A stretch of 64,000 nucleotides of DNA from Candidatus Latescibacterota bacterium (GCA_965204745.1 OZ242010.1:2368001-2432000), one strand, 5' to 3'. Shown: positions 1 to 64,000, counted from the stretch's first letter. Numbers and translations: made by a program. The notes: a model not told the origin generated them from the sequence alone.

Positions 1-90
1 GAGGGCACTTGTTGTGATGCCTTCTTTGAACTGCGGAGAGCATATCCTGCGATAGGGCTTGATTTTCTCGATAAACCGCTCAAGTCAGTT
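1..90. repeat. Partial, internally deleted copy of the non-coding element at ~22822-23275
   Basis: Two blocks (ggcactt-ttg-gatgccttctttgaactgcg and gagagcatat-cgatagggcttgattttctcgataaaccg-tcaag-cag) match 23110-23141 and 23218-23270. Confidence 0.75.
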
Positions 91-174
91 GCAGGGATCG
101 TAAATGTCAACACGACCTCGTCAGTACGACACAAATGCTTGTTGCCATCAACTGCTGTCACAGAGGGAATGACC

Positions 175-912
175 ATGACGCATTTTTCCAATGACGAAAA
201 AGCCTTTTTCAAGCAAAATGGCTATGTCGTCAAACCCGACCTGATCGCGACCGCGCTGATCGAAAATGCACGGGACGCCGCGTGGGAACACATCAATGCG
301 GATCGCAGGGACCCCCAAACTTGGATCGATGCCGGGCCAACCGGCAACCTGCCGTGTAGCGACCATCCCGCAATCGCCGCCATGACCACGCACACGCCGC
401 TGTACGAGATGGCCGAAGAACTCGCGGGCAAAGGTCGTCTGCGCCCGCCCGGCAATGCCCTGTGCAAGATGATCTACCCCACCGGTCACGGCGATTGGCA
501 TCCGCCGCGGGGGCATCTCGACGGGTACCTCATCGACGGCGTGGCCGACACCTTTACCGTCGCCGTGACCATCAACATCAGCGACGTTTTGCCGCGCGGC
601 GGCGGCTTCACCACATGGGCGGGATCGCATCTCAAAGTCGCCGGGTACTTCCAGCGTCACGCGCTCACCAATTTGAGCGGGCTACGAGTCCCGGACTATC
701 TCCCCTCGGCCGCGCGTTACGAACACGCGGCCCCCGCGGGCACCGTCTGCTTTTGGCACCACTACATGTTGCACACGGCCAGCATGAATTGTCGAAAACA
801 CATCCGCATGGCCTTGGTCAACCGCTTTGCCTTCACCAACTTGCGCGATATCATGTTCGACCTGCCCTTCGACCTGTGGGCGCAATGGGATGGCTTGCGC
901 GACATCAACTGA
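175..912 (+). CDS. Phytanoyl-CoA dioxygenase (PhyH) family 2OG-Fe(II) oxygenase
   Basis: FFKQNGYVV N-terminus, HLD iron motif, GSH, distal His (MLHTAS); RBS gaggga precedes ATG 169/175. Confidence 0.8.
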   Translation: MTHFSNDEKAFFKQNGYVVKPDLIATALIENARDAAWEHINADRRDPQTWIDAGPTGNLPCSDHPAIAAMTTHTPLYEMAEELAGKGRLRPPGNALCKMIYPTGHGDWHPPRGHLDGYLIDGVADTFTVAVTINISDVLPRGGGFTTWAGSHLKVAGYFQRHALTNLSGLRVPDYLPSAARYEHAAPAGTVCFWHHYMLHTASMNCRKHIRMALVNRFAFTNLRDIMFDLPFDLWAQWDGLRDIN

Positions 913-924
913 AAGGGGCGCGTT

Positions 925-1758
925 GTGAAAATCGGATACGGCACGTACGGCATGCAGACAGAAGACATTTTTGACGCATTGCCGCGGTTGCGCGCCATCG
1001 GGTATGAAGCCGTGGAGATCAGCACGGGCGACGACTGGCCCACCGCGCCGCACAAACTCCACGCGAGCACCCGCGAGGCACTCGCCAAGACCATCGCGGA
1101 TTTGGGATTTGCATCGCCCGTCACCATGGCTTTGTTGCCGATCTGCACGCGGGGCGATGCACGTCCCGCTGTGCTCGAAAAATTTGACGCGGCGTGCGTC
1201 CTCGCCCACGACCTGGCACATGGCAATGCCCCCGGCATCCTCGTCAGCACATTAGGCGGCCTGACCGGCGCGTGGGACGAGGTCAAGCACACCTATTGCG
1301 AGATGCTCATCGAGCTCGGAGATCGCGCCTCGGAGCACAATGTCATCCTCGCAGCCGAACCCCACGCAGGCCACCCGCTCGACACCCCGCACAAAGTCGA
1401 TTGGCTCATGCGACACGCGGATCACGACAACGTCAAAGTCAATTTTGACATCAGCCACTTTCACGTCGATCATTTCGACCTGCAAACGAGCGTCGACCTG
1501 TGCGCGCCCTACACGGTCTCGACCCACATCAAAGACGGGTATCGCGCCAATGGCGAGGTGCGCTATCAACTCCCCGGCGAGGGCAACTTGGATCTCGTTG
1601 CCTATTTCAACGCCATCGCCGCCGCGGGCATCGCCGTTCCCATCACCGTGGAAGTCACGGCCCAAATCTGGAAATCGCCCGACTACGATCCATGGCCCGT
1701 GGCAGAACGATGTTTCAAAGCACTCGACGATGCGCGGCGAGAAGCGCTGGAAGAATAG
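925..1758 (+). CDS. Sugar phosphate isomerase/epimerase (xylose-isomerase-like TIM barrel)
   Basis: GYEAVEI, AEPH, FDISH, HIKD, PGEG, TVE metal-binding motifs. Confidence 0.85.
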   Translation: MKIGYGTYGMQTEDIFDALPRLRAIGYEAVEISTGDDWPTAPHKLHASTREALAKTIADLGFASPVTMALLPICTRGDARPAVLEKFDAACVLAHDLAHGNAPGILVSTLGGLTGAWDEVKHTYCEMLIELGDRASEHNVILAAEPHAGHPLDTPHKVDWLMRHADHDNVKVNFDISHFHVDHFDLQTSVDLCAPYTVSTHIKDGYRANGEVRYQLPGEGNLDLVAYFNAIAAAGIAVPITVEVTAQIWKSPDYDPWPVAERCFKALDDARREALEE

Positions 1759-1760
1759 CG

Positions 1761-1856
1761 ATGGAATTGCGTTTGAAGCACGACTTGACCTTGCGGCTCG
1801 GCTCGATGATGGTCGTCGCGATTGGCGTCGGTGCCGCTTTGGTGAAACTTCTGTGA
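1761..1856 (+). pseudogene. 31-aa fragment resembling the C-terminal membrane anchor of DUF1640/CCDC90-like coiled-coil proteins
   Basis: MELRLKHDLTLRLGSMMVVAIGVGAALVKLL*; no upstream coiled-coil part. Confidence 0.5.
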
Positions 1857-1925
1857 GACTGGAGACGCGCTGGAAAAGGCGTAGATTCAATTTGATGGGC
1901 GAAAAACGAGCCCGAGGAGTTTTCC

Positions 1926-2567
1926 GTGCGATACATCGTTGTCGAAGGGGTGACCGGGGTGGGCAAGAGGCGGTTTGCCCGGGTTTTGGGGCACCATCTC
2001 AACGCCCGCTTGGTGCTCGAAGAACCCGAGGAAAATCCCTTTTTGCCCTTGTTTTACGAAACCCCAGAGCGATACGGCTTTCAGACACAGGTCTTTTTCA
2101 TGTTGAGCAGGTATCGGCAACAACAAGAATTGCATCAGATGGATTTGTTTCAAGAAGCGGTGGTCAGCAATTACATCTTTGAACGGGATCGCATCTACGC
2201 CAATCTAACGCTCGGAGATGCGGAATTTGCATTGTATGAACGCTTGGCCGAAACCCTGAGTGAGAAAATGCCCCGGCCGGATCTGGTCATTTATTTGCAG
2301 ACGACAATCGATCATCTGATGCGGGGCATCAGAAGCCATGGGCGCGGGTATGAAGGCGCGATAACCGAAGATTACGTGGCGCGGTTATCCGAGGCGTACA
2401 ACCATTTTTTCTTTCACTATTCCACCACGCCCTTGCTCGCCGTCAACGTGTCCGAGGTCGATTTTGAAAACCGCTCGCACGGCTTAGAGGATTTACTGGC
2501 GCAAATTAAATCGCCGCCTGCGGGCACGCGCTATTATCGGCCAGCGCGGGTGGATGCCAAAAAATGA
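1926..2567 (+). CDS. Deoxynucleoside kinase (dCK/dGK family)
   Basis: VEGVTGVGK P-loop, ENPFLPLFY, QVFFMLSRYRQ, PDLVIYLQ; lies directly before panB-panC. Confidence 0.9.
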   Translation: MRYIVVEGVTGVGKRRFARVLGHHLNARLVLEEPEENPFLPLFYETPERYGFQTQVFFMLSRYRQQQELHQMDLFQEAVVSNYIFERDRIYANLTLGDAEFALYERLAETLSEKMPRPDLVIYLQTTIDHLMRGIRSHGRGYEGAITEDYVARLSEAYNHFFFHYSTTPLLAVNVSEVDFENRSHGLEDLLAQIKSPPAGTRYYRPARVDAKK

Positions 2568-2579
2568 GGTGGGATCGAT

Positions 2580-3434
2580 ATGGGAGCACGGGTAAAAATA
2601 GAAACCCTCGGCCTTATGAAACAGCGGGGCGAACCCATTGCGGTGCTGACGTGTTACGATCACCCCACGGCCGTTTTTCAGGATGGCGCGGGGGTCGACG
2701 TCATTTTTGTAGGCGATTCCGTAGGCGTCAATGTGTTGGGGTACGAAAGTCCGCAACAGGTGACGATAGACGATATGCGCCACCACACGCGCGCGGTCAG
2801 GCGCGGGGTTGTCGATGCGCTGTTGATGGCGGATTTGCCCTACCGGTCTTATGAGACGCCCGCGCAAGCGGTCAAAAATGCGCGGCAACTCACAGGGGCC
2901 GGCGCAGAAGTGGTCAAACTCGAAGGCGGTCGCCCCGTCATAGACCAAGTCCGCGCACTCGTCAGCGAGGGCATTCCCGTGGTTGGGCACGTGGGATACA
3001 CCCCGCAGACGCGCACCGGCAAACGTCCCGTGTTCGGAGACCGCGCAGAAGACGCGCTCGCAGTTCTCAAAGACGCCCATGCCTTGGCATCTGCTGGCGC
3101 GCTGGCCGTGGTTTTGGAATGCGTGCCCGAGCGCGTGGCCGAAGTCGTGACGGATCGCGTGCCCATTCCGACCATTGGCATTGGCGCGGGGCGCGTGTGC
3201 GATGGGCAGGTGCTCGTCGCCCACGATATGCTGGGCATGCACAACAGCCGCTATCGGTTTGTCAAAGCCTACGCGGACCTCGAAGGCGCGATGCAGCAGG
3301 CATTTGCGGCCTACGTCCAAGACGTCAAAAACCACCGCTTTCCGCAAGACAACCACCGGTTTAAGATCAAAAGCGCGGAACTGCGCCGATTTCATTTGCG
3401 CGCCGAGGATGTGTTATGGCCGTCAAAATCGTAA
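2580..3434 (+). CDS. panB: 3-methyl-2-oxobutanoate hydroxymethyltransferase
   Basis: LTCYD, VGDS, ADLPY, VKLEGG, GHVGYTPQ, IGIGAG, DGQVLV..DMLG. Confidence 0.96.
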   Translation: MGARVKIETLGLMKQRGEPIAVLTCYDHPTAVFQDGAGVDVIFVGDSVGVNVLGYESPQQVTIDDMRHHTRAVRRGVVDALLMADLPYRSYETPAQAVKNARQLTGAGAEVVKLEGGRPVIDQVRALVSEGIPVVGHVGYTPQTRTGKRPVFGDRAEDALAVLKDAHALASAGALAVVLECVPERVAEVVTDRVPIPTIGIGAGRVCDGQVLVAHDMLGMHNSRYRFVKAYADLEGAMQQAFAAYVQDVKNHRFPQDNHRFKIKSAELRRFHLRAEDVLWPSKS

Positions 3435-4270
3435 CAGCGGTTCGCGCAATGCACCGCGCAGCCGATCAGATGCGGCAGGCGGGGCAGCGCATCGCGCTCG
3501 TGCCCACGATGGGATATTTGCACGAAGGGCATCTCAGCCTTGTGCGGCGGGCGCGACAAGTGGCGGATCGCGTGGTGGTGAGCATTTTCGTCAACCCGTT
3601 GCAATTTGGCCCGGCCGAGGATTTCGTCGCCTATCCCAGGGATTTGGCGCGCGATTTGGAACGGCTCGACCAGTGCGGCGCGCATCTAACGTACGCGCCC
3701 GAAGTCAAGGAAATCTATCCCGAGGATTTTGCGACAACGGTCGAGGTGGCGCGTCTGACCCAAGGGCTTTGTGGCGCGCATCGGCCCGGGCATTTTGAAG
3801 GCGTGACGACCATCGTCGCCAAGTTGTTTGCAGCGGTCAAACCCCATGTGGCTATTTTTGGACAAAAAGACGCGCAACAGACGCTCATCGTCAAAAAAAT
3901 GGTGCGCGATCTCAACTTGGATGTGGAGATAGTGATGGCGCCCACAGTGCGCGAAGCGGATGGCTTGGCGATGAGCTCGCGCAATGCCTATCTGACGGCC
4001 GAAGAGCGGATGGAAGCCCCCGCGCTTTACCGCGCCTTGATGCTCGGAAAAAAAATGATCGCCCGAGGCGAACGGCGTGCGTGCCGAGTCGTCGCCGCGA
4101 TGCGCGACGCGATTGCGCCGCTGTGCCATGCGAAAATCGACTACATCGAAGCCGTGGATGCGGAAAGCCTCGCGCCCGTCGAGGTGATCGAAACTACCGT
4201 TTTGCTGGCCGTGGCCGTGCGCTTTGGCAAGGCGCGCCTAATAGACAACGCGCTCATTCGCGTGGAATGA
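3416..4270 (+). CDS. panC: Pantoate--beta-alanine ligase
   Basis: VPTMGYLHEGHLSL, SIFVNPLQF, RPGHFEGV, FGQKDAQQ, GLAMSSRN, RLIDN. Confidence 0.97.
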   Translation: MAVKIVTAVRAMHRAADQMRQAGQRIALVPTMGYLHEGHLSLVRRARQVADRVVVSIFVNPLQFGPAEDFVAYPRDLARDLERLDQCGAHLTYAPEVKEIYPEDFATTVEVARLTQGLCGAHRPGHFEGVTTIVAKLFAAVKPHVAIFGQKDAQQTLIVKKMVRDLNLDVEIVMAPTVREADGLAMSSRNAYLTAEERMEAPALYRALMLGKKMIARGERRACRVVAAMRDAIAPLCHAKIDYIEAVDAESLAPVEVIETTVLLAVAVRFGKARLIDNALIRVE

Positions 4271-4329
4271 TTTTTTTAGTCGAGTTGTAACTATTCACAT
4301 TATGCCACCTACACGGCGCGTATAAGGAC

Positions 4330-4358
4330 TTGACGCCCATCGGGGAGTTCATTATATT
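4330..4358 (+). promoter_or_regulatory. Sigma70-like promoter upstream of sodA
   Basis: TTGACG (4330-4335), 17-nt spacer, TATATT (4353-4358). Confidence 0.6.
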
Positions 4359-4411
4359 TTGACTTCAATCGGCGAAGGAGTTTTCGTTCATTCCAAACAA
4401 GGAGTTTCACC

Positions 4412-5017
4412 ATGGCATATCAACTGCCCGACCTGCCCTATGCTTACGACGCGCTCGAGCCGTACATCGACGCGCGCACGATGGAGATCCACCACTCCAA
4501 GCACCACAACGCGTACGTGACCAACCTCAACGCCGCGCTTGAGGGGCACGACGAGTCGGCAACTATCGAAAGCCTGATCAGCAATTTGGACAGCGTGCCC
4601 GCAGACATCCGCACCGCAGTTCAAAACAACGGCGGCGGTCACGCCAACCACAGCTTGTTCTGGACCATCATGAGTCCCAATGGCGGGGGCGGCCCCACGG
4701 GTGCTGTTGCCGAAGCCATCGCGTCGTCTTTTGGCAGCCTGGAAGCCGCTAAGGAAAAATTTGTGACAGCCGCGACAACGCGCTTTGGCAGCGGCTGGGC
4801 ATGGTGCGTGGTCAAGGATGGCAAGCTCGACATTTTGAGCACGGCCAACCAAGACAATCCGCTCATGACCGGCGATGGCACGCCCATTCTCGGCCTGGAT
4901 GTGTGGGAACACGCTTATTATCTCAAGTACCAAAACTTGCGCCCGGATTACATCGAAGCGTGGACGAATACGATCAACTGGGACGAAGTGAATCGCCGCT
5001 ACGAAGCTGCGCGGTGA
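4412..5017 (+). CDS. sodA: Superoxide dismutase, probably Mn-type
   Basis: [46 protein letters not shown]; RBS aaggag. Confidence 0.95.
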
Positions 5018-5039
5018 GTTTTTCAAAAGGAAGCGAACA

Positions 5040-5519
5040 ATGGGCATTACCGTAGGTGATCGCGCGCCCGACTTTACGCTGAAATCGAAGTCCGGCGACG
5101 ATATGAAAGACATCTCCCTGCGCGATTACGAGGGGCAGAAGAATGTCGTGATCTTGTTTTTTCCGCTGGCTTATACCGGCGTCTGCACCGACGAGATGTG
5201 TTCGGTCAGCGGCGGGTTGGCCGATTACGACGCGCTCGACGCGCAGGTGTTGGGCATCAGCGTGGATAGCCCTTTTGCACAAGACGCCTGGGCCAAGGAA
5301 AACGGCATCGCCTTTCCCCTGCTCAGCGATTTCAACAAAGAGGTCAGCGCGGCTTATGGGGCGCAATTCGAGGAGTTGCTCGGATTTCGCGGCGTGGCAA
5401 AGCGGTCGGCTTTTGTCATCGACAAAACCGGCATCGTGCGTTTTGCATCCGTGTCTGACGACCCGACTGTGTTGCCGGATTTTGACGCGATCAAAGCGCG
5501 TCTGACAGAACTGGGTTAA
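5040..5519 (+). CDS. Peroxiredoxin (AhpC/TSA family; AhpE/BCP-like)
   Basis: APDFTL, FFPLAYTGVCTDEMC, GISVDS, FPLLSD, RSAFVID. Confidence 0.9.
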   Translation: MGITVGDRAPDFTLKSKSGDDMKDISLRDYEGQKNVVILFFPLAYTGVCTDEMCSVSGGLADYDALDAQVLGISVDSPFAQDAWAKENGIAFPLLSDFNKEVSAAYGAQFEELLGFRGVAKRSAFVIDKTGIVRFASVSDDPTVLPDFDAIKARLTELG

Positions 5520-5529
5520 TGGAGGAATT

Positions 5530-5856
5530 ATGGTTCGCGTCACGGAAACCGCTGCGGGCAAAATCAGGGAACTCATGCACCGAGAAGGACGCCCCGCCGA
5601 GCACGGCTTGCGCCTGAAAGTGATCGGCGGCGGGTGTTCTGGCCTGCAATATCAACTCGACTTCGACGAGGCGGTCCGCGCAGACGACAGCGTCGTCGAA
5701 GCCCACGGCGTTCGGGTCTTCGTCGATCTGAAAAGCGCGCTTTTTTTGACGGGCACCGAACTGGATTACGACGATGGCCTGATGGGCACGGGGTTCCGGT
5801 TCAATAACCCCAATGCCAAAAATCAGTGTGGTTGTGGGGAATCTTTCAGCGTTTGA
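5530..5856 (+). CDS. A-type Fe-S carrier (IscA/ErpA/HesB family)
   Basis: GGGCSGLQY and NPNAKNQCGCGESF. Confidence 0.95.
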   Translation: MVRVTETAAGKIRELMHREGRPAEHGLRLKVIGGGCSGLQYQLDFDEAVRADDSVVEAHGVRVFVDLKSALFLTGTELDYDDGLMGTGFRFNNPNAKNQCGCGESFSV

Positions 5857-5878
5857 GCATTGTTGTTGTCGAAAATTC

Positions 5879-5913
5879 AGAAGGGAGGGGTCGTGTTGCG
5901 GTCCCTCTCTTTT
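5879..5913 (+). terminator. Probable intrinsic terminator
   Basis: agaagggagggg / gtccctctctttt imperfect stem with T tract. Confidence 0.5.
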
Positions 5914-6083
5914 GGGCTTAGATGCGTCCCCAAAGGACAAAAACGCATGGCATCGATTTATTTTTTGTTGCGTCTGCAAGGATGTTGCACATCGGCGCGG
6001 TTTGTTCAGAAGTTCTGGGGCATCTCTGCATGGCCCGTCAACCAGACCGCGGATCGAAGATCGGATTTGAAAGGAGGCTCCAA

Positions 6084-7739
6084 ATGGATGCGTTATTGCT
6101 GGGGGCTCCAATGGCGACTTACGGCATCTTTCTGGTGGTCGCCATTGCCCTGTTTGGATTCGGGTGGTTTTTGGGCGCCCGAATCAGAGCGCGAAACGTG
6201 CGAGATATCGAGCGGCAGGCCGAAAAACACGCGCTCAAACTCGCGGAAAAAGAAGATCGAAATCGCAAGACCGCTTTTTTGGAACTCAAAAACAAGTGGT
6301 ATGACGAGAAGGCCGAAATCGAAAAGTCCTTCGATCAAAAACGACGCGAGGTCGAGCGTCAAAATGACGAATTGCACGAAAGGGAAACCGGGCTTGCCAA
6401 GCGGGCCGAAGTCGTCAATCAGCGCGAAAAAAACCTCACCCGGCGGGAACAAGAGGGCGTGCAAAAAGCCGTCCGCTTGGAAAAGCGAGAATTGGAACTG
6501 GCGGATTTGATCGATCAACAACGGGCGCAACTGGAGCGCATTTCCGGCATGAACGTGGAACACGCCCGCGAAATGTTGCTCGAAGACATCCGCAATTCCC
6601 TGCGGCAAACCTCCATCAACCTCGGCAGGGAAATGATCGAGCGCGCCCGAGAACGCGCGGACCGCGAAGCCAAGAAAATTCTCGCGCAGGCCATCGAACG
6701 CTGCTCCACAGATCAAACCGTGCAATCGTCCATCTCGGTCGTCACCTTGCCCAACGACAACATCAAGGGGTGGATCGTCGGCAAAGAGGGGCGCAACATC
6801 AGCGCGTTTGAAGCCGCCACAGGCGTGAAAGTGATCGTCAACGACACGCCCGAGGCCGTGGTCTTGTCCAGCTTTGACCCGGTCAAGCGCGACATGGCGC
6901 GATTGGCGATGGAGCAACTGGTGCGCGAGGGCCGCATCAACCCGCGCCGCATCGAAACCGTGGTCGCCAACTGCGAAAACAAGGTGCATTTGATCATCGA
7001 CGAAGAAGGCCAGCGGGCCGTGCGCGAATTGGGCATCGACGAATTGCATCCCGAACTGGTCAAACTGGTCGGCAAACTCAAATACCGCACGAGTTTCGGG
7101 CAAAACGTGCTCGGGCATTCCAAAGAAGTGGCGTTTTTGGCCGGTGCAATGGCAACGGAATTGAACCTGGACGAAAAACTCGCCCGCCGCTGTGGGCTGT
7201 TGCACGACATCGGCAAAGCCGTGGATCAGGAACTCGAGGGCAAGCACACGGACATCGGCGCGCATCTGGCCGGCAAGTACGGCGAGGGCCCAGAAGTGAT
7301 CAACGGCATTTTTTATCACCACGGCGAGGCCGAGGCCGAGACCCCGATTTCGTTTTTGGTCAAAGCCGCAGACGCGATTTCGTCCTCCCGGCCCGGTGCG
7401 AGACGAGACGACCCGGAAGCGTACATCAAGCGGATGCGCGGCTTGGAGGAAATCGCGCAATCCTTCCTCGGGGTGCGAGACGCTTATGCTATCAATGCGG
7501 GCCGCGAAGTGCGCGTGTTGGTCAATGCCGCGCATGTGAGCGACGAACGCGCCAAAGACCTGTCTTATGAAATCGCCGAGCGCGTGCGCGAGGAAATGAC
7601 CTATCCGGGCGAGGTTCAAATCACGGTGATTCGGCAAATCGTTGCCTCGAATTTGGCCGGGCACCCCGGCAGGCGCAAGCCAAAGCCCCGAAAACGCTAT
7701 GCGCGTCGCCGCAATCGCCCTGCACCAGCGAGCGCGTAA
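6084..7739 (+). CDS. rny: Ribonuclease Y
   Basis: N-terminal TM, long coiled coil, KH-like IVGKEGRNI, HD domain (LLHDIGKA), ADAISSSRPGARR, AGREVRV; RBS aaggagg before ATG 6084. Confidence 0.95.
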   Translation: MDALLLGAPMATYGIFLVVAIALFGFGWFLGARIRARNVRDIERQAEKHALKLAEKEDRNRKTAFLELKNKWYDEKAEIEKSFDQKRREVERQNDELHERETGLAKRAEVVNQREKNLTRREQEGVQKAVRLEKRELELADLIDQQRAQLERISGMNVEHAREMLLEDIRNSLRQTSINLGREMIERARERADREAKKILAQAIERCSTDQTVQSSISVVTLPNDNIKGWIVGKEGRNISAFEAATGVKVIVNDTPEAVVLSSFDPVKRDMARLAMEQLVREGRINPRRIETVVANCENKVHLIIDEEGQRAVRELGIDELHPELVKLVGKLKYRTSFGQNVLGHSKEVAFLAGAMATELNLDEKLARRCGLLHDIGKAVDQELEGKHTDIGAHLAGKYGEGPEVINGIFYHHGEAEAETPISFLVKAADAISSSRPGARRDDPEAYIKRMRGLEEIAQSFLGVRDAYAINAGREVRVLVNAAHVSDERAKDLSYEIAERVREEMTYPGEVQITVIRQIVASNLAGHPGRRKPKPRKRYARRRNRPAPASA

Positions 7740-7743
7740 TCCC

Positions 7744-8103
7744 ATGTCCGACGCCTATTCCACGATTTTGCGGGATCACTTTGAGCATCCCAGAAATGTC
7801 GGCACATTGCAAACCCCGGATGCGGTGGGGTATGCGGAAAATCCCGCTTCGGGCGCCACCTTGTCCCTGCACCTCGCGTTGAAAAATGGCGTCATCGACC
7901 GAGCGGTTTTTCAAGCGCAGGGATGCGCGGCGACCATCGCTTCCGGGTCCGTGCTCACGGAGTGGGTGATGGGCAAACCGCCCGATGAGGCCCGCAAAAT
8001 TTCGCGCACCGACATCGAGGCCGCGCTCGGCGGGTTGCCCCCCACGCGGAAACACGCCGCAGACTTGGCGGTAGATGCGGTTCGCGTAGCGCTTCAGACC
8101 TGA
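7744..8103 (+). CDS. IscU/NifU-N-like scaffold protein with degenerate Cys ligands
   Basis: YSTILRDHFEHPRNVG, GCAATIASGS, ALGGLPP; NPASGA and RKHAA where Cys is usual. Confidence 0.85.
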   Translation: MSDAYSTILRDHFEHPRNVGTLQTPDAVGYAENPASGATLSLHLALKNGVIDRAVFQAQGCAATIASGSVLTEWVMGKPPDEARKISRTDIEAALGGLPPTRKHAADLAVDAVRVALQT

Positions 8104-8109
8104 CACCGC

Positions 8110-8145
8110 GGGGCAGGGCATTGTTTCGTCCTGCCCCTTATTTTT
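8110..8145 (+). terminator. Intrinsic terminator
   Basis: ggggcaggg / tcctgcccc stem followed by ttattttt. Confidence 0.65.
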
Positions 8146-8156
8146 GGACTGCCCGC

Positions 8157-9308
8157 ATGACCGATCAAATCAAAGCCATCGCGCGGGAGTTGGGATTCGA
8201 CCCGGTGGGCATTGCATCGGCCGATCCCCCGCAGCACTGGGCGTTTTATCAATCGTGGTTGGCCATGGGCTACGCGGGTGAAATGGGGTACTTGGGGCGC
8301 AACTTGGATCGGCGGTCAGACGTGCGGCGCATTCTTCCGAGCGCGAAATCCATCCTTTGCGTGGGCCTGAATTATTTGCCCGAGACCGATGGGCAGGAAA
8401 CTGGCGGGCATCCCACAGGGCAGATCGCGCGCTATGCCCGCGGCGATGATTACCACGACGCGATGCGCGACCGCCTGTTTGACTTGTTGGCCGAAATTCA
8501 GCGCATCGAGCCGGCTGCCGAAGGCCGGGTCTATGTGGATACCGGCCCTGTTTTGGAACGCGATTATGCCGAGCGTGCCGGGGTGGGTTGGTTCGGCAAA
8601 CACACTTGCATGATCGACAAAGGCCGGGGGTCGTGGTTTTTTTTGGGCGAAATCATTTTGAATCTCGATCTCGACTGTGATCGACCGCAGTTGGATCACT
8701 GCGGAACCTGTACGCAGTGTTTGGATGCGTGTCCCACAGACGCTATCGTAGAACCCTACGCAGTGGATTCGCGGCGGTGTATTTCCTATTTGACTATCGA
8801 ATTAAAAGGCGCGGTGCCGCGCCCATTGAGATCGAAGATGGGCAACTGGGTCTTTGGCTGCGACATTTGCCAAGACGTGTGCCCGTGGAATCGCAAGCAC
8901 GCAGAGCCGACTCCCGAAGATGCGTTTCAAGCGCGCCCGGGGTTGAACGCGCCCGATCTCGTGGACTTGTTGCACCTGGATCAGGCGGCTTTTTCCAAGC
9001 GGTTCAAAAACAGCCCGATCAAACGCGCCAAGCGACGCGGCTTGTTGCGGAATGCGGCTATCGCCTTGGGCAACGTGGGCGGGCAGGCAGAAGTGCCCGC
9101 GCTGGCGTCCGCCCTCAAAGACGGTGAACCACTCGTGCGCCAACACGCGGCATGGGCCTTGGGCAAAATCGGCGGGGACCACGCCCGGCAAGTGTTGGCC
9201 GACGCCTTGAACTGTGAATGCGATGGCGGAGTTGTCGAAGAACTGCGGTTGGCTCTCGAAGCCATCGATCAGCGAGGAAATGAACGTGAGCGCGCTACTC
9301 GATATTGA
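8157..9308 (+). CDS. queG: Epoxyqueuosine reductase with C-terminal HEAT repeats
   Basis: ARYARGDDYH, VDTGPVLER, GSWFFLGE, CGTCTQCLDACPT, CISYLTIE, GCDICQDVCPWN. Confidence 0.95.
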   Translation: MTDQIKAIARELGFDPVGIASADPPQHWAFYQSWLAMGYAGEMGYLGRNLDRRSDVRRILPSAKSILCVGLNYLPETDGQETGGHPTGQIARYARGDDYHDAMRDRLFDLLAEIQRIEPAAEGRVYVDTGPVLERDYAERAGVGWFGKHTCMIDKGRGSWFFLGEIILNLDLDCDRPQLDHCGTCTQCLDACPTDAIVEPYAVDSRRCISYLTIELKGAVPRPLRSKMGNWVFGCDICQDVCPWNRKHAEPTPEDAFQARPGLNAPDLVDLLHLDQAAFSKRFKNSPIKRAKRRGLLRNAAIALGNVGGQAEVPALASALKDGEPLVRQHAAWALGKIGGDHARQVLADALNCECDGGVVEELRLALEAIDQRGNERERATRY

Positions 9309-10656
9309 AGGTGTGCAAGCCGAGATCCCCGTCACCCCGATGCAGGGGCAGCGGGTTTTCATCGAAACCTACGGTTGCCAGATGAATGTCTCGGATACGG
9401 AACTGATGCTGGGCATTTTGCAGGACGCGGGGTATGCGTCTGCACAGCGGGCCGAGGATGCCGATGTCATCGTGCTCAATACCTGCGCGATCCGCGAACA
9501 CGCCGAGGAGCGCGTGCGGGGCAGGTTGGGGCAGTTGCGCGCGCTCAAGTATCGGCGGCCCGACCTGATTATGGGCGTATCCGGGTGTATGGCAAAGCAC
9601 GTTTCCGAATCCCTGATGAAAGACGCGCCCTATGTCGATCTGGTCGTCGGCCCGGATTCGTACCGCAAATTGCCCGAACTCATCGCCGAAGCGCGCGGCG
9701 ACGCGGCGTTGGACGTGCGCTTGGATCGCGGCGAATCCTACACGGGGCTCGACCCCCTCCGCAAACCGGGCAGCAATGCGTACATTACCATCATGCGCGG
9801 CTGCGACAAGTTTTGCACGTTTTGCATCGTGCCCTACGTGCGCGGTCGAGAGCGCAGCGTGCCCGCGCGCGAAATCGTCAGGCAGGCCCAAGCCGCGGCA
9901 GACGCGGGGTTTCGGGAAGTCACCTTATTGGGCCAAACCGTCAATTCCTACCGGGATGGCGCGTGCGATTTTGCGGACTTGCTCGCGATGGTCGCGCGCG
10001 TAGATGGCATTTATCGCATCCGCTTCACGTCGCCCCATCCGAGTGATTTCTCCCAAAAATTCATCGAGACCATGGCGTGCGAACCGAAAATCTGTCGGTT
10101 CATCCACCTGCCCGTGCAATCCGGGTCCAATCGCGTGCTCAAAGCCATGCAACGCACCTATACGGTCGAGGGCTATCTCGGCTTGGTCGATGAGCTGCGC
10201 GTCGCCATGCCCGAGGTGTGTTTGAGCACGGATATCATCGCCGGCTTTCCCGGGGAAACGCAAAGCGATTTTGAGGCCACCTTGGCGCTGATGGCGCAGG
10301 TGCGCTACGATTCCGCGTTTATGTTCAAGTACTCCGCGCGCAAGGGCACGGTCGCGTTCCGCGAAATGCCGGACACGGTTTCAGAAGAGGAAAAGGTGGA
10401 ACGCCTCGAAACCGTGATCGCCCGACAAAACCGCATCTCCGAAGAAATCAACGCGACTTATGTCGGGCGCACCCTCGAGGTGCTCGTGCAAGGGGATGCG
10501 CGCAAGGGCGAGGGATTGGCCGCGGGCAAATCCGATGGGTTTAAGACCGTCGTATTCCCCCGCGAGGGGGTTGCCGATCACGCGCTCGCGCAGGTCGAAA
10601 TCACGCGGACGACATTGCGAACCCTCTTCGGCCGGAGGCTGCCATGCGCGAGTTGA
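9280..10656 (+). CDS. miaB: tRNA-i6A37 methylthiotransferase
   Basis: [27 protein letters not shown] radical-SAM motif, [12 protein letters not shown] tail. Confidence 0.95.
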
Positions 10657-11528
10657 TGGACATTCACGTTGCGCCGCGCCGCCCGCGATTGCCCAAGTGG
10701 TTTCGCGTGCCCGCGCCCGGCAGCGCGAACTACCGCGCGCTCAAAGACCTGATGCGCGGGTTGCGTCTGCACACGGTTTGCGAAAGTGCGCGTTGTCCCA
10801 ATATCGGCGAGTGCTGGAACGCGGGCACCGCCACCTTTATGATTTTGGGCGACGTCTGCACGCGGAGTTGCGGGTTTTGCGCGGTGAAAACCGGGCGGCC
10901 CCAAGGGCTCGACCGGGAAGAACCCGAGCGCGTCGCCCGCGCCGTGCAAGCGATGGGCTTGCGGCACGCGGTGGTCACGTCTGTCAACCGAGACGAATTG
11001 CCGGACGGCGGCGCGGAAATTTTTGCCGAAACCATCGCGGCGATTCGGCGGTTGTGCCCACAGACGAAAGTCGAGGTTTTGATACCGGATTTTCAGGGCA
11101 ACTGGCAGGCCCTCCTCGCGGTCATCAACGCCGAACCCGATATCCTCAATCACAATGTCGAAACCGTGCCCCGCCTGTACAAAACCATGCGCCCCCAGGC
11201 CAAATATGACCGGTCATTGGCCCTGTTGCAACGGGCAAAAGCCCTCGCACCTCGGATGCCCACCAAGTCCGGCATGATGGTCGGCGCAGGCGAAACGCTC
11301 GCAGAAGCGCGCCAGACGATTCGAGACATCGCGGCCAGGAAAACCGATATCCTCACCGTGGGACAATACTTGCAACCCTCGGCGCGGCATGTGCCGATGG
11401 CGCGCTTTTACCATCCCGACGAATTTGCAGCCCTCAAACGATTCGCACTCGCGCAGGGGTTTCAATACGTCGAGTCCGGCCCTTTGGTCCGCAGTTCCTA
11501 CCACGCAGCCGATCATGTGGGGCAATAG
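10644..11528 (+). CDS. lipA: Lipoyl synthase
   Basis: [44 protein letters not shown]. Confidence 0.97.
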
Positions 11529-11564
11529 CCTCCACAACTCCAACAGTCTCTCAGGGAGGATGTT

Positions 11565-12938
11565 ATGCGCCTCAAGAAATGGTATTTTGCGCTGGTTTTC
11601 GCCTGTGTTTGTGCAACCGCCCATGGGCAAGAGGACGCGCCCGCGTATCGGGATCTGCCGTTGCGCGCCACCGGCGACCTGCGGGTTTTTGTCGAAATGG
11701 CCGGGTTTCGAGGGCCGCAAAATCTCACGCGCTTCGAGGTTTATACGCTGATCGACGCGCGGCAGTTGCAGTTCGTCCCCGAAGCTGGGAAATACGTTTC
11801 CCAAATCGACTTCGTGCTTTCCCTGCAAGATTCTGCGGGCAACTCGGTGATGCGCGAGTTGTGGACGCGCAATGTTTCGGTGAAAAATATCCGCGAATTA
11901 AAGCAAAACGGCGCGCTGGTGCGCGATGTCGTCGGCCTCGACATCGCGCCGGGTCCCTATACCGTCACCTTGTCTGCGGAAGATATTTACGGGGACCTCG
12001 CGGGCACCTGCGAGGGGCATGTGCGCGTGCGCGGGTTTGAAGGCCCGGCATTGGTCGTCAGCGACATCGTATTTGCCTCCGAATTGGCAAAGGCCGAGGC
12101 CAGCGGGCGGTTTGTGCGAAATGGCTGGCGGGTCGTGCCCAATACCACGCGGTTTTTCCGGGTGGGCAAGCCGATTCAGATCTACTTTGAGATTTACAAT
12201 TTCAAGGTCATGGCCGACAATCCCAAAGACTCCTTTGTGTTGGGCTACAGTTTGATAGACACCGCGGGGATGGTCGTCAAATCGTATCCGGCAAAGCGGT
12301 TGCTCAAACCCGGCGAAAGCGTGGTAAAAACAGACGCATTGGAAACCGAAGACCTGCCCGGCGGCGCGTACGCCTTGCAAGTTGAGTTGTTCGACCGGGG
12401 CACGCGCGAACACGTGCGGCACGAGCGCAAAGTTTTTTTACTTTCAGAAGAAGTCGAAAATCCACAGTTGACCGAGGCCGAGCAAGAACAGTTGCGCCAC
12501 TATCAAAGCATCCACCACATCGCGTCTGAAAAGGATTTGACGATGTACAAGTCTTTGGGCTCGCAAAATGCAAAAATGAAATTCCTTCAGGCGTTTTGGA
12601 AAAAACGCGACCCGACGCCAGACACGCCCCTCAACGAACGCCTGCGCGATCACCTGATGCGGATGAAGTATTCCGACGATACGTTCACCGCCCAACCGGG
12701 CAACCTGGGTTCAGACACGGACAAAGGCCGGATTTACGTCAAATACGGGCCGCCCAACGAGCGCGACTACACCACCTCGGCCGCGGTCGGCAAAGCCATT
12801 GATACGTGGATCTACGAAAAGTCGGGGCGCTACATTTTCGTGTTTTTTGATCGGCGCGGCACGGGTGTTTACGAACTGGTACATTCGACCATGTCGGGCG
12901 AGATCTACAATCCCGATTGGCAGAGCACGGCGTTTTAG
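11565..12938 (+). CDS. Secreted GWxTD-domain protein
   Basis: Signal peptide; FWKKRDPTPDTPLNE and GSDTDKGRIYVKYGPP. Confidence 0.85.
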   Translation: MRLKKWYFALVFACVCATAHGQEDAPAYRDLPLRATGDLRVFVEMAGFRGPQNLTRFEVYTLIDARQLQFVPEAGKYVSQIDFVLSLQDSAGNSVMRELWTRNVSVKNIRELKQNGALVRDVVGLDIAPGPYTVTLSAEDIYGDLAGTCEGHVRVRGFEGPALVVSDIVFASELAKAEASGRFVRNGWRVVPNTTRFFRVGKPIQIYFEIYNFKVMADNPKDSFVLGYSLIDTAGMVVKSYPAKRLLKPGESVVKTDALETEDLPGGAYALQVELFDRGTREHVRHERKVFLLSEEVENPQLTEAEQEQLRHYQSIHHIASEKDLTMYKSLGSQNAKMKFLQAFWKKRDPTPDTPLNERLRDHLMRMKYSDDTFTAQPGNLGSDTDKGRIYVKYGPPNERDYTTSAAVGKAIDTWIYEKSGRYIFVFFDRRGTGVYELVHSTMSGEIYNPDWQSTAF

Positions 12939-12957
12939 CGGTTGTTTTAAGATTATC

Positions 12958-13436
12958 GGGACCTACCCCCCTGGCCCCCCTTCCTGCGAGGAAGGGGGGA
13001 ATGGCGAGCGGTTTTGCGAGGGGATTGATGAGGGATTTCTAATCGCTTTATGCCCTCGGTCAATGCCATCAGAGCAACCAGAGCGATAAGCCATCAAAGG
13101 AGCTTTACTCCCCTTTTCCTGCAAGGAAGGGGGAATGGCGAGCGGTTTTGCGAGGGGATTGATGAGGGATTTTTAATCGCTTTATGCCCTCGGTCAATGC
13201 CATCAGAGCAACCAGAGCGATAAGCCATCAAAGGAGCTTTACTCCCCTTTTCCTGCAAGGAAGGGGGGAATGGCGAGCGGTTTTGCGAGGGGATTGATGA
13301 GGGATTTCTAATCGCTTTATGCCCTCGGTCAACGCCATCAGAGCAACTAGAGCTAGAAGCCATCAAAGGCACTTTACTCCCCTTTCCTCGTAGGAAAGGG
13401 GCCGGGGGATAGGTCCCCTCGCGCAACGCCATCAGA
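12958..13436. repeat. Repeat family A: three 134-135-bp tandem units within inverted termini
   Basis: atggcgagcgg at 13001, 13135 and 13270; left end gggacctacccc..ttcctgcgaggaagggg is inverted relative to cccctttcctcgtaggaaagggg..ataggtccc (13379-13417). Confidence 0.9.
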
Positions 13437-13622
13437 GGAGATCGTGACGTGATCACAAAGGCAGGCAAACCGTATTTGAGCTTGACGCAGTATCGCGGTG
13501 CTGCAAAAGCGCGACAGCCGGACTTGCTCAAAGGGCAAATCTGGATCGCCCCGGACTTCGATGAGACGACCGATGATGTGATCGATTCGTTCTACAACAG
13601 TCCGTTATTTCCCGACGAATAA
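13435..13622 (+). pseudogene. Phd/YefM-type antitoxin relic lacking its N-terminus
   Basis: VITKAGKP...LLKGQIWIAPDFDET...; a tandem cgtga-cgtga duplication breaks EEIVITKAGKP. Confidence 0.7.
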
Positions 13623-13687
13623 TGCAACGCCTTCTGCTCGACACACACGCGCTTATTTCGATTTCGCGGGCGTATCACATATTGTAA
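13622..13687 (+). pseudogene. Truncated PIN/VapC toxin N-terminus
   Basis: MQRLLLDTHALI then a stop at 21 aa; TAATG overlap with the antitoxin. Confidence 0.65.
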
Positions 13688-13696
13688 GGGACATCG

Positions 13697-16600
13697 ATGG
13701 ATCCTCGATTTACGCTGGAAAACGGCACGGGTATTTTTACGGGCAATGAATTGATCGTCAAGGGCGGTCTCGAAGGCGGCATGGGGTTGATGACCGGCTA
13801 CCCCGGTTCCCCTGTGGCAGAAGTGTTTGACGCCGCAGAGCGCGTCCGCGAGTTGTTGGTGGAAAAGGGCGTCATGGTGCAAATTGCCAACAACGAAGCC
13901 CTGGGGGCCGCGCGGCTCAACGGCGCGCAAATGGACGCGATCCGCGCTATCGCAGTGATGAAAAGCGTGGGCGCGCACGTCGCTTCAGACGCGCTCGCCC
14001 TAGGCAACATGGCCGGCACCGGCGAGGGCGCAGCAGCGGTCGCGGTCTTTGGCGACGATACGTGGTCCGAAGGCACGCAGGTGCCAGCCGATTCGCGGTT
14101 TATCGCCAAACACCTGTACATGCCCGTGCTCGAACCGAGCACCTTTCAGGAAATGAAAGACTGGATCAAAGTCGCCTTCGAGTTGTCGGAACAAACCCGG
14201 CTTTACATCGCGTACCTCGTCACGTCCAATCAGGCAGATGGCGGCGGCACGGTTGCGGTACATCCCAACCAATTTCCCGAACGGACGTTTCTCCGTCCCG
14301 CGCGCCTGGATCCCGCCGCGATTTCGCCGGACGAACGGGTGATCATTCCCCCGCACACCGTCGTCAAAGAAAAAGAAGTGCTCGAGGAGCGCTTTCCCCA
14401 CTTGCTCAGGCTCGCAAAAGACGATGGCCTGAACCGGATTTTGTACGGGCCGGACGCTGGCAAAAAGCAGATCGGCTTTGTCACCAGCAGTTTGGCCTAT
14501 TGTTATTTGGAACACGCGCTCACCATGGTGGGCTTGGGGGGTAGCATCCCCATTTTGAAATACGGCATCACCCACCCGATAGATGCGGACATTTTGCGCG
14601 AATTCGTCGGCATGGTCGATGACGTGTACGTGGTGGAGGAAAAACGCGGGTTTTTGGAGGAACAGATCACCGCCGCGCTGCAAACCATGCATCAGGCCGG
14701 GCAAATCGGCGCGTTTCGGGTCTGGGGCAAGCGCTTTCCCAACGGACGCGGTTTTCCCGACAGTTGCGGCCTGAACCCGAGCATCGCGCTCGAGGTGCTC
14801 GCGCCGGTGTTGAAATCGCTCTCCGATCCCAGCGTGCCCGTGGACCACACGCGCATCGACGACGCGGTCGCATTGATGGCGCAGACCAAAACGTTCGACC
14901 TGACCCCTTCGGTTCGCACGCCCTCGTTTTGCCCGGGCTGCCCGCATCGGGATTCGGCGAGTGTGTTGGACAAGATGATCGACGATTTTCGCAACCGCGA
15001 TTACATGCGCCGCAAGCACGGCGAGGAGCAGACAGATCTGATTTTTCACGGGGATATCGGCTGTTATTCCCTGCTGAAATACGAGCCGTTCAATCGCTTG
15101 ATGCACAACTTGTCCGGGATGGGCCTAGGCGGGGGCACGGGCGCGGGCATCGATCCCTTCATCGACAACAAACAAGTCGTGTTCATGGGCGATTCCACGT
15201 TTTTCCACAGCGGGATGGCGGCGATTTCCGATTCCATCAAACACGGGCAAGACATCACCTACGTGATTTTGGACAACAAGACCACGGCCATGACCGGGCA
15301 CCAGCCCACGCCGGGCGTGGATATCGACCTGATGGGACAGCCCACATTTGCCCAAGACATCGAAGACGTGGCGCGCGGGTTGGGCGGGGGCACAGATGGC
15401 CCGGTGCTGGTCACGCGCATGAACCCGGCCGACAGAGACGCGTACCGCGACGTTTTGGAGCGGGCGATCCTCAAAGACGGGGTCAAAATCGTCATCGCGG
15501 ACAAGGAATGCGGCATCACCTATCACCGCCGCATGCGCGCAGAGCAGCTTCAGACCACTCGGGAAAAGGGATTTCTGCCCGAAGAGACGCACATCAACAT
15601 CGCGTCCGAAGTCTGCGAGTACTGCTTGGAATGCACGCGGGCAACCGGGTGTAGCGGCCTCACAGTCGAGGAAACGCTCCACGGCCCAAAGGTGGCGACC
15701 GACCTGTCCCTGTGCGTGGCGGATGGGGCGTGTACCAAGGTGGAAGTCGCCAATGGCGATAAGACCTGTCCCTCGTTTGAACGCCTGACCATTCACCGCG
15801 TGCGCGCGCCCGAAGTGCAAACCGAGTCTATCGAGTTGTCGGATATCCCCGAACCCGAATGCCGGGATTTTGACACGGCTTGGTACGCGTACGTGGCCGG
15901 CGTTGGCGGCATGGGCGTCAATACCATTTCCGCGATTATCGCTGTTGCGGGCGCGCGGCAGGGCTATACCGTGCGCTTTACGAACAAAAAGGGGTTGGCG
16001 ATTCGCAATGGCGGCGTGTATTCGCACGTCAGTTTTAGCCGCAGTGATCGGGTCATTTCGCAACTGACGCCCTACGGGCACGCGGATTTGTTGTTGGGCT
16101 TGGATATCTTGGAGGCCGTGCGCGGGTTGGATCCCCATGGCACGGGCCGCGTTGCCAGCCCGCAGCGCACCACCGCTGTCGTGGAGACCGGCAAGCGCGA
16201 GACCATTTTGTCGATGATCGGCCGCGACGAGTTTGATACGGATAACTTGGAGGATATTTTGCGGCAATACACCGATGCCGACACGTATTTCGGGATGGAC
16301 TTGGGCGAAATATCCGAACGCTATTTGGGCAATAAGATCTACGCCAACAGCATTTTGCTCGGCGCCGCATTTCAACGGGGCGCGTTGCCCCTCTCGCTGG
16401 AGAATATCCGCTGGGCGATGAAGCAAAACATCAAAGCGAATGAACTCGACGCCAATCTCAAGGCGTTTGAGATGGGCCGCAAGGCCGCGTTGCATCCCGA
16501 AGCGTTCGCAAAGCCCGAACACGCGATCACGTACCGCGACCTCATCGCGGAGAAGGCGGGGATTTTGGCAAAGACAAAGGGCAAAAAATTGGCCGAGACC

Positions 16601-17302
16601 TATCGCGCACACGCAGAGACAGTCGGCGATTGGGCCCTTTCAGACGCGACAAAATTCCAGTTCGCACTCGGGGTGTACGATTTGATTCAGTGGGGCGGCA
16701 TCGAATGCGCGCAGGCCTATCTCGCGCGCGTCAAGCAGACCTACGCCCGAGACGAGGCGCGCTACCAATACGCGGCGACCGATGCGGTGACGCGCTTTCT
16801 CGCCCGGGTGATGGCGTACAAAGACGAGATTTACGTGGCGCATCTCTTGACGAGCGAGGAAAAGTACCGCCGCGATTGCACACGCTACAATGTCGATCCC
16901 GCCCGCGGCGACAAAATTTCCTACCGACACCTGACGCGCCCGCATTTCCAGGTGCTCGGGTTGGACATCAAATTCGATATCCAAACGCGCGACTGGATGC
17001 TCAATCTCATGAAGCGCGCCCGCTTTTTGCGCCGCCTCCCGGCCTGGCACCGAGAGGAGAAGTCCTATCGCGACTGGTACATCGATCTCGTGGATGGCTT
17101 TGAATTTGACAGCGCGGCGCGCTACGAGACATACCTCAAAGCCCTGCGCCTGCCCGATGAAGTGCGCGGGTACCGCGAGGTGATCTGGCCGAAAATGGCC
17201 GCCGCCAAAAAAATGGCCGACCACTGGCTCAACGGCAATGGAACGCCCCCAAAGCTGGACCGCGAGGTTCTCGATATCGAACCCGTGGTCGAGAAGGCTT
17301 AA
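13697..17302 (+). CDS. Fused indolepyruvate:ferredoxin oxidoreductase family protein
   Basis: TGYPGSP, ANNEA, RTPSFCPGCPH, GDIGCY, GDSTFFHSG, DNKTTAMTGHQP, ferredoxin Cys cluster, GVGGMG, MAYKDE. Confidence 0.9.
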   Translation: MDPRFTLENGTGIFTGNELIVKGGLEGGMGLMTGYPGSPVAEVFDAAERVRELLVEKGVMVQIANNEALGAARLNGAQMDAIRAIAVMKSVGAHVASDALALGNMAGTGEGAAAVAVFGDDTWSEGTQVPADSRFIAKHLYMPVLEPSTFQEMKDWIKVAFELSEQTRLYIAYLVTSNQADGGGTVAVHPNQFPERTFLRPARLDPAAISPDERVIIPPHTVVKEKEVLEERFPHLLRLAKDDGLNRILYGPDAGKKQIGFVTSSLAYCYLEHALTMVGLGGSIPILKYGITHPIDADILREFVGMVDDVYVVEEKRGFLEEQITAALQTMHQAGQIGAFRVWGKRFPNGRGFPDSCGLNPSIALEVLAPVLKSLSDPSVPVDHTRIDDAVALMAQTKTFDLTPSVRTPSFCPGCPHRDSASVLDKMIDDFRNRDYMRRKHGEEQTDLIFHGDIGCYSLLKYEPFNRLMHNLSGMGLGGGTGAGIDPFIDNKQVVFMGDSTFFHSGMAAISDSIKHGQDITYVILDNKTTAMTGHQPTPGVDIDLMGQPTFAQDIEDVARGLGGGTDGPVLVTRMNPADRDAYRDVLERAILKDGVKIVIADKECGITYHRRMRAEQLQTTREKGFLPEETHINIASEVCEYCLECTRATGCSGLTVEETLHGPKVATDLSLCVADGACTKVEVANGDKTCPSFERLTIHRVRAPEVQTESIELSDIPEPECRDFDTAWYAYVAGVGGMGVNTISAIIAVAGARQGYTVRFTNKKGLAIRNGGVYSHVSFSRSDRVISQLTPYGHADLLLGLDILEAVRGLDPHGTGRVASPQRTTAVVETGKRETILSMIGRDEFDTDNLEDILRQYTDADTYFGMDLGEISERYLGNKIYANSILLGAAFQRGALPLSLENIRWAMKQNIKANELDANLKAFEMGRKAALHPEAFAKPEHAITYRDLIAEKAGILAKTKGKKLAETYRAHAETVGDWALSDATKFQFALGVYDLIQWGGIECAQAYLARVKQTYARDEARYQYAATDAVTRFLARVMAYKDEIYVAHLLTSEEKYRRDCTRYNVDPARGDKISYRHLTRPHFQVLGLDIKFDIQTRDWMLNLMKRARFLRRLPAWHREEKSYRDWYIDLVDGFEFDSAARYETYLKALRLPDEVRGYREVIWPKMAAAKKMADHWLNGNGTPPKLDREVLDIEPVVEKA

Positions 17303-17325
17303 ACCCGCCCGCGATCATTCAAACG

Positions 17326-17616
17326 ATGGAGCATCCGATGAAGCGCGTTTTTACAGTAAAGGCCATCTGGGACGATGAGGCGCAGGTCTTCTACGCCCAA
17401 AGCGATATCGAAGGCTTGCACATCGAAGCCGCCAGCCTCGACGAATTTGAAGAAATCATGCTGGACGCAGCACCCGAATTGATCCTGGTCAACCACCGAA
17501 GCGCGTCCGGTATCTCCGAATATCCCTTGAAAGATTTGATACCGAGCATTCTGTGGCAAAGGTCGGAGACGGAAAGGACGATCCTGAAAAGTGCGGGAAG
17601 CATAAACAAGTTCTGA
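17326..17616 (+). CDS. DUF1902 / HicB-like small protein
   Basis: VKAIWDDEAQVFYAQSDIEGLHIEAASLDEF..AAPELI. Confidence 0.75.
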   Translation: MEHPMKRVFTVKAIWDDEAQVFYAQSDIEGLHIEAASLDEFEEIMLDAAPELILVNHRSASGISEYPLKDLIPSILWQRSETERTILKSAGSINKF

Positions 17617-17628
17617 TCGGAGGTAATA

Positions 17629-18576
17629 ATGGGTTTTTGGGACACACTACGTGAAATTGCAGTAGATATCTGGAAGGAATATCAAATTGCCCAAGTCTAT
17701 CCAACACTGCAAGACGCGGTGAATAAATATCGCGCTGATGACTACGACTTGATAAAATGCGAACCACCTTGGTTTGCTACACTCAAAAAACAAGGGGTGT
17801 TTGGTGCAAAGACCGTCACGCTTAGAGTGCAAGAAGATGGGTCGGTTCACGTTCTTGAAAGTGGTGTCTTCGGCGAGGAAAGGGTGATCCCTAAAACAGT
17901 AGGTGCGCCGACACCCCAGGAATTTATACAGATGCTTGAAGAAAGGGAGGCCGAAGCTCAAACTCGTCAAGCGTTGAGTGAAAACGAAAAAAACGCCATC
18001 GCCTTTGGAACGCTGTTTTTGATGTTCGGCAAACTGGCAAAGGCAGATTCGCAGGTATCGAAAGATGAAATCAGCGCGATTGAAGAGTTCATGACCGAGG
18101 GAGAATTGGACCAAGAGGCCCGAAAAGTAGCGATTGAATTTTTCAACGAAGGTAAAGAGACGAAAACGCCATTTCGGGAAATCGCCGCTGAATTTGCACA
18201 ATATGCAGAAGATGTCGAAATGCGTCGATATGCTCTGTATTGTCTCGTGCAAATCGCTACCTCTGATGGTGCGTTACACGCAACAGAGGAACGCTATCTC
18301 AACGAAGCGGTCGTCGCATTTGGCTTGCCGCCAAGCATCTTGGCCGAAGCCTTGGAAGAAATACTTCCCGACATGCAGAAGTACTATGAGATTTTGGGTT
18401 GCGATCCTTCGGCTTCCGATGACGAGTTGAAACGATGCTACCGTGAATTAGGAAAAAAATATCATCCAGATCGAATATCTTCGAAGGATCTCCCGCCTCA
18501 TCTTCTCAAACTTGCAGAAGAAAAATTCAAAGAGATCCAAAACGCCTATCAGATCATAACCCAACATCAAAAATAA
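17629..18576 (+). CDS. TerB-like plus J-domain co-chaperone (DjlA-like) with an atypical N-terminus
   Basis: LAKADSQVSKDEI and IATSDGALHATEERYL (TerB-like); YYEILG..YRELGKKYHPD..FKEIQNAY (J domain); RBS ggagg. Confidence 0.85.
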   Translation: MGFWDTLREIAVDIWKEYQIAQVYPTLQDAVNKYRADDYDLIKCEPPWFATLKKQGVFGAKTVTLRVQEDGSVHVLESGVFGEERVIPKTVGAPTPQEFIQMLEEREAEAQTRQALSENEKNAIAFGTLFLMFGKLAKADSQVSKDEISAIEEFMTEGELDQEARKVAIEFFNEGKETKTPFREIAAEFAQYAEDVEMRRYALYCLVQIATSDGALHATEERYLNEAVVAFGLPPSILAEALEEILPDMQKYYEILGCDPSASDDELKRCYRELGKKYHPDRISSKDLPPHLLKLAEEKFKEIQNAYQIITQHQK

Positions 18577-18681
18577 GCATCCCGTCCACAACGAACAGAA
18601 TCTCAAATGCTGATCGGTAGCGATGGGATTATCTATTTTTGATAGACAAAAACCTACTTATTTTTAACGAGGAGCATACCT

Positions 18682-19857
18682 ATGTGGCCTATGATTGCAG
18701 AACCCGGCCTACGCTGTGCAGAGTGCAAACATACTATCCAACCGGGCCGGTTGTGTCTGTCCGAGTTGCCCGAGGAAACGCCGGACGGTGTCAGCCGTGG
18801 CGACTTCAAAAATTACTGCATCGGTTGTCCCGACTGCTGGCGATATGGCAAACACGCCTGTTATGTCCGCTACTTAGACTCCGGGCGAAGCATTGGTAAA
18901 ACGCCCCGCAGTCTGCCCTGTGCCCGTTGCGGTCAACGCATTGGAGCGGATGAAAAAGCCGGTGTTGATATTTACTACGACTGGCCCGGCGAAACCGAAG
19001 ACGGTCATAGCAGGACACTGACCCAAGCCAGCGTCGCCGGACTGACCGCCGCTACCCAGGTAGGCACAGTCATACGCGGCGTGCCCGATGGCTCTTTCGC
19101 CAGCCTTACCGACAGTCTGCAACGCAAATTTATGGACGCCGGACTACGTGACGGAACAAGAAGCTTTGCCGAAGCCCAAGCTCTTTATCAAGAATCAGTG
19201 CCCTTATTCGTCCAAAACTACGGCGAAGATGCCGTGAAGCAATTCCTACAAGGCAAGGACGCCAGCCACATCAAGTCAGTGCATAATGCGCCTCACTTGG
19301 CTACCGACCATAGCAACATTCTATGGGAAAACTCCGGTATCAATCGCGCCCGAGGGGCCGCCGATATGACCGGAAGGGAGCATCTCAATGCCCAAGCCAC
19401 CAACGCCTTTGACGCTTCGCAAATCATGTTGCGGGAATGTGCTACCGCCGCTGGTTCCGCCGCTCTATTCGCCGCTCTACTTGAAGCCCCGGTCAGCGGC
19501 ATTGAAAACTACATCCATTACAGGAAAGGTCGCAAAACAGGCGAGGAAGCCATCAAGGATGCTGCCAAATCTATCGCTATACACGCCGGTTCTGCCGCCA
19601 TCGTCGGCATCGGCGTAACCATCGCTATCGGTTTGGGAGCCGGCCCCATCATCGCCACGCTTGCCCCCATCCTAATGCCCATAGGTTTCGCGTTGTATGG
19701 CAGTAGCGTCCTGAAACGCATTCTGAACGCACTGGCAGATGGCCTGCCGTTGCATCGAATAGGCACTTACTTCTGTAGTCCTCGTTGCCATACTATGTTC
19801 GCTTACGAGACGGGTAAGTCGGCCTTGATACGGTGGGAAGCGAATCGAATTGCGTAA
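18682..19857 (+). CDS. Hypothetical protein: Cys-rich N-terminus, HNH-like motif, hydrophobic C-terminus
   Basis: CAEC, CIGCPDC, CARC; DASHIKS...NILWENSGINRARG; hydrophobic stretch AAIVGIGVTIAIGLGAGPIIATLAPILMPIGFALYG; YFCSPRC; RBS gaggag. Confidence 0.75.
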   Translation: MWPMIAEPGLRCAECKHTIQPGRLCLSELPEETPDGVSRGDFKNYCIGCPDCWRYGKHACYVRYLDSGRSIGKTPRSLPCARCGQRIGADEKAGVDIYYDWPGETEDGHSRTLTQASVAGLTAATQVGTVIRGVPDGSFASLTDSLQRKFMDAGLRDGTRSFAEAQALYQESVPLFVQNYGEDAVKQFLQGKDASHIKSVHNAPHLATDHSNILWENSGINRARGAADMTGREHLNAQATNAFDASQIMLRECATAAGSAALFAALLEAPVSGIENYIHYRKGRKTGEEAIKDAAKSIAIHAGSAAIVGIGVTIAIGLGAGPIIATLAPILMPIGFALYGSSVLKRILNALADGLPLHRIGTYFCSPRCHTMFAYETGKSALIRWEANRIA

Positions 19858-19894
19858 CTGACGTTACGCGGTACATCAAATAAGGAGAGCACCA

Positions 19895-20755
19895 ATGAGT
19901 CAATACCCGTTCAATCTGCGAGGCAAGCAAGAACATGTGCATGGTACCGGCCTCACAAACAGTCAAATCCAAGAAGGCATTGTCCAGCGTAGCCGCGAGT
20001 TCGTTCTGAAACAAGGGGTTATTATTGCAGATATCGCACATCACGGCTACGACGACTTCAAACTGCAATTCATCCCCACTGAAGGCTCTAGCGAAGAAGC
20101 TACCGCCGCCTCAATTGGTGGAGCCTTCGGTGCTAGTGCCGCCTTGGGCGCACGTTGGCCGCGGCGAAAGCGAGCGCGTTGCCTTGCTGGTGCCGCTTCT
20201 GGTGCCGCCTTGGGTAGAATTGTGCCCGGTGCAGGAACAATAGCTGGCGCGTTGATAGGAGGAGTGGTCGGATATTTCACGGGCAATGCAATCTGGACGC
20301 CTGTCGATTGTCGAGGAACATTCGACGCATCTTGCATCAGGCGAGTCAACGAAGACGGAGAAAACGCCCTTTCACCAGGTAAATACTACATAGAAGTAAC
20401 GGCCAAGGATAGATGGACTTGCAATTTTATTCAGCCTGATTTAGGCCAGCCATGGGGCCCTTTGGTAGTTGAAGATGGTAACTTCGACCAAGACAGCATA
20501 GGGGCAGGACTTCACATCCATGGCCCCTTGGAATCTGGCTACCGACCAACGCTTGCCAACATCTATCACAGGGGCCTCGGAGAATTTTATGCCGCTGCCT
20601 ACAGTGCCGATGGAACCCACCAATGCACTGTATTTCAAGAAACTGGGCAATTCCGAGTTGAGGAATATCAAACAGAGATCAAACCCGGCAAGGAGTACTT
20701 TCTCTATATTGAAGCCCATGGTGATTGGTTCATAACCTTCACTGAAGGGTACTAG
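19895..20755 (+). CDS. Hypothetical protein with a glycine-zipper segment and beta-rich flanks
   Basis: AGAASGAALGRIVPGAGTIAGALIGGVVGY; RBS aaggag. Confidence 0.7.
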   Translation: MSQYPFNLRGKQEHVHGTGLTNSQIQEGIVQRSREFVLKQGVIIADIAHHGYDDFKLQFIPTEGSSEEATAASIGGAFGASAALGARWPRRKRARCLAGAASGAALGRIVPGAGTIAGALIGGVVGYFTGNAIWTPVDCRGTFDASCIRRVNEDGENALSPGKYYIEVTAKDRWTCNFIQPDLGQPWGPLVVEDGNFDQDSIGAGLHIHGPLESGYRPTLANIYHRGLGEFYAAAYSADGTHQCTVFQETGQFRVEEYQTEIKPGKEYFLYIEAHGDWFITFTEGY

Positions 20756-20943
20756 GGTATGTGCGATAAATGCTTTACGCGGGTTCTCCCCGTCGTTATT
20801 CCCGTAAGCGTGTGTTGGAATGACGTATAGTGCAACTTGGGCAATTATCACATCCGAATATCCCTTGAAACAAACGTGCGGGTTGGTTATATTCTGCACG
20901 CGAAATTTTTCCCTGTAAATGCACATCTCAAGGAGGACGTGTT

Positions 20944-22092
20944 TTGAGCAACAACGATTGGAGGACGCACAACGAATCGGGCAGCAAGCGCGTGGTCGTG
21001 ACCAAGGAATTGCCCGGTGACCGCTGGCTCGAGATTCTCACAGCGGCGGATTGCCGCGTGGAAATCGGCACCTCGACCGAAATTTTGAGTGTCGAAGAGA
21101 TCAAAGACAAAATTGGCGATGCGTGCGATGGCGTGATCGGGCAGTTGACCGAAACCTGGGGCGAACCCCTGTTTGCCGCGCTCGAGAACGCGGGCGGCAA
21201 AGCGTATTCAAACTACGCGGTGGGGTACAACAATGTCGCTGTGGATGCGGCGACAAAATGCGGCATTCCCGTGGGCAATACCCCGGGGGTTTTGACCGAG
21301 ACCACAGCGGAAATGGCTATCGCACTGACGTTTTCAGCCGCGCGGCGCGTGGTCGAAGCCGACGCGTTTATGCGCGCTGAAAAATATCGCGGCTGGTTGC
21401 CCACGCTCTATTTGGGCGAGTTGATGACCGGCAAAACCGTGGGCGTGATCGGCGCCGGGCGCATCGGCTGCGCGTATGCCAAGATGATGGTCGAGGGGTT
21501 CAAGATGAACGCGGTCTATTACGACCCCTATCCCAATGCGTATATGGAAAAATACATCGCGGCTTATGGCGACTTCTTGGCGTCTCAAGGCGATTCGCCC
21601 GTGACCTGCCAACGCTTGGACTTGGTCGAAGACGTGTTGCAGGTCGCCGACGTGGTGAGTTTGCACCCGCTGTTGGACGACACCACCTTCCACCTGATGA
21701 ACACCGAGCGACTGTCCCTGATGAAAGACAATGCCATTTTGATCAATGCCAGCCGCGGGCCGGTGATCGACGAGACCGCCTTGGTCGAACACTGCAAAAC
21801 CCACCCGAATTTCCGGGTCGGACTCGACGTGTTTGAAGACGAGCCTGAGATGAAACCCGGCCTCAAAGACTTGGACAATGTGGTCATCGTGCCGCATATC
21901 GCGTCTGCGACGATCTGGACGCGCTCTGGCATGGCGACATTGGCCGCGTCCAACGTGGCTGGCGTTTTGAACGGGTATGGCGCGTGGCAAAACCAAGACG
22001 ATGTGTTGCCCTTCTTGGGCGACGATCCCCCAAAGGCCGCGCCGAGCATTGTCAATGCGAAAGAGGTCGGCCTGTCCGCCCATGAGGGCTAA
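20944..22092 (+). CDS. D-glycerate dehydrogenase / hydroxypyruvate reductase, plant-HPR-like
   Basis: DGVIGQLTE, AVGYNN, NTPGVLTETTAE, GAGRIG, MMVEGFKMN, NASRG, LDVFEDEP, PHIASA; TTG start after aggagg. Confidence 0.9.
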   Translation: MSNNDWRTHNESGSKRVVVTKELPGDRWLEILTAADCRVEIGTSTEILSVEEIKDKIGDACDGVIGQLTETWGEPLFAALENAGGKAYSNYAVGYNNVAVDAATKCGIPVGNTPGVLTETTAEMAIALTFSAARRVVEADAFMRAEKYRGWLPTLYLGELMTGKTVGVIGAGRIGCAYAKMMVEGFKMNAVYYDPYPNAYMEKYIAAYGDFLASQGDSPVTCQRLDLVEDVLQVADVVSLHPLLDDTTFHLMNTERLSLMKDNAILINASRGPVIDETALVEHCKTHPNFRVGLDVFEDEPEMKPGLKDLDNVVIVPHIASATIWTRSGMATLAASNVAGVLNGYGAWQNQDDVLPFLGDDPPKAAPSIVNAKEVGLSAHEG

Positions 22093-22107
22093 GCGTTGTT
22101 CGCATCC

Positions 22108-22146
22108 AAAACGAGTCGGTCATCTCGCGTGATCGGCTCGTTTTTG
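22108..22146 (+). terminator. Intrinsic terminator
   Basis: aaaacgagtcggtca / tgatcggctcgttttt stem-loop. Confidence 0.7.
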
Positions 22147-22237
22147 TGTACGCGACAAAACGCATAGACGACAAATTTACGGTGGGAATTGTTGGGCGAA
22201 CCAATGCGCCGAGAGGTCTCACGCCTTCAATAAACAC

Positions 22238-22271
22238 AAACGCCATCGACAAATTGCCGATGGCGTTTTTT
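22238..22271. terminator. Second hairpin between convergent genes
   Basis: aaacgccatcg / cgatggcgtttttt. Confidence 0.55.
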
Positions 22272-22305
22272 CGGTTTCAAAATACGGACAAAAGCGCGGA
22301 TTAGT

Positions 22306-22767
22306 TCACACAGCGGTTCGTCTCTTGCGTCGGTCGAAAACGTAAAATTTGACGAGCCCAATCGCGCCGCCTAGCCCACAGGAAATCACGACAAAGCGAT
22401 ACTTCGAAACTTCGGCATAGCGAAACGAGGCGCCCGTCGCGCCGATAGTCACGATCACAAACGAGAGATGAATGAGCTTTTGACCGATGTGCGGATTGGC
22501 AAAGGAGGCGATCAAAATCAACACGAGTGCCGTGTGAAAAATGACAAATCCCGCGTACCCATTTCGCACAGCCAAATCGAATTGCCAATCGTAGCGATAA
22601 ATCCAAACCATGAGCACATGGGCAAAAACGATCAGCGCGACAGCTCGCCACAGCGCAAGCGGGTATCGATCTCGCAGCGTGAGCACGACCGTAGCGGTCA
22701 ATCCCACATATCCCACAATCGCCATCAAAAAACAGATAAAAATTGCTGTTGTCCCTTCGCCGATCAT
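22306..22767 (-). CDS. Small integral membrane protein
   Basis: About five hydrophobic segments, several intramembrane His, basic C-terminus. Confidence 0.7.
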   Translation of the reverse strand: MIGEGTTAIFICFLMAIVGYVGLTATVVLTLRDRYPLALWRAVALIVFAHVLMVWIYRYDWQFDLAVRNGYAGFVIFHTALVLILIASFANPHIGQKLIHLSFVIVTIGATGASFRYAEVSKYRFVVISCGLGGAIGLVKFYVFDRRKRRTAV

Positions 22768-22821
22768 CGCAAGGGCCTCCCTTTTTTGTTCTGAGGGTGT
22801 GTTGACATTTTATTTTTGGAT

Positions 22822-23275
22822 CTGACGTTACGCACAGATTAGCAAATGTGTTGCTTGCTCATTTAAGGCGTTTGGTCCTACAGCCTCGTTTGCTACCTTC
22901 GATGCCTTCGGCGACTTACTTTTTTTCAACAGCAAAAAAAAGTAAGCAAAAAATGCCGCTCTCAAACGCCGAGGGGCTTGCACAGCGCAAATCGCTTTTG
23001 TAACAGTACGACATGTGCCAGCCTGCAAAGAGGGTTGCAAGATGGACATTGGTTGCGAGACGGCCTTGCGCGCTGTGCGTGATGGCTTGATCGGATGGTG
23101 TTTTGTGATGGCACTTATTGGGATGCCTTCTTTGAACTGCGAAACGTCCGTGAATACGATGCGTGTGGTAACAAAAGTGAGAAAGCTGAAGGAGCGACTG
23201 TTTCAGTTTCTCAAACCGAGAGCATATTCGCGATAGGGCTTGATTTTCTCGATAAACCGTTCAAGCCAGCTTATG
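22822..23275. repeat. ~450-bp non-coding repeated element containing a palindrome
   Basis: cttactttttttt-caacagc-aaaaaaaagtaag hairpin; 3' part recurs at 1-90. Confidence 0.6.
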
Positions 23276-23287
23276 TGATTGTTTCTT

Positions 23288-24658
23288 CTATTTTACCCGA
23301 TTAAACCCATTGAGCGCGGCGACTCGGTAGGCTTCGGCCATCGTGGGATAGTTAAACGTGGTGTTGATGAAGTACATCAGGGTATTGGCTTCGCCTTGTT
23401 GCGCCATAATCGCCTGCCCAATGTGGATGATCTCAGACGCCTGCGACCCGAAGCAGTGAATGCCCAAAATTTCAAAGGTCTCTCGGTGAAACAGAATTTT
23501 GAGCATGCCCGTGAGGCGGCCCGTCACCTGTGCCCGCGCAATGTGGCGAAAGTACGCATGGCCCACCTCGTAGGGAACTCTCTCTGCGGTGAGTTCTTTT
23601 TCCGTGAACCCGATAGAACTGATCTCGGGAATGGTGTAAATCCCGGTGGGGATGTCCTCTACGAGTTGTTGCTCGCATTCGCCAAAAATGAGGTGCGTGG
23701 CGGCAAACCTGCCTTGGTCATAAGCCGCGCTCGCCAAATTGGGAAACCCGACCACGTCGCCAACCGCATAAATGTGGGGTTGGGCGAGGGTCTGGTACGC
23801 GTCGTTGATGAGAATGGAGCCGCGTTCATCGGTCTCGATCCCGATGTTTTCCAACCCCATGCGGTCCGAATTGCCCGTGCGCCCTTGTGCCCAAAGGAGA
23901 ATGTCGCTGACGATTTGCTTGTTGGATTGGAGATACACGCGCACTTCTTCGTCATTGGCTTCGACTCGGTCATATTCCTCGTTATGGCGAATACGCACCC
24001 CGTTTTGGCTGAGGTGGTAACTGAGCGCGTCGATGATCTCGTCGTCGAGGTACGAGAGCAACTGGCTGCGGCTGTTGATGAGGTTGACCTTGATCCGCAA
24101 CCCGCGAAAAATCGACGCGTATTCACACCCGATGACCCCCGCGCCGTAAATGGTGATGATGCGCGGCGTTTTTTCGAGGTTGAGGATGGTGTCGCTATCG
24201 CGGATGCGCGGATGCGAAAAGTCGATGTCCGGCGGGTGATACGGCCGCGACCCGGTGGCGATGACAAATCCCCGCGCAGTATAGCGTTCCGTCCCCCCGT
24301 TGAGCAGCGCGACCTCGAGCGTGTGGGCATCCACAAAGGACGCCCTGCCCAGGATGATATCGACCTCGTTGCGCTGGTAATACCCCGTGCGAAGGTCGAC
24401 CTGATGCCCGATCAGATCCGCGGCCCGGTCGAGCAACTCGGGAAAGCGCGTCGTGCGGTGCGCGTTGATGTCGATCAACTGCTGCACATAGTGGCGCAGG
24501 GCCTTGCTCGGAATCGTGCCCCTGTGCGTGCTGTTGCCGCCCACGCTGGTAAAATTGTCGATCACGGCGACGCGCTTGCCCTCTTTGACGGATTTCATCG
24601 CCGCGCCTTCGCCGCCCGGCCCGGTGCCAATGACGAGAATGTCGTAGTCGAAAGTCAT
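23288..24658 (-). CDS. sthA: Soluble pyridine nucleotide transhydrogenase
   Basis: [26 protein letters not shown] (no redox Cys pair), [35 protein letters not shown]. Confidence 0.95.
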
Positions 24659-25416
24659 AGCTTACGATTTTGGTCTAAAAATCCGCGTTGCACCAAAAAT
24701 TCATCCATCTGCGCGACCGTCTGATCGTAATCCGCGCCATCGCCGCGGCCATAATTGAAAAAGCCATGCCCCCTGCCTTCGTACGCGCACATCGCGCAAA
24801 CATTGCCCGCATCGCGCATGGCTGTTGTGAAGCGTTCGGCCTGTTCAAAAGGCACGGTGGTATCCTGCGTGCCGTGAAAAATAATCGTGGGCGGCAGGTC
24901 GGGACGAACATGGTGAACCGGCGAAATTTCCCGGGGCGACTCGAACCGGGCCGCCAAGCGTTCCAACGCAACCACGTCGACGACCGGGTTGAACAGCACC
25001 ATCGCATTGGGCCGGGACGAGAGGGCCGCGTCCTCACCATCCGCATCCGAGCCGGGCACCGTGCCTGTACACGCGCCGACATGCCCGCCGGCGGACCCGC
25101 CGCCGGATGCGATGCGGTCGGGGTCGATATTGAGTTCATCCGCGTGCGCCCGCAGCCAGCGAACCGCGGATTTGCCATCTTCCACGCACTCGTAAGGCGA
25201 CGTGCCGTGCTTGCTCTTGATGCGGTATTCCGCCGAAGCCGCGAGCATCCCGCGCCCGGCGAGGTATTCGCAATGCGGAAAAAATTGTTGCGGACGCCCA
25301 CCAGTCCACCCCCCGCCAAAAAAGAAGACAATCGCCGCGGTCCGTTCATCCGCGTCCGGTTCAAAAATGTGAATGACCAACTCGCCCTGCGGCGTGGTTT
25401 TATACATCCGTTGCAT
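24655..25416 (-). CDS. Alpha/beta hydrolase (esterase)
   Basis: FFGGGW oxyanion loop, [21 protein letters not shown]. Confidence 0.9.
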
Positions 25417-25494
25417 GGGAGCCTCCTTTTAGATTGATCAGTTGCTGTCCGTTTTTGTCGCTTTGGCATACGCCCCATAGCGCGTTTTTTGTTA

Positions 25495-26175
25495 TCACCG
25501 GAGTGCCTTCTCCGCGGCATCGAGTTGCGCCTTGTCGTTGATCGGCAGCCAGTAATCGCCTTCGATCACCTCGATTTTTCGGCCTGCTGCGATCAACTGC
25601 ATCCACATATCGGGCACCTCGTATTCACCGCGCGCCGAGGGCGTCATCGCCAGATCGAAAAAATCCGCGTCCATCACCATCGCCCCGTTCCAAACCAAAT
25701 CCGAAACAAACGCCTTGGGCTTTTCCACAGCATGCACGAGAAAGCCATCCGCATCCGTGACCAAGACCCCAAAATTTTGCGGACGCGCCACACGCGAACC
25801 AAGCACCGCCAGGCCCCGTTGCTGCACCAGAGCGCGCAGACTGCGCGGGCCGAAAATGTCATCTCCGACCATCCCAAGCCATCGCCCGGCGATCACAGGC
25901 GCCGCCGCCCGAAACGCATGGGCCAAACCCAAGGGTTCATCCTGAACGCAAAACACAATGCGCCGCCCCCGGTACGCGCCCTCGGCAAAGTGCCGCCGAA
26001 TCGCCTCCTCGTGTGGCCCGCCCACGACAAACACCAAGTCGCGCACCTCCTCCGGCAACCGATCTAGCACATGCTCCACAATGGGCTTGCCCGCGACCGG
26101 CAACAAATGCTTCGGCCCCGCGTAATTCCTCGCCATCCGCGTTCCCTTCCCGGCCAATAAGACAACAGCTTGCAT
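25495..26175 (-). CDS. Sugar-phosphate nucleotidyltransferase
   Basis: LAGKGTRM..PKHLLPVAGKP, QDEPLGLAHA, VEKP, SARGEYE. Confidence 0.9.
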   Translation of the reverse strand: MQAVVLLAGKGTRMARNYAGPKHLLPVAGKPIVEHVLDRLPEEVRDLVFVVGGPHEEAIRRHFAEGAYRGRRIVFCVQDEPLGLAHAFRAAAPVIAGRWLGMVGDDIFGPRSLRALVQQRGLAVLGSRVARPQNFGVLVTDADGFLVHAVEKPKAFVSDLVWNGAMVMDADFFDLAMTPSARGEYEVPDMWMQLIAAGRKIEVIEGDYWLPINDKAQLDAAEKALR

Positions 26176-26191
26176 AGATCACCTGTGAAGG

Positions 26192-26650
26192 CAGTGGTCA
26201 GTGGTCAGTTCCCACCCCGCCCAACCCCCCTTCGGTGAGAGGTAAGACGGGAGAGGCAAGAAACAGGCTCTAAGTGGTCAGTGGTCAGCGGTCAGTTCCC
26301 ACCCCGCCCAACCCCCTTCGGTGAGAGGTAAGACGGGAGAGGCAAGAAACAGGCTCCAAGCAGTCAGTGGTCAGACCGCCCCACCCGTCCGCAGACGTAA
26401 GAGGGCAGAGGGGAGAGGTGAGAAGGCCCACCGCCCAACCCCCTTCGGTGAGAGGTAAGACGGGAGAGGCAAGAAACAGGCTCCAAGCAGTCAGTGGTCA
26501 GTAGTCAGACCGCCCCACCCGTCCGCAGAAGTAAGAGGGCAGAGGGGAGAAGGCCCACCGCCCAACCCCCTTCGGTGAGAGGTAAGACAGGAGAGGCAAG
26601 AAACAGGCTCCAAACGGTCAGTAGTCAGCGGTCAGTTCCCACCCCGCCCG
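26192..26650. repeat. Composite tandem array: four copies of a 52-bp module alternating with heptamer tracts
   Basis: cgcccaacccccttcggtgagaggtaagacgggagaggcaagaaacaggctc at 26218, 26305, 26432 and 26559; (gtggtca)n tracts between them. Confidence 0.9.
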
Positions 26651-26785
26651 TGTTTTTCCTCACTCCTCTTGTATCTTCGGACAGGCACGGGGGCATGTCC
26701 TTACCATGACTCGTCTCTCGCGTTGGAACAACTTGGTAGGTGAGGTTGGTGGCCCTCTTACTTCTCACGTCTCGCGTCTCACGCC

Positions 26786-27766
26786 TTAATGACTCTGGCG
26801 ATAGTGCTGCTTGAGAATGTCGTCGCCGAAATCGTTGGTCAGGTCGCGCCAGACCGCGTGGATGTGGTTGGCTTGGTTTTGGGTGCAATCGTATTCGGCG
26901 AGGAAAGTGGTGCCGAGCACGCGATAGTAGTGGCCTTCGCCGCGCTGAATCCCCCCGGCCCAGGCAAAGGCCGCGGTGTCGAGGGAGACGAGGTTGGCGC
27001 GTTGGGCCTCGGCGATGGTATCGGGCAGGCGCGTGACATACACATCGAGCAGTGCGGTGACGACCTCGCGTTGGGCCGCGGTCATATCCTTGAGTTGCAG
27101 GCCCTCAATTTGAACTTCGTCTGTGACTTGAGGCGCGTTGCGCGTGAGAATGTCGTGCGGGGCTTTGGCGCTGATGATCGCCACGCGCTTTTGTTCCCCG
27201 TCCAAAGACGCGAGCAGGTCGCGGGCCAAATCCTCTTCTTCCTCGAGTGCGCGCAAGCCCTCATGCTCCCCGTGCCGAACCTGCGCGGGATTGGACCCAA
27301 AAAAAATCGGCGTGGGCGCGACGAGCGTGCCATCGACAATCGTGTAGTTGACCGAAACGTGATGGCCTTCAAACCGCCAACTCCACGTCGCGTCGCCGCC
27401 GGGAGTGCCAAAAATGACGAGGTCGTACAGGTCCGGATCGCGTGGGAAGCGTCGCCTGGGACCTTCAACTTCCGCGAGAATCGGCTCCAAGCTGATGATC
27501 GTTCTGGCTTTGTCACGCGCTTGTTCGCTCAATCCCGTGTCGAGCAGAGTAAACGCCTTGGCGCGTTGATGTGCCTCCATGTCTTTGAGCGCGAGGCCCA
27601 AGCGGTCGCGGGGAATATAATGCCAGTCGCGCCGCACATCCTCATCGCCAAACGCCAGTTGCGCGATCCCCGCTTGATCGGGCCGCAAAGAAGCCAAAAA
27701 CGCCGTGGCCGCATCGGCCATGCGCTCGGCTGTGTCGATCTGGGTATAGCGTTCTTCGAGTGTCAT
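26786..27766 (-). CDS. DUF3500 family protein
   Basis: WHYIPRDR.GL, WRFEGHHVSVN, PIFFGSNP, EYD..QN.ANHIHAVWRD..NDFG; RBS aggagg. Confidence 0.88.
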   Translation of the reverse strand: MTLEERYTQIDTAERMADAATAFLASLRPDQAGIAQLAFGDEDVRRDWHYIPRDRLGLALKDMEAHQRAKAFTLLDTGLSEQARDKARTIISLEPILAEVEGPRRRFPRDPDLYDLVIFGTPGGDATWSWRFEGHHVSVNYTIVDGTLVAPTPIFFGSNPAQVRHGEHEGLRALEEEEDLARDLLASLDGEQKRVAIISAKAPHDILTRNAPQVTDEVQIEGLQLKDMTAAQREVVTALLDVYVTRLPDTIAEAQRANLVSLDTAAFAWAGGIQRGEGHYYRVLGTTFLAEYDCTQNQANHIHAVWRDLTNDFGDDILKQHYRQSH

Positions 27767-28167
27767 GTTCTCCTCCTGTGTTGGTTGTTAGTCCGCAACC
27801 CTGCCCATTGGCCCCGGGCGTGCTTCCTCTCTCCACCGCGCTGCCCGTGCGGCCTCACCTTACCGCCCCTCCGCCCGTGCGTTCCCTTCCCGGCCTCACC
27901 CCGCCGTGTGCGTGTCTCTGGCCTCACGCCCCAAGGGGTCAGCATCAGTTCCACTCAACCCCCGTGCCTGTCCGTGTATATAATAAGCTCTCAGTGATCA
28001 GTCCGCAACCTTGCCTATCGGCCCCGTGCGTGCTCGGCCTGTCCCCACCCCACCATGTCTGAATCGCGGATTAAACGGATTAGGGGATTGCGCGGATTAC
28101 CCCCACCGCCCTACCACCGCTTCATCGTTCCCACTCCGCTATGTCCTTCGCATCCCCTGCCGCCATA

Positions 28168-28472
28168 GAGACCTATCCCCCCGGCCCCCGTTATTCGCTT
28201 CGCTCATTGTAGGACGCCTGTGCCTACAAGGAAAGGGGGAGCGCATGGCTTTCTTAAAGGTTTGCATCCAGGGCTATTCTGATGGCTTTGAGCGAATGGA
28301 TCACGCCATGAACCCCAAAAACCGCTCGCCATTCCCCCCTTCCTCGCAGGAAGGGGGGAATGGGGTAGGTCCCAATCCCCTCGCAAAACCTCTCACCATT
28401 CCCCCTTCCTCGTAGGCACAGGCGTAGCCTACAACGAAGCGTAGCGAGTAACGGGGCTAGGGGGTAGGTCCC
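28168..28472. repeat. Repeat family A copy in opposite orientation with nested hairpins
   Basis: gacctatcccccggcccc...ggggtaggtccc termini; interior is the reverse complement of blocks at 34700-34990. Confidence 0.85.
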
Positions 28473-28478
28473 AATTCC

Positions 28479-28524
28479 AAAAAGTAAAGCCCGAGTTCAC
28501 TGTGAACCCGGGCTTTTGTTTTTT
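28479..28524. terminator. Hairpin terminator downstream of the giant adhesin gene
   Basis: aaagcccgagttcac / gtgaacccgggcttt flanked by A and T tracts. Confidence 0.65.
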
Positions 28525-28541
28525 CGCGTCTTTCGCAGTTG

Positions 28542-28730
28542 TTAGCCTGTCGAGCCAAAGTCGGCGGTGAAGATGAGGAAATCGTCGAATCCAATTTGAC
28601 CATCGCCATTGAGATCGCACCGGGGGTCATATCGCTCCTGACCGAGGCGCGAGCCGAACTTGCTGGCAAAGGTCAAGAAGTCGGCGAAATTCGCATTGCC
28701 ATCTGTGGCGGTCAGAGAACAGGCTTTCAT
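28542..28730 (-). CDS. Stand-alone EF-hand/dockerin-like module (small protein or relic)
   Basis: NFADFLTFASKFG...YDPRCDLNGDGQIGFDDFLIFTADFG; ATGA overlap with the upstream gene. Confidence 0.55.
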   Translation of the reverse strand: MKACSLTATDGNANFADFLTFASKFGSRLGQERYDPRCDLNGDGQIGFDDFLIFTADFGSTG

Positions 28731-31700
28731 TGGAAGTGGGAGTCGGGATAGAGGCTTCGGATGTAGGGTTCAATGGCTTGAGAGGTCGTGCGCGTAGCAG
28801 TTGGCTCGATGACGTTCCCTCTGACGAGGGCCTCGTTCCGGAAGAAGAGGACGTATCGAATGATCAGGATTATATCCGAGAACAGCCTCACATCGCCATC
28901 GCCATCCACATCGAGAATGTTCTGATTGACCAACGTGTCGAGGTAGGGTTCAATTTCTTGAGCGGTCGTGCGCGTGGCAGTTGGCTCGATGACGTTCCCT
29001 CTGAGGAGGGCCTCGTTCCGGAAGAAGAGGACATATCGAATGACCAGGATTATATCCGAGAACAATCTCACCCGGCCATCGCCATCCACATCCAAGTTGG
29101 CACTCGAGGTTTCGTCATCGATAATCGTCCCTGTGCCTTGCGCCGTGCTTATGGTCGCATTGGTCGCACTGCTCAGCGTCACGATCACGGTCTCGTTCTG
29201 CTCATCATTCGAGTCGTCGGTCACAGAAACAGGGATGGTCTGGATGGTATCGCCCATCGCGAAGGTCAGGGTCCCTGCGGTGAGCGCGGTATAATCCGTC
29301 CCCGAAGTCGCGGTGCCCGTGCCCGCGTCTGCATACCCCACCGTCACCTGTGCCGTGTGCGCCGGGCGTAGGTACACCTGAAAGGTCAGGGTCGCGCCGG
29401 TCGCGCCTTCAATCACGCTTGGCGAACCGATACTCAGCGCAGGCATGCCATCGTCATCGATAATCGTACCGGTGCCGGTGAGGCTCGTAGCCCCGCCATC
29501 AAAGGTGGCATTGACCGCGTTGCTCAACGTCACCTCCACGGTCTCGTTCGGCTCATCATCCGAGTCGTCGCTCACAGAAACAGCGATGGTCTGGCTGGTC
29601 GTGCCCGCCGCGAAGGTCAGGGTTCCTGCGGTGAGCGCGGTGTAGTCCGTCCCCGAAGTCGCGGTGCCCGTGCCCGCGTCTGCATACGCCACCGTCACCT
29701 CCTTGCCGCTCGCCGCATGCAATCTAACGGTGAACGTCAGGGCAGTGCCCTCAACCGCACTCGGCGAACTGATCGAGAGCCTCGGCGGCGCGTCATCATC
29801 GGTGATCGTTATCACAGTCGAGAGGAACACTGCCTGGGCGTTGTCTGCCACAACGGTCACGGTCACGTCGCGATTAGGCGCGTCTTGGGTATTGTCCACC
29901 GCTGTGATGACCACCGTATCCGACGCGTTCGCCGTGCTCCCGGCCGCGATGGTGATCGTCGAATCCGCCGCCACCGTGTAAGCACCCGCCACCGGGCGCA
30001 CTATGATCGTTGTCGCCGCGCTCAACGGGTGTGCCAGCGTCGCGGTCACGGTACTCATCCCACCGTTTTCCGAGATCGACGAGGGCGTCAGTGCCAACGT
30101 CACTATCGCGGGTTGGAGCTGAAATTGCACGGTGGTATCCATGCCGGCATACTTCAAGACCGGATACTGATTCATCGCGCCAAAGGTCCACGGATCATCA
30201 TTGCCGGATTGTCCGTCGAGGTCGGCGTCCCAGCCGTAGTAGGTGTCGTTGGCGGTGGCACCGTAGGTGGTGGGGCTCTGGAGCTCACTGGTGGTCTTGC
30301 CCGTGCCGCCGCCCCCGCTGGTGGCACGGTCGCTGGTGGAGGTGTCCCAGTAGCTATTGGTCGTGCTGCCTTGACTAGAGGATCCTATTAGCCCGCCGAC
30401 GTTTGAGGACCCGCTGACTCGGCCGGTGGAGTATGAGTTCGTTACACTGCCGAACTTTTGCCCCAACACCCCGCCGACCTGGTTGTTGCCGCTGACGGCG
30501 GCGGTGGAGTAGCTGGAATTGATAACCGCCGCGTTTCGGCCTTGATAGCCAACTATGCCGCCGACACGGTCTGTGCCGGTGACCGATCCCGTGGTGTAAC
30601 AGGCGACGATTGTGCCGTTATTGCTGCCGACCAGAATGCCTGTGTAGAGGGCTCCGGTGACATCGGCGTTGGTTACGCCCACGGTTTCTATTTGAACTCC
30701 GGTGTCAACATCGCCGAACAGCCCGATGCTATTCACGTTGCCACGGTTGATGAACAGGTTGTTGATGGTGTGGCCGTTGCCCTTGAAATCGCCTTGGTAT
30801 TGGGTGGAGAAAGTTCCGATGGGATTCCAGCCCATGCCGCTGTTCCAATATGTGGGGTCGCCGGTTTGGGTAATGTCGCCATCGCCGTTTTCGTCGAAGT
30901 CAAGGCTTGCGAAAAGTTCGTAGCCGGTGCATGTCCCGGAAGGACAACCCATCCGGACGTTGCTGGTGGTGTCTCGGTTGGGAAAGGCGGCGTTGTAGTT
31001 CATGGTATCACTAGCGGCGACGACCCCATCGCCGTTGAGATCCCAGCGAATGGCATTGAGTTGCGCCAGAGTCGTAATGTCGATGAGGCCATCGCCATCG
31101 CTGTCGTAATCGATCCTTTGGGGCGTGCCCATGACCTCGTCCGAGGGATCGCTATCCATCCCACCTGCCAAGGTGGCAATGACGCGCACGGTGTAGATCG
31201 TGCCAATCGTCAGGTTCTCTATCGTGTAGGTCGTGGTGTTTCCTCCAGAGACCGTCGCCTGGCGATCAGAGGTGTTGTAGCTTTGTCCGCCGGACTTCCA
31301 CTGCACCTTGTACCCCCTCGCGCCGGTTGCCTCGGTCCAACGCACGATGAGTTGAAGCGGCCCCGGCGTCACGCGCACATTGGTGGGCTTGGCTGGCGCC
31401 GTGGTCACCATGACTGCGTCCGAAGGGGTGCTGTTGGCGGCCGTTGTGGTGTGCGTGGCGATCACTCGAATCGTGTAGGTCGTCTCTGCGGTCAGCCCAG
31501 AAATATCGTAGGTCGTGGTGCTCCCGTCAGCGATTGTGGCTTGCCCGCGCAAGGCGGACACCAGATCGGAGGTGGGATAAGTCTCTGACCCGGATTTCCA
31601 CTGCACCTTATACCCGATGGCATCGTCCACCGCATTCCAAGTCACGGTCAGCGTGTCCGCCGTCGCACTCACCTCCACACCCGTCGGGCTACCCAGCAGG

Positions 31701-34300
31701 GGAACGTCGGTCACTTCATCCGAGGGGTCACTGTCGGCTACATTGGCACGCGTGGCGATCACTCGAATCGCGTAGGTCGTCCCTGCGGTCAGCCCAGAAA
31801 TATCGTAGGTCGTGGTGCTCCCGTTAGCGATTGTGGCTTGCCCGCGCGTGGCGGACGCCAGATCGGAGGTGGGATAAGTCTCTGACCCGGATTTCCACTG
31901 CACCTTATACCCGGTTGCATCGTCCACTGCGTTCCAAGTCACGGTCAGCGTGTCCGCCGTCGCACTCACCTCCACACCCGTCGGGCTACCCAGCAGGGGA
32001 ACGCCGGTCTGCTCTGCCGAGGGGTCACTGTCGGCTACATTGGCACGCGTGGCGATCACTCGAATCGCGTAGGTCGTCCCTGCGGTCAGCCCAGAAATAT
32101 CGTAGGTCGTGGTGCTCCCGCCTGCGATTGTGGCTTGCCCGTGCGTGGTGGACTGCTCATCAGAGGTGGGATAAGTCTCTGACCCGGATTTCCACTGCAC
32201 CTTATAGCCATCCGCGTCATCCACCGCGTCCCATGACACGCGCAACGTGTCCACCTGCGCGAGCACGCTAACGTTTTTAGGCGGCAACAGCCTTAGCGCG
32301 CCAGTCGCCTCGTTGGAGGCTTCACTGTCATCGTAATTCGCACGGGTGGCGATCACCCGAACCGCGTAGGTCGTTCTGGCAGTCAGATCGGGAATCTTGT
32401 AATTCGTCGTACTGCCCACTGTGGCCTGTCCATGCGTCGCGGCATGCCCATCAGCAGTGGGGTAATTTTCTTCGCCAGACTTCCACTGCACCTTGTAACC
32501 CGTCGCACCGGTCACAGCGTCCCAATTCACCGATAGGGTATCCATCAAGGCCATCACACGCACATTCATCGGCATGCCTAGCGTCTCGTCGTCGTCCACC
32601 GTCACCGTCACGCTGGCGATAGACAGACCAGTCGTATAGACCCCTGAATCGGTGGTAACGCGGTGACTCACAAGCGCGGTGTCGTCCAGGCCATCGGCAT
32701 CATGCCCTGCGGTTACGGTCACCGTCTGCGCCGTGTTCCAATTCGAATTTGTGAAGGTCAGCGTCGAAGAGGACACGGTGACATCGGTGTTATTGCTCAT
32801 GACGCCAATCACGACGTCGTTAGCGGGTTGGGTATCCAATTCGACCGTATAGGTGCCTCTGTTGGCGTTGGTGGTGCTGGGATCCTCCTTTAATGCCAGA
32901 TTGCTCTCGCTGACGGTCACGCCCGGAGTCGGCGTCAGCGTTATTGTGTCCGTGGTCAGATCGCCACTTTTTCTATGAGCCGATGCCCACACCTTCACTG
33001 CCAAGGTCTGGTCAGTGTCGAAGTTGCCGGTGAAGGCCAGACGCAGATACGTCCTAGAACTCAAGGATCCATTTACGAAGGAGATGGACAAATTCGGGAT
33101 GGTCGTCACCAATCCGAAGTGAGAAGTATTCAAAGAGGCACCGTGGCTGAAGCGGGTGTGGTGCAACTGCAGATCAATCCTCGCACCGTTCAGATTGGCT
33201 TCGGTTAACTGGGTGGGGGTAGTGTAACTGATCGTGACCCCTATCACTTTGATGTTGAATAACAGACTGGCGCGATCGCTATTGGCCATGTTGGCGTCCG
33301 AGTCCGTCGCATAGAGGGTGACGGAGAAGGTGCCCCCATGGTCAGGCGTGCCGCAGATGGTACGCGCCGCCGCGCCGGGACAAGTCCCACTGCCATCGGC
33401 GTCAAAGGTCAAACCCGCAGGCAAGCCGGTGGCTTCATAGGTTAAGGCACCATCGCCGCCAGTCGCCGCAGGCATTTGCCACGCCAAAGTATCCACGCCC
33501 GCAGTAATGGTCGTATCAGGCACTGAGTTATTACCGAAAGACGGAACCTCATCGCTCGACAATGTCGCCGTGTAGGTCGTGTTAAGGCTATTGTCCGTGA
33601 CGATGACCGAAACGGTTATGGCACCGCTACTCAGGGAACTGATGGTGTGTGAGCTACCACTGGCGACCGTGGTCGTGTCTCCACTATTGACGCTGACGCC
33701 GATGGTGCCCGAACTGGCCGTGGGTGTAACCTTCAGGCCGTTGGCGGTGGAGGGGATACTCCCGGTGTAAGTGAGCGTGGACGAGGCGAAGGTCGGCATC
33801 AACGTGACCGACGAGGAAGTGGTAATGGGTATCCAGTCTGCAAAGGCGGTAAGTTGATTCTCCCCCTCCCAAACGTGCCACATGACCCCGCCATGGTCGA
33901 TCTCGGTTTGTTCAAGCGTGATCGATGTGGGATGAGTTTCGCTAGCGACTTGACGACATCCCGCCCTCCCGATAAGGCTAACATCTCGTCGAGTATCCTT
34001 ATCGGCACAAACATAGTGATAAAAATTCTGAGTCGAACCATCAGAAGCGGGGCCAGTAATCGTTATCGGTTGCGAAGTCGTTTGCGGCAAGAGGGTAGTG
34101 AAGCCAAACGAGAACGTCGAGTAGTAGCTACTGCTATGTCTGGGTGAAGCCGGCGGATCAACTGAAATGGTAGCAACCAGTGCCAGGCCGGACAGAGTCG
34201 GCGCAGATTGCGCCTTAGCGGACGGAACAAAGCCGATCATTGTAACCAGCCAACCGAAAAGCACGATAAAAACTGGATAGATTCGGGAGAACATCGTCAT
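28727..34300 (-). CDS. Giant secreted adhesin-like protein (cadherin-like/Ig, FN3 repeats, GLUG-like, Calx-beta, duplicated dockerin-like tail)
   Basis: Signal peptide ending SAKA; repeated V.W.AV..A.GYKVQWKSG; SGTDYTALTAGTLTF..D..DEPNET; two LDVDGDG units; RBS gaggag before ATG 34300. Confidence 0.88.
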   Translation of the reverse strand: MTMFSRIYPVFIVLFGWLVTMIGFVPSAKAQSAPTLSGLALVATISVDPPASPRHSSSYYSTFSFGFTTLLPQTTSQPITITGPASDGSTQNFYHYVCADKDTRRDVSLIGRAGCRQVASETHPTSITLEQTEIDHGGVMWHVWEGENQLTAFADWIPITTSSSVTLMPTFASSTLTYTGSIPSTANGLKVTPTASSGTIGVSVNSGDTTTVASGSSHTISSLSSGAITVSVIVTDNSLNTTYTATLSSDEVPSFGNNSVPDTTITAGVDTLAWQMPAATGGDGALTYEATGLPAGLTFDADGSGTCPGAAARTICGTPDHGGTFSVTLYATDSDANMANSDRASLLFNIKVIGVTISYTTPTQLTEANLNGARIDLQLHHTRFSHGASLNTSHFGLVTTIPNLSISFVNGSLSSRTYLRLAFTGNFDTDQTLAVKVWASAHRKSGDLTTDTITLTPTPGVTVSESNLALKEDPSTTNANRGTYTVELDTQPANDVVIGVMSNNTDVTVSSSTLTFTNSNWNTAQTVTVTAGHDADGLDDTALVSHRVTTDSGVYTTGLSIASVTVTVDDDETLGMPMNVRVMALMDTLSVNWDAVTGATGYKVQWKSGEENYPTADGHAATHGQATVGSTTNYKIPDLTARTTYAVRVIATRANYDDSEASNEATGALRLLPPKNVSVLAQVDTLRVSWDAVDDADGYKVQWKSGSETYPTSDEQSTTHGQATIAGGSTTTYDISGLTAGTTYAIRVIATRANVADSDPSAEQTGVPLLGSPTGVEVSATADTLTVTWNAVDDATGYKVQWKSGSETYPTSDLASATRGQATIANGSTTTYDISGLTAGTTYAIRVIATRANVADSDPSDEVTDVPLLGSPTGVEVSATADTLTVTWNAVDDAIGYKVQWKSGSETYPTSDLVSALRGQATIADGSTTTYDISGLTAETTYTIRVIATHTTTAANSTPSDAVMVTTAPAKPTNVRVTPGPLQLIVRWTEATGARGYKVQWKSGGQSYNTSDRQATVSGGNTTTYTIENLTIGTIYTVRVIATLAGGMDSDPSDEVMGTPQRIDYDSDGDGLIDITTLAQLNAIRWDLNGDGVVAASDTMNYNAAFPNRDTTSNVRMGCPSGTCTGYELFASLDFDENGDGDITQTGDPTYWNSGMGWNPIGTFSTQYQGDFKGNGHTINNLFINRGNVNSIGLFGDVDTGVQIETVGVTNADVTGALYTGILVGSNNGTIVACYTTGSVTGTDRVGGIVGYQGRNAAVINSSYSTAAVSGNNQVGGVLGQKFGSVTNSYSTGRVSGSSNVGGLIGSSSQGSTTNSYWDTSTSDRATSGGGGTGKTTSELQSPTTYGATANDTYYGWDADLDGQSGNDDPWTFGAMNQYPVLKYAGMDTTVQFQLQPAIVTLALTPSSISENGGMSTVTATLAHPLSAATTIIVRPVAGAYTVAADSTITIAAGSTANASDTVVITAVDNTQDAPNRDVTVTVVADNAQAVFLSTVITITDDDAPPRLSISSPSAVEGTALTFTVRLHAASGKEVTVAYADAGTGTATSGTDYTALTAGTLTFAAGTTSQTIAVSVSDDSDDEPNETVEVTLSNAVNATFDGGATSLTGTGTIIDDDGMPALSIGSPSVIEGATGATLTFQVYLRPAHTAQVTVGYADAGTGTATSGTDYTALTAGTLTFAMGDTIQTIPVSVTDDSNDEQNETVIVTLSSATNATISTAQGTGTIIDDETSSANLDVDGDGRVRLFSDIILVIRYVLFFRNEALLRGNVIEPTATRTTAQEIEPYLDTLVNQNILDVDGDGDVRLFSDIILIIRYVLFFRNEALVRGNVIEPTATRTTSQAIEPYIRSLYPDSHFQ

Positions 34301-34590
34301 TTTGACTCTCCTCACAAACTGTTTTGCAATAAAATAGAACCACACGCCAAGACGGGAATGGGCACCATGAACGCCTCTTTTCGCGGAGGGAACATAGGGT
34401 AAAATGAGGTTCAAACAGCGTTTGAAAATGGTGGGAATCATCTGGAGCCTCCTTTGCAAAAACTGTCGCACAAATTAGGCGCGGCTTTTCCTCCGCGCTC
34501 AAAATCGAAATCGTGAACGGGAAAAAAATACAACATCACGCTATTGTTTGTCAAGCGGTAAAGTGACGATGGGATCGGCGGTCAAGCGAT

Positions 34591-34618
34591 AAGGACAGGC
34601 ACAGGGGCCTGTCCCTAC
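34591..34618 (-). repeat. GTAG-type REP-like palindrome (related copies at 26679, 27959, 45535, 52619, 62318)
   Basis: Reverse strand reads GTAG-GGACAGGC-ccctgt-GCCTGTCC. Confidence 0.75.
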
Positions 34619-34644
34619 GACGGATGGCGGCAGGGTGTGCGAGG

Positions 34645-35107
34645 GGGACCTACCCCCTAACCCCCTTCCTGCGAGGAAGGGGGAACTGTGAGCGGTTTTG
34701 CGAGGGGAATGGCGAGAGGTTTTTTGGGGTTCATGGCGTGATCCATTCGCCCAAAGCCATCAAAACAGCCATGGATGCAAACCATCAAAAAGCCATGCGC
34801 TCCCCCTTTCCTCGTAGGAAAGGGGGCCGGGGGGATAGGTCCTGCGAGGAAGGGGGAATGGCGATGGGTCTTCCGAGGGATTGTGCGTGGGGGGTTTGGG
34901 TTTCTATGGCGTGATCCGTTCGCTCAAAGCCATCAAAACAGCCCTGGATGCAAACCTTTAAGAAAGCCATGCGCTCCCCCTTTCCTCGAAGGGGGCCGGG
35001 GGATAGGTCCCCGCGCGCAACGCCGTCAGAGCAACTCTTGATATAAGCCATCAAAGGAACTTTACTCCCCTTTCCTCGTAGGAAAGGGACCGGGGGATAG
35101 GTCCCCG
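34645..35107. repeat. Repeat family A cluster
   Basis: gggacctacccc..ttcctgcgaggaagggg start; three cccctttcctcg..gggggataggtcc modules; blocks shared with 12958-13436. Confidence 0.9.
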
Positions 35108-35161
35108 CACGCTACTAGATTTGCGCGGGGAACAGATGCACTGATGGACGAGGAGGGAAAA

Positions 35162-36298
35162 ATGAAAATTACCGATCTGCATGTGATGCGGATGGGCACG
35201 CCTGGGCAAGGGGGGACGAACTGGACATTTGTCAAAATCGAGACCGATGCGGGCATTTACGGCTTGGGCGAAGCCAGTTTGCAGTTCAAGGACGAAGGGT
35301 TGATCGCGGAATTTGGGGCGTTTAAGCGGTTTCTCATCGGCAAAGATCCGTTTGAGATCGAGCGATTGTGGACATCCCTGTATCGGCGCGTGACGTGGTC
35401 GGGCGGGCCGGTGACCACGAGTGCGATCAGCGCGATTGATCTGGCATTGTGGGACATCAAGGGCAAAGCATTAGGCGTGCCGGTGTACGAGTTGCTCGGC
35501 GGCAAGTCGCACGATAAAATTCGCATGTACGCCAATGGCTGGCCGCGAGGTGGCATGACGCCTCGGGGGATTGCCGAAGAAGCGAAAAAGGTGGTGGACC
35601 AGGGCTATACGGCGTTGAAATTCTATCCGTTTGGCGGCGAGCAAGTGGCAAAGATCGAACGCATCGAGCACGGGGTCGCGCTTGTGGAAGCCGTGCGGGA
35701 GGCGGTCGGTTCGCAAATCGAAATCGGGATCGACATTCGCGCCCGGCTGAATATCTGGAGCGCGCGCCGGGTCGCCCACCACTTGGAGGCATTTAATATC
35801 GCGTGGATGGAAGAGCCGATCTTGTGGGACAATCCCGAAGCACTCGCGCAATTTGCCCGCGACGTGCGCGTGCCCATCGCGACGGGCGAACAATTGTACA
35901 CGCGCTGGGGCTTCCGCGCCTTGTTGGAACAAAACGCGGTGGGCATTATCCAGCCGGATATCTGTCATGCGGGCGGGATAACCGAGTTAAAGAAAATCGC
36001 GTCCATGGCCGAGACGTATTACGTGACCCTGGCGCCACACAATTCCAATGGGCCGCTTTCCACGATAGCGAGCCTGCATCTGGACTTGTGCATTCACAAC
36101 AGTTTGATGCAGGAGATTTTCCTGTCGTCTATCGCCCTCTACAACGAGGTGCTCACGCAACCCATTGCCGTGATCGATGGGTATTGCATCCCACCCGAAG
36201 GCCCGGGCTGGGGCGTGGATTTGAAATCGGATGTGCTTGCGAAATACCCGCCCAAGGCATTTACGCCTGTCGCATCAGAGCCTTATGTGGCGTTTTGA
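35162..36298 (+). CDS. Mandelate racemase/enolase superfamily acid-sugar dehydratase (galactonate-dehydratase-like)
   Basis: SAIDLALWDIKGK.LGVPVYELLGG, WMEEP, ATGE, QPDICHAGGI, APHN. Confidence 0.9.
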   Translation: MKITDLHVMRMGTPGQGGTNWTFVKIETDAGIYGLGEASLQFKDEGLIAEFGAFKRFLIGKDPFEIERLWTSLYRRVTWSGGPVTTSAISAIDLALWDIKGKALGVPVYELLGGKSHDKIRMYANGWPRGGMTPRGIAEEAKKVVDQGYTALKFYPFGGEQVAKIERIEHGVALVEAVREAVGSQIEIGIDIRARLNIWSARRVAHHLEAFNIAWMEEPILWDNPEALAQFARDVRVPIATGEQLYTRWGFRALLEQNAVGIIQPDICHAGGITELKKIASMAETYYVTLAPHNSNGPLSTIASLHLDLCIHNSLMQEIFLSSIALYNEVLTQPIAVIDGYCIPPEGPGWGVDLKSDVLAKYPPKAFTPVASEPYVAF

Positions 36299-36360
36299 GT
36301 AAAGTGTGGAGAAATGCGACTTTATACGATAGTTGTTAATTTGAAGGAACGATTTCTGTC

Positions 36361-36389
36361 TTGACCACTAAGATGAATTAGGATATATT
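36361..36389 (+). promoter_or_regulatory. Sigma70-like promoter of ssrA
   Basis: TTGACC, 17-nt spacer, TATATT, ending 12 nt before the tmRNA 5' end. Confidence 0.7.
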
Positions 36390-36401
36390 TGCAAAAGCAT
36401 T

Positions 36402-36771
36402 GGGGGCGACATGGATTCGACGGGGGTGGAGAGATGATGGCTGCGTGTCGAGGTGCCCAATCACCTCGTAAAACAATTGGGAAAAACGCAACTGCGGACG
36501 ATAACACGTACGCAATGGCTGCCTAACCAACCGTTACGCAGTCCGTTCTGTCAGACCTCGCCTGCGTGGTCTGGGTCAGGGCGCCGACGAGAGCAGGCTG
36601 GTTCGGGAGTTTCCGCTCGAGGACATCCGAACGAGACAAAATCGGGCTGGCATCTCAATGACCCTGTCTGTTGGGGCGCGGGATGCGAGATTTCAAATGA
36701 ATAGACTACACACGTAGATGCCGTTGTCAAACCGCTTTCGGACGCGGGTTCGATTCCCGCCGCCTCCACCA
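36402..36771 (+). ncRNA. ssrA: tmRNA; probable tag ADDNTYAMAA* at 36494-36526
   Basis: 5' GGGGGCGACATGGATTCGAC; 3' GGACGCGGGTTCGATTCCCGCCGCCTCCACCA T-arm and acceptor; tag ends in AA-stop. Confidence 0.97.
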
Positions 36772-36777
36772 ATAATG

Positions 36778-36819
36778 AAATCGCAACTTCCATGAGTTGG
36801 AAGTTGCGATTTTTTTTTT
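36778..36819 (+). terminator. ssrA terminator
   Basis: aaatcgcaacttcc / ggaagttgcgattt followed by a T run. Confidence 0.9.
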
Positions 36820-36822
36820 AGC

Positions 36823-37021
36823 TTCGCTTTACCCTTTTGTGCCTTTTGTGCCTTCTGTGGCAAATACGCTTTACCCTTTTGTGCCTTTTGTGCCTTCTGT
36901 GGCAAATACGCTTTGCCCTTTTGTGCCTTCTGTGCCTTCTGTGGCAAATACGCTTTACCCTTTTGTGCCTTTTGTGCCTTCTGTGGCAAATTCGCTTTAC
37001 CCTTCTGTGCCTTCTGTGGCA
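36823..37021. repeat. 42-bp tandem repeat (four full copies plus one shorter) with a 9-bp internal period
   Basis: cgcttt at 36825, 36867, 36909, 36951 and 36993; ccttYtgtg sub-repeats. Confidence 0.95.
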
Positions 37022-37032
37022 CATCGCACCTC

Positions 37033-37470
37033 TCAAAAAGGTTTTAGCACAGCCAGCGCGACAATGATGATCGCGATGAGCGCGGTGACAGAACTGACCG
37101 TGCGGAAATAGGCCGCGCTTTTGGTGTTTTCGCCGCGTTGAAATGTTTTGCGTTGGCGCGACATCATGCCGTGCAACCCGGCGAGGATGAGCACCAGCAG
37201 CAGTTTGGCGTGTAGCCAACCGGCCATTTTGCCACCGATAGCGACGATCAGGAGGAGGCCCGTGATAAAGACCGCGATCAGACACGGGAGGAGCAGAAGG
37301 CGCAGGAGGTTGCGTTCCATCCGTTGAAAGGTCGCGTCCATATCCGATCCCACAGCGGCGGCGTGATACGCGAACAGGCGCGGCAAGTACAAAAGGCCGA
37401 TCAGCCAGCCGATGATGGCGATGAGGTGAACGGTTTTGAGCCACAGATAATATTCCATGGGAAAATTCAT
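37033..37470 (-). CDS. hemJ: Protoporphyrinogen oxidase HemJ
   Basis: YLWLKTVHLIAII, LLYLPRLFAYH, MERNL, WLHAKL, LAVLKPF. Confidence 0.9.
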   Translation of the reverse strand: MNFPMEYYLWLKTVHLIAIIGWLIGLLYLPRLFAYHAAAVGSDMDATFQRMERNLLRLLLLPCLIAVFITGLLLIVAIGGKMAGWLHAKLLLVLILAGLHGMMSRQRKTFQRGENTKSAAYFRTVSSVTALIAIIIVALAVLKPF

Positions 37471-37480
37471 CGCGTGATCC

Positions 37481-38281
37481 TCAATCGTAGTTGCTGCTTT
37501 TGTGGTCGCCCATCAGGCGGCGTTGGCGCGAGGTGGCGCGGGCGAGAATTTGGGGGTCAAATTGAAAGCGGTTGAGATAGGGCGGGTACTTTTGCGCGAT
37601 CATGCGCTTGGCATAGTGGACTTGAAGCAGATAGCGCGTCTCGTCACTGGTGTTGGCCGTGCCGCGGTGCCAAACTTCGCTGCGGAAGATGACCACGTCA
37701 CCGGCGTTGCACATGATGGATTTTTCGGTCTGGCCTTTCCAAGTCGTGTCGCCATTGGGACTTCTGCCCGAAAGGTGGCTGCCGGGGATGAAGTTGGTAG
37801 GGCCAATGTCCTCGGCGATGTCGTCCAAATAAAAATGTGCAGTGGTGATGAAGATGGGGAGGCGCACCCGAGGGTCCGCGAGAATGTCTTCCGGCAGGCT
37901 GAGGGGCAACCAGTCCGTGTGGAGTTTTTGATCCGGGCGACCGGGGCCGGTCATCCACGCGGTCATGCCAATGCAGTGGCAATCGCTGCCGTGGATGGCT
38001 TCGGCGATTTCGATGATGCCGGGGCAGTCGAGAAATTGGAGGAAGTGCGGGTGTCGGTTGAACGCATTGTTGATGTGTTTGTTGACGTAGCCGAGGTCTT
38101 CGGGCCGTCCGTTTTTGTCAAAACTCTCCGGAATGGGCATCAGGGCGTCCATGTGATCGCGGAGTTTTGCAACCCGTTGGGCCGTCAAGACATCGGGCAG
38201 ATAGGCGTAGCCGTCGCGATACAGGGCTTCGGTTTGATCTGCGAGGGTATCAAAGGCGATGAGCGGTAGAGGGGCGGCCAT
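37481..38281 (-). CDS. Phytanoyl-CoA dioxygenase (PhyH) family protein
   Basis: YRDGYAYL, LHTDW, GPTNFIPGSH, AGDVVIF..EVWHRG. Confidence 0.85.
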   Translation of the reverse strand: MAAPLPLIAFDTLADQTEALYRDGYAYLPDVLTAQRVAKLRDHMDALMPIPESFDKNGRPEDLGYVNKHINNAFNRHPHFLQFLDCPGIIEIAEAIHGSDCHCIGMTAWMTGPGRPDQKLHTDWLPLSLPEDILADPRVRLPIFITTAHFYLDDIAEDIGPTNFIPGSHLSGRSPNGDTTWKGQTEKSIMCNAGDVVIFRSEVWHRGTANTSDETRYLLQVHYAKRMIAQKYPPYLNRFQFDPQILARATSRQRRLMGDHKSSNYD

Positions 38282-38325
38282 ATCCGTGCTCCGAGATGAT
38301 GTGGTAGGGCGAGAGTTGTTGCGGG

Positions 38326-39657
38326 TCAATACGGCCAAACGCGCAAGCCGTCGCGCAAGCCGTCGATCAGCCGGTCGGCGTGGTCGGTCGTCATGGGAAG
38401 CGAGACGCAACCGCCTTGCCGAATCGCGATGCCCTTGTTCAAGAGATAGAAGTAGAGCCAGCGGTGTTTTTCGCTGCTGTCTCGTGCGGCTTGGCGATAG
38501 TTGGCAGGGGCGCGGTCGAGAAAGTAGATGCGAAAGAGCGAACCCGCGACGACGATGCTGCCCGGGGTGTCGGCACTTTTGAAAGCGTCTTTGAGACCCG
38601 CGGCGATGTAGCGCGTGAGGGCGTCGATGTGGCGATATGCGTCCGGGGTCATGGCTTTGAGGGTGGCGAGACCCGCAACAGCCACGAGCGGGTTGCCGTT
38701 GTACGTGCCAGATTGTGGAATCGCGGGCGATCCGCCTGTGGGATCGTACAGGGCCATCGCGTCTTTGCGACCGCCAAACGCGCCTGCCGGGGTGCCGCCT
38801 GCAATGACTTTGCCCAAACAGGTGAGGTCCGGGGCGATGTTGTAAGCGGCTTGCGTGCCGCCCGCGGTCATGCGAAAACTGACGATTTCGTCGAAGATGA
38901 GGAGAATATCGAGTTCCCGCGTGACAGCGCGCAAGGTGGCGAGAAATTCCGGATCGGGCAGGGCCATGCCAGCCGCTGTCGAGAGTGGGTCGATGATGAC
39001 GCAGGCGAGTTCTTCGGCATGATGGCGAATGAGGCGTTCACAAGCGCGGGCGTTGTTGAACGGCAAGACGAGGACATTTTCAGCCGTTGCAGGGGCGAGG
39101 CCAGCGGACGAGAGAACCGAATTGGGCGCGTCTTCAGGGCCAAGCGCGGCCGTGACAGGCGGGATATAGCTGATGAGGGCCGGGTCGTCGATGCCGTGGT
39201 ACGCACCTTCAAATTTGGCGATTTTTGGACGGCCCGTAAAGGCGCGGGCCACGCGCAGGGCATTGCCCACGGCCTCGGTGCCCGAACTGCAAAAGCGCAG
39301 GTGTTCGAGGGAGGGGACGCGCTCGCGCAAGCATTCTGCCCATTCGATTTCGAGCGCGGTGGGCGAAAAAAAGGCGGTGCCATTGCCGATGCGTTGGCAC
39401 AGGGCCTCGCTCACCGCGGGATGGGCGTGACCTAGGATGAGGGCCGTGGCGTTGTTGACAAAGTCGAGGCGGCGGTTGCCATCCACGTCATAGATGTCGA
39501 CGCCCTCACCCCGGTCCGTGTAAATTGGGAAGGGATTGACGAAAACCCCGGTGCGCGTGTTGCCGCCGGGCAAAACTTCTCGGGCGCGTTTGAAGAGGCG
39601 TTGCGAGTGTGCGTTTTGGTCGCAGTAGTCCGCGATGAGTTGGTCGAGGGTGAGCAT
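38326..39657 (-). CDS. Class III aminotransferase, glutamate-1-semialdehyde aminomutase-like
   Basis: DVDGN, SGTEA, KFEGAYHG, LIFDEI, LGKVIAGG, SGTYNGNP. Confidence 0.88.
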   Translation of the reverse strand: MLTLDQLIADYCDQNAHSQRLFKRAREVLPGGNTRTGVFVNPFPIYTDRGEGVDIYDVDGNRRLDFVNNATALILGHAHPAVSEALCQRIGNGTAFFSPTALEIEWAECLRERVPSLEHLRFCSSGTEAVGNALRVARAFTGRPKIAKFEGAYHGIDDPALISYIPPVTAALGPEDAPNSVLSSAGLAPATAENVLVLPFNNARACERLIRHHAEELACVIIDPLSTAAGMALPDPEFLATLRAVTRELDILLIFDEIVSFRMTAGGTQAAYNIAPDLTCLGKVIAGGTPAGAFGGRKDAMALYDPTGGSPAIPQSGTYNGNPLVAVAGLATLKAMTPDAYRHIDALTRYIAAGLKDAFKSADTPGSIVVAGSLFRIYFLDRAPANYRQAARDSSEKHRWLYFYLLNKGIAIRQGGCVSLPMTTDHADRLIDGLRDGLRVWPY

Positions 39658-39668
39658 AATGACTTCTT

Positions 39669-40364
39669 TCAGGGGGAATGAGAGGCGGACCGATAGATTG
39701 CCGGATCTTTGATGCCGTTTTGTGCAAACCCCTCTAGGCGCAACGAGCAGGCGTCGCACTGCCCGCAAGCGCGGCCTTCTAAGTCGGGGTCGTAACAGGT
39801 GCAGGTCATGGCGTAGTCGATGCCGAGCTCCAAGCCGCGTTTGATGATATCGGCTTTTTGCAGGTCGATGAGCGGGGTGTGAATAGCGAAGGGATCGCCT
39901 TCAACGCCGGCTTTGGTGGCGAGGTTGCCCATGGTCTGAAAGGCGGCGATGTATTCGGGGCGGCAATCGGGATAGCCGCTGTAGTCGATGGCATTGACGC
40001 CGATGAAGATGTCGCGGATGCCGAGGGATTCGGCCATGGCGAGCGCGAAGGAGAGAAAGATGGTGTTGCGCGCGGGGACATACGTGATGGGGATGCCGTC
40101 GGACATCGCGGTGCGATTTTTGGGCACCTCCAAGTCGCTGGTCAATGCGGACCCGCCAAAGGCGCGCAGGTCGATATTGACGATGACGTGATCCCGCACG
40201 CCAAAATGCGCGGCGATTTGTTTTGCACACGCGAGTTCGGTTTCGTGCCGCTGCCCGTAGCGAAAGGTGATGGCATAACAATCATACCCCTCGTTTGCGG
40301 CAATGCCCAAGGTCGTGGTGGAATCCAATCCCCCACTGAGCAAGATGATGGCTTTCTTTTTCAC
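39669..40364 (-). CDS. queC: 7-cyano-7-deazaguanine synthase
   Basis: [40 protein letters not shown]. Confidence 0.96.
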
Positions 40365-40423
40365 GGTTGAGTTGTCCGTTGATCGAGATTTTCAGGATGC
40401 AAAGTTGAAATTGAACGATCTGT

Positions 40424-41392
40424 TCAACACCGTAGCGCGGGTGTTGCTGCGAGGCCCGTCTGCCACGCGCCGTCTTTGAGGCCCGCGTAGAGCATAAAAT
40501 AGCGGTTGTCGATCTCGAATACCTGTGGCGTCAGCAACCCGTCGCAGTCCCAAGCATTGGGATCGGGCGAGGGCGTGAAGATGGGATTGTGCGGGTTGGG
40601 TTCAAAGGTGCGGAAATCGCGCGTCCGCACATGTCCGATTCGCCAGGTCTCGCCATCGCTCCCACCGTAAAAAATATGGAAATACTGCGGCCCCATGAAA
40701 ATTTCCGCCTCGCGGACGCCCCAACTGTCCCACGCTTGCCCGCTGCCTTTGAAGATCGGATTGGCGGGGTCTTTGGTGACGGTTGCGGGATCGCTCGTCC
40801 GTGCGGTCGCATAACATATCGTCGGTGGCCCTGCTGACTCGCCCGTATAGATGATGTGTATGGTCTCTCCGACGACCACAACAGAGGGATGAGACGATCC
40901 CAGCCGCTCGTGTTCGGTGGTGGCGGCGATCACGGGCGCGTGGCAAACCCGCGTCCACATGCCAAAATCTCCGTCCCCCACCAAGAGGCCCGTCTGCTTG
41001 GGCGGCTTGAGTCGCCGGCCCAAATAATAGACGTAATATCTGCGATCCGCGGGGTTGTAAAATGGAAAGGGATATTCAGTCGTGTAATCGTCGAACCCTT
41101 CGCTCGAAGGCAAGAGCACCGGGTTGCGCGGATCGTGCGCGACCCGTGCGGGGTCGATCGCCGGCGCTGTGCTGTGCATCAAGACCCAGTAATTGTCTTT
41201 TCTTCGCCTGCCCCACAGGTAGTGAACCGCGTCGTCCATGACAAACGCATGCGCTGCGGCGGCCCACTCGGGCGGGGCGCAAGCGATGATCGGGTTGCCG
41301 CCCGCAAGCCGCTCAAAGCCCGCAAACGCCTCAAAGGGAATGGGGGCGTTTTTTTTTCGCACTTTTGACGCGCTCATTTTGCAGTCCTCCAA
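40424..41392 (-). CDS. Five-bladed beta-propeller glycoside-hydrolase-like protein (GH43/32/130-like)
   Basis: Repeated NP(V/I)(L/F)..WD blades, P.V..I.YTG, YFMLYAG; start uncertain. Confidence 0.7.
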   Translation of the reverse strand: MEDCKMSASKVRKKNAPIPFEAFAGFERLAGGNPIIACAPPEWAAAAHAFVMDDAVHYLWGRRRKDNYWVLMHSTAPAIDPARVAHDPRNPVLLPSSEGFDDYTTEYPFPFYNPADRRYYVYYLGRRLKPPKQTGLLVGDGDFGMWTRVCHAPVIAATTEHERLGSSHPSVVVVGETIHIIYTGESAGPPTICYATARTSDPATVTKDPANPIFKGSGQAWDSWGVREAEIFMGPQYFHIFYGGSDGETWRIGHVRTRDFRTFEPNPHNPIFTPSPDPNAWDCDGLLTPQVFEIDNRYFMLYAGLKDGAWQTGLAATPALRC

Positions 41393-41478
41393 TCAACGAA
41401 TCAGCGAATCGGCGGAAGGGGGCCTGTCCCCTGCGATGAACTGCTATCGCAGTTGTACCCCGCTCCGTCTATTCGCGC

Positions 41479-42906
41479 TCACACATCCAAACACCATTCG
41501 TAGGGGCCGGGGCCCGTATGGCAAATCATCTCGGCGATTTGTCGGCGCATGGCCGCAATGCGCGGTTGGTGTGTGGGAAGTTGCGCGAGGTTTTGCATTT
41601 CGTTCGGGTCGGTTTTCAGATCGTACAACTCGTCGATGTCAAAGCGATTGCGGATGTACTTCCAGCGTCTGTCTCGGTTCATCACATGCGCGGCAAATCG
41701 CGCCCTTTCTTCCGAGTGAAAATAAAGGGCTTCTTGACTGGCGATCTCGGCGAAGATGGGCCGCGGTTCGGGTTGCCGCCCGTTCAAAATGGCGTCGGCA
41801 ACAGAACGACCATCGATGTTCTCGGGGGGCACCTCGTTTGCCATAGCGAGCAGGGTGGGCATGAGGTCCACGCCTGCGAGTGGCGTCGCAACGCGCAACC
41901 CCGACGGGAGAACACGCGGCCACGAGAGCAGGCAGGGGACTCTGACCGATGCCTCGTACATGAGACTTTTTTCCGTAAAGCCGTGATCCCCGAGCAGTTC
42001 GCCGTGGTCGCTTAGGAAGGCCACGAGGGTGTTGTCGCGCAAATTCCGTTGGTTGAGCACATCGATCAGCCGCCCAACCTGCGCGTCAATATGGGTGATC
42101 AGCGCGTAATAATATGCCATCATCTCTCGGAATTGGCAATCGGTCACGGTGCTCGGTATGCGAAATTTCGCCCGGGTCTGATAGCGCAGTTTGCCGCGGA
42201 GTGGATCGCGCAGAGAATCCGGCAGGGGGATCTGATCCACAGGGTAGCGTCGGAGCAGATCCGGCGGAACGACGATGAGGGGATGCGGGTCTTTGATGCT
42301 CACAAACAAGAAAAACGGTTCGTCTCGCGACGGGGGCAAAAAGTCAATCGCGCGGTCAATCGTCCAGGTGGTGCGTTGCTGTCGCGGGTCTGTCAGTGTG
42401 GTAAAGGGCAGTGTATTGCCGTACTGGGTGATGGCTACCCCGTCGCCGTAGAGATTGGGCACGCCCTCGCGGTCAAAATAATCGAAGAGAGGATCTGGAT
42501 ATTCCGGGCCGAGGTACCGATAGGGTTGCCAGAAATCCTCGAATCCGCGTTGCGGCGCGTGGTCATCGCCTAGGTGCCACGGGCCGACCATGCCACAGCG
42601 ATAGCCCGCACGGTTCAAAATATCGCCCAGGGTGACGCAATCGGGCGGCAAATAAGACCCCCAGGTTTTGCCTCGTTTTGGCCCGTAGTTTCGCAGTTGC
42701 AAGTGGGCATGAGGATAGCATCCGGTCAACCAACTCGCCCGCGCAGGCGAACAAACCGGAGACGCACAATAGGCGTTTTCAAAGCACACGTCGGCCAGAC
42801 GGTCCAGATGGGGGGTTTGAACGATGGAACTCCCCGCAAAACCGGCCGCGTCCCAGCGCATTTGATCGCACATGATGAGTAGGATATTGGGGCGGGACTT
42901 CGCCAT
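41479..42906 (-). CDS. Cys-type sulfatase
   Basis: PNILLIMCDQ, CSPARASWLTG, DPHP, SDHGE, YEASVRVP, ELYDL..DP.E. Confidence 0.92.
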   Translation of the reverse strand: MAKSRPNILLIMCDQMRWDAAGFAGSSIVQTPHLDRLADVCFENAYCASPVCSPARASWLTGCYPHAHLQLRNYGPKRGKTWGSYLPPDCVTLGDILNRAGYRCGMVGPWHLGDDHAPQRGFEDFWQPYRYLGPEYPDPLFDYFDREGVPNLYGDGVAITQYGNTLPFTTLTDPRQQRTTWTIDRAIDFLPPSRDEPFFLFVSIKDPHPLIVVPPDLLRRYPVDQIPLPDSLRDPLRGKLRYQTRAKFRIPSTVTDCQFREMMAYYYALITHIDAQVGRLIDVLNQRNLRDNTLVAFLSDHGELLGDHGFTEKSLMYEASVRVPCLLSWPRVLPSGLRVATPLAGVDLMPTLLAMANEVPPENIDGRSVADAILNGRQPEPRPIFAEIASQEALYFHSEERARFAAHVMNRDRRWKYIRNRFDIDELYDLKTDPNEMQNLAQLPTHQPRIAAMRRQIAEMICHTGPGPYEWCLDV

Positions 42907-42923
42907 AAATGCCTCGTTACAAT

Positions 42924-44039
42924 CTATCTCGCGTCTATCCACCAGTGAAGGATGTTGGTCTGGCTCTTTTTGTAGGCGTGCGATGCCTGGATCAGCAACC
43001 GGCGCCGCTTGTGGAGATTCAGCGAACCGACCACCATGCTGTTCGAGTACGCGCCGGTCCCCGCCTCGCGCATCCTCAAGTAGATGCCGTCATCCCAGGC
43101 GAGACCATCTCGTGAAGAATACAGAACAAAATGACCCCTTTTCGCTTTCTCACCGTAATGTCCACTCCGGCCGGTCATAAAATAACAGCCGTTCAGCGAG
43201 GCCAACTGGGGATTTCGAATCTTCTTTTGAAAGTGTGCGACCTTCGCGTCAGACCAGGTACGACCGCCGTCGTCGCTCACCACATAGTCCATCGCGTGCT
43301 CAGCGTTCTCGTTGTATATATAGACAACGATGCTGCCGGAAGCGAGTTTTCCCATGGTGCCGTACGATTTCCCGGCGGTGTCGAAGGGAAGTTCGCTGCG
43401 CTTTGAGAATGTCCGGCCGTTGTCGGCGCTCGCGTACAACTCATACACATGTTCGTCCTTGTTGCCCCAGAATTTGATCTCGTTGTCGTTCTTGAAGTGG
43501 AGCGCGAGTATCTCTCCGTCGTAATACCGCGCATCGTAGAGCCTCCCCCGATTGTCGCACAGGTCACGCGGCTCACTCCAGGTGTAGCCTCCGTCCTCGC
43601 TGATGATGTACGTCGGCACCTGAAAGCGTCGCCAAATGTCATCGTTGGTGATGTTACACACGAGGAAGAAGAGGACGATTTCGCCCTGGTCCGTTAAAAC
43701 CGCTTTCTCGCAGAAGGCAGAAAATTTCTCGGCGTTGGGCCCTCCCGCTCGCCCCGTGTCGAACAGGTTCTTTGAGTAGGCGAGCGCGTTCGGATCGCCC
43801 CAGGTTTTGCCGCTGTCTTCAGAACGCTTGTATTCCATCCAGCCCACGGCCGAATGACCGTTGTTGTCATCGGAGCAGTTGGGATAAAAGGCGAGCAGCT
43901 TCCCGTCTTCATACTCGACGAGTGCGTGTCCGAGATTTCCGCTCCTTCCCGTCTGGGCGTGATCGACGAAGAGAATCCCATCGTTCGGCGGGTTCTTTGG
44001 GGTGACCTCGTAATTTGCTTTGGTTGGATTCGCGTCCAT
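42924..44039 (-). CDS. BNR/Asp-box sialidase-like beta-propeller protein
   Basis: SEDSGKTW, SEDGGYTW, SADNGRTF, SDDGGRTW, SRDGLAW Asp boxes. Confidence 0.85.
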   Translation of the reverse strand: MDANPTKANYEVTPKNPPNDGILFVDHAQTGRSGNLGHALVEYEDGKLLAFYPNCSDDNNGHSAVGWMEYKRSEDSGKTWGDPNALAYSKNLFDTGRAGGPNAEKFSAFCEKAVLTDQGEIVLFFLVCNITNDDIWRRFQVPTYIISEDGGYTWSEPRDLCDNRGRLYDARYYDGEILALHFKNDNEIKFWGNKDEHVYELYASADNGRTFSKRSELPFDTAGKSYGTMGKLASGSIVVYIYNENAEHAMDYVVSDDGGRTWSDAKVAHFQKKIRNPQLASLNGCYFMTGRSGHYGEKAKRGHFVLYSSRDGLAWDDGIYLRMREAGTGAYSNSMVVGSLNLHKRRRLLIQASHAYKKSQTNILHWWIDAR

Positions 44040-44062
44040 AAGTGCCTCATCTTTCCTCGGAG

Positions 44063-45511
44063 TTACGTGTCTTGGTAGATTCTGGCGGAGTACATTTCGA
44101 AGCCTTCGGGGCCGGGGTAGCCGTCGTAGAGGTCGCATTCGGGAACCTTGCCGGGCGCGCCATTTTTGAGCCAGTCGATGAAGATGGGGTCGGCATTGCG
44201 GCGCTCGAGTTCGGCGAGGCCCGATGCGTGTAGGGCTTGGACGCGAGCGGGATTTTCAGAAGCGATATCGTCCAGAGACCCGTAAGGGGTGAGGATGCTG
44301 TCTTCGGGGTCGGGGTGCCATTCGAGATAGCCTTCTCGATCAAAGACGGTAAAGTAGCCGCGTTGAAGATGCTTCATCGCCTTGCCGCGAGCCACGCCTG
44401 CCAAAGCGAGTTCGCGGTTGCCCAGGCTGTTTTCACGCGCGGCGTTGAGGATGTCGTAACTTTCGATATCGTCGGGAATGGGCGCGCCCGCCAAGTTGGC
44501 GATGGTGGCGAAGAAATCTTGCGGTTGGAAGATGGCGGAACTGCGCCCGGTTTCGCCTTCGGGTGTTTTGATGAAGAGTGGAATGTGGATTTCCCGGTCG
44601 CGAACGGGCGCGCCTTTGCCAAATTTGCCGCGTTCTCCCACGTTGGTGCCGTGATCGCCTGCAACGATGATCGCAGTGTTTTTGGCCAGCCCCGTGGCTT
44701 CGAATGCTTCGAGGAAGCGGCCAAAGCAGTGGTCCATCCAGGTGACTTTGGCGGCATAACTCGCTTTGATGCGGGCTTTGGCTTCGTCGGGGAGCTCGGG
44801 ATTGCTGCGGGTTTGCGTTCCCCCCTTGAATGTGCGCGGGTCGAGCCGCCCATCATAGCCCGGCGTTTTGTCGTATTTGAGCATGAACTCAGGCGGTGCG
44901 TCCCAGGGTTCGTGGGGGTCAAAGCAGTCGATCCAAAGAAAGAAATTTTCTCGGTTTTTATTGTCGCGTAAGAAGTTGGCCGCTGTGTTGAAGAGTCTGG
45001 CGCAGTTCCAGTCGTCTAAGTTGTCGCGGCCGCGGTTGGTGCGGGCATATTGAATGAGCGGTGCGGGGAGTTTGTCGTCGAGGAGGTCAAAGATCGGGTC
45101 TTTTGCCCAGTTGCGAGGCCATCTGGCTTCGTCATTCATCCAGGAACGGTCGACCTCGGCACCGCGAATGAAGGTCCAGGTGTGGAATGGGTAGTCAAAG
45201 GCATGCCCCCCGTTGACGAGGTGGGGCGTGTCGTGCAGGAGTTGGGTCGCGTAGCCCGCTTCGCCCAAGACAGATGGCAACGCATTGGCGGTGAAGGGCA
45301 GTGGCTTCCAGGCGTGAAACGGACTGCCGTACTTGCCGGTCATGACATCGGTGCGATAGGGGATGGTGGGAAAGCTCGCTGCGAAGGCGCGATCAAAACA
45401 CCAGGATTGGGAGGCTAAGCGATTGAGGTTGGGCGTTTCGATCCAGTCGTTGCCGTTGGCGCCGATGTAGTCGTAGCGCATGGTGTCGATGAGTAAGAGA
45501 ATGATGTTCAT
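44063..45511 (-). CDS. Sulfatase-like alkaline-phosphatase-superfamily hydrolase with Thr at the nucleophile position
   Basis: NIILLLIDTMRYD, TPNL, TIPYRTDVMTG, FDPHEPWD, GDHG. Confidence 0.85.
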   Translation of the reverse strand: MNIILLLIDTMRYDYIGANGNDWIETPNLNRLASQSWCFDRAFAASFPTIPYRTDVMTGKYGSPFHAWKPLPFTANALPSVLGEAGYATQLLHDTPHLVNGGHAFDYPFHTWTFIRGAEVDRSWMNDEARWPRNWAKDPIFDLLDDKLPAPLIQYARTNRGRDNLDDWNCARLFNTAANFLRDNKNRENFFLWIDCFDPHEPWDAPPEFMLKYDKTPGYDGRLDPRTFKGGTQTRSNPELPDEAKARIKASYAAKVTWMDHCFGRFLEAFEATGLAKNTAIIVAGDHGTNVGERGKFGKGAPVRDREIHIPLFIKTPEGETGRSSAIFQPQDFFATIANLAGAPIPDDIESYDILNAARENSLGNRELALAGVARGKAMKHLQRGYFTVFDREGYLEWHPDPEDSILTPYGSLDDIASENPARVQALHASGLAELERRNADPIFIDWLKNGAPGKVPECDLYDGYPGPEGFEMYSARIYQDT

Positions 45512-45565
45512 CGCAAACCTCTGAGGGCGAAAGCGTAGGGACAGGCCCTAGTGCCCGTCCTCGAT

Positions 45566-48001
45566 TTACTCGTACTTCAGCGCGTCAACCGGGTTGGTGT
45601 GCGCGGCTTTCCACGCTTGGTAGCTCACCGTGAAAAGCGCGATGCCCATGGCGAGGGCCGTGCTCATCGCGAATGCCGCCACGCCCAAGTCGATGCGGTA
45701 TGAAAAATTGGACAGATAGTTGTTCAGCGCGTAATACGCCACGGGCCATGCGATGAGGCTGGCAAGTGCCACGAGTTGGATAAATTCCGCGGAGAACATC
45801 AGCGCGATTTGCCCGAAAGACGCGCCGAGCACCTTGCGAACGCCGATCTCTTTGGTGCGCCGTTGTGCAGAGAGCGCGGCCAGGCCGAACAACCCCAAAC
45901 AGCAAACGAAAATCGCCAGCAAAGAAGAGAGGTCCGCGACCTTTCGCAAGCGGAGCTCGTTGCGGTATGCAGCCGCTAGGCCCTCGTCGATGAAAATGGG
46001 CCTGAACGGCTCGTCGGGCACGAATTTTTCCCACTGCGTTTGCAAAAAGGCCATCGTCTCCTCGAAGTGTTCTCCCGTCACTTTGAGCGCGAGGTACGCG
46101 TACAATCTCGACCATTTGACGAGGGCCAGGGGGGCGATCTTTTCGCGCAAAGGAGCAAAATGGTAGTCCTTAAACACGCCCACGACCGTGCCCGATCCCA
46201 GGCCCGTCCACTCGAGTTGCTTGCCGATGGGATTCTCCCAACCAAAGCCCTTGGCTGCGGATTCGTTGATCAAAAACTCGGAGGAAAACCGCTGAAGAGC
46301 CCTGCCCTTGCCCGGCGTGAAATTCCTTCCCGCGACGAGTTCGATGCCCATTGTGGTCAAAAAATCCTCATCGACTTCGTTGAACAGCACGCGCCAATCA
46401 TCGCCGGGCAGCCCCTCTGGACGCACGGTCCAAATCCGGCCGCCACCGCCTTGGGGAAAGGGCAAATAGCGCGACGCCGTGGCCTGCAACACATTGGGAT
46501 GGCGCAAAAACGATTGCTTCACCGTGGCGTAGCGCGCGGCCAACCGCTGTTCAAAATTCGCGTGTTCCTCGCGGCTCGGCGCGAAAATTTGCAACATCAC
46601 GAGGTGGTCGGTCTCAAACCCCAGGTCTCGGTTGAGCATATAGGAAATCTGATCGCGCACCACGAGCGTGCCCACGAGCAAGAAGATCGAAATCGAAAAT
46701 TGGAAGACCACCAACGCCTTCCAAAACCACGCGCCTCGGTTGCCAGATCGAATTTGGTGTTTGAGGGTTTCGATAGGCTGCCAGGCGGACAATGCAAAGG
46801 CCGGGTAACTGCCCGCCAAAATCCCGGTCGCCAAGATGACCCCGACCGCCACGGGCAACAAGGTGAGGGATGCCTCGCGGTCCAAGGACAAGGGCTGTTG
46901 GATCAGATCGCCAAACACGGGCAAGAGCAACGCGCAGAGACCCAGTGCCAGCACCAACGCGAGAAAGGCCACGATCAGGGATTCGCCCAGGAATTGCTGG
47001 ATCAACTGCCAACGGGTGGCCCCCACCACTTTTCGCAAGCCCACCTCGCGCGCGCGCCCGATGGATTGGGCGGTTGCCAAATTCATGAAGTTCACGCAGG
47101 CGATAGCGAGGATGAACACCGCGACGATGCCCAACACGTAGAGTTGATCGATATCGCCAAATCTGTCGATGCCGTAATCCGCACGCGAATGGAGATAGAC
47201 GCGGTGAAAGGGTTGCAGGTGATACGCATTGTGCATCTGAACTTCCGCGCCCATATAGCGCGTCATAAAGTCCGGCAACTTGCGCGATAGGGACGCGCTG
47301 TGCGCGCCTTTTTGCAGGAGGACGTACGTATGTACGGGGCGCCATGCCTGAAATTTCTGCCAGGTGATCCATTTGCTTTCCCAGCGATTCTTTGGCATGC
47401 GCGCCATGATCAACCCGAAGCGAATCGTCGAGGGCACAGTCTGCGCTCTCATGACCCCGCGGATGATATAGTCCCCGCCAAAGATGGAATTGTCGACGGT
47501 CAAAACCCTGCCCATCGGGTCTTCCTCGCCAAAGAGAAGCGATGCCACGCGGTCGGTAATCACCATGCCGAATGGATCTGCAAATGCGGTTTGGGGATCG
47601 CCATGGACAAATTCCGCGTCGAACACGTCGAACACATGCTTATCGACGAGGCTAAACCGCGCCCGAATCAACCGATCCTCGCGTTTGACTTTTACGTTCC
47701 AGTGCCACATGCGGACCGCGGTTTGCACCTCGGGGAAATCGCGTTCTAGCGCAGGCCCCAAGGGGCCGGATGTGCCCCAATCAAAACCGCGCGACCCGTC
47801 TTTGCCCTGGGTTTCGCGCACCACTTGGTAAATGCGGTCGCCGTTTTTGTGACCCCGGTCATAGCGCAGTTCGTGTTGCACGAACAACGCGATCAACAGA
47901 CAACAGGCCATGCCGATCCCCAAGCCGAGCACGTTGAGGGTGGCGTAGATTTTGTTCCGCATCAAATTGCGGATGGCGACGATGAGATAGTTTTTGACCA
48001 T
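45566..48001 (-). CDS. ABC transporter permease with duplicated MacB/FtsX domains
   Basis: NYLIVAIRNL, IACVNFMNL..RAREVGLRKVVGA, GVFKDYH, RTKEIGVRKVLGA, NPVDALKYE. Confidence 0.92.
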   Translation of the reverse strand: MVKNYLIVAIRNLMRNKIYATLNVLGLGIGMACCLLIALFVQHELRYDRGHKNGDRIYQVVRETQGKDGSRGFDWGTSGPLGPALERDFPEVQTAVRMWHWNVKVKREDRLIRARFSLVDKHVFDVFDAEFVHGDPQTAFADPFGMVITDRVASLLFGEEDPMGRVLTVDNSIFGGDYIIRGVMRAQTVPSTIRFGLIMARMPKNRWESKWITWQKFQAWRPVHTYVLLQKGAHSASLSRKLPDFMTRYMGAEVQMHNAYHLQPFHRVYLHSRADYGIDRFGDIDQLYVLGIVAVFILAIACVNFMNLATAQSIGRAREVGLRKVVGATRWQLIQQFLGESLIVAFLALVLALGLCALLLPVFGDLIQQPLSLDREASLTLLPVAVGVILATGILAGSYPAFALSAWQPIETLKHQIRSGNRGAWFWKALVVFQFSISIFLLVGTLVVRDQISYMLNRDLGFETDHLVMLQIFAPSREEHANFEQRLAARYATVKQSFLRHPNVLQATASRYLPFPQGGGGRIWTVRPEGLPGDDWRVLFNEVDEDFLTTMGIELVAGRNFTPGKGRALQRFSSEFLINESAAKGFGWENPIGKQLEWTGLGSGTVVGVFKDYHFAPLREKIAPLALVKWSRLYAYLALKVTGEHFEETMAFLQTQWEKFVPDEPFRPIFIDEGLAAAYRNELRLRKVADLSSLLAIFVCCLGLFGLAALSAQRRTKEIGVRKVLGASFGQIALMFSAEFIQLVALASLIAWPVAYYALNNYLSNFSYRIDLGVAAFAMSTALAMGIALFTVSYQAWKAAHTNPVDALKYE

Positions 48002-48022
48002 GGGAAATCTCGAAACTCGGCG

Positions 48023-50380
48023 TCAGGGCTCGAGTGCGTGCCGCGCCTTGAGTTGGGCGATGAAGTTGGGGTCGAAGGTTTTGAAGTGATCTACAATGTC
48101 ATTGCCGAGCGCGGTATTGAGATGGGCGTGTTGCACGGCTTTGTCGATTTCCACGATGCCGGTGCGGTCGATCAGTTCGGGACGCGCTTTGCCGTTGATG
48201 ATCGGCGCGTGCAGGGTGCAGTTGGTGAACCGCGTTCCCAAGCTGCTTTTCACCGCGTAAAAAACAGCGGGCACTTTTCGCACGTCGGGCTGGAAGCGGC
48301 AGGTGTCGAAGACCAATTCCCCGCGCAGGCCCGGCGCCTGAACCGCGTTGATCCCACAGCGTTCAAAGAACGCGCTGGCAATGCACTGCCCCAAGTAAAT
48401 GCCGATGTTCTCGCAATCCGAAAAGCGAATGAGCGGACGAAGCGCGTGCGAATCCGCGTAGTCATGGGCCCTTTCCGCGCCGATGAGGAGGTGCATGGCT
48501 TCGGGATCAGCGGGATTGGTGGGCGTCAATTTTTCGAGTTGCACGTCAGCGCAAATCAGGGTGCAGTTGGGGATGAGTCGGTTGCCGTCGTACGCGCTCT
48601 TTTGGCGCAGGTCGTAGTGGTGCGGGTCGGGAATGCGGATGAGGCGCACGCCCTGGTCGCGGCCTTCCACGAGGATGTTGCGAAACGCGATGCGGCGGGG
48701 AAAAAAGAGGCGTGCATTTTCGGCTGTTTTGGAAAAGGGCGCGATGTCCATCAGCCAGCACGGGTCTTTTGATTCGGGCACCGCACTGTAATCCACGATC
48801 ATATCTTCAATTTTGACACTTCTTGCAAAGCCGATGGGGTATTGGTAGTCGAACTTGTCCGGGTGGTAGGCGAGCACGGCGACTTTGCCTTTGCCGCTGG
48901 GCTTCAGTGTGCAGTTGCGGAGGTGGATGTGACCGTCCCATTTGGCGCCGTAATCCCGCCGGAAATTGACGAATTGATTGCCGTAGCGCGTGGTGTTTTC
49001 GATGACCAAATCCCCGCCGCCGGTGACGGAGATGCCTTTGAAGCCAATCGCGCAATGGCCGATGTAGAGGTTCCAGCAGTGAAAGTGAACGTCAATGCGG
49101 TTGAGGCGACAATTTTCAACGCGAAAATTTTTGTTGAGATTGGTGCCGAAAAATCCCCACGCGACCCAGCCGCCCTCGGCGGTCAAATTGCGAAATGTGC
49201 AGTTGAGCATCCGTGCGCCGCTGATGCCATAGGTGCCCGCGGCCAAGACGCGATCAGGGGTGCGGCGGTTTTTCTCCCAGGGCATTGCGCGGATATTTTC
49301 CAAGGTCACGTCATAGACATGGCCGAGCACGTAAAAGCCGCGGCGGGGTTGCATGGACATATCGCGCTTGCCCGTTTCCAAGCCCATCCACTGCTGGCGA
49401 ATGATGGTGCGACTGCGGTGGATGGCGATGCCGTTGTGGCGATACCCGGTGTACGTTTCCCCCGGCACGTCGCCAGAAAAGTAAAACCCGCCGCCTTCGA
49501 CGACGAGGTACTGGTCGTTGCAGGGCGTGGCCGCGATGGTCGTGAAATTTTTGAATGCCCAAGCGATGTCGCCGATGACGCGGCCTTCTTCTTCCACGTA
49601 AAAAAATTCTTCGCGCGCCCACCCGGCTTTGGAATAGTTGCCTGCGCGAATGCCGATGCGGTCGCGCGAATCTGCAACTGTGATGAGATGCCCCGCATAA
49701 GGGGCCAGTTCCGGAATGAGTTGCACGCCGGGTTTGAGTTGTTTGAGCAAGGCCGCTTTGAGGTCCTCGTCTCGCGTGAGGTCTTTCTCCGCTTCGTCAT
49801 TGCGAACGATGAAGCGCGGTTTGTTTTTTGCGTTGTGTTTTTCGTCGATGTGAAAGGTCGTTTTGCCCCAATGCACGTCGGTCGCGATGGGGATATCGTG
49901 CGTCTGTTTGATCCAGTATTCGCCCGCGCGATTGACGATTGGAACGCCGCGTGCGTTCGCGTATTCATGCGCCAACTTGATCTGCGCGCCATCGTCTTGG
50001 ACGCCATCGCCGACTGCGCCGAACATGGCGTAGTTCACAGCGCGATTTTCCACCAAAACCGCCATCAGGTCATTTTGGAGAGCGATGACGTCAGCACCGT
50101 TGGGCTGGGTTTCGCTATCGCGTTTTTGGATGCGATAGAATGCCGCGCCGCCATCGCCCGGTGCGTAAAACCCCGCGGTTTCGGCGAACGAATCACCGTC
50201 CCCCGCCTGGGATTTCATGGCCCGAACTGTGGGATAGCGCGTCAGGCGGATGTTTTCTGTCGCTTGCATTTCGGTCTCCTCGGCGAGTGCGCGTGCGCTG
50301 TGGTGCGCGAGGACGATACCACTCGCGCCGATACCAGCCATTGCTTTGCGTCTGGACATGTGGTTCTGCGGTTCAGACAT
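48023..50380 (-). CDS. Tat-exported pectin-lyase-fold / tailspike-like protein
   Basis: SRRKAMAGIG signal; TAGFYAPGDGGAAFY and FGAVGDGVQDD motifs; RBS ggagg before ATG 50380. Confidence 0.7.
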   Translation of the reverse strand: MSEPQNHMSRRKAMAGIGASGIVLAHHSARALAEETEMQATENIRLTRYPTVRAMKSQAGDGDSFAETAGFYAPGDGGAAFYRIQKRDSETQPNGADVIALQNDLMAVLVENRAVNYAMFGAVGDGVQDDGAQIKLAHEYANARGVPIVNRAGEYWIKQTHDIPIATDVHWGKTTFHIDEKHNAKNKPRFIVRNDEAEKDLTRDEDLKAALLKQLKPGVQLIPELAPYAGHLITVADSRDRIGIRAGNYSKAGWAREEFFYVEEEGRVIGDIAWAFKNFTTIAATPCNDQYLVVEGGGFYFSGDVPGETYTGYRHNGIAIHRSRTIIRQQWMGLETGKRDMSMQPRRGFYVLGHVYDVTLENIRAMPWEKNRRTPDRVLAAGTYGISGARMLNCTFRNLTAEGGWVAWGFFGTNLNKNFRVENCRLNRIDVHFHCWNLYIGHCAIGFKGISVTGGGDLVIENTTRYGNQFVNFRRDYGAKWDGHIHLRNCTLKPSGKGKVAVLAYHPDKFDYQYPIGFARSVKIEDMIVDYSAVPESKDPCWLMDIAPFSKTAENARLFFPRRIAFRNILVEGRDQGVRLIRIPDPHHYDLRQKSAYDGNRLIPNCTLICADVQLEKLTPTNPADPEAMHLLIGAERAHDYADSHALRPLIRFSDCENIGIYLGQCIASAFFERCGINAVQAPGLRGELVFDTCRFQPDVRKVPAVFYAVKSSLGTRFTNCTLHAPIINGKARPELIDRTGIVEIDKAVQHAHLNTALGNDIVDHFKTFDPNFIAQLKARHALEP

Positions 50381-50606
50381 GCGAGCCTCCAATAAAGTCG
50401 GGGCAATGTACAGCGTCCCGCAAGCCGCGTCAAGCAATCGGTTGAGAGGCGTCATTTTATACTTGTTTTGGAATTGATCCGCCCCGAAGCCATCTGGGAT
50501 AAGAACGTTTTTTACAGAGATAATTTCTCTTTTATGTTGGCTTTTGGGCAACTATTTTCTAACTTTAGGATGATAAAACGAAAAATTCATCTTGGGAGAC
50601 AAGAAA

Positions 50607-51968
50607 ATGATAATCAGTTTTTCCGTTGAGAACTGGATGTCTTTCCGCGACCGCGCCACCTTTTCGATGGTCGCCAGCCAAGAAGAGCAACATGGAACGC
50701 GCGTTTCAAAGCTCGGCAAATACCAAACGCGGGTGCTTCCCATCGCGGCGATTTACGGCGGCAACGCATCGGGCAAGACGAATTTTTTCAAGGCCATGAG
50801 TTTTGCCAAAACGCTGGTCGTCAAAGGCAGCCGCCTCGATAGCCTAATCCCGGTCGAGACGTTTCGCTTGGATGACGGGGAAACGACGCGCCCCGCACGC
50901 TTTGCTTTTGCGTTGCTGGCCGACGAGACCATCTACGACTTCAGCTTCGCAGTAACGCGAAGAGCGGTCTTGGAAGAAAGGTTGGTGAAGATCACGAGTA
51001 CCAGCGAAAACGTGCTCTATGACCGTCGCGATGGCAAACCCAACTTCGCACCATCGCTCGCCAAAGATACCTTCCTACAATTCGCTTTTAGGGGAACTCA
51101 GGACAATCAACTTTTTTTGACCAACGCCGTGTCGCAAAAAGTTGACCATTTTAGACCTGTCTATGACTGGTTCAAGAATGCGCTCGTTCTGATCGCGCCG
51201 GACACTCGGTTTGATCTTTTCGAACAATTTCTCGATGAAGGGCATCCACTTTATACGGCCATGAGCGAGTTGTTGCCGCAGCTCGATACCGGAATTGCCC
51301 GTCTCGGCAGTGAAGAAATTCCATTTGAGAATATCCCGCTTCCCGAGTCCTCAAAGCTCGAGCTTCAGGAAGAAGTGCAAGAAGGCGAGAGCATTCGCTT
51401 TTCGAATCCATCGGGGAATGACCGCTTTGTCGTTACCCGCAAGGATGGCGAGTTAATCGGAAAAAAACTGGTCGCCTTTCACCCCAAATCGGACGGTACA
51501 GAAGCCAAATTTGAAATGCGTCAGGAATCGGATGGCACGCAGCGAATCATCGATCTCCTGCCCGCCTTTCTCGATCTTTCGGAGCAAACATCGCAAAAAG
51601 TCTATGTTATTGACGAGGTCGACCGTAGCCTGCATTCCTTGCTGATCCGCAATTTGATCAAAGCATATCTAATGGGTTGTTCCGCGGAAACTCGGACGCA
51701 ACTGCTCCTGACGACCCATAATGTTATGCTGATGGATCAGCAGTTGTTGCGCCGGGACGAAATGTGGGTAACGGAAAGGGATGCGTCCGGCGTGACGGAC
51801 CTGTTTTCCTTCAGCGAGTACGAAGATATTCGTTACGACAAGGATATTCGGAAAAGCTATCTGCAAGGACGGATGGGTGGAGTCCCTCGCATATTGGGAG
51901 AGATTTTCACAAATCTCCATCCCGAGAAGGAAGGAGAGGAGATGCCCGATGCCGTCGAAGAGACGTAA
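50607..51968 (+). CDS. AAA_21 ABC-type ATPase (RloA/AbiLi-like)
   Basis: [52 protein letters not shown]. Confidence 0.9.
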
Positions 51969-52542
51969 ATTCAGCAGGCCAACCGGCAGGCTATCTTACC
52001 GAAAGCTATTTGTCATTGCCACAGAAGGAACAAAGACCGAGCCTCAATATTTCGACCTGTTCAAAAACAGTAAGCATTTGTTTATCCAGGTCGTAAAAAG
52101 CAAACATCACGCACCGCATCAAGTCTTGGGACGCCTGAAAGACCACCTCAAAGGGGAAGATCTGTCGCCTTCGGATGAGGCATGGCTGGTGGTAGATAAA
52201 GACAAATGGACTGACGATCAGTTGGCGCGACTCCACGCATGGTCACAGGAAGCGGATAATTACGGCTTTGCCCTCAGCAATCCCAAATTCGAGTACTGGT
52301 TGTTGCTCCACTTTGAACCTGGCACGAATATCGGATCATCACGCGAATGTTCAGCTCGGTTGAAGCGGCACTTGCCCAACTACGACAAAGACATTGATTC
52401 CCGGAAGTTCACGCCAGACAGGATCAAAGAAGCTATTGATCGGGCCAAGGCTCGTGATAACCCCCCATGTGCGGATTGGCCGCGCGCATTAGGTAGCACA
52501 ACGGTTTACAAACTGGTCGAGAAAATTTGCCATTTCCAATAA
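51949..52542 (+). CDS. RloB family (AbiLii-like, TOPRIM-like) protein
   Basis: [40 protein letters not shown]; overlaps the ATPase stop. Confidence 0.88.
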
Positions 52543-52680
52543 ATCACAAACTGCCCGGTTGTATGGGCAGTTTTATTTTTTTATATTCACATTTGTATGG
52601 GCGTTGTGTTGCATGTGCGGACAGGCACGGGGGCTGTCCCTACGGTTGATGGCGGCGTGCGAAGGAAAGACAGGAGAAGA

Positions 52681-52738
52681 CCTACACTCACTGCTCGCCT
52701 TTGAACTGGCTATCGCCAGTTGTATCCCGCTCGTGGCT
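52681..52738. repeat. ~55-bp palindromic repeat (inverted copy at 62267-62322, partial copy at 41437-41465)
   Basis: gctcgcctttgaactggctatcgccagttgtatcccgctcgtggct. Confidence 0.75.
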
Positions 52739-52838
52739 TTTGTGGCTAATCGCGTCTTTGCGTGGCTAACTCCCATCTTCCTCGCAGGAAGATACAAGGG
52801 GGTAGGTCCCATTAAACCAGTTTCTCAAGGATCAAACC

Positions 52839-55800
52839 ATGAATCTCTGGCATTGGGTTGGCATTGGCTTGTTGATGGGTGTTGGCGTCGCGCAGGCGGC
52901 CGAGGTGCGCGTGGTGGCGACAGGCGACAACTGGATTGAAGTCGCCGTGTCCGAGGCGGATTTCGTTCCCACGCAATCGTCGTTTGCGAATGTATTGCAT
53001 CGGCCGGGCGCGCCTGCTGTGCCGGTGCGCGGCGCGATATTGGGCATGCCCTTTGGATCGCGTGCGGTCGTCCAAGTGGTAGAGGCGGACTACGAGGAAA
53101 TCGAAGGCATCGACCTCAGGCCCGTGCCGACAATCCAATGGCTCGGCTCTGAAGATCACCCATTTTCCAGATCGGTCTATGACCGCGATGCCGCCATTTA
53201 CCAACGCCCGGGATTTTACCCCGGCGCCGATGCCGTCATCGCACACACGGGCGTATTGCGCGATCAACAAGTCGCGGCCCTGTCCCTGCGCCCGGTGCAA
53301 TACGACCCCGTGCAACGCAGGCTTCGGATTGCGCGGCACCTGCGCGTGCGCGTGCAATTCATCCCAAGCGCGACCCGGCCCGCGGTTCGACCCGTGCGCG
53401 ACCCAGACGGTTTTGCCCCCGTGTACCAAAAGGGCTTGCTCAACGCGGAACAAGCCCGAAAGTGGCGCGGGCAACGCGCAGTCGCACCAAAACAAACCCG
53501 GGATTGGTACGACCCCACGGCCACGCACTACAAAATCAGAATTTTTGAAGACGGCCTCTACCGCATGGACGCCCGTTGGTTCGCCGAATCCGGCATCGCC
53601 TTATCGGACTTAGACCGCGTGCAACTGTTCTCAAACGGTGTGGAAATCCCCCTACTCGTCGAGGATGGCGGCGATGGCGCGTTGGACGCGGGCGATGGCA
53701 TCGCGTTTTGGGGCGCATTTCGGCGCATGCCAGATCGGGATTTTGAAAACGAGTACGGCAAAGAAAATATTTACTTTCTGCGCGTGGGCCGCGAACCCGG
53801 CCTGCGATACGCCCGCGTCAATGGCACGCCGATAAATAACGCGCCCGAAATCTCGCATTTTTGGTCGCGCAAACACGCCGAAATCGACTCGACTTTTGAA
53901 GCGATGGGCCGCGCGCGCCATGCGGATCGCGATCACTGGTTCTGGTGGCGCACCGCGTCTCCGTCTCACGCAGGTGGTCAGTCCTTTGAGGTGGTGATGC
54001 CCGTGCCACTGCCGGGGTTGGTGCGCGAAGCAGGGGGCAATGCACGGATTCGCCTGGGCATGCATTCGCTGACATTGAATCAAAACATCGACCCGGATCA
54101 CTACGCCGTCATCCGCATTCAAGACGGGCCGATCATCGCAGAAGCGCGTTGGGACGGGCAGGACGCGCATATCGCCACCGGCACGGCGCCCGTGGCCGCG
54201 CTGTCGGATACCACGCATATCGCGTTGCAAACGCCCGGGGATCCGGCGTTTCTGCGCCAACCGATCCCTTATGTCGATCACGTTTTTTTTAATTGGGTGG
54301 AGATCACCTATCCGCGCCGCTTTGCGGCCACGGATGGATTCCTGCGCTTTAACCTGGATAGCGTGCCGTCGCCTCGCACTGTGTCTATCGCCAATTTTAA
54401 CCATGCGCGGATTCGGGTTCTGAATCTGACCGCGCATCAGCTCATCGATCAAGTGCAAGTGGATGGCAAGTTGAACGCGACCTTTGAACTCGCTGAAACC
54501 GGCGATTTTGTGGCGGTGGATGTGACCGCGCTAAAAAGGCCCGAGCGCGCAACCCGAGACATTCCCTCTGATCTGCGCGGGTTCTCCGGCGCGGAATACG
54601 CGATCGTTTCCGGTGCGGATTTTATGAATACAGCCGAGCAACTGGCCGCGCATCGCCGAGCACGCGGCCTATCCACACGCGTGGTCGATGTGGCCGATGT
54701 GTACGACGAATTCTCCTTTGGGCAGGTCGATGCCGAAGCCATCCGCCGGTTCGTACAACACGGATTTCGCTCCTGGACGACCCGGCCCGTGTACGTGTTG
54801 TTGTTCGGAAAATTCAGCTTTGATTATCGCAATATATTTGGGCAAACCCGAGTTGCGCGTGCCAACCTCGTCCCCGGCATGCCATATCAATCCCCGAACC
54901 GGGGCTTGGCATTTACCGACGAATTTTTTGGGCGCATCGACGACGACTTGTTCATGGATGTGTTCGTCGGGCGTTTCTCCATCAGCCGCACGTCCCAAGC
55001 CAACACGGTCGTGCAAAAGGTCATCGATTACGACGAGACGCCGCCGGCGCTATGGCGCGACCGCATCTTGCTCATGGCGAATTGGGACGCGCATGATCCG
55101 CGCAAATTCATCGGCACGAGCGATTCGCTGGCGACATTCACCCGTGCGATTGGGCTGGAAAACTTCAAGGTGCATCACGATGAAAATACCCCGCCCGAGC
55201 CCAATGCCTCGACTCGAGAAGTCATTCGGCAGATCAACGAGGGGCGGTTGGTGGTCAATTTTATCGGGCACGGCAGCGCGGCGTCCATGAACAAATTCTT
55301 TGCCGGCACCTTTCAGCAGGGCGCGTTCAACTACGTCAGCCAAATTCAAAACCGCGAACGCCTGCCCTTGTTTATCGGCATGTCCTGCCTCAACGGGTTG
55401 TACTGGGAACCGCGCCTCATCAGCTTGGCAGAAGAAATGACCAACAAACGCGATGGGGGCGCAATCGCGTACATCTCCGCGTCTTCCCTCGCGTTCATCC
55501 GCATCAACAACGCACTCAATACGGCCTTGTTTTACCACACGTTTGAAAACGGCGTCTTGGCCTTTGGGCAGAGCCTCGCGCTGGCAAAGATGACCGAACT
55601 CTCGGCCCTGCCTTCGAGCGAATTGGGCTTGGTCACGATGAACCTCATCGGGGATCCCGCGCAACAACTCGCCCTGCCCTCTGGGCCGGATCTCGTCGTA
55701 GAAAACATACACCTGGACAGGCGAGGCGACCTGAGCACCGCCGACTCCGTGCGCGTAACCCTGCGCGTGGGCAACTGGGGGCTTTTGCCCGACCGCACTG

Positions 55801-58460
55801 TGGATGTGGTCCTCATAGACCGCAATTTGGACGCCGGCTCAGTCGATACCCTGTTCATGGCGGCACTGCCTCCGTTTGGCACGCGCGACAGCGTAACCGC
55901 GCTCTGGCGTCTCAAAGACCGCGGTGGGCGGCACGCCTTAGAGGCGGTGGTCGATCCGCGCAACGCGATTGTAGAAGGCGATGAATCGAATAACCGCGCC
56001 ACCATCGAGATCGATGTACTCGGCACGCTGGGTGCCGTGCCCTTTGTGCCCTTGCCCAGCCAGACCGTTTCGGACGCGGTCTTCGGCGTGCGATCCGCCG
56101 AGGACAACCGCGACCTCATCGCGGAATTTGAAGTCAGCGCGTCCGGGGATTTTCGCGCCCGAGATGTCCTCCGCTCTGGGGCAGTGTCCGGGGCTGATGG
56201 CGTAATTTTGTGGCGTCCCGCGGGCCTGCGCGACGGGTCGTATTTTTGGCGCGCCCGATTGTCCGATGGGCAAACCGCCGGCCGGTGGTCCGATGCGCGG
56301 CATGTCGCCATAGCGCGCGCCGTGCCCGAGCGGGAGGTCGTCTGGCAACAAGATGGCGCGGTGGCCCTAGCTCGCGGGCAGGCCGAAAACGTCATCGCGT
56401 TTGACGACAACACCATAGGCCGAACCCAGTCCCCGCCGCCGATCCGCTTCGATGTTGCCGAGGCGTCTTTTTCCGCACAGGACGTAGCAGGGGCCGCGGT
56501 TCTGTGTACGGATGGGACTTATTTGTATGTGAAGCGTTTTTTTTCAGCACAACCTCCGTACCCCGGCAACGATTGGTTTGCACGCATCGGCACCGGGTTC
56601 AACGGCACAGTGGCGGGCCAAAATTACGGACGGGTGACGGAAACCCCCATCCGAAGCATCTCCGCGACCTTTCACAGCGATGGATTTATTTATTCTGAAC
56701 ACCGCGACGCGCAATCGGTCTTGAGGATCTCCCCCGTCACCGGGCAGGTCGATACCGTGGAAGTCCCCGACAGATTGCTGGACTTGCTTCGCGGCTTGCC
56801 TTTTGACGCCCATGCGTTGATCACCTCTGATGGCGAGTTTATTTACAATGTGTCCGCCGGAGTCAATGGCGTGCGCCGCGCCGGGTGGACCGTGCGCGTA
56901 TTTGACCCGGCCAATGCGTGGCGCGTGGTGCGGCAATTCACTGTGGAACCCACCGAAACCGGGTTTGGCTATTTGTTCACCGATGGCGCGATAGCCGACG
57001 GCCGGTTTGTCTATTTGATCGAATTTGGCACGGGCCTCACGCATCGCGTGCGCGTGGTCGATGCCCACACCGGCGCGTTTGTCGAAGAATTTGAAAGCGA
57101 TCAAGCTCAGACGGATATTTTGGGCGGGCAATACGATTGGGTGAACAATGTGGTGTGGCTAGGGCAGTTGCGCGGGGGCACGGTCTATCGCTATGCGGGC
57201 CGTCGCTTGCCCGAGTTCGGCGAACTCACCTCCGACGCCATTGGCCCGGCGAGCGCGTGGCAAACCGCAACGATGGCTCTATCGGGCGCGGGCAGGGCCG
57301 AAGTCTCGGTATTGGGCGAGGTCGAGACCGGTACGTTCGCGCCCTTGTCCCAATGGCAAAATCTACCGCCCGGCGCGATTGACTTGCGCGGCATATCCAA
57401 CCCGCGCTTGAAATTGCAGATCAAATTGTTCGGCGAGGGCTTGAATCCGTCTCCTTCCCTGCAAATGTGGACCGCGACTTACCAACCGCTTTCCGACATC
57501 GGCTTGGGCAACTTGCGCGCCGAACCCCTCGAAGCCGATGAATTGCAACCCGTCCATCTGCATCTCGACATCCAAAATCGCGGCCCCCTCAACTCGGCCG
57601 TGGGCGCGCACATCGCCTTTTACAGCGGCCCGCCCGAGGCCGGGCGTCTCATCGGGCGCACGCCCGTGCCCGAAAACGTTTCCCTCGGTCAAATCGCACC
57701 GATGCGCTGGACGTGGCGGCCCGCGCAATGGGCTGGGCAACACACGGTAACGGCCCGAGTGGAAAACGCGCAGGGGATACCGGTTTTTCCCGGCAGACGA
57801 GTCATCGCCGCGGACCCGGTGCAAATTTTACGCAGTTCGGATCGCGACATCCCCACCATTGAAATCGCGGCCCTCGACGCCCTGGGCGAAGTACGCGCAG
57901 AGGATTACTTGCCCTCTGCCCCCGAGTTCCGCATCGCCATGCGCGACACCGCGGGCATCGACCTCTCCAGCATCCGCCTGTCGCTCACAGACGAGATTCA
58001 ATACGCATCCGAACACATCGCAGACCGCGCGGTCACGCCCACGACCCTGTCCTTTGTCTATGCACCGCCCGCGCTCGAAGATGGGTCGTACACCCTCGAC
58101 GTCTCGGCGTCCGACAGGCTGGGCAACGGCCCTGCCAAAGCCGCGCTGTCCTTCCGCATATCCTCAACTCTGACCATTGACCGCGCTCTGGTCGCGCCCA
58201 ATCCCGTGTCCGACACCGGGCACTTCACCTTTGTTTTATCGCAACCATCAGAAGTCACCGTTCGGGTTTATACCCTCGCCGGCCGCCTCGTTCAAGTGCT
58301 GGAAGAACCCTTTGCCCGCGCCGGATACAACCAAATTTTTTGGGACGGACGAGACGCCGATGGGCGTATCCTAAGTAACAATACGTATTTGTACACCGTG
58401 ACCGCAGATGATGGCGAAGCGCAGGCGCGGGTCAAGGACAAGTTGATCGTGTATCGGTGA
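52839..58460 (+). CDS. Secreted C25 (gingipain/PorU-like) cysteine peptidase with CARDB-like and FlgD-Ig tail
   Basis: Signal peptide; propeptide; DVYDEFSFG, NFIGHGS, MSCLNG, LIGDP; DPRNAIVEGDESNN; APNP..WDGRD.DG. Confidence 0.88.
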   Translation: MNLWHWVGIGLLMGVGVAQAAEVRVVATGDNWIEVAVSEADFVPTQSSFANVLHRPGAPAVPVRGAILGMPFGSRAVVQVVEADYEEIEGIDLRPVPTIQWLGSEDHPFSRSVYDRDAAIYQRPGFYPGADAVIAHTGVLRDQQVAALSLRPVQYDPVQRRLRIARHLRVRVQFIPSATRPAVRPVRDPDGFAPVYQKGLLNAEQARKWRGQRAVAPKQTRDWYDPTATHYKIRIFEDGLYRMDARWFAESGIALSDLDRVQLFSNGVEIPLLVEDGGDGALDAGDGIAFWGAFRRMPDRDFENEYGKENIYFLRVGREPGLRYARVNGTPINNAPEISHFWSRKHAEIDSTFEAMGRARHADRDHWFWWRTASPSHAGGQSFEVVMPVPLPGLVREAGGNARIRLGMHSLTLNQNIDPDHYAVIRIQDGPIIAEARWDGQDAHIATGTAPVAALSDTTHIALQTPGDPAFLRQPIPYVDHVFFNWVEITYPRRFAATDGFLRFNLDSVPSPRTVSIANFNHARIRVLNLTAHQLIDQVQVDGKLNATFELAETGDFVAVDVTALKRPERATRDIPSDLRGFSGAEYAIVSGADFMNTAEQLAAHRRARGLSTRVVDVADVYDEFSFGQVDAEAIRRFVQHGFRSWTTRPVYVLLFGKFSFDYRNIFGQTRVARANLVPGMPYQSPNRGLAFTDEFFGRIDDDLFMDVFVGRFSISRTSQANTVVQKVIDYDETPPALWRDRILLMANWDAHDPRKFIGTSDSLATFTRAIGLENFKVHHDENTPPEPNASTREVIRQINEGRLVVNFIGHGSAASMNKFFAGTFQQGAFNYVSQIQNRERLPLFIGMSCLNGLYWEPRLISLAEEMTNKRDGGAIAYISASSLAFIRINNALNTALFYHTFENGVLAFGQSLALAKMTELSALPSSELGLVTMNLIGDPAQQLALPSGPDLVVENIHLDRRGDLSTADSVRVTLRVGNWGLLPDRTVDVVLIDRNLDAGSVDTLFMAALPPFGTRDSVTALWRLKDRGGRHALEAVVDPRNAIVEGDESNNRATIEIDVLGTLGAVPFVPLPSQTVSDAVFGVRSAEDNRDLIAEFEVSASGDFRARDVLRSGAVSGADGVILWRPAGLRDGSYFWRARLSDGQTAGRWSDARHVAIARAVPEREVVWQQDGAVALARGQAENVIAFDDNTIGRTQSPPPIRFDVAEASFSAQDVAGAAVLCTDGTYLYVKRFFSAQPPYPGNDWFARIGTGFNGTVAGQNYGRVTETPIRSISATFHSDGFIYSEHRDAQSVLRISPVTGQVDTVEVPDRLLDLLRGLPFDAHALITSDGEFIYNVSAGVNGVRRAGWTVRVFDPANAWRVVRQFTVEPTETGFGYLFTDGAIADGRFVYLIEFGTGLTHRVRVVDAHTGAFVEEFESDQAQTDILGGQYDWVNNVVWLGQLRGGTVYRYAGRRLPEFGELTSDAIGPASAWQTATMALSGAGRAEVSVLGEVETGTFAPLSQWQNLPPGAIDLRGISNPRLKLQIKLFGEGLNPSPSLQMWTATYQPLSDIGLGNLRAEPLEADELQPVHLHLDIQNRGPLNSAVGAHIAFYSGPPEAGRLIGRTPVPENVSLGQIAPMRWTWRPAQWAGQHTVTARVENAQGIPVFPGRRVIAADPVQILRSSDRDIPTIEIAALDALGEVRAEDYLPSAPEFRIAMRDTAGIDLSSIRLSLTDEIQYASEHIADRAVTPTTLSFVYAPPALEDGSYTLDVSASDRLGNGPAKAALSFRISSTLTIDRALVAPNPVSDTGHFTFVLSQPSEVTVRVYTLAGRLVQVLEEPFARAGYNQIFWDGRDADGRILSNNTYLYTVTADDGEAQARVKDKLIVYR

Positions 58461-58648
58461 GAGGCAAGATCACGGATTAAACGGATGACGCGGATTAAAG
58501 GCAAAAGGCGAAAGCAACCACCGCGCAGGTGCTACAACGCTGATGAACAGACATAGCGAAATTTGGTCTTGTTTTTTGATGCGTTTTTGGGTAAAATTGT
58601 CGAGACCATTGCGTAGTTCAATCCAACTTCCCAACGAGGAGAGGTGTC

Positions 58649-59062
58649 ATGACAGATGCAGAGAAGATCGCGCAACTCGAGCAGAAGATCGCCGATCAAG
58701 ATCAACGGCTCGTTGCACAGGATCAACGGCTCATTGCAATCGAGAAGAACGGGGCAGTATCCGGCGAGCAGGGCAAGCAGAATGCGAAAGAGATTCTTCG
58801 CGTAGAACGGCAAACGACTGACCAGTTCAAGCAGTTGGTGACCCTGATGAACGAAGGCTTTGCTCGCGTGGAGGAACGTATCAACCGCGTGGAGACGAAC
58901 TTGAAGAACGACATCATTCGCGTGGAGACGAACTTGAAGAACGACATCAACCGCATGGAGGAGCGTATCAACCGCGTGGAAGGGCAGATGATCAAATGGC
59001 TGACCGTGATCGTTGGGGTCGCGGTTATCATTATCGGCGCGTTGACATACCTCAAGGGGTAA
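58649..59062 (+). CDS. Coiled-coil protein with C-terminal TM anchor (CCDC90/DUF1640/Bdr-like), copy 1
   Basis: RVEERIN and RVETNLKNDI repeats; MIKWLTVIVGVAVIIIGALTYL; RBS gaggagagg. Confidence 0.85.
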   Translation: MTDAEKIAQLEQKIADQDQRLVAQDQRLIAIEKNGAVSGEQGKQNAKEILRVERQTTDQFKQLVTLMNEGFARVEERINRVETNLKNDIIRVETNLKNDINRMEERINRVEGQMIKWLTVIVGVAVIIIGALTYLKG

Positions 59063-59153
59063 GCGCGGTTGGTCGCCACTCGCCATTGAACGAGCCACTT
59101 TGGATGGGTGTTCTTTTGCGGAGAAATGCGAAACGCAAGACAAGGAGGTGGAG

Positions 59154-59357
59154 ATGGGGTCAAATATAGAAGCGATTAAGGCGGCGATTGAAGCCCTGCC
59201 CGAAACGGATTACGCCGCATTGAGGCAATGGTTCAGTGAAAAAGACTGGGAAAATTGGGACAGGCAGATCGAGGCAGACTCCAAATCGGGTAAGTTGGAT
59301 TTTTTGATTGCCGAAGCAAAAACAGAAAAAGAACAGGAAATGCTCAAGGAGCTTTAA
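59154..59357 (+). CDS. Putative antitoxin
   Basis: IEAIKAAIEALPETDYAALRQWF..WDRQIEADSKSGKLD; RBS aaggagg; TAATG coupling to the toxin. Confidence 0.8.
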   Translation: MGSNIEAIKAAIEALPETDYAALRQWFSEKDWENWDRQIEADSKSGKLDFLIAEAKTEKEQEMLKEL

Positions 59358-59617
59358 TGCATCGGACGACAACATACTTTTGGAGAGACTTTGAGAAACT
59401 TCCCGAATCTGTTCAAAAGGTGGCGAGACGAAATTTCCTATTGCTCAAAGCGAATCCAAGGCACCCTTCTTTGCATTTCAAGAAAATTGGTCAATTTTGG
59501 TCCATTCGCGTTGGTATTGCTCACAGAGCACTTGCCGTAGAAGACGGTGAAGATTTTATCTGGGTTTGGATCGGTCATCATGACGAATATCAGCGAATGA
59601 TTGGACAAGACCGTTGA
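59357..59617 (+). CDS. RelE/ParE-superfamily toxin
   Basis: FEKLPESVQ, NPRHPSLHFKK, WSIRVG..HRALA, WVWIGHHDEY. Confidence 0.85.
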   Translation: MHRTTTYFWRDFEKLPESVQKVARRNFLLLKANPRHPSLHFKKIGQFWSIRVGIAHRALAVEDGEDFIWVWIGHHDEYQRMIGQDR

Positions 59618-59642
59618 AGCGATTGCACTCGCCATCAAAACA

Positions 59643-59690
59643 CCGCCCCATCCGAGGTCGCACAAGCGATTTCAGATGGGGCGTTTTGTA
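59643..59690 (+). terminator. Intrinsic terminator hairpin (duplicated at 60288-60335)
   Basis: cgccccatccgaggtcgc / gcgatttcagatggggcg followed by tttt. Confidence 0.7.
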
Positions 59691-59823
59691 GTGGTCAGCG
59701 GTCAGTCCGCACCGCTGATGAACAGACATCGCGAAATTTGGCCTTGTTTTTTGATGCGTTTTTGGGTAAAATTGTCGAGACCATTGCGTAGTTCAATCCA
59801 ACTTCCCAACGAGGAGAGGTGTC

Positions 59824-60246
59824 ATGACAGATGCAGAGAAGATCGCGCAACTCGAGCAGAAGATCGCCGATCAAGATCAACGGCTCGTTGCACAGGATCA
59901 ACGGCTCATTGCCATCGAGAAGAATGGGGCAGTGTCTGGCGAACAGGGCAAGCAGAATGCGAAAGAGATTCTTCGCGTAGAACGGCAAACGACTGACCAG
60001 TTCAAGCAGTTGGTGAACCTGATGAACGAAGGCTTTGCTCGCGTGGAGAACAATATCATTCGCGTGGAGGAACGTATCAACCGCGTGGAGGAGCGTATCA
60101 ACCGCGTGGAGACGAACTTGAAGAACGACATCAACCGCATGGAGGAACGTATCAACCGCGTGGAAGGGCAGATGATCAAATGGCTGACCGTGATCGTTGG
60201 GGTCGCGGTTATCATTATCGGCGCATTGACATACCTCAAGGGGTAA
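59824..60246 (+). CDS. Coiled-coil protein with C-terminal TM anchor, copy 2
   Basis: Same termini as copy 1 but a different internal module order. Confidence 0.85.
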   Translation: MTDAEKIAQLEQKIADQDQRLVAQDQRLIAIEKNGAVSGEQGKQNAKEILRVERQTTDQFKQLVNLMNEGFARVENNIIRVEERINRVEERINRVETNLKNDINRMEERINRVEGQMIKWLTVIVGVAVIIIGALTYLKG

Positions 60247-60357
60247 GCGCGGTTGGTCGCCACTCGGTATTGAGCCACACAACAACACCGCCCCATCCGA
60301 GGTCGCGCAAGCGATTTCAGATGGGGCGTTTTGTATGCACAATTAGACCACAACAGA

Positions 60358-60508
60358 TCATTTTGAAAAATCCCCAGCTTCGTCAAATTGGGGGTTGATA
60401 ACGATCTCACCTTTCGGGTTGATATACCCATACTTGTCACCGATTTCCACCCACGCCAACGCTTCTTCTCCAGAATCGGAGCATCAGGATGTATGACAGG
60501 TTCTTCAT
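60358..60508 (-). pseudogene. Relic of a WG-repeat protein
   Basis: ATG at 60508 (MKNLSYILML), then out of frame ALAWVEIGDKYGYINPKGEIVINPQFDEAGDFSK*. Confidence 0.65.
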
Positions 60509-60753
60509 GACGGTGTCTCTTTCTTGCGATAGCGTCTGTCCCAGGGAATACGGTTGCGGTGAATTTATGGCGGTTTGTGGTGGTGTCAATGGGTATTTCC
60601 CGTTCCGTGGAAATGGAATATTGCGTTTATTTTATTTTTTGTTACACTTCTGCGGTTTGCGGAAATTGGCTTTCATCCTTCGCCGCGCCGCTGGGTGCAA
60701 GGGCAGGCTCTACGGGGGATGGGGCTGACAACTGACAACTGACAACTGCCTTT

Positions 60754-62247
60754 ATGTCCACTCGCAAAGTACTCGTCATAGGGCTGGATTGCGCGCCGCC
60801 GGAATTGATCTTTCATCGGTTTCGGGACGACCTGCCCACCATCCGCAATCTGATGCAGACCGGGGTTTATGGCCCGCTCAACAGCACCATCCCCCCGATC
60901 ACCGTGCCCGCGTGGATGAGCATGCTGACCGGCAAGGACCCCGGTACGCTGGGGTTTTACGGGCTTCGCAACCGTGCGGATTACGCTTATTCCCGCCTGT
61001 CTATCGCCAATTCAACGCTGGTCAATGACGACGCGGTTTGGGACATCCTCTCTGCTGCGGGCAAAAAAGTCATCCTCGTGGGCGTGCCCCAAACTTATCC
61101 GCCCCGCGCGGTCAACGGCTGCCTGATCGCCTCGTTTCTCACGCCGAGCACCAACAGCGCGTACACCTATCCCCCAAGCCTGAAATCCGAAATCGAGCGC
61201 GTGGCCGATAGCTATGTCCTTGACGTGCGGGACTTTCGCACCGAGGACAAAGCGCGATTGCTCCGCGACATTTACACCATGACCGAGAAGCGATTCCGCG
61301 TGACCCGGCACCTCTTGCAAACCCGCGACTGGGACTTTTGCATGCACGTCGAAATGGGCACGGACCGCATCCACCACGGGTTTTGGCGATTTCTCGATCC
61401 CGCCCATCGAAAGTACGAGCCTCATTCCGACTATCAAAACGCCATCCGCGATTACTACCGCTACCTCGACCGGGAAATCGCAACCCTGATCGACCTCGCG
61501 GGCCAAGACGCGGCCATTCTCCTCGTCTCGGACCACGGCGCCAAGCGCATTGACGGCGGCATCTGCATCAACGAATGGCTGATCCGCGAGGGCTATTTGA
61601 CGCCAAAAAAATATCCCCAAACGCCCACGGCACTCGAGGATCTCGAAATCGACTGGACAAAAACCATCGCTTGGGGCGCGGGGGGATATTACGCACGCAT
61701 CTTCTTGAACATCGCCGGGCGCGAGCCAACCGGCATCGTCCCCCCAGAACACTGCGACGCCCTGTGCGACGAACTCGCATCAAAAATCAAAGCCATTCCC
61801 GACGACCGCGGCCATCCCTTGCCCACACGGGTCTTCAAACCCAAAGAAATCTACCACGCGATCACCAATATCCCCCCGGAGTTGATCATCTACTTCGGGG
61901 ACTTGCTCTGGCGATCCGTGGGCACTATCGGGCATCGCACCATTCACACCCTCGAAAACGACACGGGCCCTGACGACGCCAACCACGCCCAACACGGCAT
62001 CTTCATTCTCAACGACGGCACGCACGCAGGAGAACGCGAGCACTTGGACATCCGCGACATCGCCCCGACCATCCTCGGACTCATGGGCATCCCCATTCCC
62101 ACAGACATGCAAGGCCACGCCATCGTCAACACGGCCGCAACACCCGCGCAGGCAGAGCCGCGCCCCTCATCCACGGGCGGCGCGGTTTATACACCAGCCG
62201 AACAAAAAGCCATCGAAGACAGGCTCAAGGCGTTGGGGTATTTGTGA
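60754..62247 (+). CDS. Alkaline-phosphatase-superfamily phosphodiesterase / nucleotide pyrophosphatase
   Basis: VIGLDCA, PPITVPAW..TGKDPG, TDRIHH, VSDHG, DANHAQHG, IEDRLKALGYL. Confidence 0.88.
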   Translation: MSTRKVLVIGLDCAPPELIFHRFRDDLPTIRNLMQTGVYGPLNSTIPPITVPAWMSMLTGKDPGTLGFYGLRNRADYAYSRLSIANSTLVNDDAVWDILSAAGKKVILVGVPQTYPPRAVNGCLIASFLTPSTNSAYTYPPSLKSEIERVADSYVLDVRDFRTEDKARLLRDIYTMTEKRFRVTRHLLQTRDWDFCMHVEMGTDRIHHGFWRFLDPAHRKYEPHSDYQNAIRDYYRYLDREIATLIDLAGQDAAILLVSDHGAKRIDGGICINEWLIREGYLTPKKYPQTPTALEDLEIDWTKTIAWGAGGYYARIFLNIAGREPTGIVPPEHCDALCDELASKIKAIPDDRGHPLPTRVFKPKEIYHAITNIPPELIIYFGDLLWRSVGTIGHRTIHTLENDTGPDDANHAQHGIFILNDGTHAGEREHLDIRDIAPTILGLMGIPIPTDMQGHAIVNTAATPAQAEPRPSSTGGAVYTPAEQKAIEDRLKALGYL

Positions 62248-62450
62248 AAAAAAAAGATGGAAGTTCAGCCACGAGCGGGGTACAACTGGCGACAACCCGT
62301 TCAAAGGCGAGCTGTGTGTAGGGCCGATGCCCCCGTGCTCGCTCAAAGATACAAGAAGTGAAGCATGGCAGAAAACGCACTTGGGTGGACAGGAAAAACC
62401 AAAAAGCCACCGACCTCCTGCTTTTGCCGGAGTGACGGTGGCCTTCTCCT

Positions 62451-62609
62451 TCTCCCGTCTCACCTCTCCCGTCTCACCTCTCCCGTCTCACCTCTCCCGT
62501 CTCACCTCTCCCGTCTCACCTCTCCCGTCTCACCTCTCCCGTCTCACCTCTCCCGTCTCACCTCTCCCGTCTCACCTCTCCCGTCTCACCTCTCCCGTCT
62601 CACCTCTCC
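62451..62609. repeat. Perfect 14-bp tandem repeat (tctcccgtctcacc) x11
   Basis: Units start at 62451 and recur every 14 bp through 62604. Confidence 0.97.
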
Positions 62610-63498
62610 AACCCCACACCCGAAACCTCTCGGGCAACGCGGGCATCCCGCTGTCCTGCGTGGTGACGAAGCCGCCGATGGCATTGGCCTGTTCGGCGCA
62701 GGTTTGTATGGTCGCGCCATTGAGCAAATGCAATGCGAATGCCGCTGTGAACGCATCGCCCGCGCCCACGGTATTGACGACCCGTTGTTTTTTTCCCACG
62801 GCATGGCAAATCCCCGCGTCGCCGATCACGCGGCACCCATCCGCGCCCAGGGTCAGCACCACGCATTGCAGATCAAACCGTGCGCGGAGCGTGGACAAAA
62901 AAGCATCCTCATCGGCGACGCCCCCCACATAATCGCGCAACAGAGGCACTTCCTCGTCATTCAACTTCAGCACATCGGCCCGCACGAGTGAGGACAGCAC
63001 GACATCCTCAGTGTGAAAGTGCTGGCGGAAATTGATGTCGAGCACGCGCAAACACGCAGGCGACGCCGCGTCCAAAAAATTCACAATGGCCCGGCGGCTT
63101 TGCGGATCGCGTTGATCCAGCGTGCCAAAACATATAACGCGAGCAACCCGAGCCAATCGCGCCAATTCCGACTGCCATGTCAGTGCGTCCCAAGCCACAT
63201 CCTCCACGATCTCATACGCCGGTTGCCCATCTTCAAGGGTGACGATCACCCTGCCGGTCGGGCGCTGGGCATGCACCTGCACGGCCTCGGTTGCCACGCC
63301 CCGGGCGTGCAAAATCTCGAGCGCATCCCGACCCATCGCATCGTCTCCCACGCAACTGACCAGTGCGGACTGCGCGCCCAAAGCCGCTGCATGCACGGCA
63401 AAATTGGCCGGCGCGCCCCCCAATCGCGCGCCATCTATAAACACATCCCACAACACGGCGCCGAGGGCGACTACAAAGGGAGGTTCGCCCTGCATCAC
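62572..63498 (-). CDS. PfkB-family carbohydrate kinase (fructokinase-like)
   Basis: GGAPANFA, VGDD..G, DINFR, KLNDEE, TLGADG, NTVGAGDAF. Confidence 0.92.
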   Translation of the reverse strand: MMQGEPPFVVALGAVLWDVFIDGARLGGAPANFAVHAAALGAQSALVSCVGDDAMGRDALEILHARGVATEAVQVHAQRPTGRVIVTLEDGQPAYEIVEDVAWDALTWQSELARLARVARVICFGTLDQRDPQSRRAIVNFLDAASPACLRVLDINFRQHFHTEDVVLSSLVRADVLKLNDEEVPLLRDYVGGVADEDAFLSTLRARFDLQCVVLTLGADGCRVIGDAGICHAVGKKQRVVNTVGAGDAFTAAFALHLLNGATIQTCAEQANAIGGFVTTQDSGMPALPERFRVWGWRGETGEVRRER

Positions 63499-64000
63499 CG
63501 CGCAACCTTCACGGCCTTTTTCGCCGCGGCCGAGCGGTACGCGGCTTCGGAAAACCGAGCGACTTGCAGCGCGAAATCCGGGGGCGAATACCCCTGCCCG
63601 TCACTGCGGATCAAATCGAAAAACACCTGATCCGGCGTCGTATCGGAAATTTCCGGGGGAATCTCGAGCGGCGCGTCATTGTGCAACACGGATTGCACCT
63701 GCCAGTTGTGGAGGTGGAACACCAAACAACCCTCGCTCCCGTGAATCGCCACGCGCTCGTCGTGCTGCGCCGCATTGCCAAACGTATTCAGCGTACCCGA
63801 GCCCCCGCCTTTGAACCGCACATTGACCACCATATTCGTATCCACGGCTTTGCCCGCGTTCTCCGTAAAGGCCGACAGCTCCACCGGTTGCAAGCCGGTC
63901 ATCCACAACACCGAGGCCACGAGGTGGCTACCCGTGTCCATGAACATCCCCCCGCCGGATAGGTCCGGGTCCAACCGCCAACCGCGGATCTGCCCCCAAT
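63495..64000 (-). CDS. Gfo/Idh/MocA oxidoreductase, C-terminal part (5' end outside the window)
   Basis: DPDLSGGGMFMDTGSH, IHGSEG, EAAYRSA. Confidence 0.85.
   Translation of the reverse strand, partial: WGQIRGWRLDPDLSGGGMFMDTGSHLVASVLWMTGLQPVELSAFTENAGKAVDTNMVVNVRFKGGGSGTLNTFGNAAQHDERVAIHGSEGCLVFHLHNWQVQSVLHNDAPLEIPPEISDTTPDQVFFDLIRSDGQGYSPPDFALQVARFSEAAYRSAAAKKAVKVAR

Follow-up and report, generated by a model that had tools for sequence, protein, structure and literature searches.

The second and third of three genes enclosed by an 18-bp direct repeat (encoding the proteins called P2 and P3 here) are a conserved, unnamed pair that occurs in MAGs carrying the labels of four phyla or classes, and they came to this site in a single 2,226-bp piece immediately to the left of the right-hand repeat copy. 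The gap in which they lie, between an oxidoreductase and a dehydrogenase gene, is a hypervariable spot with toxin-antitoxin debris. The 18-bp pair is older than these two genes and is not a target-site duplication of the block. The first gene, encoding the DjlA-like protein P1, may be a chance neighbour. We put the probability of this structural reading of the locus as a whole at roughly 0.9.

Organization of the Locus

The features of the locus within the window (the whole 64-kb stretch of DNA that was analysed) are as follows.

13697–17302, + strand: indolepyruvate ferredoxin oxidoreductase family gene, conserved left flank (NCBIfam NF009589, E 1.5e-134)
17326–17616, + strand: DUF1902 (HicB-like antitoxin) ORF (Pfam PF08972, E 8.8e-9)
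17515–17532, + strand: left 18-mer, codons 64-69 (SEYPLK) of DUF1902, near-identical at the same codons in the orthologs of G001 and G018
17629–18576, + strand: P1, DjlA-like class C J-domain protein (Pfam; NCBIfam co-chaperone DjlA)
18592–18630, + strand: spacer piece common to forms without P1 or without P2-P3 (in contigs of X3 and X4 other sequence precedes it)
18631–20856, + strand: 2,226-bp insertion with P2 and P3, absent from G018, where 16 other bases stand
18682–19857, + strand: P2, Cys-rich, predicted membrane protein with a weakly HNH-like centre (231 relatives; 529 representative clusters)
19895–20755, + strand: P3, double beta-sandwich (AF2 model, pLDDT 75.3, pTM 0.72; family alignment)
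20853–20870, + strand: right 18-mer, upstream of the dehydrogenase gene, overlapping the -35 hexamer of TTGAAA-17-TATATT
20865–20893, + strand: sigma-70-like promoter of the dehydrogenase gene, TTGAAA-17-TATATT (10/12 consensus positions)
20944–22092, + strand: D-2-hydroxyacid dehydrogenase or glyoxylate reductase-like gene, conserved right flank (Pfam PF02826, E 2.2e-41; NCBIfam)

The preliminary description of this DNA had read three co-oriented genes with ribosome-binding sites and a lower GC content inside the repeats, and all of this was found. The ORFs between the 18-mers (17629-18576, 315 aa; 18682-19857, 391 aa; 19895-20755, 286 aa) share one orientation, GGAGG, GAGGAG or AAGGAG stands upstream of each, and GC is 0.507 between the repeats, lower than in the two flanking genes (0.595 and 0.584) or in the window as a whole (0.574). 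By gene, GC is lowest in P1 (0.457) and reaches 0.557 in P2 and 0.517 in P3.

The flanks are widely shared. The 3' end of the oxidoreductase gene was matched in 40 of the 41 genomes compared (short pieces only in G024, none listed for G036), and the dehydrogenase gene also in 40 of 41, with no match listed in G023, whose assembly is 82% complete. Within the genus, both flanks were matched in 19 of the 20 other genomes, and those of G011 fall on different contigs. Most members of the genus have a gap of about 40 bp between them (e.g., G008); elsewhere the gap holds varying toxin-antitoxin genes (DUF1902 with a HicA-like gene, or a small ORF with a PIN gene), DjlA-like TerB-J genes, and other cargo. 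DUF1902, TerB-J, and PIN genes stand at the site in differing order in G001, G004, G009, G011, G018, and G019. The pattern CTTGAAAC-N(15-17)-TATATT is found in 12 relatives whose loci include the dehydrogenase promoter (G018, G016, G001, G006, G002, G014, G017, G019, G009, G003, G004, and G008), with no exact match in G010 locus L014.

Two pieces of the locus resemble remains of toxin-antitoxin genes. In G001, DUF1902 overlaps a following HicA-like ORF (PF07927, 24 bits vs a cut-off of 27) that ends ILKSAGSIKKV; the DUF1902 ORF of the window ends ILKSAGSINKF, and its last 11 codons are what is left, at the 3' end, of a deleted hicA-like toxin gene. The spacer at 18592-18630 is similar to ATGCTGATTGA..., with which the PIN gene begins in G019, G009, and G016, and is probably a relic of an antitoxin 3' end followed by the start of a PIN toxin gene.

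The 18-bp Repeat

The sequence TCCGAATATCCCTTGAAA occurs exactly at 17515-17532 and 20853-20870, as had been described. When up to three mismatches are allowed, these are the only two matches in the window, where shuffles (n = 100) lead to an expectation of 0.03 and 0 of 100 contain two or more; at up to two mismatches they are also the only two copies in the whole 5,482,115-base genome. The left 18-mer is a piece of DUF1902 coding sequence, and the right one nearly repeats that piece over the -35 box of the dehydrogenase promoter. Since the left copy lies inside the DUF1902 ORF, the repeats also enclose the 3' end of DUF1902.

The idea that the 18-mers are the ends of an islet was not upheld by the relatives. 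G018 holds both copies, diverged (13/18 bases alike), around DUF1902' and TerB-J, without P2-P3. The right-hand site is present without the pair at 16 of 18 bases in G016, where DUF1902 has no match at the locus, and at 15 of 18 in G018. In G009, the DUF1902 gene is cut off inside the same 18 bases and abuts the promoter. A target-site duplication was considered and rejected: G016 and G018 already hold the right site without genes 2 and 3, and G018 holds both. An empty site spanning 17533-20870 was likewise rejected, the empty forms in contigs being those without 18631-20856 instead. The right copy may be a relic of a second DUF1902 gene that was fused to the promoter by a deletion; its likeness to DUF1902 can be traced over 14-17 bases and no further.

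Insertion and Distribution of the P2-P3 Pair

The closest relative, G018, carries the TerB-J gene and lacks P2-P3. Among contigs from sequencing runs (X3, X4, X5, and X7), the empty form was seen in two runs: in an X3 contig of depth 19.5, just GCCT stands between 18630 and 20857, and a loose end in X7 (contig depth 55.7) has a G018-like empty form. The pair also stands in contigs of X4, X5, and X7 at 90-99% likeness, and in the X5 contig a TM-type TerB-J gene is followed by P2. The analysis supports an accessory status of the block and, as had been inferred earlier, its horizontal acquisition. An ORF and Pfam survey found no integrase or transposase inside the block.

Beyond the genus, matches to P2 came from 11 of the phylum's 168 genomes, and a P3-bearing query against 401 genomes of the class of G169 matched the P3 part in the centre genome alone. 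A P3-like domain is adjacent in 27 of the 29 loci with a P2 relative (19 on the same strand, 8 convergent). Protein identity of P2 is 54-80% across MAGs labelled Latescibacterota, Dehalococcoidia, Acidimicrobiales, and Spirochaetia, and that of P3 just 27-64% across pair loci, with N-terminal parts swapped. DNA likeness of the pair breaks off near 18636-18670 at the left and near 20754-20759 at the right. P2 is split or cut short in 6 of 28 loci; assembly errors may account for part of the frameshifts in MAGs. The 29-locus neighbourhood survey found no other gene that recurs beside the pair, and many neighbours are metabolic genes.

The first gene does not travel with the other two. A TerB-J gene lies within 6 kb in 0 of 29 loci with a P2 relative, and none of the 5 other pair-bearing genomes has a P1-like TerB-J anywhere, which is why P1 may be a chance neighbour. 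Three proteins nonetheless fuse a P3-like domain to TerB-J (P0129, P0141, and P0327), and over TerB-J the first two share 59% and 57% identity with P1. The three genes that the preliminary description had treated as one unit thus come apart: genes 2 and 3 co-occur as it had expected of homologues, and the TerB-J link holds as a fusion to gene 3 but not as proximity at the 29 loci.

That description had taken the block for one chaperone-controlled defence system on a three-gene element, with the 18-mers as a target-site duplication or attL/attR. Although the exact, genome-unique 18-mer pair, the lower GC between its copies, the three co-oriented ORFs with ribosome-binding sites, and the P3::TerB-J fusions would all suit such an element, we regard it as very improbable: 17533-17582, right of the left copy, is still the DUF1902 ortholog of G001 and G018; G018 has both sites, and G016 the right one with no DUF1902 match at the locus, without genes 2 and 3; the X3 and X7 empty forms lack 18631-20856 alone; and neither an integrase or transposase gene in the block nor a TerB-J gene within 6 kb at the 29 loci was found. 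Alternatively, the 18 bases could be a recombination hot spot or an att-like core, where a recombinase encoded elsewhere would swap cassettes in trans. Three separate junctions do fall inside the same 18 bases: G019 and G004 lose DUF1902 likeness past TCCGAATATCCTT, G009 loses it past TCCGAATAT, and the third is the right-hand copy, with its resemblance to DUF1902 over just 14-17 bases. We nevertheless hold an att-like core to be improbable, as no recombinase gene stands at the locus in the relatives examined, the left end of the P2-P3 insertion (18630/18631) is not at a core copy, the 18-mer is found nowhere else in the genome, and truncations past the DUF1902 domain, whose Pfam match ends near residue 57, may simply be tolerated ones.

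Features of P2, P3, and P1

P2 combines a Cys-rich N-terminus (9 Cys in residues 12-83), a central domain, a hydrophobic stretch at 296-344 (mean hydropathy peak 2.12) that agrees with the membrane association predicted earlier, and a C-terminal Cys/His tail. The central domain reads S195-H196...N212...E216...N221-R-A-R-G, and S195, H196, N212, E216, N221, R224, and G225 are near-invariant in 64 diverse members of the family, distant members of which read SHIHPHSEGGS...N...LNRARG. The HNH-like label given to this protein fared unevenly. HNH-type Pfam families match neither P2 (E ≤0.1), nor 20 relatives (E ≤0.05), nor the 64 members (E ≤1); a PF01844 scan of the whole genome gave 10 matches, none at P2; and P2 matches no Pfam or NCBIfam family at all. 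On the other side, hhalign of the P2 family against an alignment of relatives' PF01844 matches scored 18.7 (P 0.0047; hhalign's own probability 7.5%), placing SH on DH and both Asn on the HNH Asn, a weak match that 0 of 200 column shuffles equalled (maximum 15.9; reversed alignment 7.9). The AF2 model has a strand-strand-helix at 192-224, within a low-confidence model (pLDDT 49.5). The Cys-rich N-terminus gave faint LIM/zinc-finger matches (E 8 against PDB sequences; Pfam LIM in 2 of 64 members). A language-model search for look-alikes listed GmrSD_C clusters at 0.86 (13% of members) and Tox-GHH at 0.83, both under the lead level of 0.9. In two long relatives (P0148 and P0153) the central domain is repeated in tandem, 9 times in one and 6 in the other, mostly in a His-less form, which is odd for a catalytic domain.

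The AF2 model of P3 comprises two beta-sandwiches (7-61 with 137-183, and 185-286), with a Gly-rich segment at 65-131 inserted into the first and a conserved C-terminal TEGY. Its best fold matches are generic, with Z up to 7.9, and the nearest folds are CBM, PPC, GOLD, and collagen-binding domains (Z 6-8). We do not retain the glycine-zipper label that gene 3 had received: PF13488 at residues 97-133 scores 23.2 bits, below the Pfam gathering cut-off of 25, and the Gly-rich segment is absent altogether from several relatives.

The description of P1 as a TerB-J protein was confirmed by Pfam (TerB PF05099, E 2.4e-15; DnaJ PF00226, E 1.2e-15), with the HPD motif within YHPDR in the translation. 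It consists of a family-less N-domain (1-110), TerB (132-239), and a J domain (251-315). The best NCBIfam match is co-chaperone DjlA (NF006948; 133.7 bits, E 8.7e-39); the curated cut-off of 162 bits is reached neither by P1 nor by its G018 ortholog (137.5). P1 has no 19-aa window with a mean hydropathy of at least 1.4, and the G018 ortholog is a TM form with a hydrophobic N-terminus. The 110-aa N-domain is common to 23 of 49 subfamily members, and the subfamily's TerB-J is fused to varied N-terminal parts, VOC/glyoxalase domains included. In the genus the TerB-J gene is accessory, present in 5 of 21 genomes and always at the oxidoreductase-dehydrogenase locus. TerB-DnaJ is reported to be the DjlA architecture and the most abundant bacterial class C type (PMC10410713), and DjlA itself is reported to have a TM helix followed by TerB-like and J domains and to act as a membrane-located co-chaperone of DnaK (PMC11709261).

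Links to Defence

The combination, which had not been recognised earlier as a named system, carries no name among known defence systems: PADLOC-DB 2.0 models gave 0 families for P1, P2, P3, or DUF1902 (E ≤0.1), and the fusion proteins P0129 and P0141 gave weak PADLOC matches (E 1.4e-4 or higher). Placement in defence islands was not supported, a strong PADLOC match (E <1e-15) lying near 8 of 20 pair loci vs 12 of 20 random control regions. Counted by ORF, PADLOC matches were 15 of 140 near the pair vs 22 of 133 in random regions of pair-bearing genomes. Among viral contigs, none encoding a P2 relative was found.

Proposed Function of the Pair

Our best guess, which we hold at a little below even odds, is that P2 and P3 work by a conflict-type effector-partner mechanism. 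The pair would be a conflict module of the toxin-partner or abortive-infection kind, in which P2 would be the conserved effector, tethered to the inner membrane through its hydrophobic stretch, with its zinc-finger-like N-terminus and HNH-like beta-beta-alpha centre on the cytoplasmic side. P3 would be a fast-evolving partner that restrains or triggers P2, and P1 an optional accessory that might bring DnaK to P3 via its J domain. Sporadic P2, its identity across labelled phyla, diverging P3, and decayed P2 copies speak for conflict-like behaviour, and the near-invariant motif and the hhalign score for the reading of P2. The lack of a Pfam HNH match, the low hhalign probability, the poor P2 model, the mostly His-less tandem copies, PADLOC counts no higher than in control regions, and viral contigs with no P2 relative speak against the proposed mechanism. 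A more elaborate version, rather unlikely in our judgement, makes the pair a new roving conflict system in which a rapidly diversifying double-beta-sandwich P3 would act as a sensor gating a membrane-anchored, zinc-finger-guided, HNH-type P2 nuclease, and a DjlA-type TerB-J, fused to P3 or encoded adjacent in some lineages, would couple the gate to DnaK. If this were true, chaperone engagement would time effector firing, for example once Hsp70 is swamped or taken over by phage proteins.

The pair, with or without P1, might instead be an accessory membrane-stress or proteostasis module, in which the HNH-like motif would be a non-catalytic binding fold and a zinc-binding membrane protein with its beta-sandwich partner would be serviced by a DjlA-like co-chaperone. 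The DjlA-like character of P1 (DjlA being a membrane-located co-chaperone of DnaK; PMC11709261), the varied fusions of its subfamily, the mostly His-less tandem copies in P0148 and P0153, the missing defence-island signal, and the many metabolic neighbours all favour such a module. We still consider it rather unlikely, given the sporadic, strain-variable presence of the pair, its high identity across phyla, some decayed copies, the near-invariance of S195, H196, N212, and N221, and the absence of P1 from most pair genomes. P2 could also be a membrane-tethered nucleic-acid-binding regulator or sensor, with zinc fingers and a degenerate HNH, and P3 its ligand-binding or signal-receiving partner. 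The faint LIM/zinc-finger matches and the binding modules nearest P3 point that way, but the tools themselves rate all such matches as no better than chance, the searches picked up no DNA-binding family, and no conserved target gene stands beside the pair; we hold a regulatory role to be improbable.

Comparison With Known Systems

Shango (SngA with a helicase and an ATPase) shares the TerB domain alone with this locus; the block has no helicase or ATPase gene, and the Shango PADLOC models were unmatched (E ≤0.1). P1 resembles DjlA in its TerB domain and, after it, a C-terminal J domain bearing HPD, and differs in replacing the N-terminal TM helix with a 110-aa N-domain and in scoring below the NCBIfam cut-off. 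The DUF1902 domain and its overlap with a HicA-like ORF in G001 recall HicA-HicB, whereas in the window all of the toxin gene but the last 11 codons is deleted, and these are joined to the antitoxin ORF.

The order of P2 and P3, a nuclease-like protein and then a faster-evolving one, is that of a polymorphic-toxin HNH with its immunity gene. Unlike polymorphic toxins (Tox-GHH; GmrSD_C), P2 has no secretion or delivery domain, and P3, at about 225-435 aa with two beta-sandwiches, is unlike the small immunity proteins of such toxins. HNH/His-Me finger nucleases serve as effectors in, for example, Septu (PtuB) and CBASS (Cap5). The P2 motif S-H(196)...N(212)-x8-N(221)-R-x-R-G falls, in the weak hhalign match, in register with D-H...N-x8-N-x-x-K-G of HNH proteins from relatives, but P2 lacks CxxC pairs at the motif, has Ser rather than Asp or His before the His, and adds a predicted membrane hairpin and a Cys-rich N-terminal domain.

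Organization and distribution of the gene block

Three co-oriented genes, each preceded by a GGAGG, GAGGAG or AAGGAG motif, lie between two exact copies of an 18-base sequence, and the GC fraction between the copies is 0.507 as against 0.595 and 0.584 in the flanking oxidoreductase and dehydrogenase genes, with P1 lowest at 0.457. These parts of the preliminary description hold; the DUF1902 gene around the left copy and the promoter under the right copy were not in it:

17326-17616, DUF1902 gene (Pfam E 8.8e-9)
17515-17532, left 18-mer, within the DUF1902 gene
17629-18576, P1, TerB-J (DjlA-like) protein, 315 aa
18682-19857, P2, Cys-rich membrane protein, 391 aa
19895-20755, P3, beta-sandwich protein, 286 aa
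20853-20870, right 18-mer, overlapping the -35 hexamer of the next feature
20865-20893, TTGAAA-17-TATATT, the best promoter-like site of the region

What had been described as a three-gene system is a conserved two-gene module, P2-P3, plus a DjlA-like neighbour. A word-based search returned 231 relatives of P2 at E <=0.001 and 22 of P3; the 120 P2 relatives listed are 57-96% identical, about 390-420 aa long, unnamed, and carry no Pfam domain. By profile search the P2 domain matched 529 representative clusters at E <=0.001, 312 of them at E <=1e-10, a large family that is nameless in the libraries searched. Species-representative genomes yielded 29 loci with a P2 relative (54-80% identity for full-length copies), whose record titles denote MAGs of Latescibacterota, Dehalococcoidia, Acidimicrobiales and Spirochaetia. 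In 27 of these, P2 directly adjoins a P3-like C-terminal domain (19 downstream on the same strand, 8 convergent). Of the two exceptions, L051 has no more than a fragment of P2, and in L052 the record ends within the copy; every full-length member in the loci read has the same partner family beside it. Clustering of 357 neighbourhood ORFs gave no other recurrent neighbour. Co-occurrence of homologues thus stands for P2 and P3 and fails for P1, relatives of which lay within 6 kb of P2 in 0/29 loci; pair-bearing genomes searched whole held no P1-like protein, only generic J domains (5/5).

The pair is sporadic. P2 was matched in 11 of 168 genomes of the phylum, and elsewhere in the genus just as a decayed fusion remnant in G017. 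Across 401 genomes in the class to which G169 belongs, the P3 part of a P3-bearing query was matched in no genome other than the centre one. P2 is split or truncated in 6/28 loci (L028, L040, L045, L049, L050, L051), some of which may be assembly errors. A JGI metagenome scan with alignment A1 gave one short locus, and a viral contig scan gave no P2 relative on viral contigs.

P1 is nonetheless supported by sequence comparison as more than a mere bystander, through a link that is not obligatory. Three of 49 proteins of its TerB-J subfamily (P0129, P0141, P0327) are fusions with an N-terminal P3-like part (local hmmsearch E 1e-82 to 1e-97). Over TerB-J, P0129 shares 59% and P0141 57% identity with P1, comparable to the ortholog in G019 (61%), and because the fused order, P3 then TerB-J, is unlike the gene order of the window, the fusions are not read-throughs of this arrangement. 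For both the TerB-J protein P0295 and the P3-like protein P0123, the longest contig recorded has 7,336 bases.

Insertion of P2-P3 in strains

Contigs of four public sequencing runs were compared to 16800-21500. One X3 contig (depth 19.5) lacks 2,226 bases, so that 18630 is followed by GCCT and then by 20857, and another, of depth 2.6, is identical to the window over P2. In X7, a loose end before 20857 resembles the empty form of G018, the closest relative (contig depth 55.7), and P2-P3-bearing contigs have depths of about 5-9. A 4,712-base contig of X4 carries P2-P3 and the dehydrogenase gene, with other sequence leftwards of 18592 and the P1 body uncovered, and in a contig of X5 the P1 5' part is replaced as in G018 (357 bases in place of 421), with P2 following. 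Several strains therefore have P2-P3 at this site, though what lies upstream differs between them, and others lack it. DNA likeness of the pair to other genomes is bounded at about 18636-18670 and 20754-20759, and neither terminal repeats nor a mobility gene were seen for the insertion.

An empty site had been expected to lack the whole block, an expectation the relatives do not bear out: G018 lacks just 18631-20856, with 16 other bases instead, and the X3 junction agrees.

The 18-base repeat and its hotspot

The 18-mer, TCCGAATATCCCTTGAAA, has no further match in the window at <=3 mismatches, 0.03 matches being expected from 100 shuffles (two matches in 0/100), and the whole 5,482,115-base genome holds only the two copies at <=2 mismatches. 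The repeat is therefore real and not a chance match, nor is it common genome-wide; it was misread as the bounds of an islet. The left copy forms codons 64-69 (SEYPLK) of the DUF1902 gene, near-identical in G001 and G018, and since the next 50 bases rightwards are still orthologous DUF1902, it is not an element boundary. On the right, the same -35 position matches 16/18 bases in G016 and 15/18 in G018, both without P2-P3, which means that the repeat pair predates genes 2 and 3.

The gap between the oxidoreductase and dehydrogenase genes was surveyed in 41 genomes including that of the window, searched with 16500-22000, and nine regions were examined closely. Both flanking genes were matched in 19 of 20 other genus genomes (in G011 they lie on different contigs), about 40 bp apart in many, such as G008. 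The promoter motif CTTGAAAC-N(15-17)-TATATT is found in the loci of 12 relatives covering the place and is not exact in a further one, G010; upstream of CTTGAAAC the sequence differs in other genus members.

Contents of the hotspot in genus relatives
G001: DUF1902 gene and HicA-like ORF (PF07927; 24 bits against a cut-off of 27)
G009: DUF1902 gene cut short within the 18-mer, directly next to the promoter
G019: frameshifted TerB-J gene, small ORF and PIN gene (PF01850, E 7e-14), truncated DUF1902 gene, gene of a 639-aa glycine-zipper/coiled-coil protein
G004: same parts in the same order as G019, at the level of DNA and protein matches
G011: double-TerB J protein gene and DUF1902 gene
G016: relics only; no DUF1902 match
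G018 (88-92% DNA identity): DUF1902 gene, TerB-J gene with hydrophobic N-terminus, then the dehydrogenase gene directly

The DUF1902 ORF of the window ends in ILKSAGSINKF and the HicA-like ORF of G001 in ILKSAGSIKKV, from which it appears that a HicA-like toxin gene was deleted in the window and its tail fused to the DUF1902 ORF. We infer that the right 18-mer may likewise be the remnant of a second DUF1902 gene, fused to the promoter by deletion, because small ORF, PIN, DUF1902 and promoter follow one another in G001, G009 and G019, because the P1-P2 spacer of the window and the spacer of G016 both keep a piece, ATGCTGATYG, that resembles the beginning of the PIN gene, and because a DUF1902-promoter fusion of this kind is visible in G009. 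At the right site of G016 and G018, DUF1902 likeness is not traceable beyond 14-17 shared bases, and local alignment scores the same as its shuffled-upstream controls. The alternative that the 18 bases are a recombination hot spot or att-like core is kept alive by three separate rearrangement junctions, one shared by G019 and G004, one in G009 and the right-hand copy itself. All three lie within these 18 bases of DUF1902 sequence, at 17515-17532 of the window or at the orthologous sites of L017, L018 and L019. Direct repeats that flank low-GC genes should thus be read with caution even when exact and unique in the genome: they may be leftovers of duplicated toxin-antitoxin genes at a recombination-prone spot, and an insertion footprint is not their sole possible origin.

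Several other features were recorded at the hotspot and beyond it. The 639-aa protein of G019 (L017 2102-4021, minus strand) combines a glycine zipper (PF13488, E 2.6e-4) with a long coiled coil, adjoins the dehydrogenase promoter, and has weak PADLOC matches to LeoB (E 2.8e-7) and LmuB (E 1.4e-5). Part of the hotspot in G016 (L020) is filled by two copies of a GC-rich, palindromic, REP-like unit, GTAGGGGCGGTGCCCCCGTGC. DUF1902 DNA is 76-84% identical at other loci of genomes from another family (G025, G027, G029, G034, G035, G037, G040), where the core flanking genes are just 66-72% identical, suggesting that the antitoxin gene itself moves horizontally. A tmRNA gene at 36402-36771 (plus strand; tag peptide ADDNTYAMAA) is the only tRNA-like gene that ARAGORN found in the window.

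Sequence and predicted structure of P2 and P3

P2 had been called a Cys-rich, HNH-like membrane protein. Its nine cysteines in residues 12-83 and its strongly hydrophobic segment at 296-344 (maximum 2.12) agree with the first and last of these terms; no family in Pfam, NCBIfam, PHROG or PADLOC matches it, and the HNH likeness emerges only from a profile test. GRLCLSELPEE is invariant, as are P204 and E268 among 64 diverse members, in which S195, H196, N212, E216, N221, R224, G225, M229, E275 and N276 are nearly so; the tail holds C365, C369 and H370. For the profile test, PF01844 matches from relatives of the window (19 aligned; two of 21 loci dropped for a stop codon in the translated stretch) were compared by hhalign with P2 residues 150-245 of alignment A3. 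The score was 18.7 (P 0.0047) at a probability of just 7.5%; SH of P2 coincides with DH, N212 with the first HNH Asn and N221 with the Asn of CN..KG. Controls gave a mean of 9.3 (sd 1.9, maximum 15.9) for 200 column shuffles and 7.9 for the reversed alignment. The AF2 model, of low confidence (pLDDT 49.5), places a strand-strand-helix at 192-224, and distant family members read SHIHPHSEGGS...N...LNRARG, nearer the canonical HNH pattern.

A His-Me-finger core in P2 thus has moderate support from profile and model, and its nuclease catalysis is putative. Counting against catalysis are P0148 (1291 aa) and P0153 (908 aa), which carry 9 and 6 tandem P2 central domains, most copies without the conserved His, and a single C-terminal hydrophobic region each. 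A fold search with the P2 model matched just the helical hairpin at 242-354 (Z <=7.0), the model being uninformative on the central domain; profile searches of PDB sequences with A1, A2 and A3 gave nothing better than E 0.7; and the language-model atlas returned unnamed cyanobacterial clusters for P2 (0.90-0.91; GmrSD_C and Tox-GHH <0.9) and nothing usable for P3.

The AF2 model of P3 (pLDDT 75.3, pTM 0.72) predicts two beta-sandwich domains, the first split by a Gly-rich segment at 65-131. This segment, the glycine zipper of the preliminary description, is only mildly hydrophobic (1.54), scores below the Pfam cut-off and is missing in several relatives, others having an N-terminal hydrophobic helix instead. 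The C-terminal domain is conserved, and so are the terminal residues TEGY. With the model as query, Foldseek returned no PDB match at E <=0.001. The best VIA-align match was YomS (6i5o_A, Z 7.9, rmsd 3.4 over 95 residues); PPC, GOLD, CBM and collagen-binding domains came next, and every match was at a commonly seen Z. As these matches are generic, no function is read from them. Complex prediction of P2 with P3 (A3, A2) scored 0.00 in two runs without controls, which speaks neither for nor against an interaction.

The Gly-rich part varies between strains (window 20134-20230): X5 has 10 bases for 52, and X7 lacks 12 and 6 bases. The same stretch holds 21-base direct repeats, and an inserted basic stretch in the window's segment, ARWPRRKRARCL, is missing in relatives.

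Relation to defence systems

In line with the preliminary description, the block fits no named system in PADLOC, none of whose models matches P1, P2 or P3. Siting near defence genes, a check which that description suggested, found no support against a control. Around the pair, 140 of 193 selected ORFs from 20 loci (L024-L043) were searched and matches counted at E <=1e-5; 15/140 had a PADLOC match, and 8/20 loci had one <1e-15. Twenty regions of 10.7 kb, placed at random in seven pair-bearing genomes, were as rich (22/133 ORFs, a strong match in 12/20 regions), so there is no defence-gene enrichment near the pair, and the pair-bearing genomes are dense in PADLOC-matching genes everywhere. Among the matches in the control regions (L112-L131) are a Cas9-Cas1 locus in G170 and, at other places, HEC-01A, PglZ and AbiLi-like genes. 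The two ORFs nearest to the pair in either direction (108 in all, from 27 loci) mix metabolic with small accessory genes, among them DUF433/DUF5615, HTH/DUF6932, PaREP1, Uma2, Mrr, GmrSD_N, IS110 and IS21.

In its behaviour the pair resembles a selfish or conflict module, with a putative role in defence, because it is sporadic, highly identical across phyla, strain-variable and decaying, couples a conserved effector-like gene to a fast-evolving partner, and landed here in a toxin-antitoxin graveyard.

Proposed mechanism and comparison with known systems

We hypothesize that P2 would be a membrane-anchored HNH-type effector, that P3 would control it, and that the TerB-J protein would optionally recruit DnaK to P3. 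We give this joint mechanism somewhat less than an even chance (about 0.4). The P2 and P3 families appear undescribed in the libraries searched; a literature search on TerB, J-domain, DjlA, anti-phage and glycine-zipper themes gave nothing on such a system. Should P2-P3 be a defence or addiction module, it would add a new effector architecture of zinc finger, HNH-like core and membrane hairpin.

The closest known counterpart of P1 is the co-chaperone DjlA, its best NCBIfam match. TerB-DnaJ is described as the DjlA architecture (PMC10410713), and DjlA itself as composed of a TM helix, a TerB-like domain and a J domain (PMC11709261). Unlike DjlA, P1 has no hydrophobic segment in a hydropathy scan, and its score of 133.7 bits is below the cut-off of 162. 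The N-terminal 110 residues of P1 belong to no family, yet recur in 23/49 members of the TerB-J subfamily; a reading of them as a degenerate P3 domain was rejected (hhalign probability 0.25%). Other members are fused to VOC/glyoxalase domains (PF00903; P0306, P0309, P0311), and the form in G011 (P0296) has two TerB domains and several hydrophobic helices. What P1 shares with DjlA is the TerB domain (132-239) and the J domain with HPD (251-315), both assigned by Pfam and both as originally described. If P2-P3 is a defence or addiction system, it would also rank among the few into which gene fusion has wired a J-domain co-chaperone.
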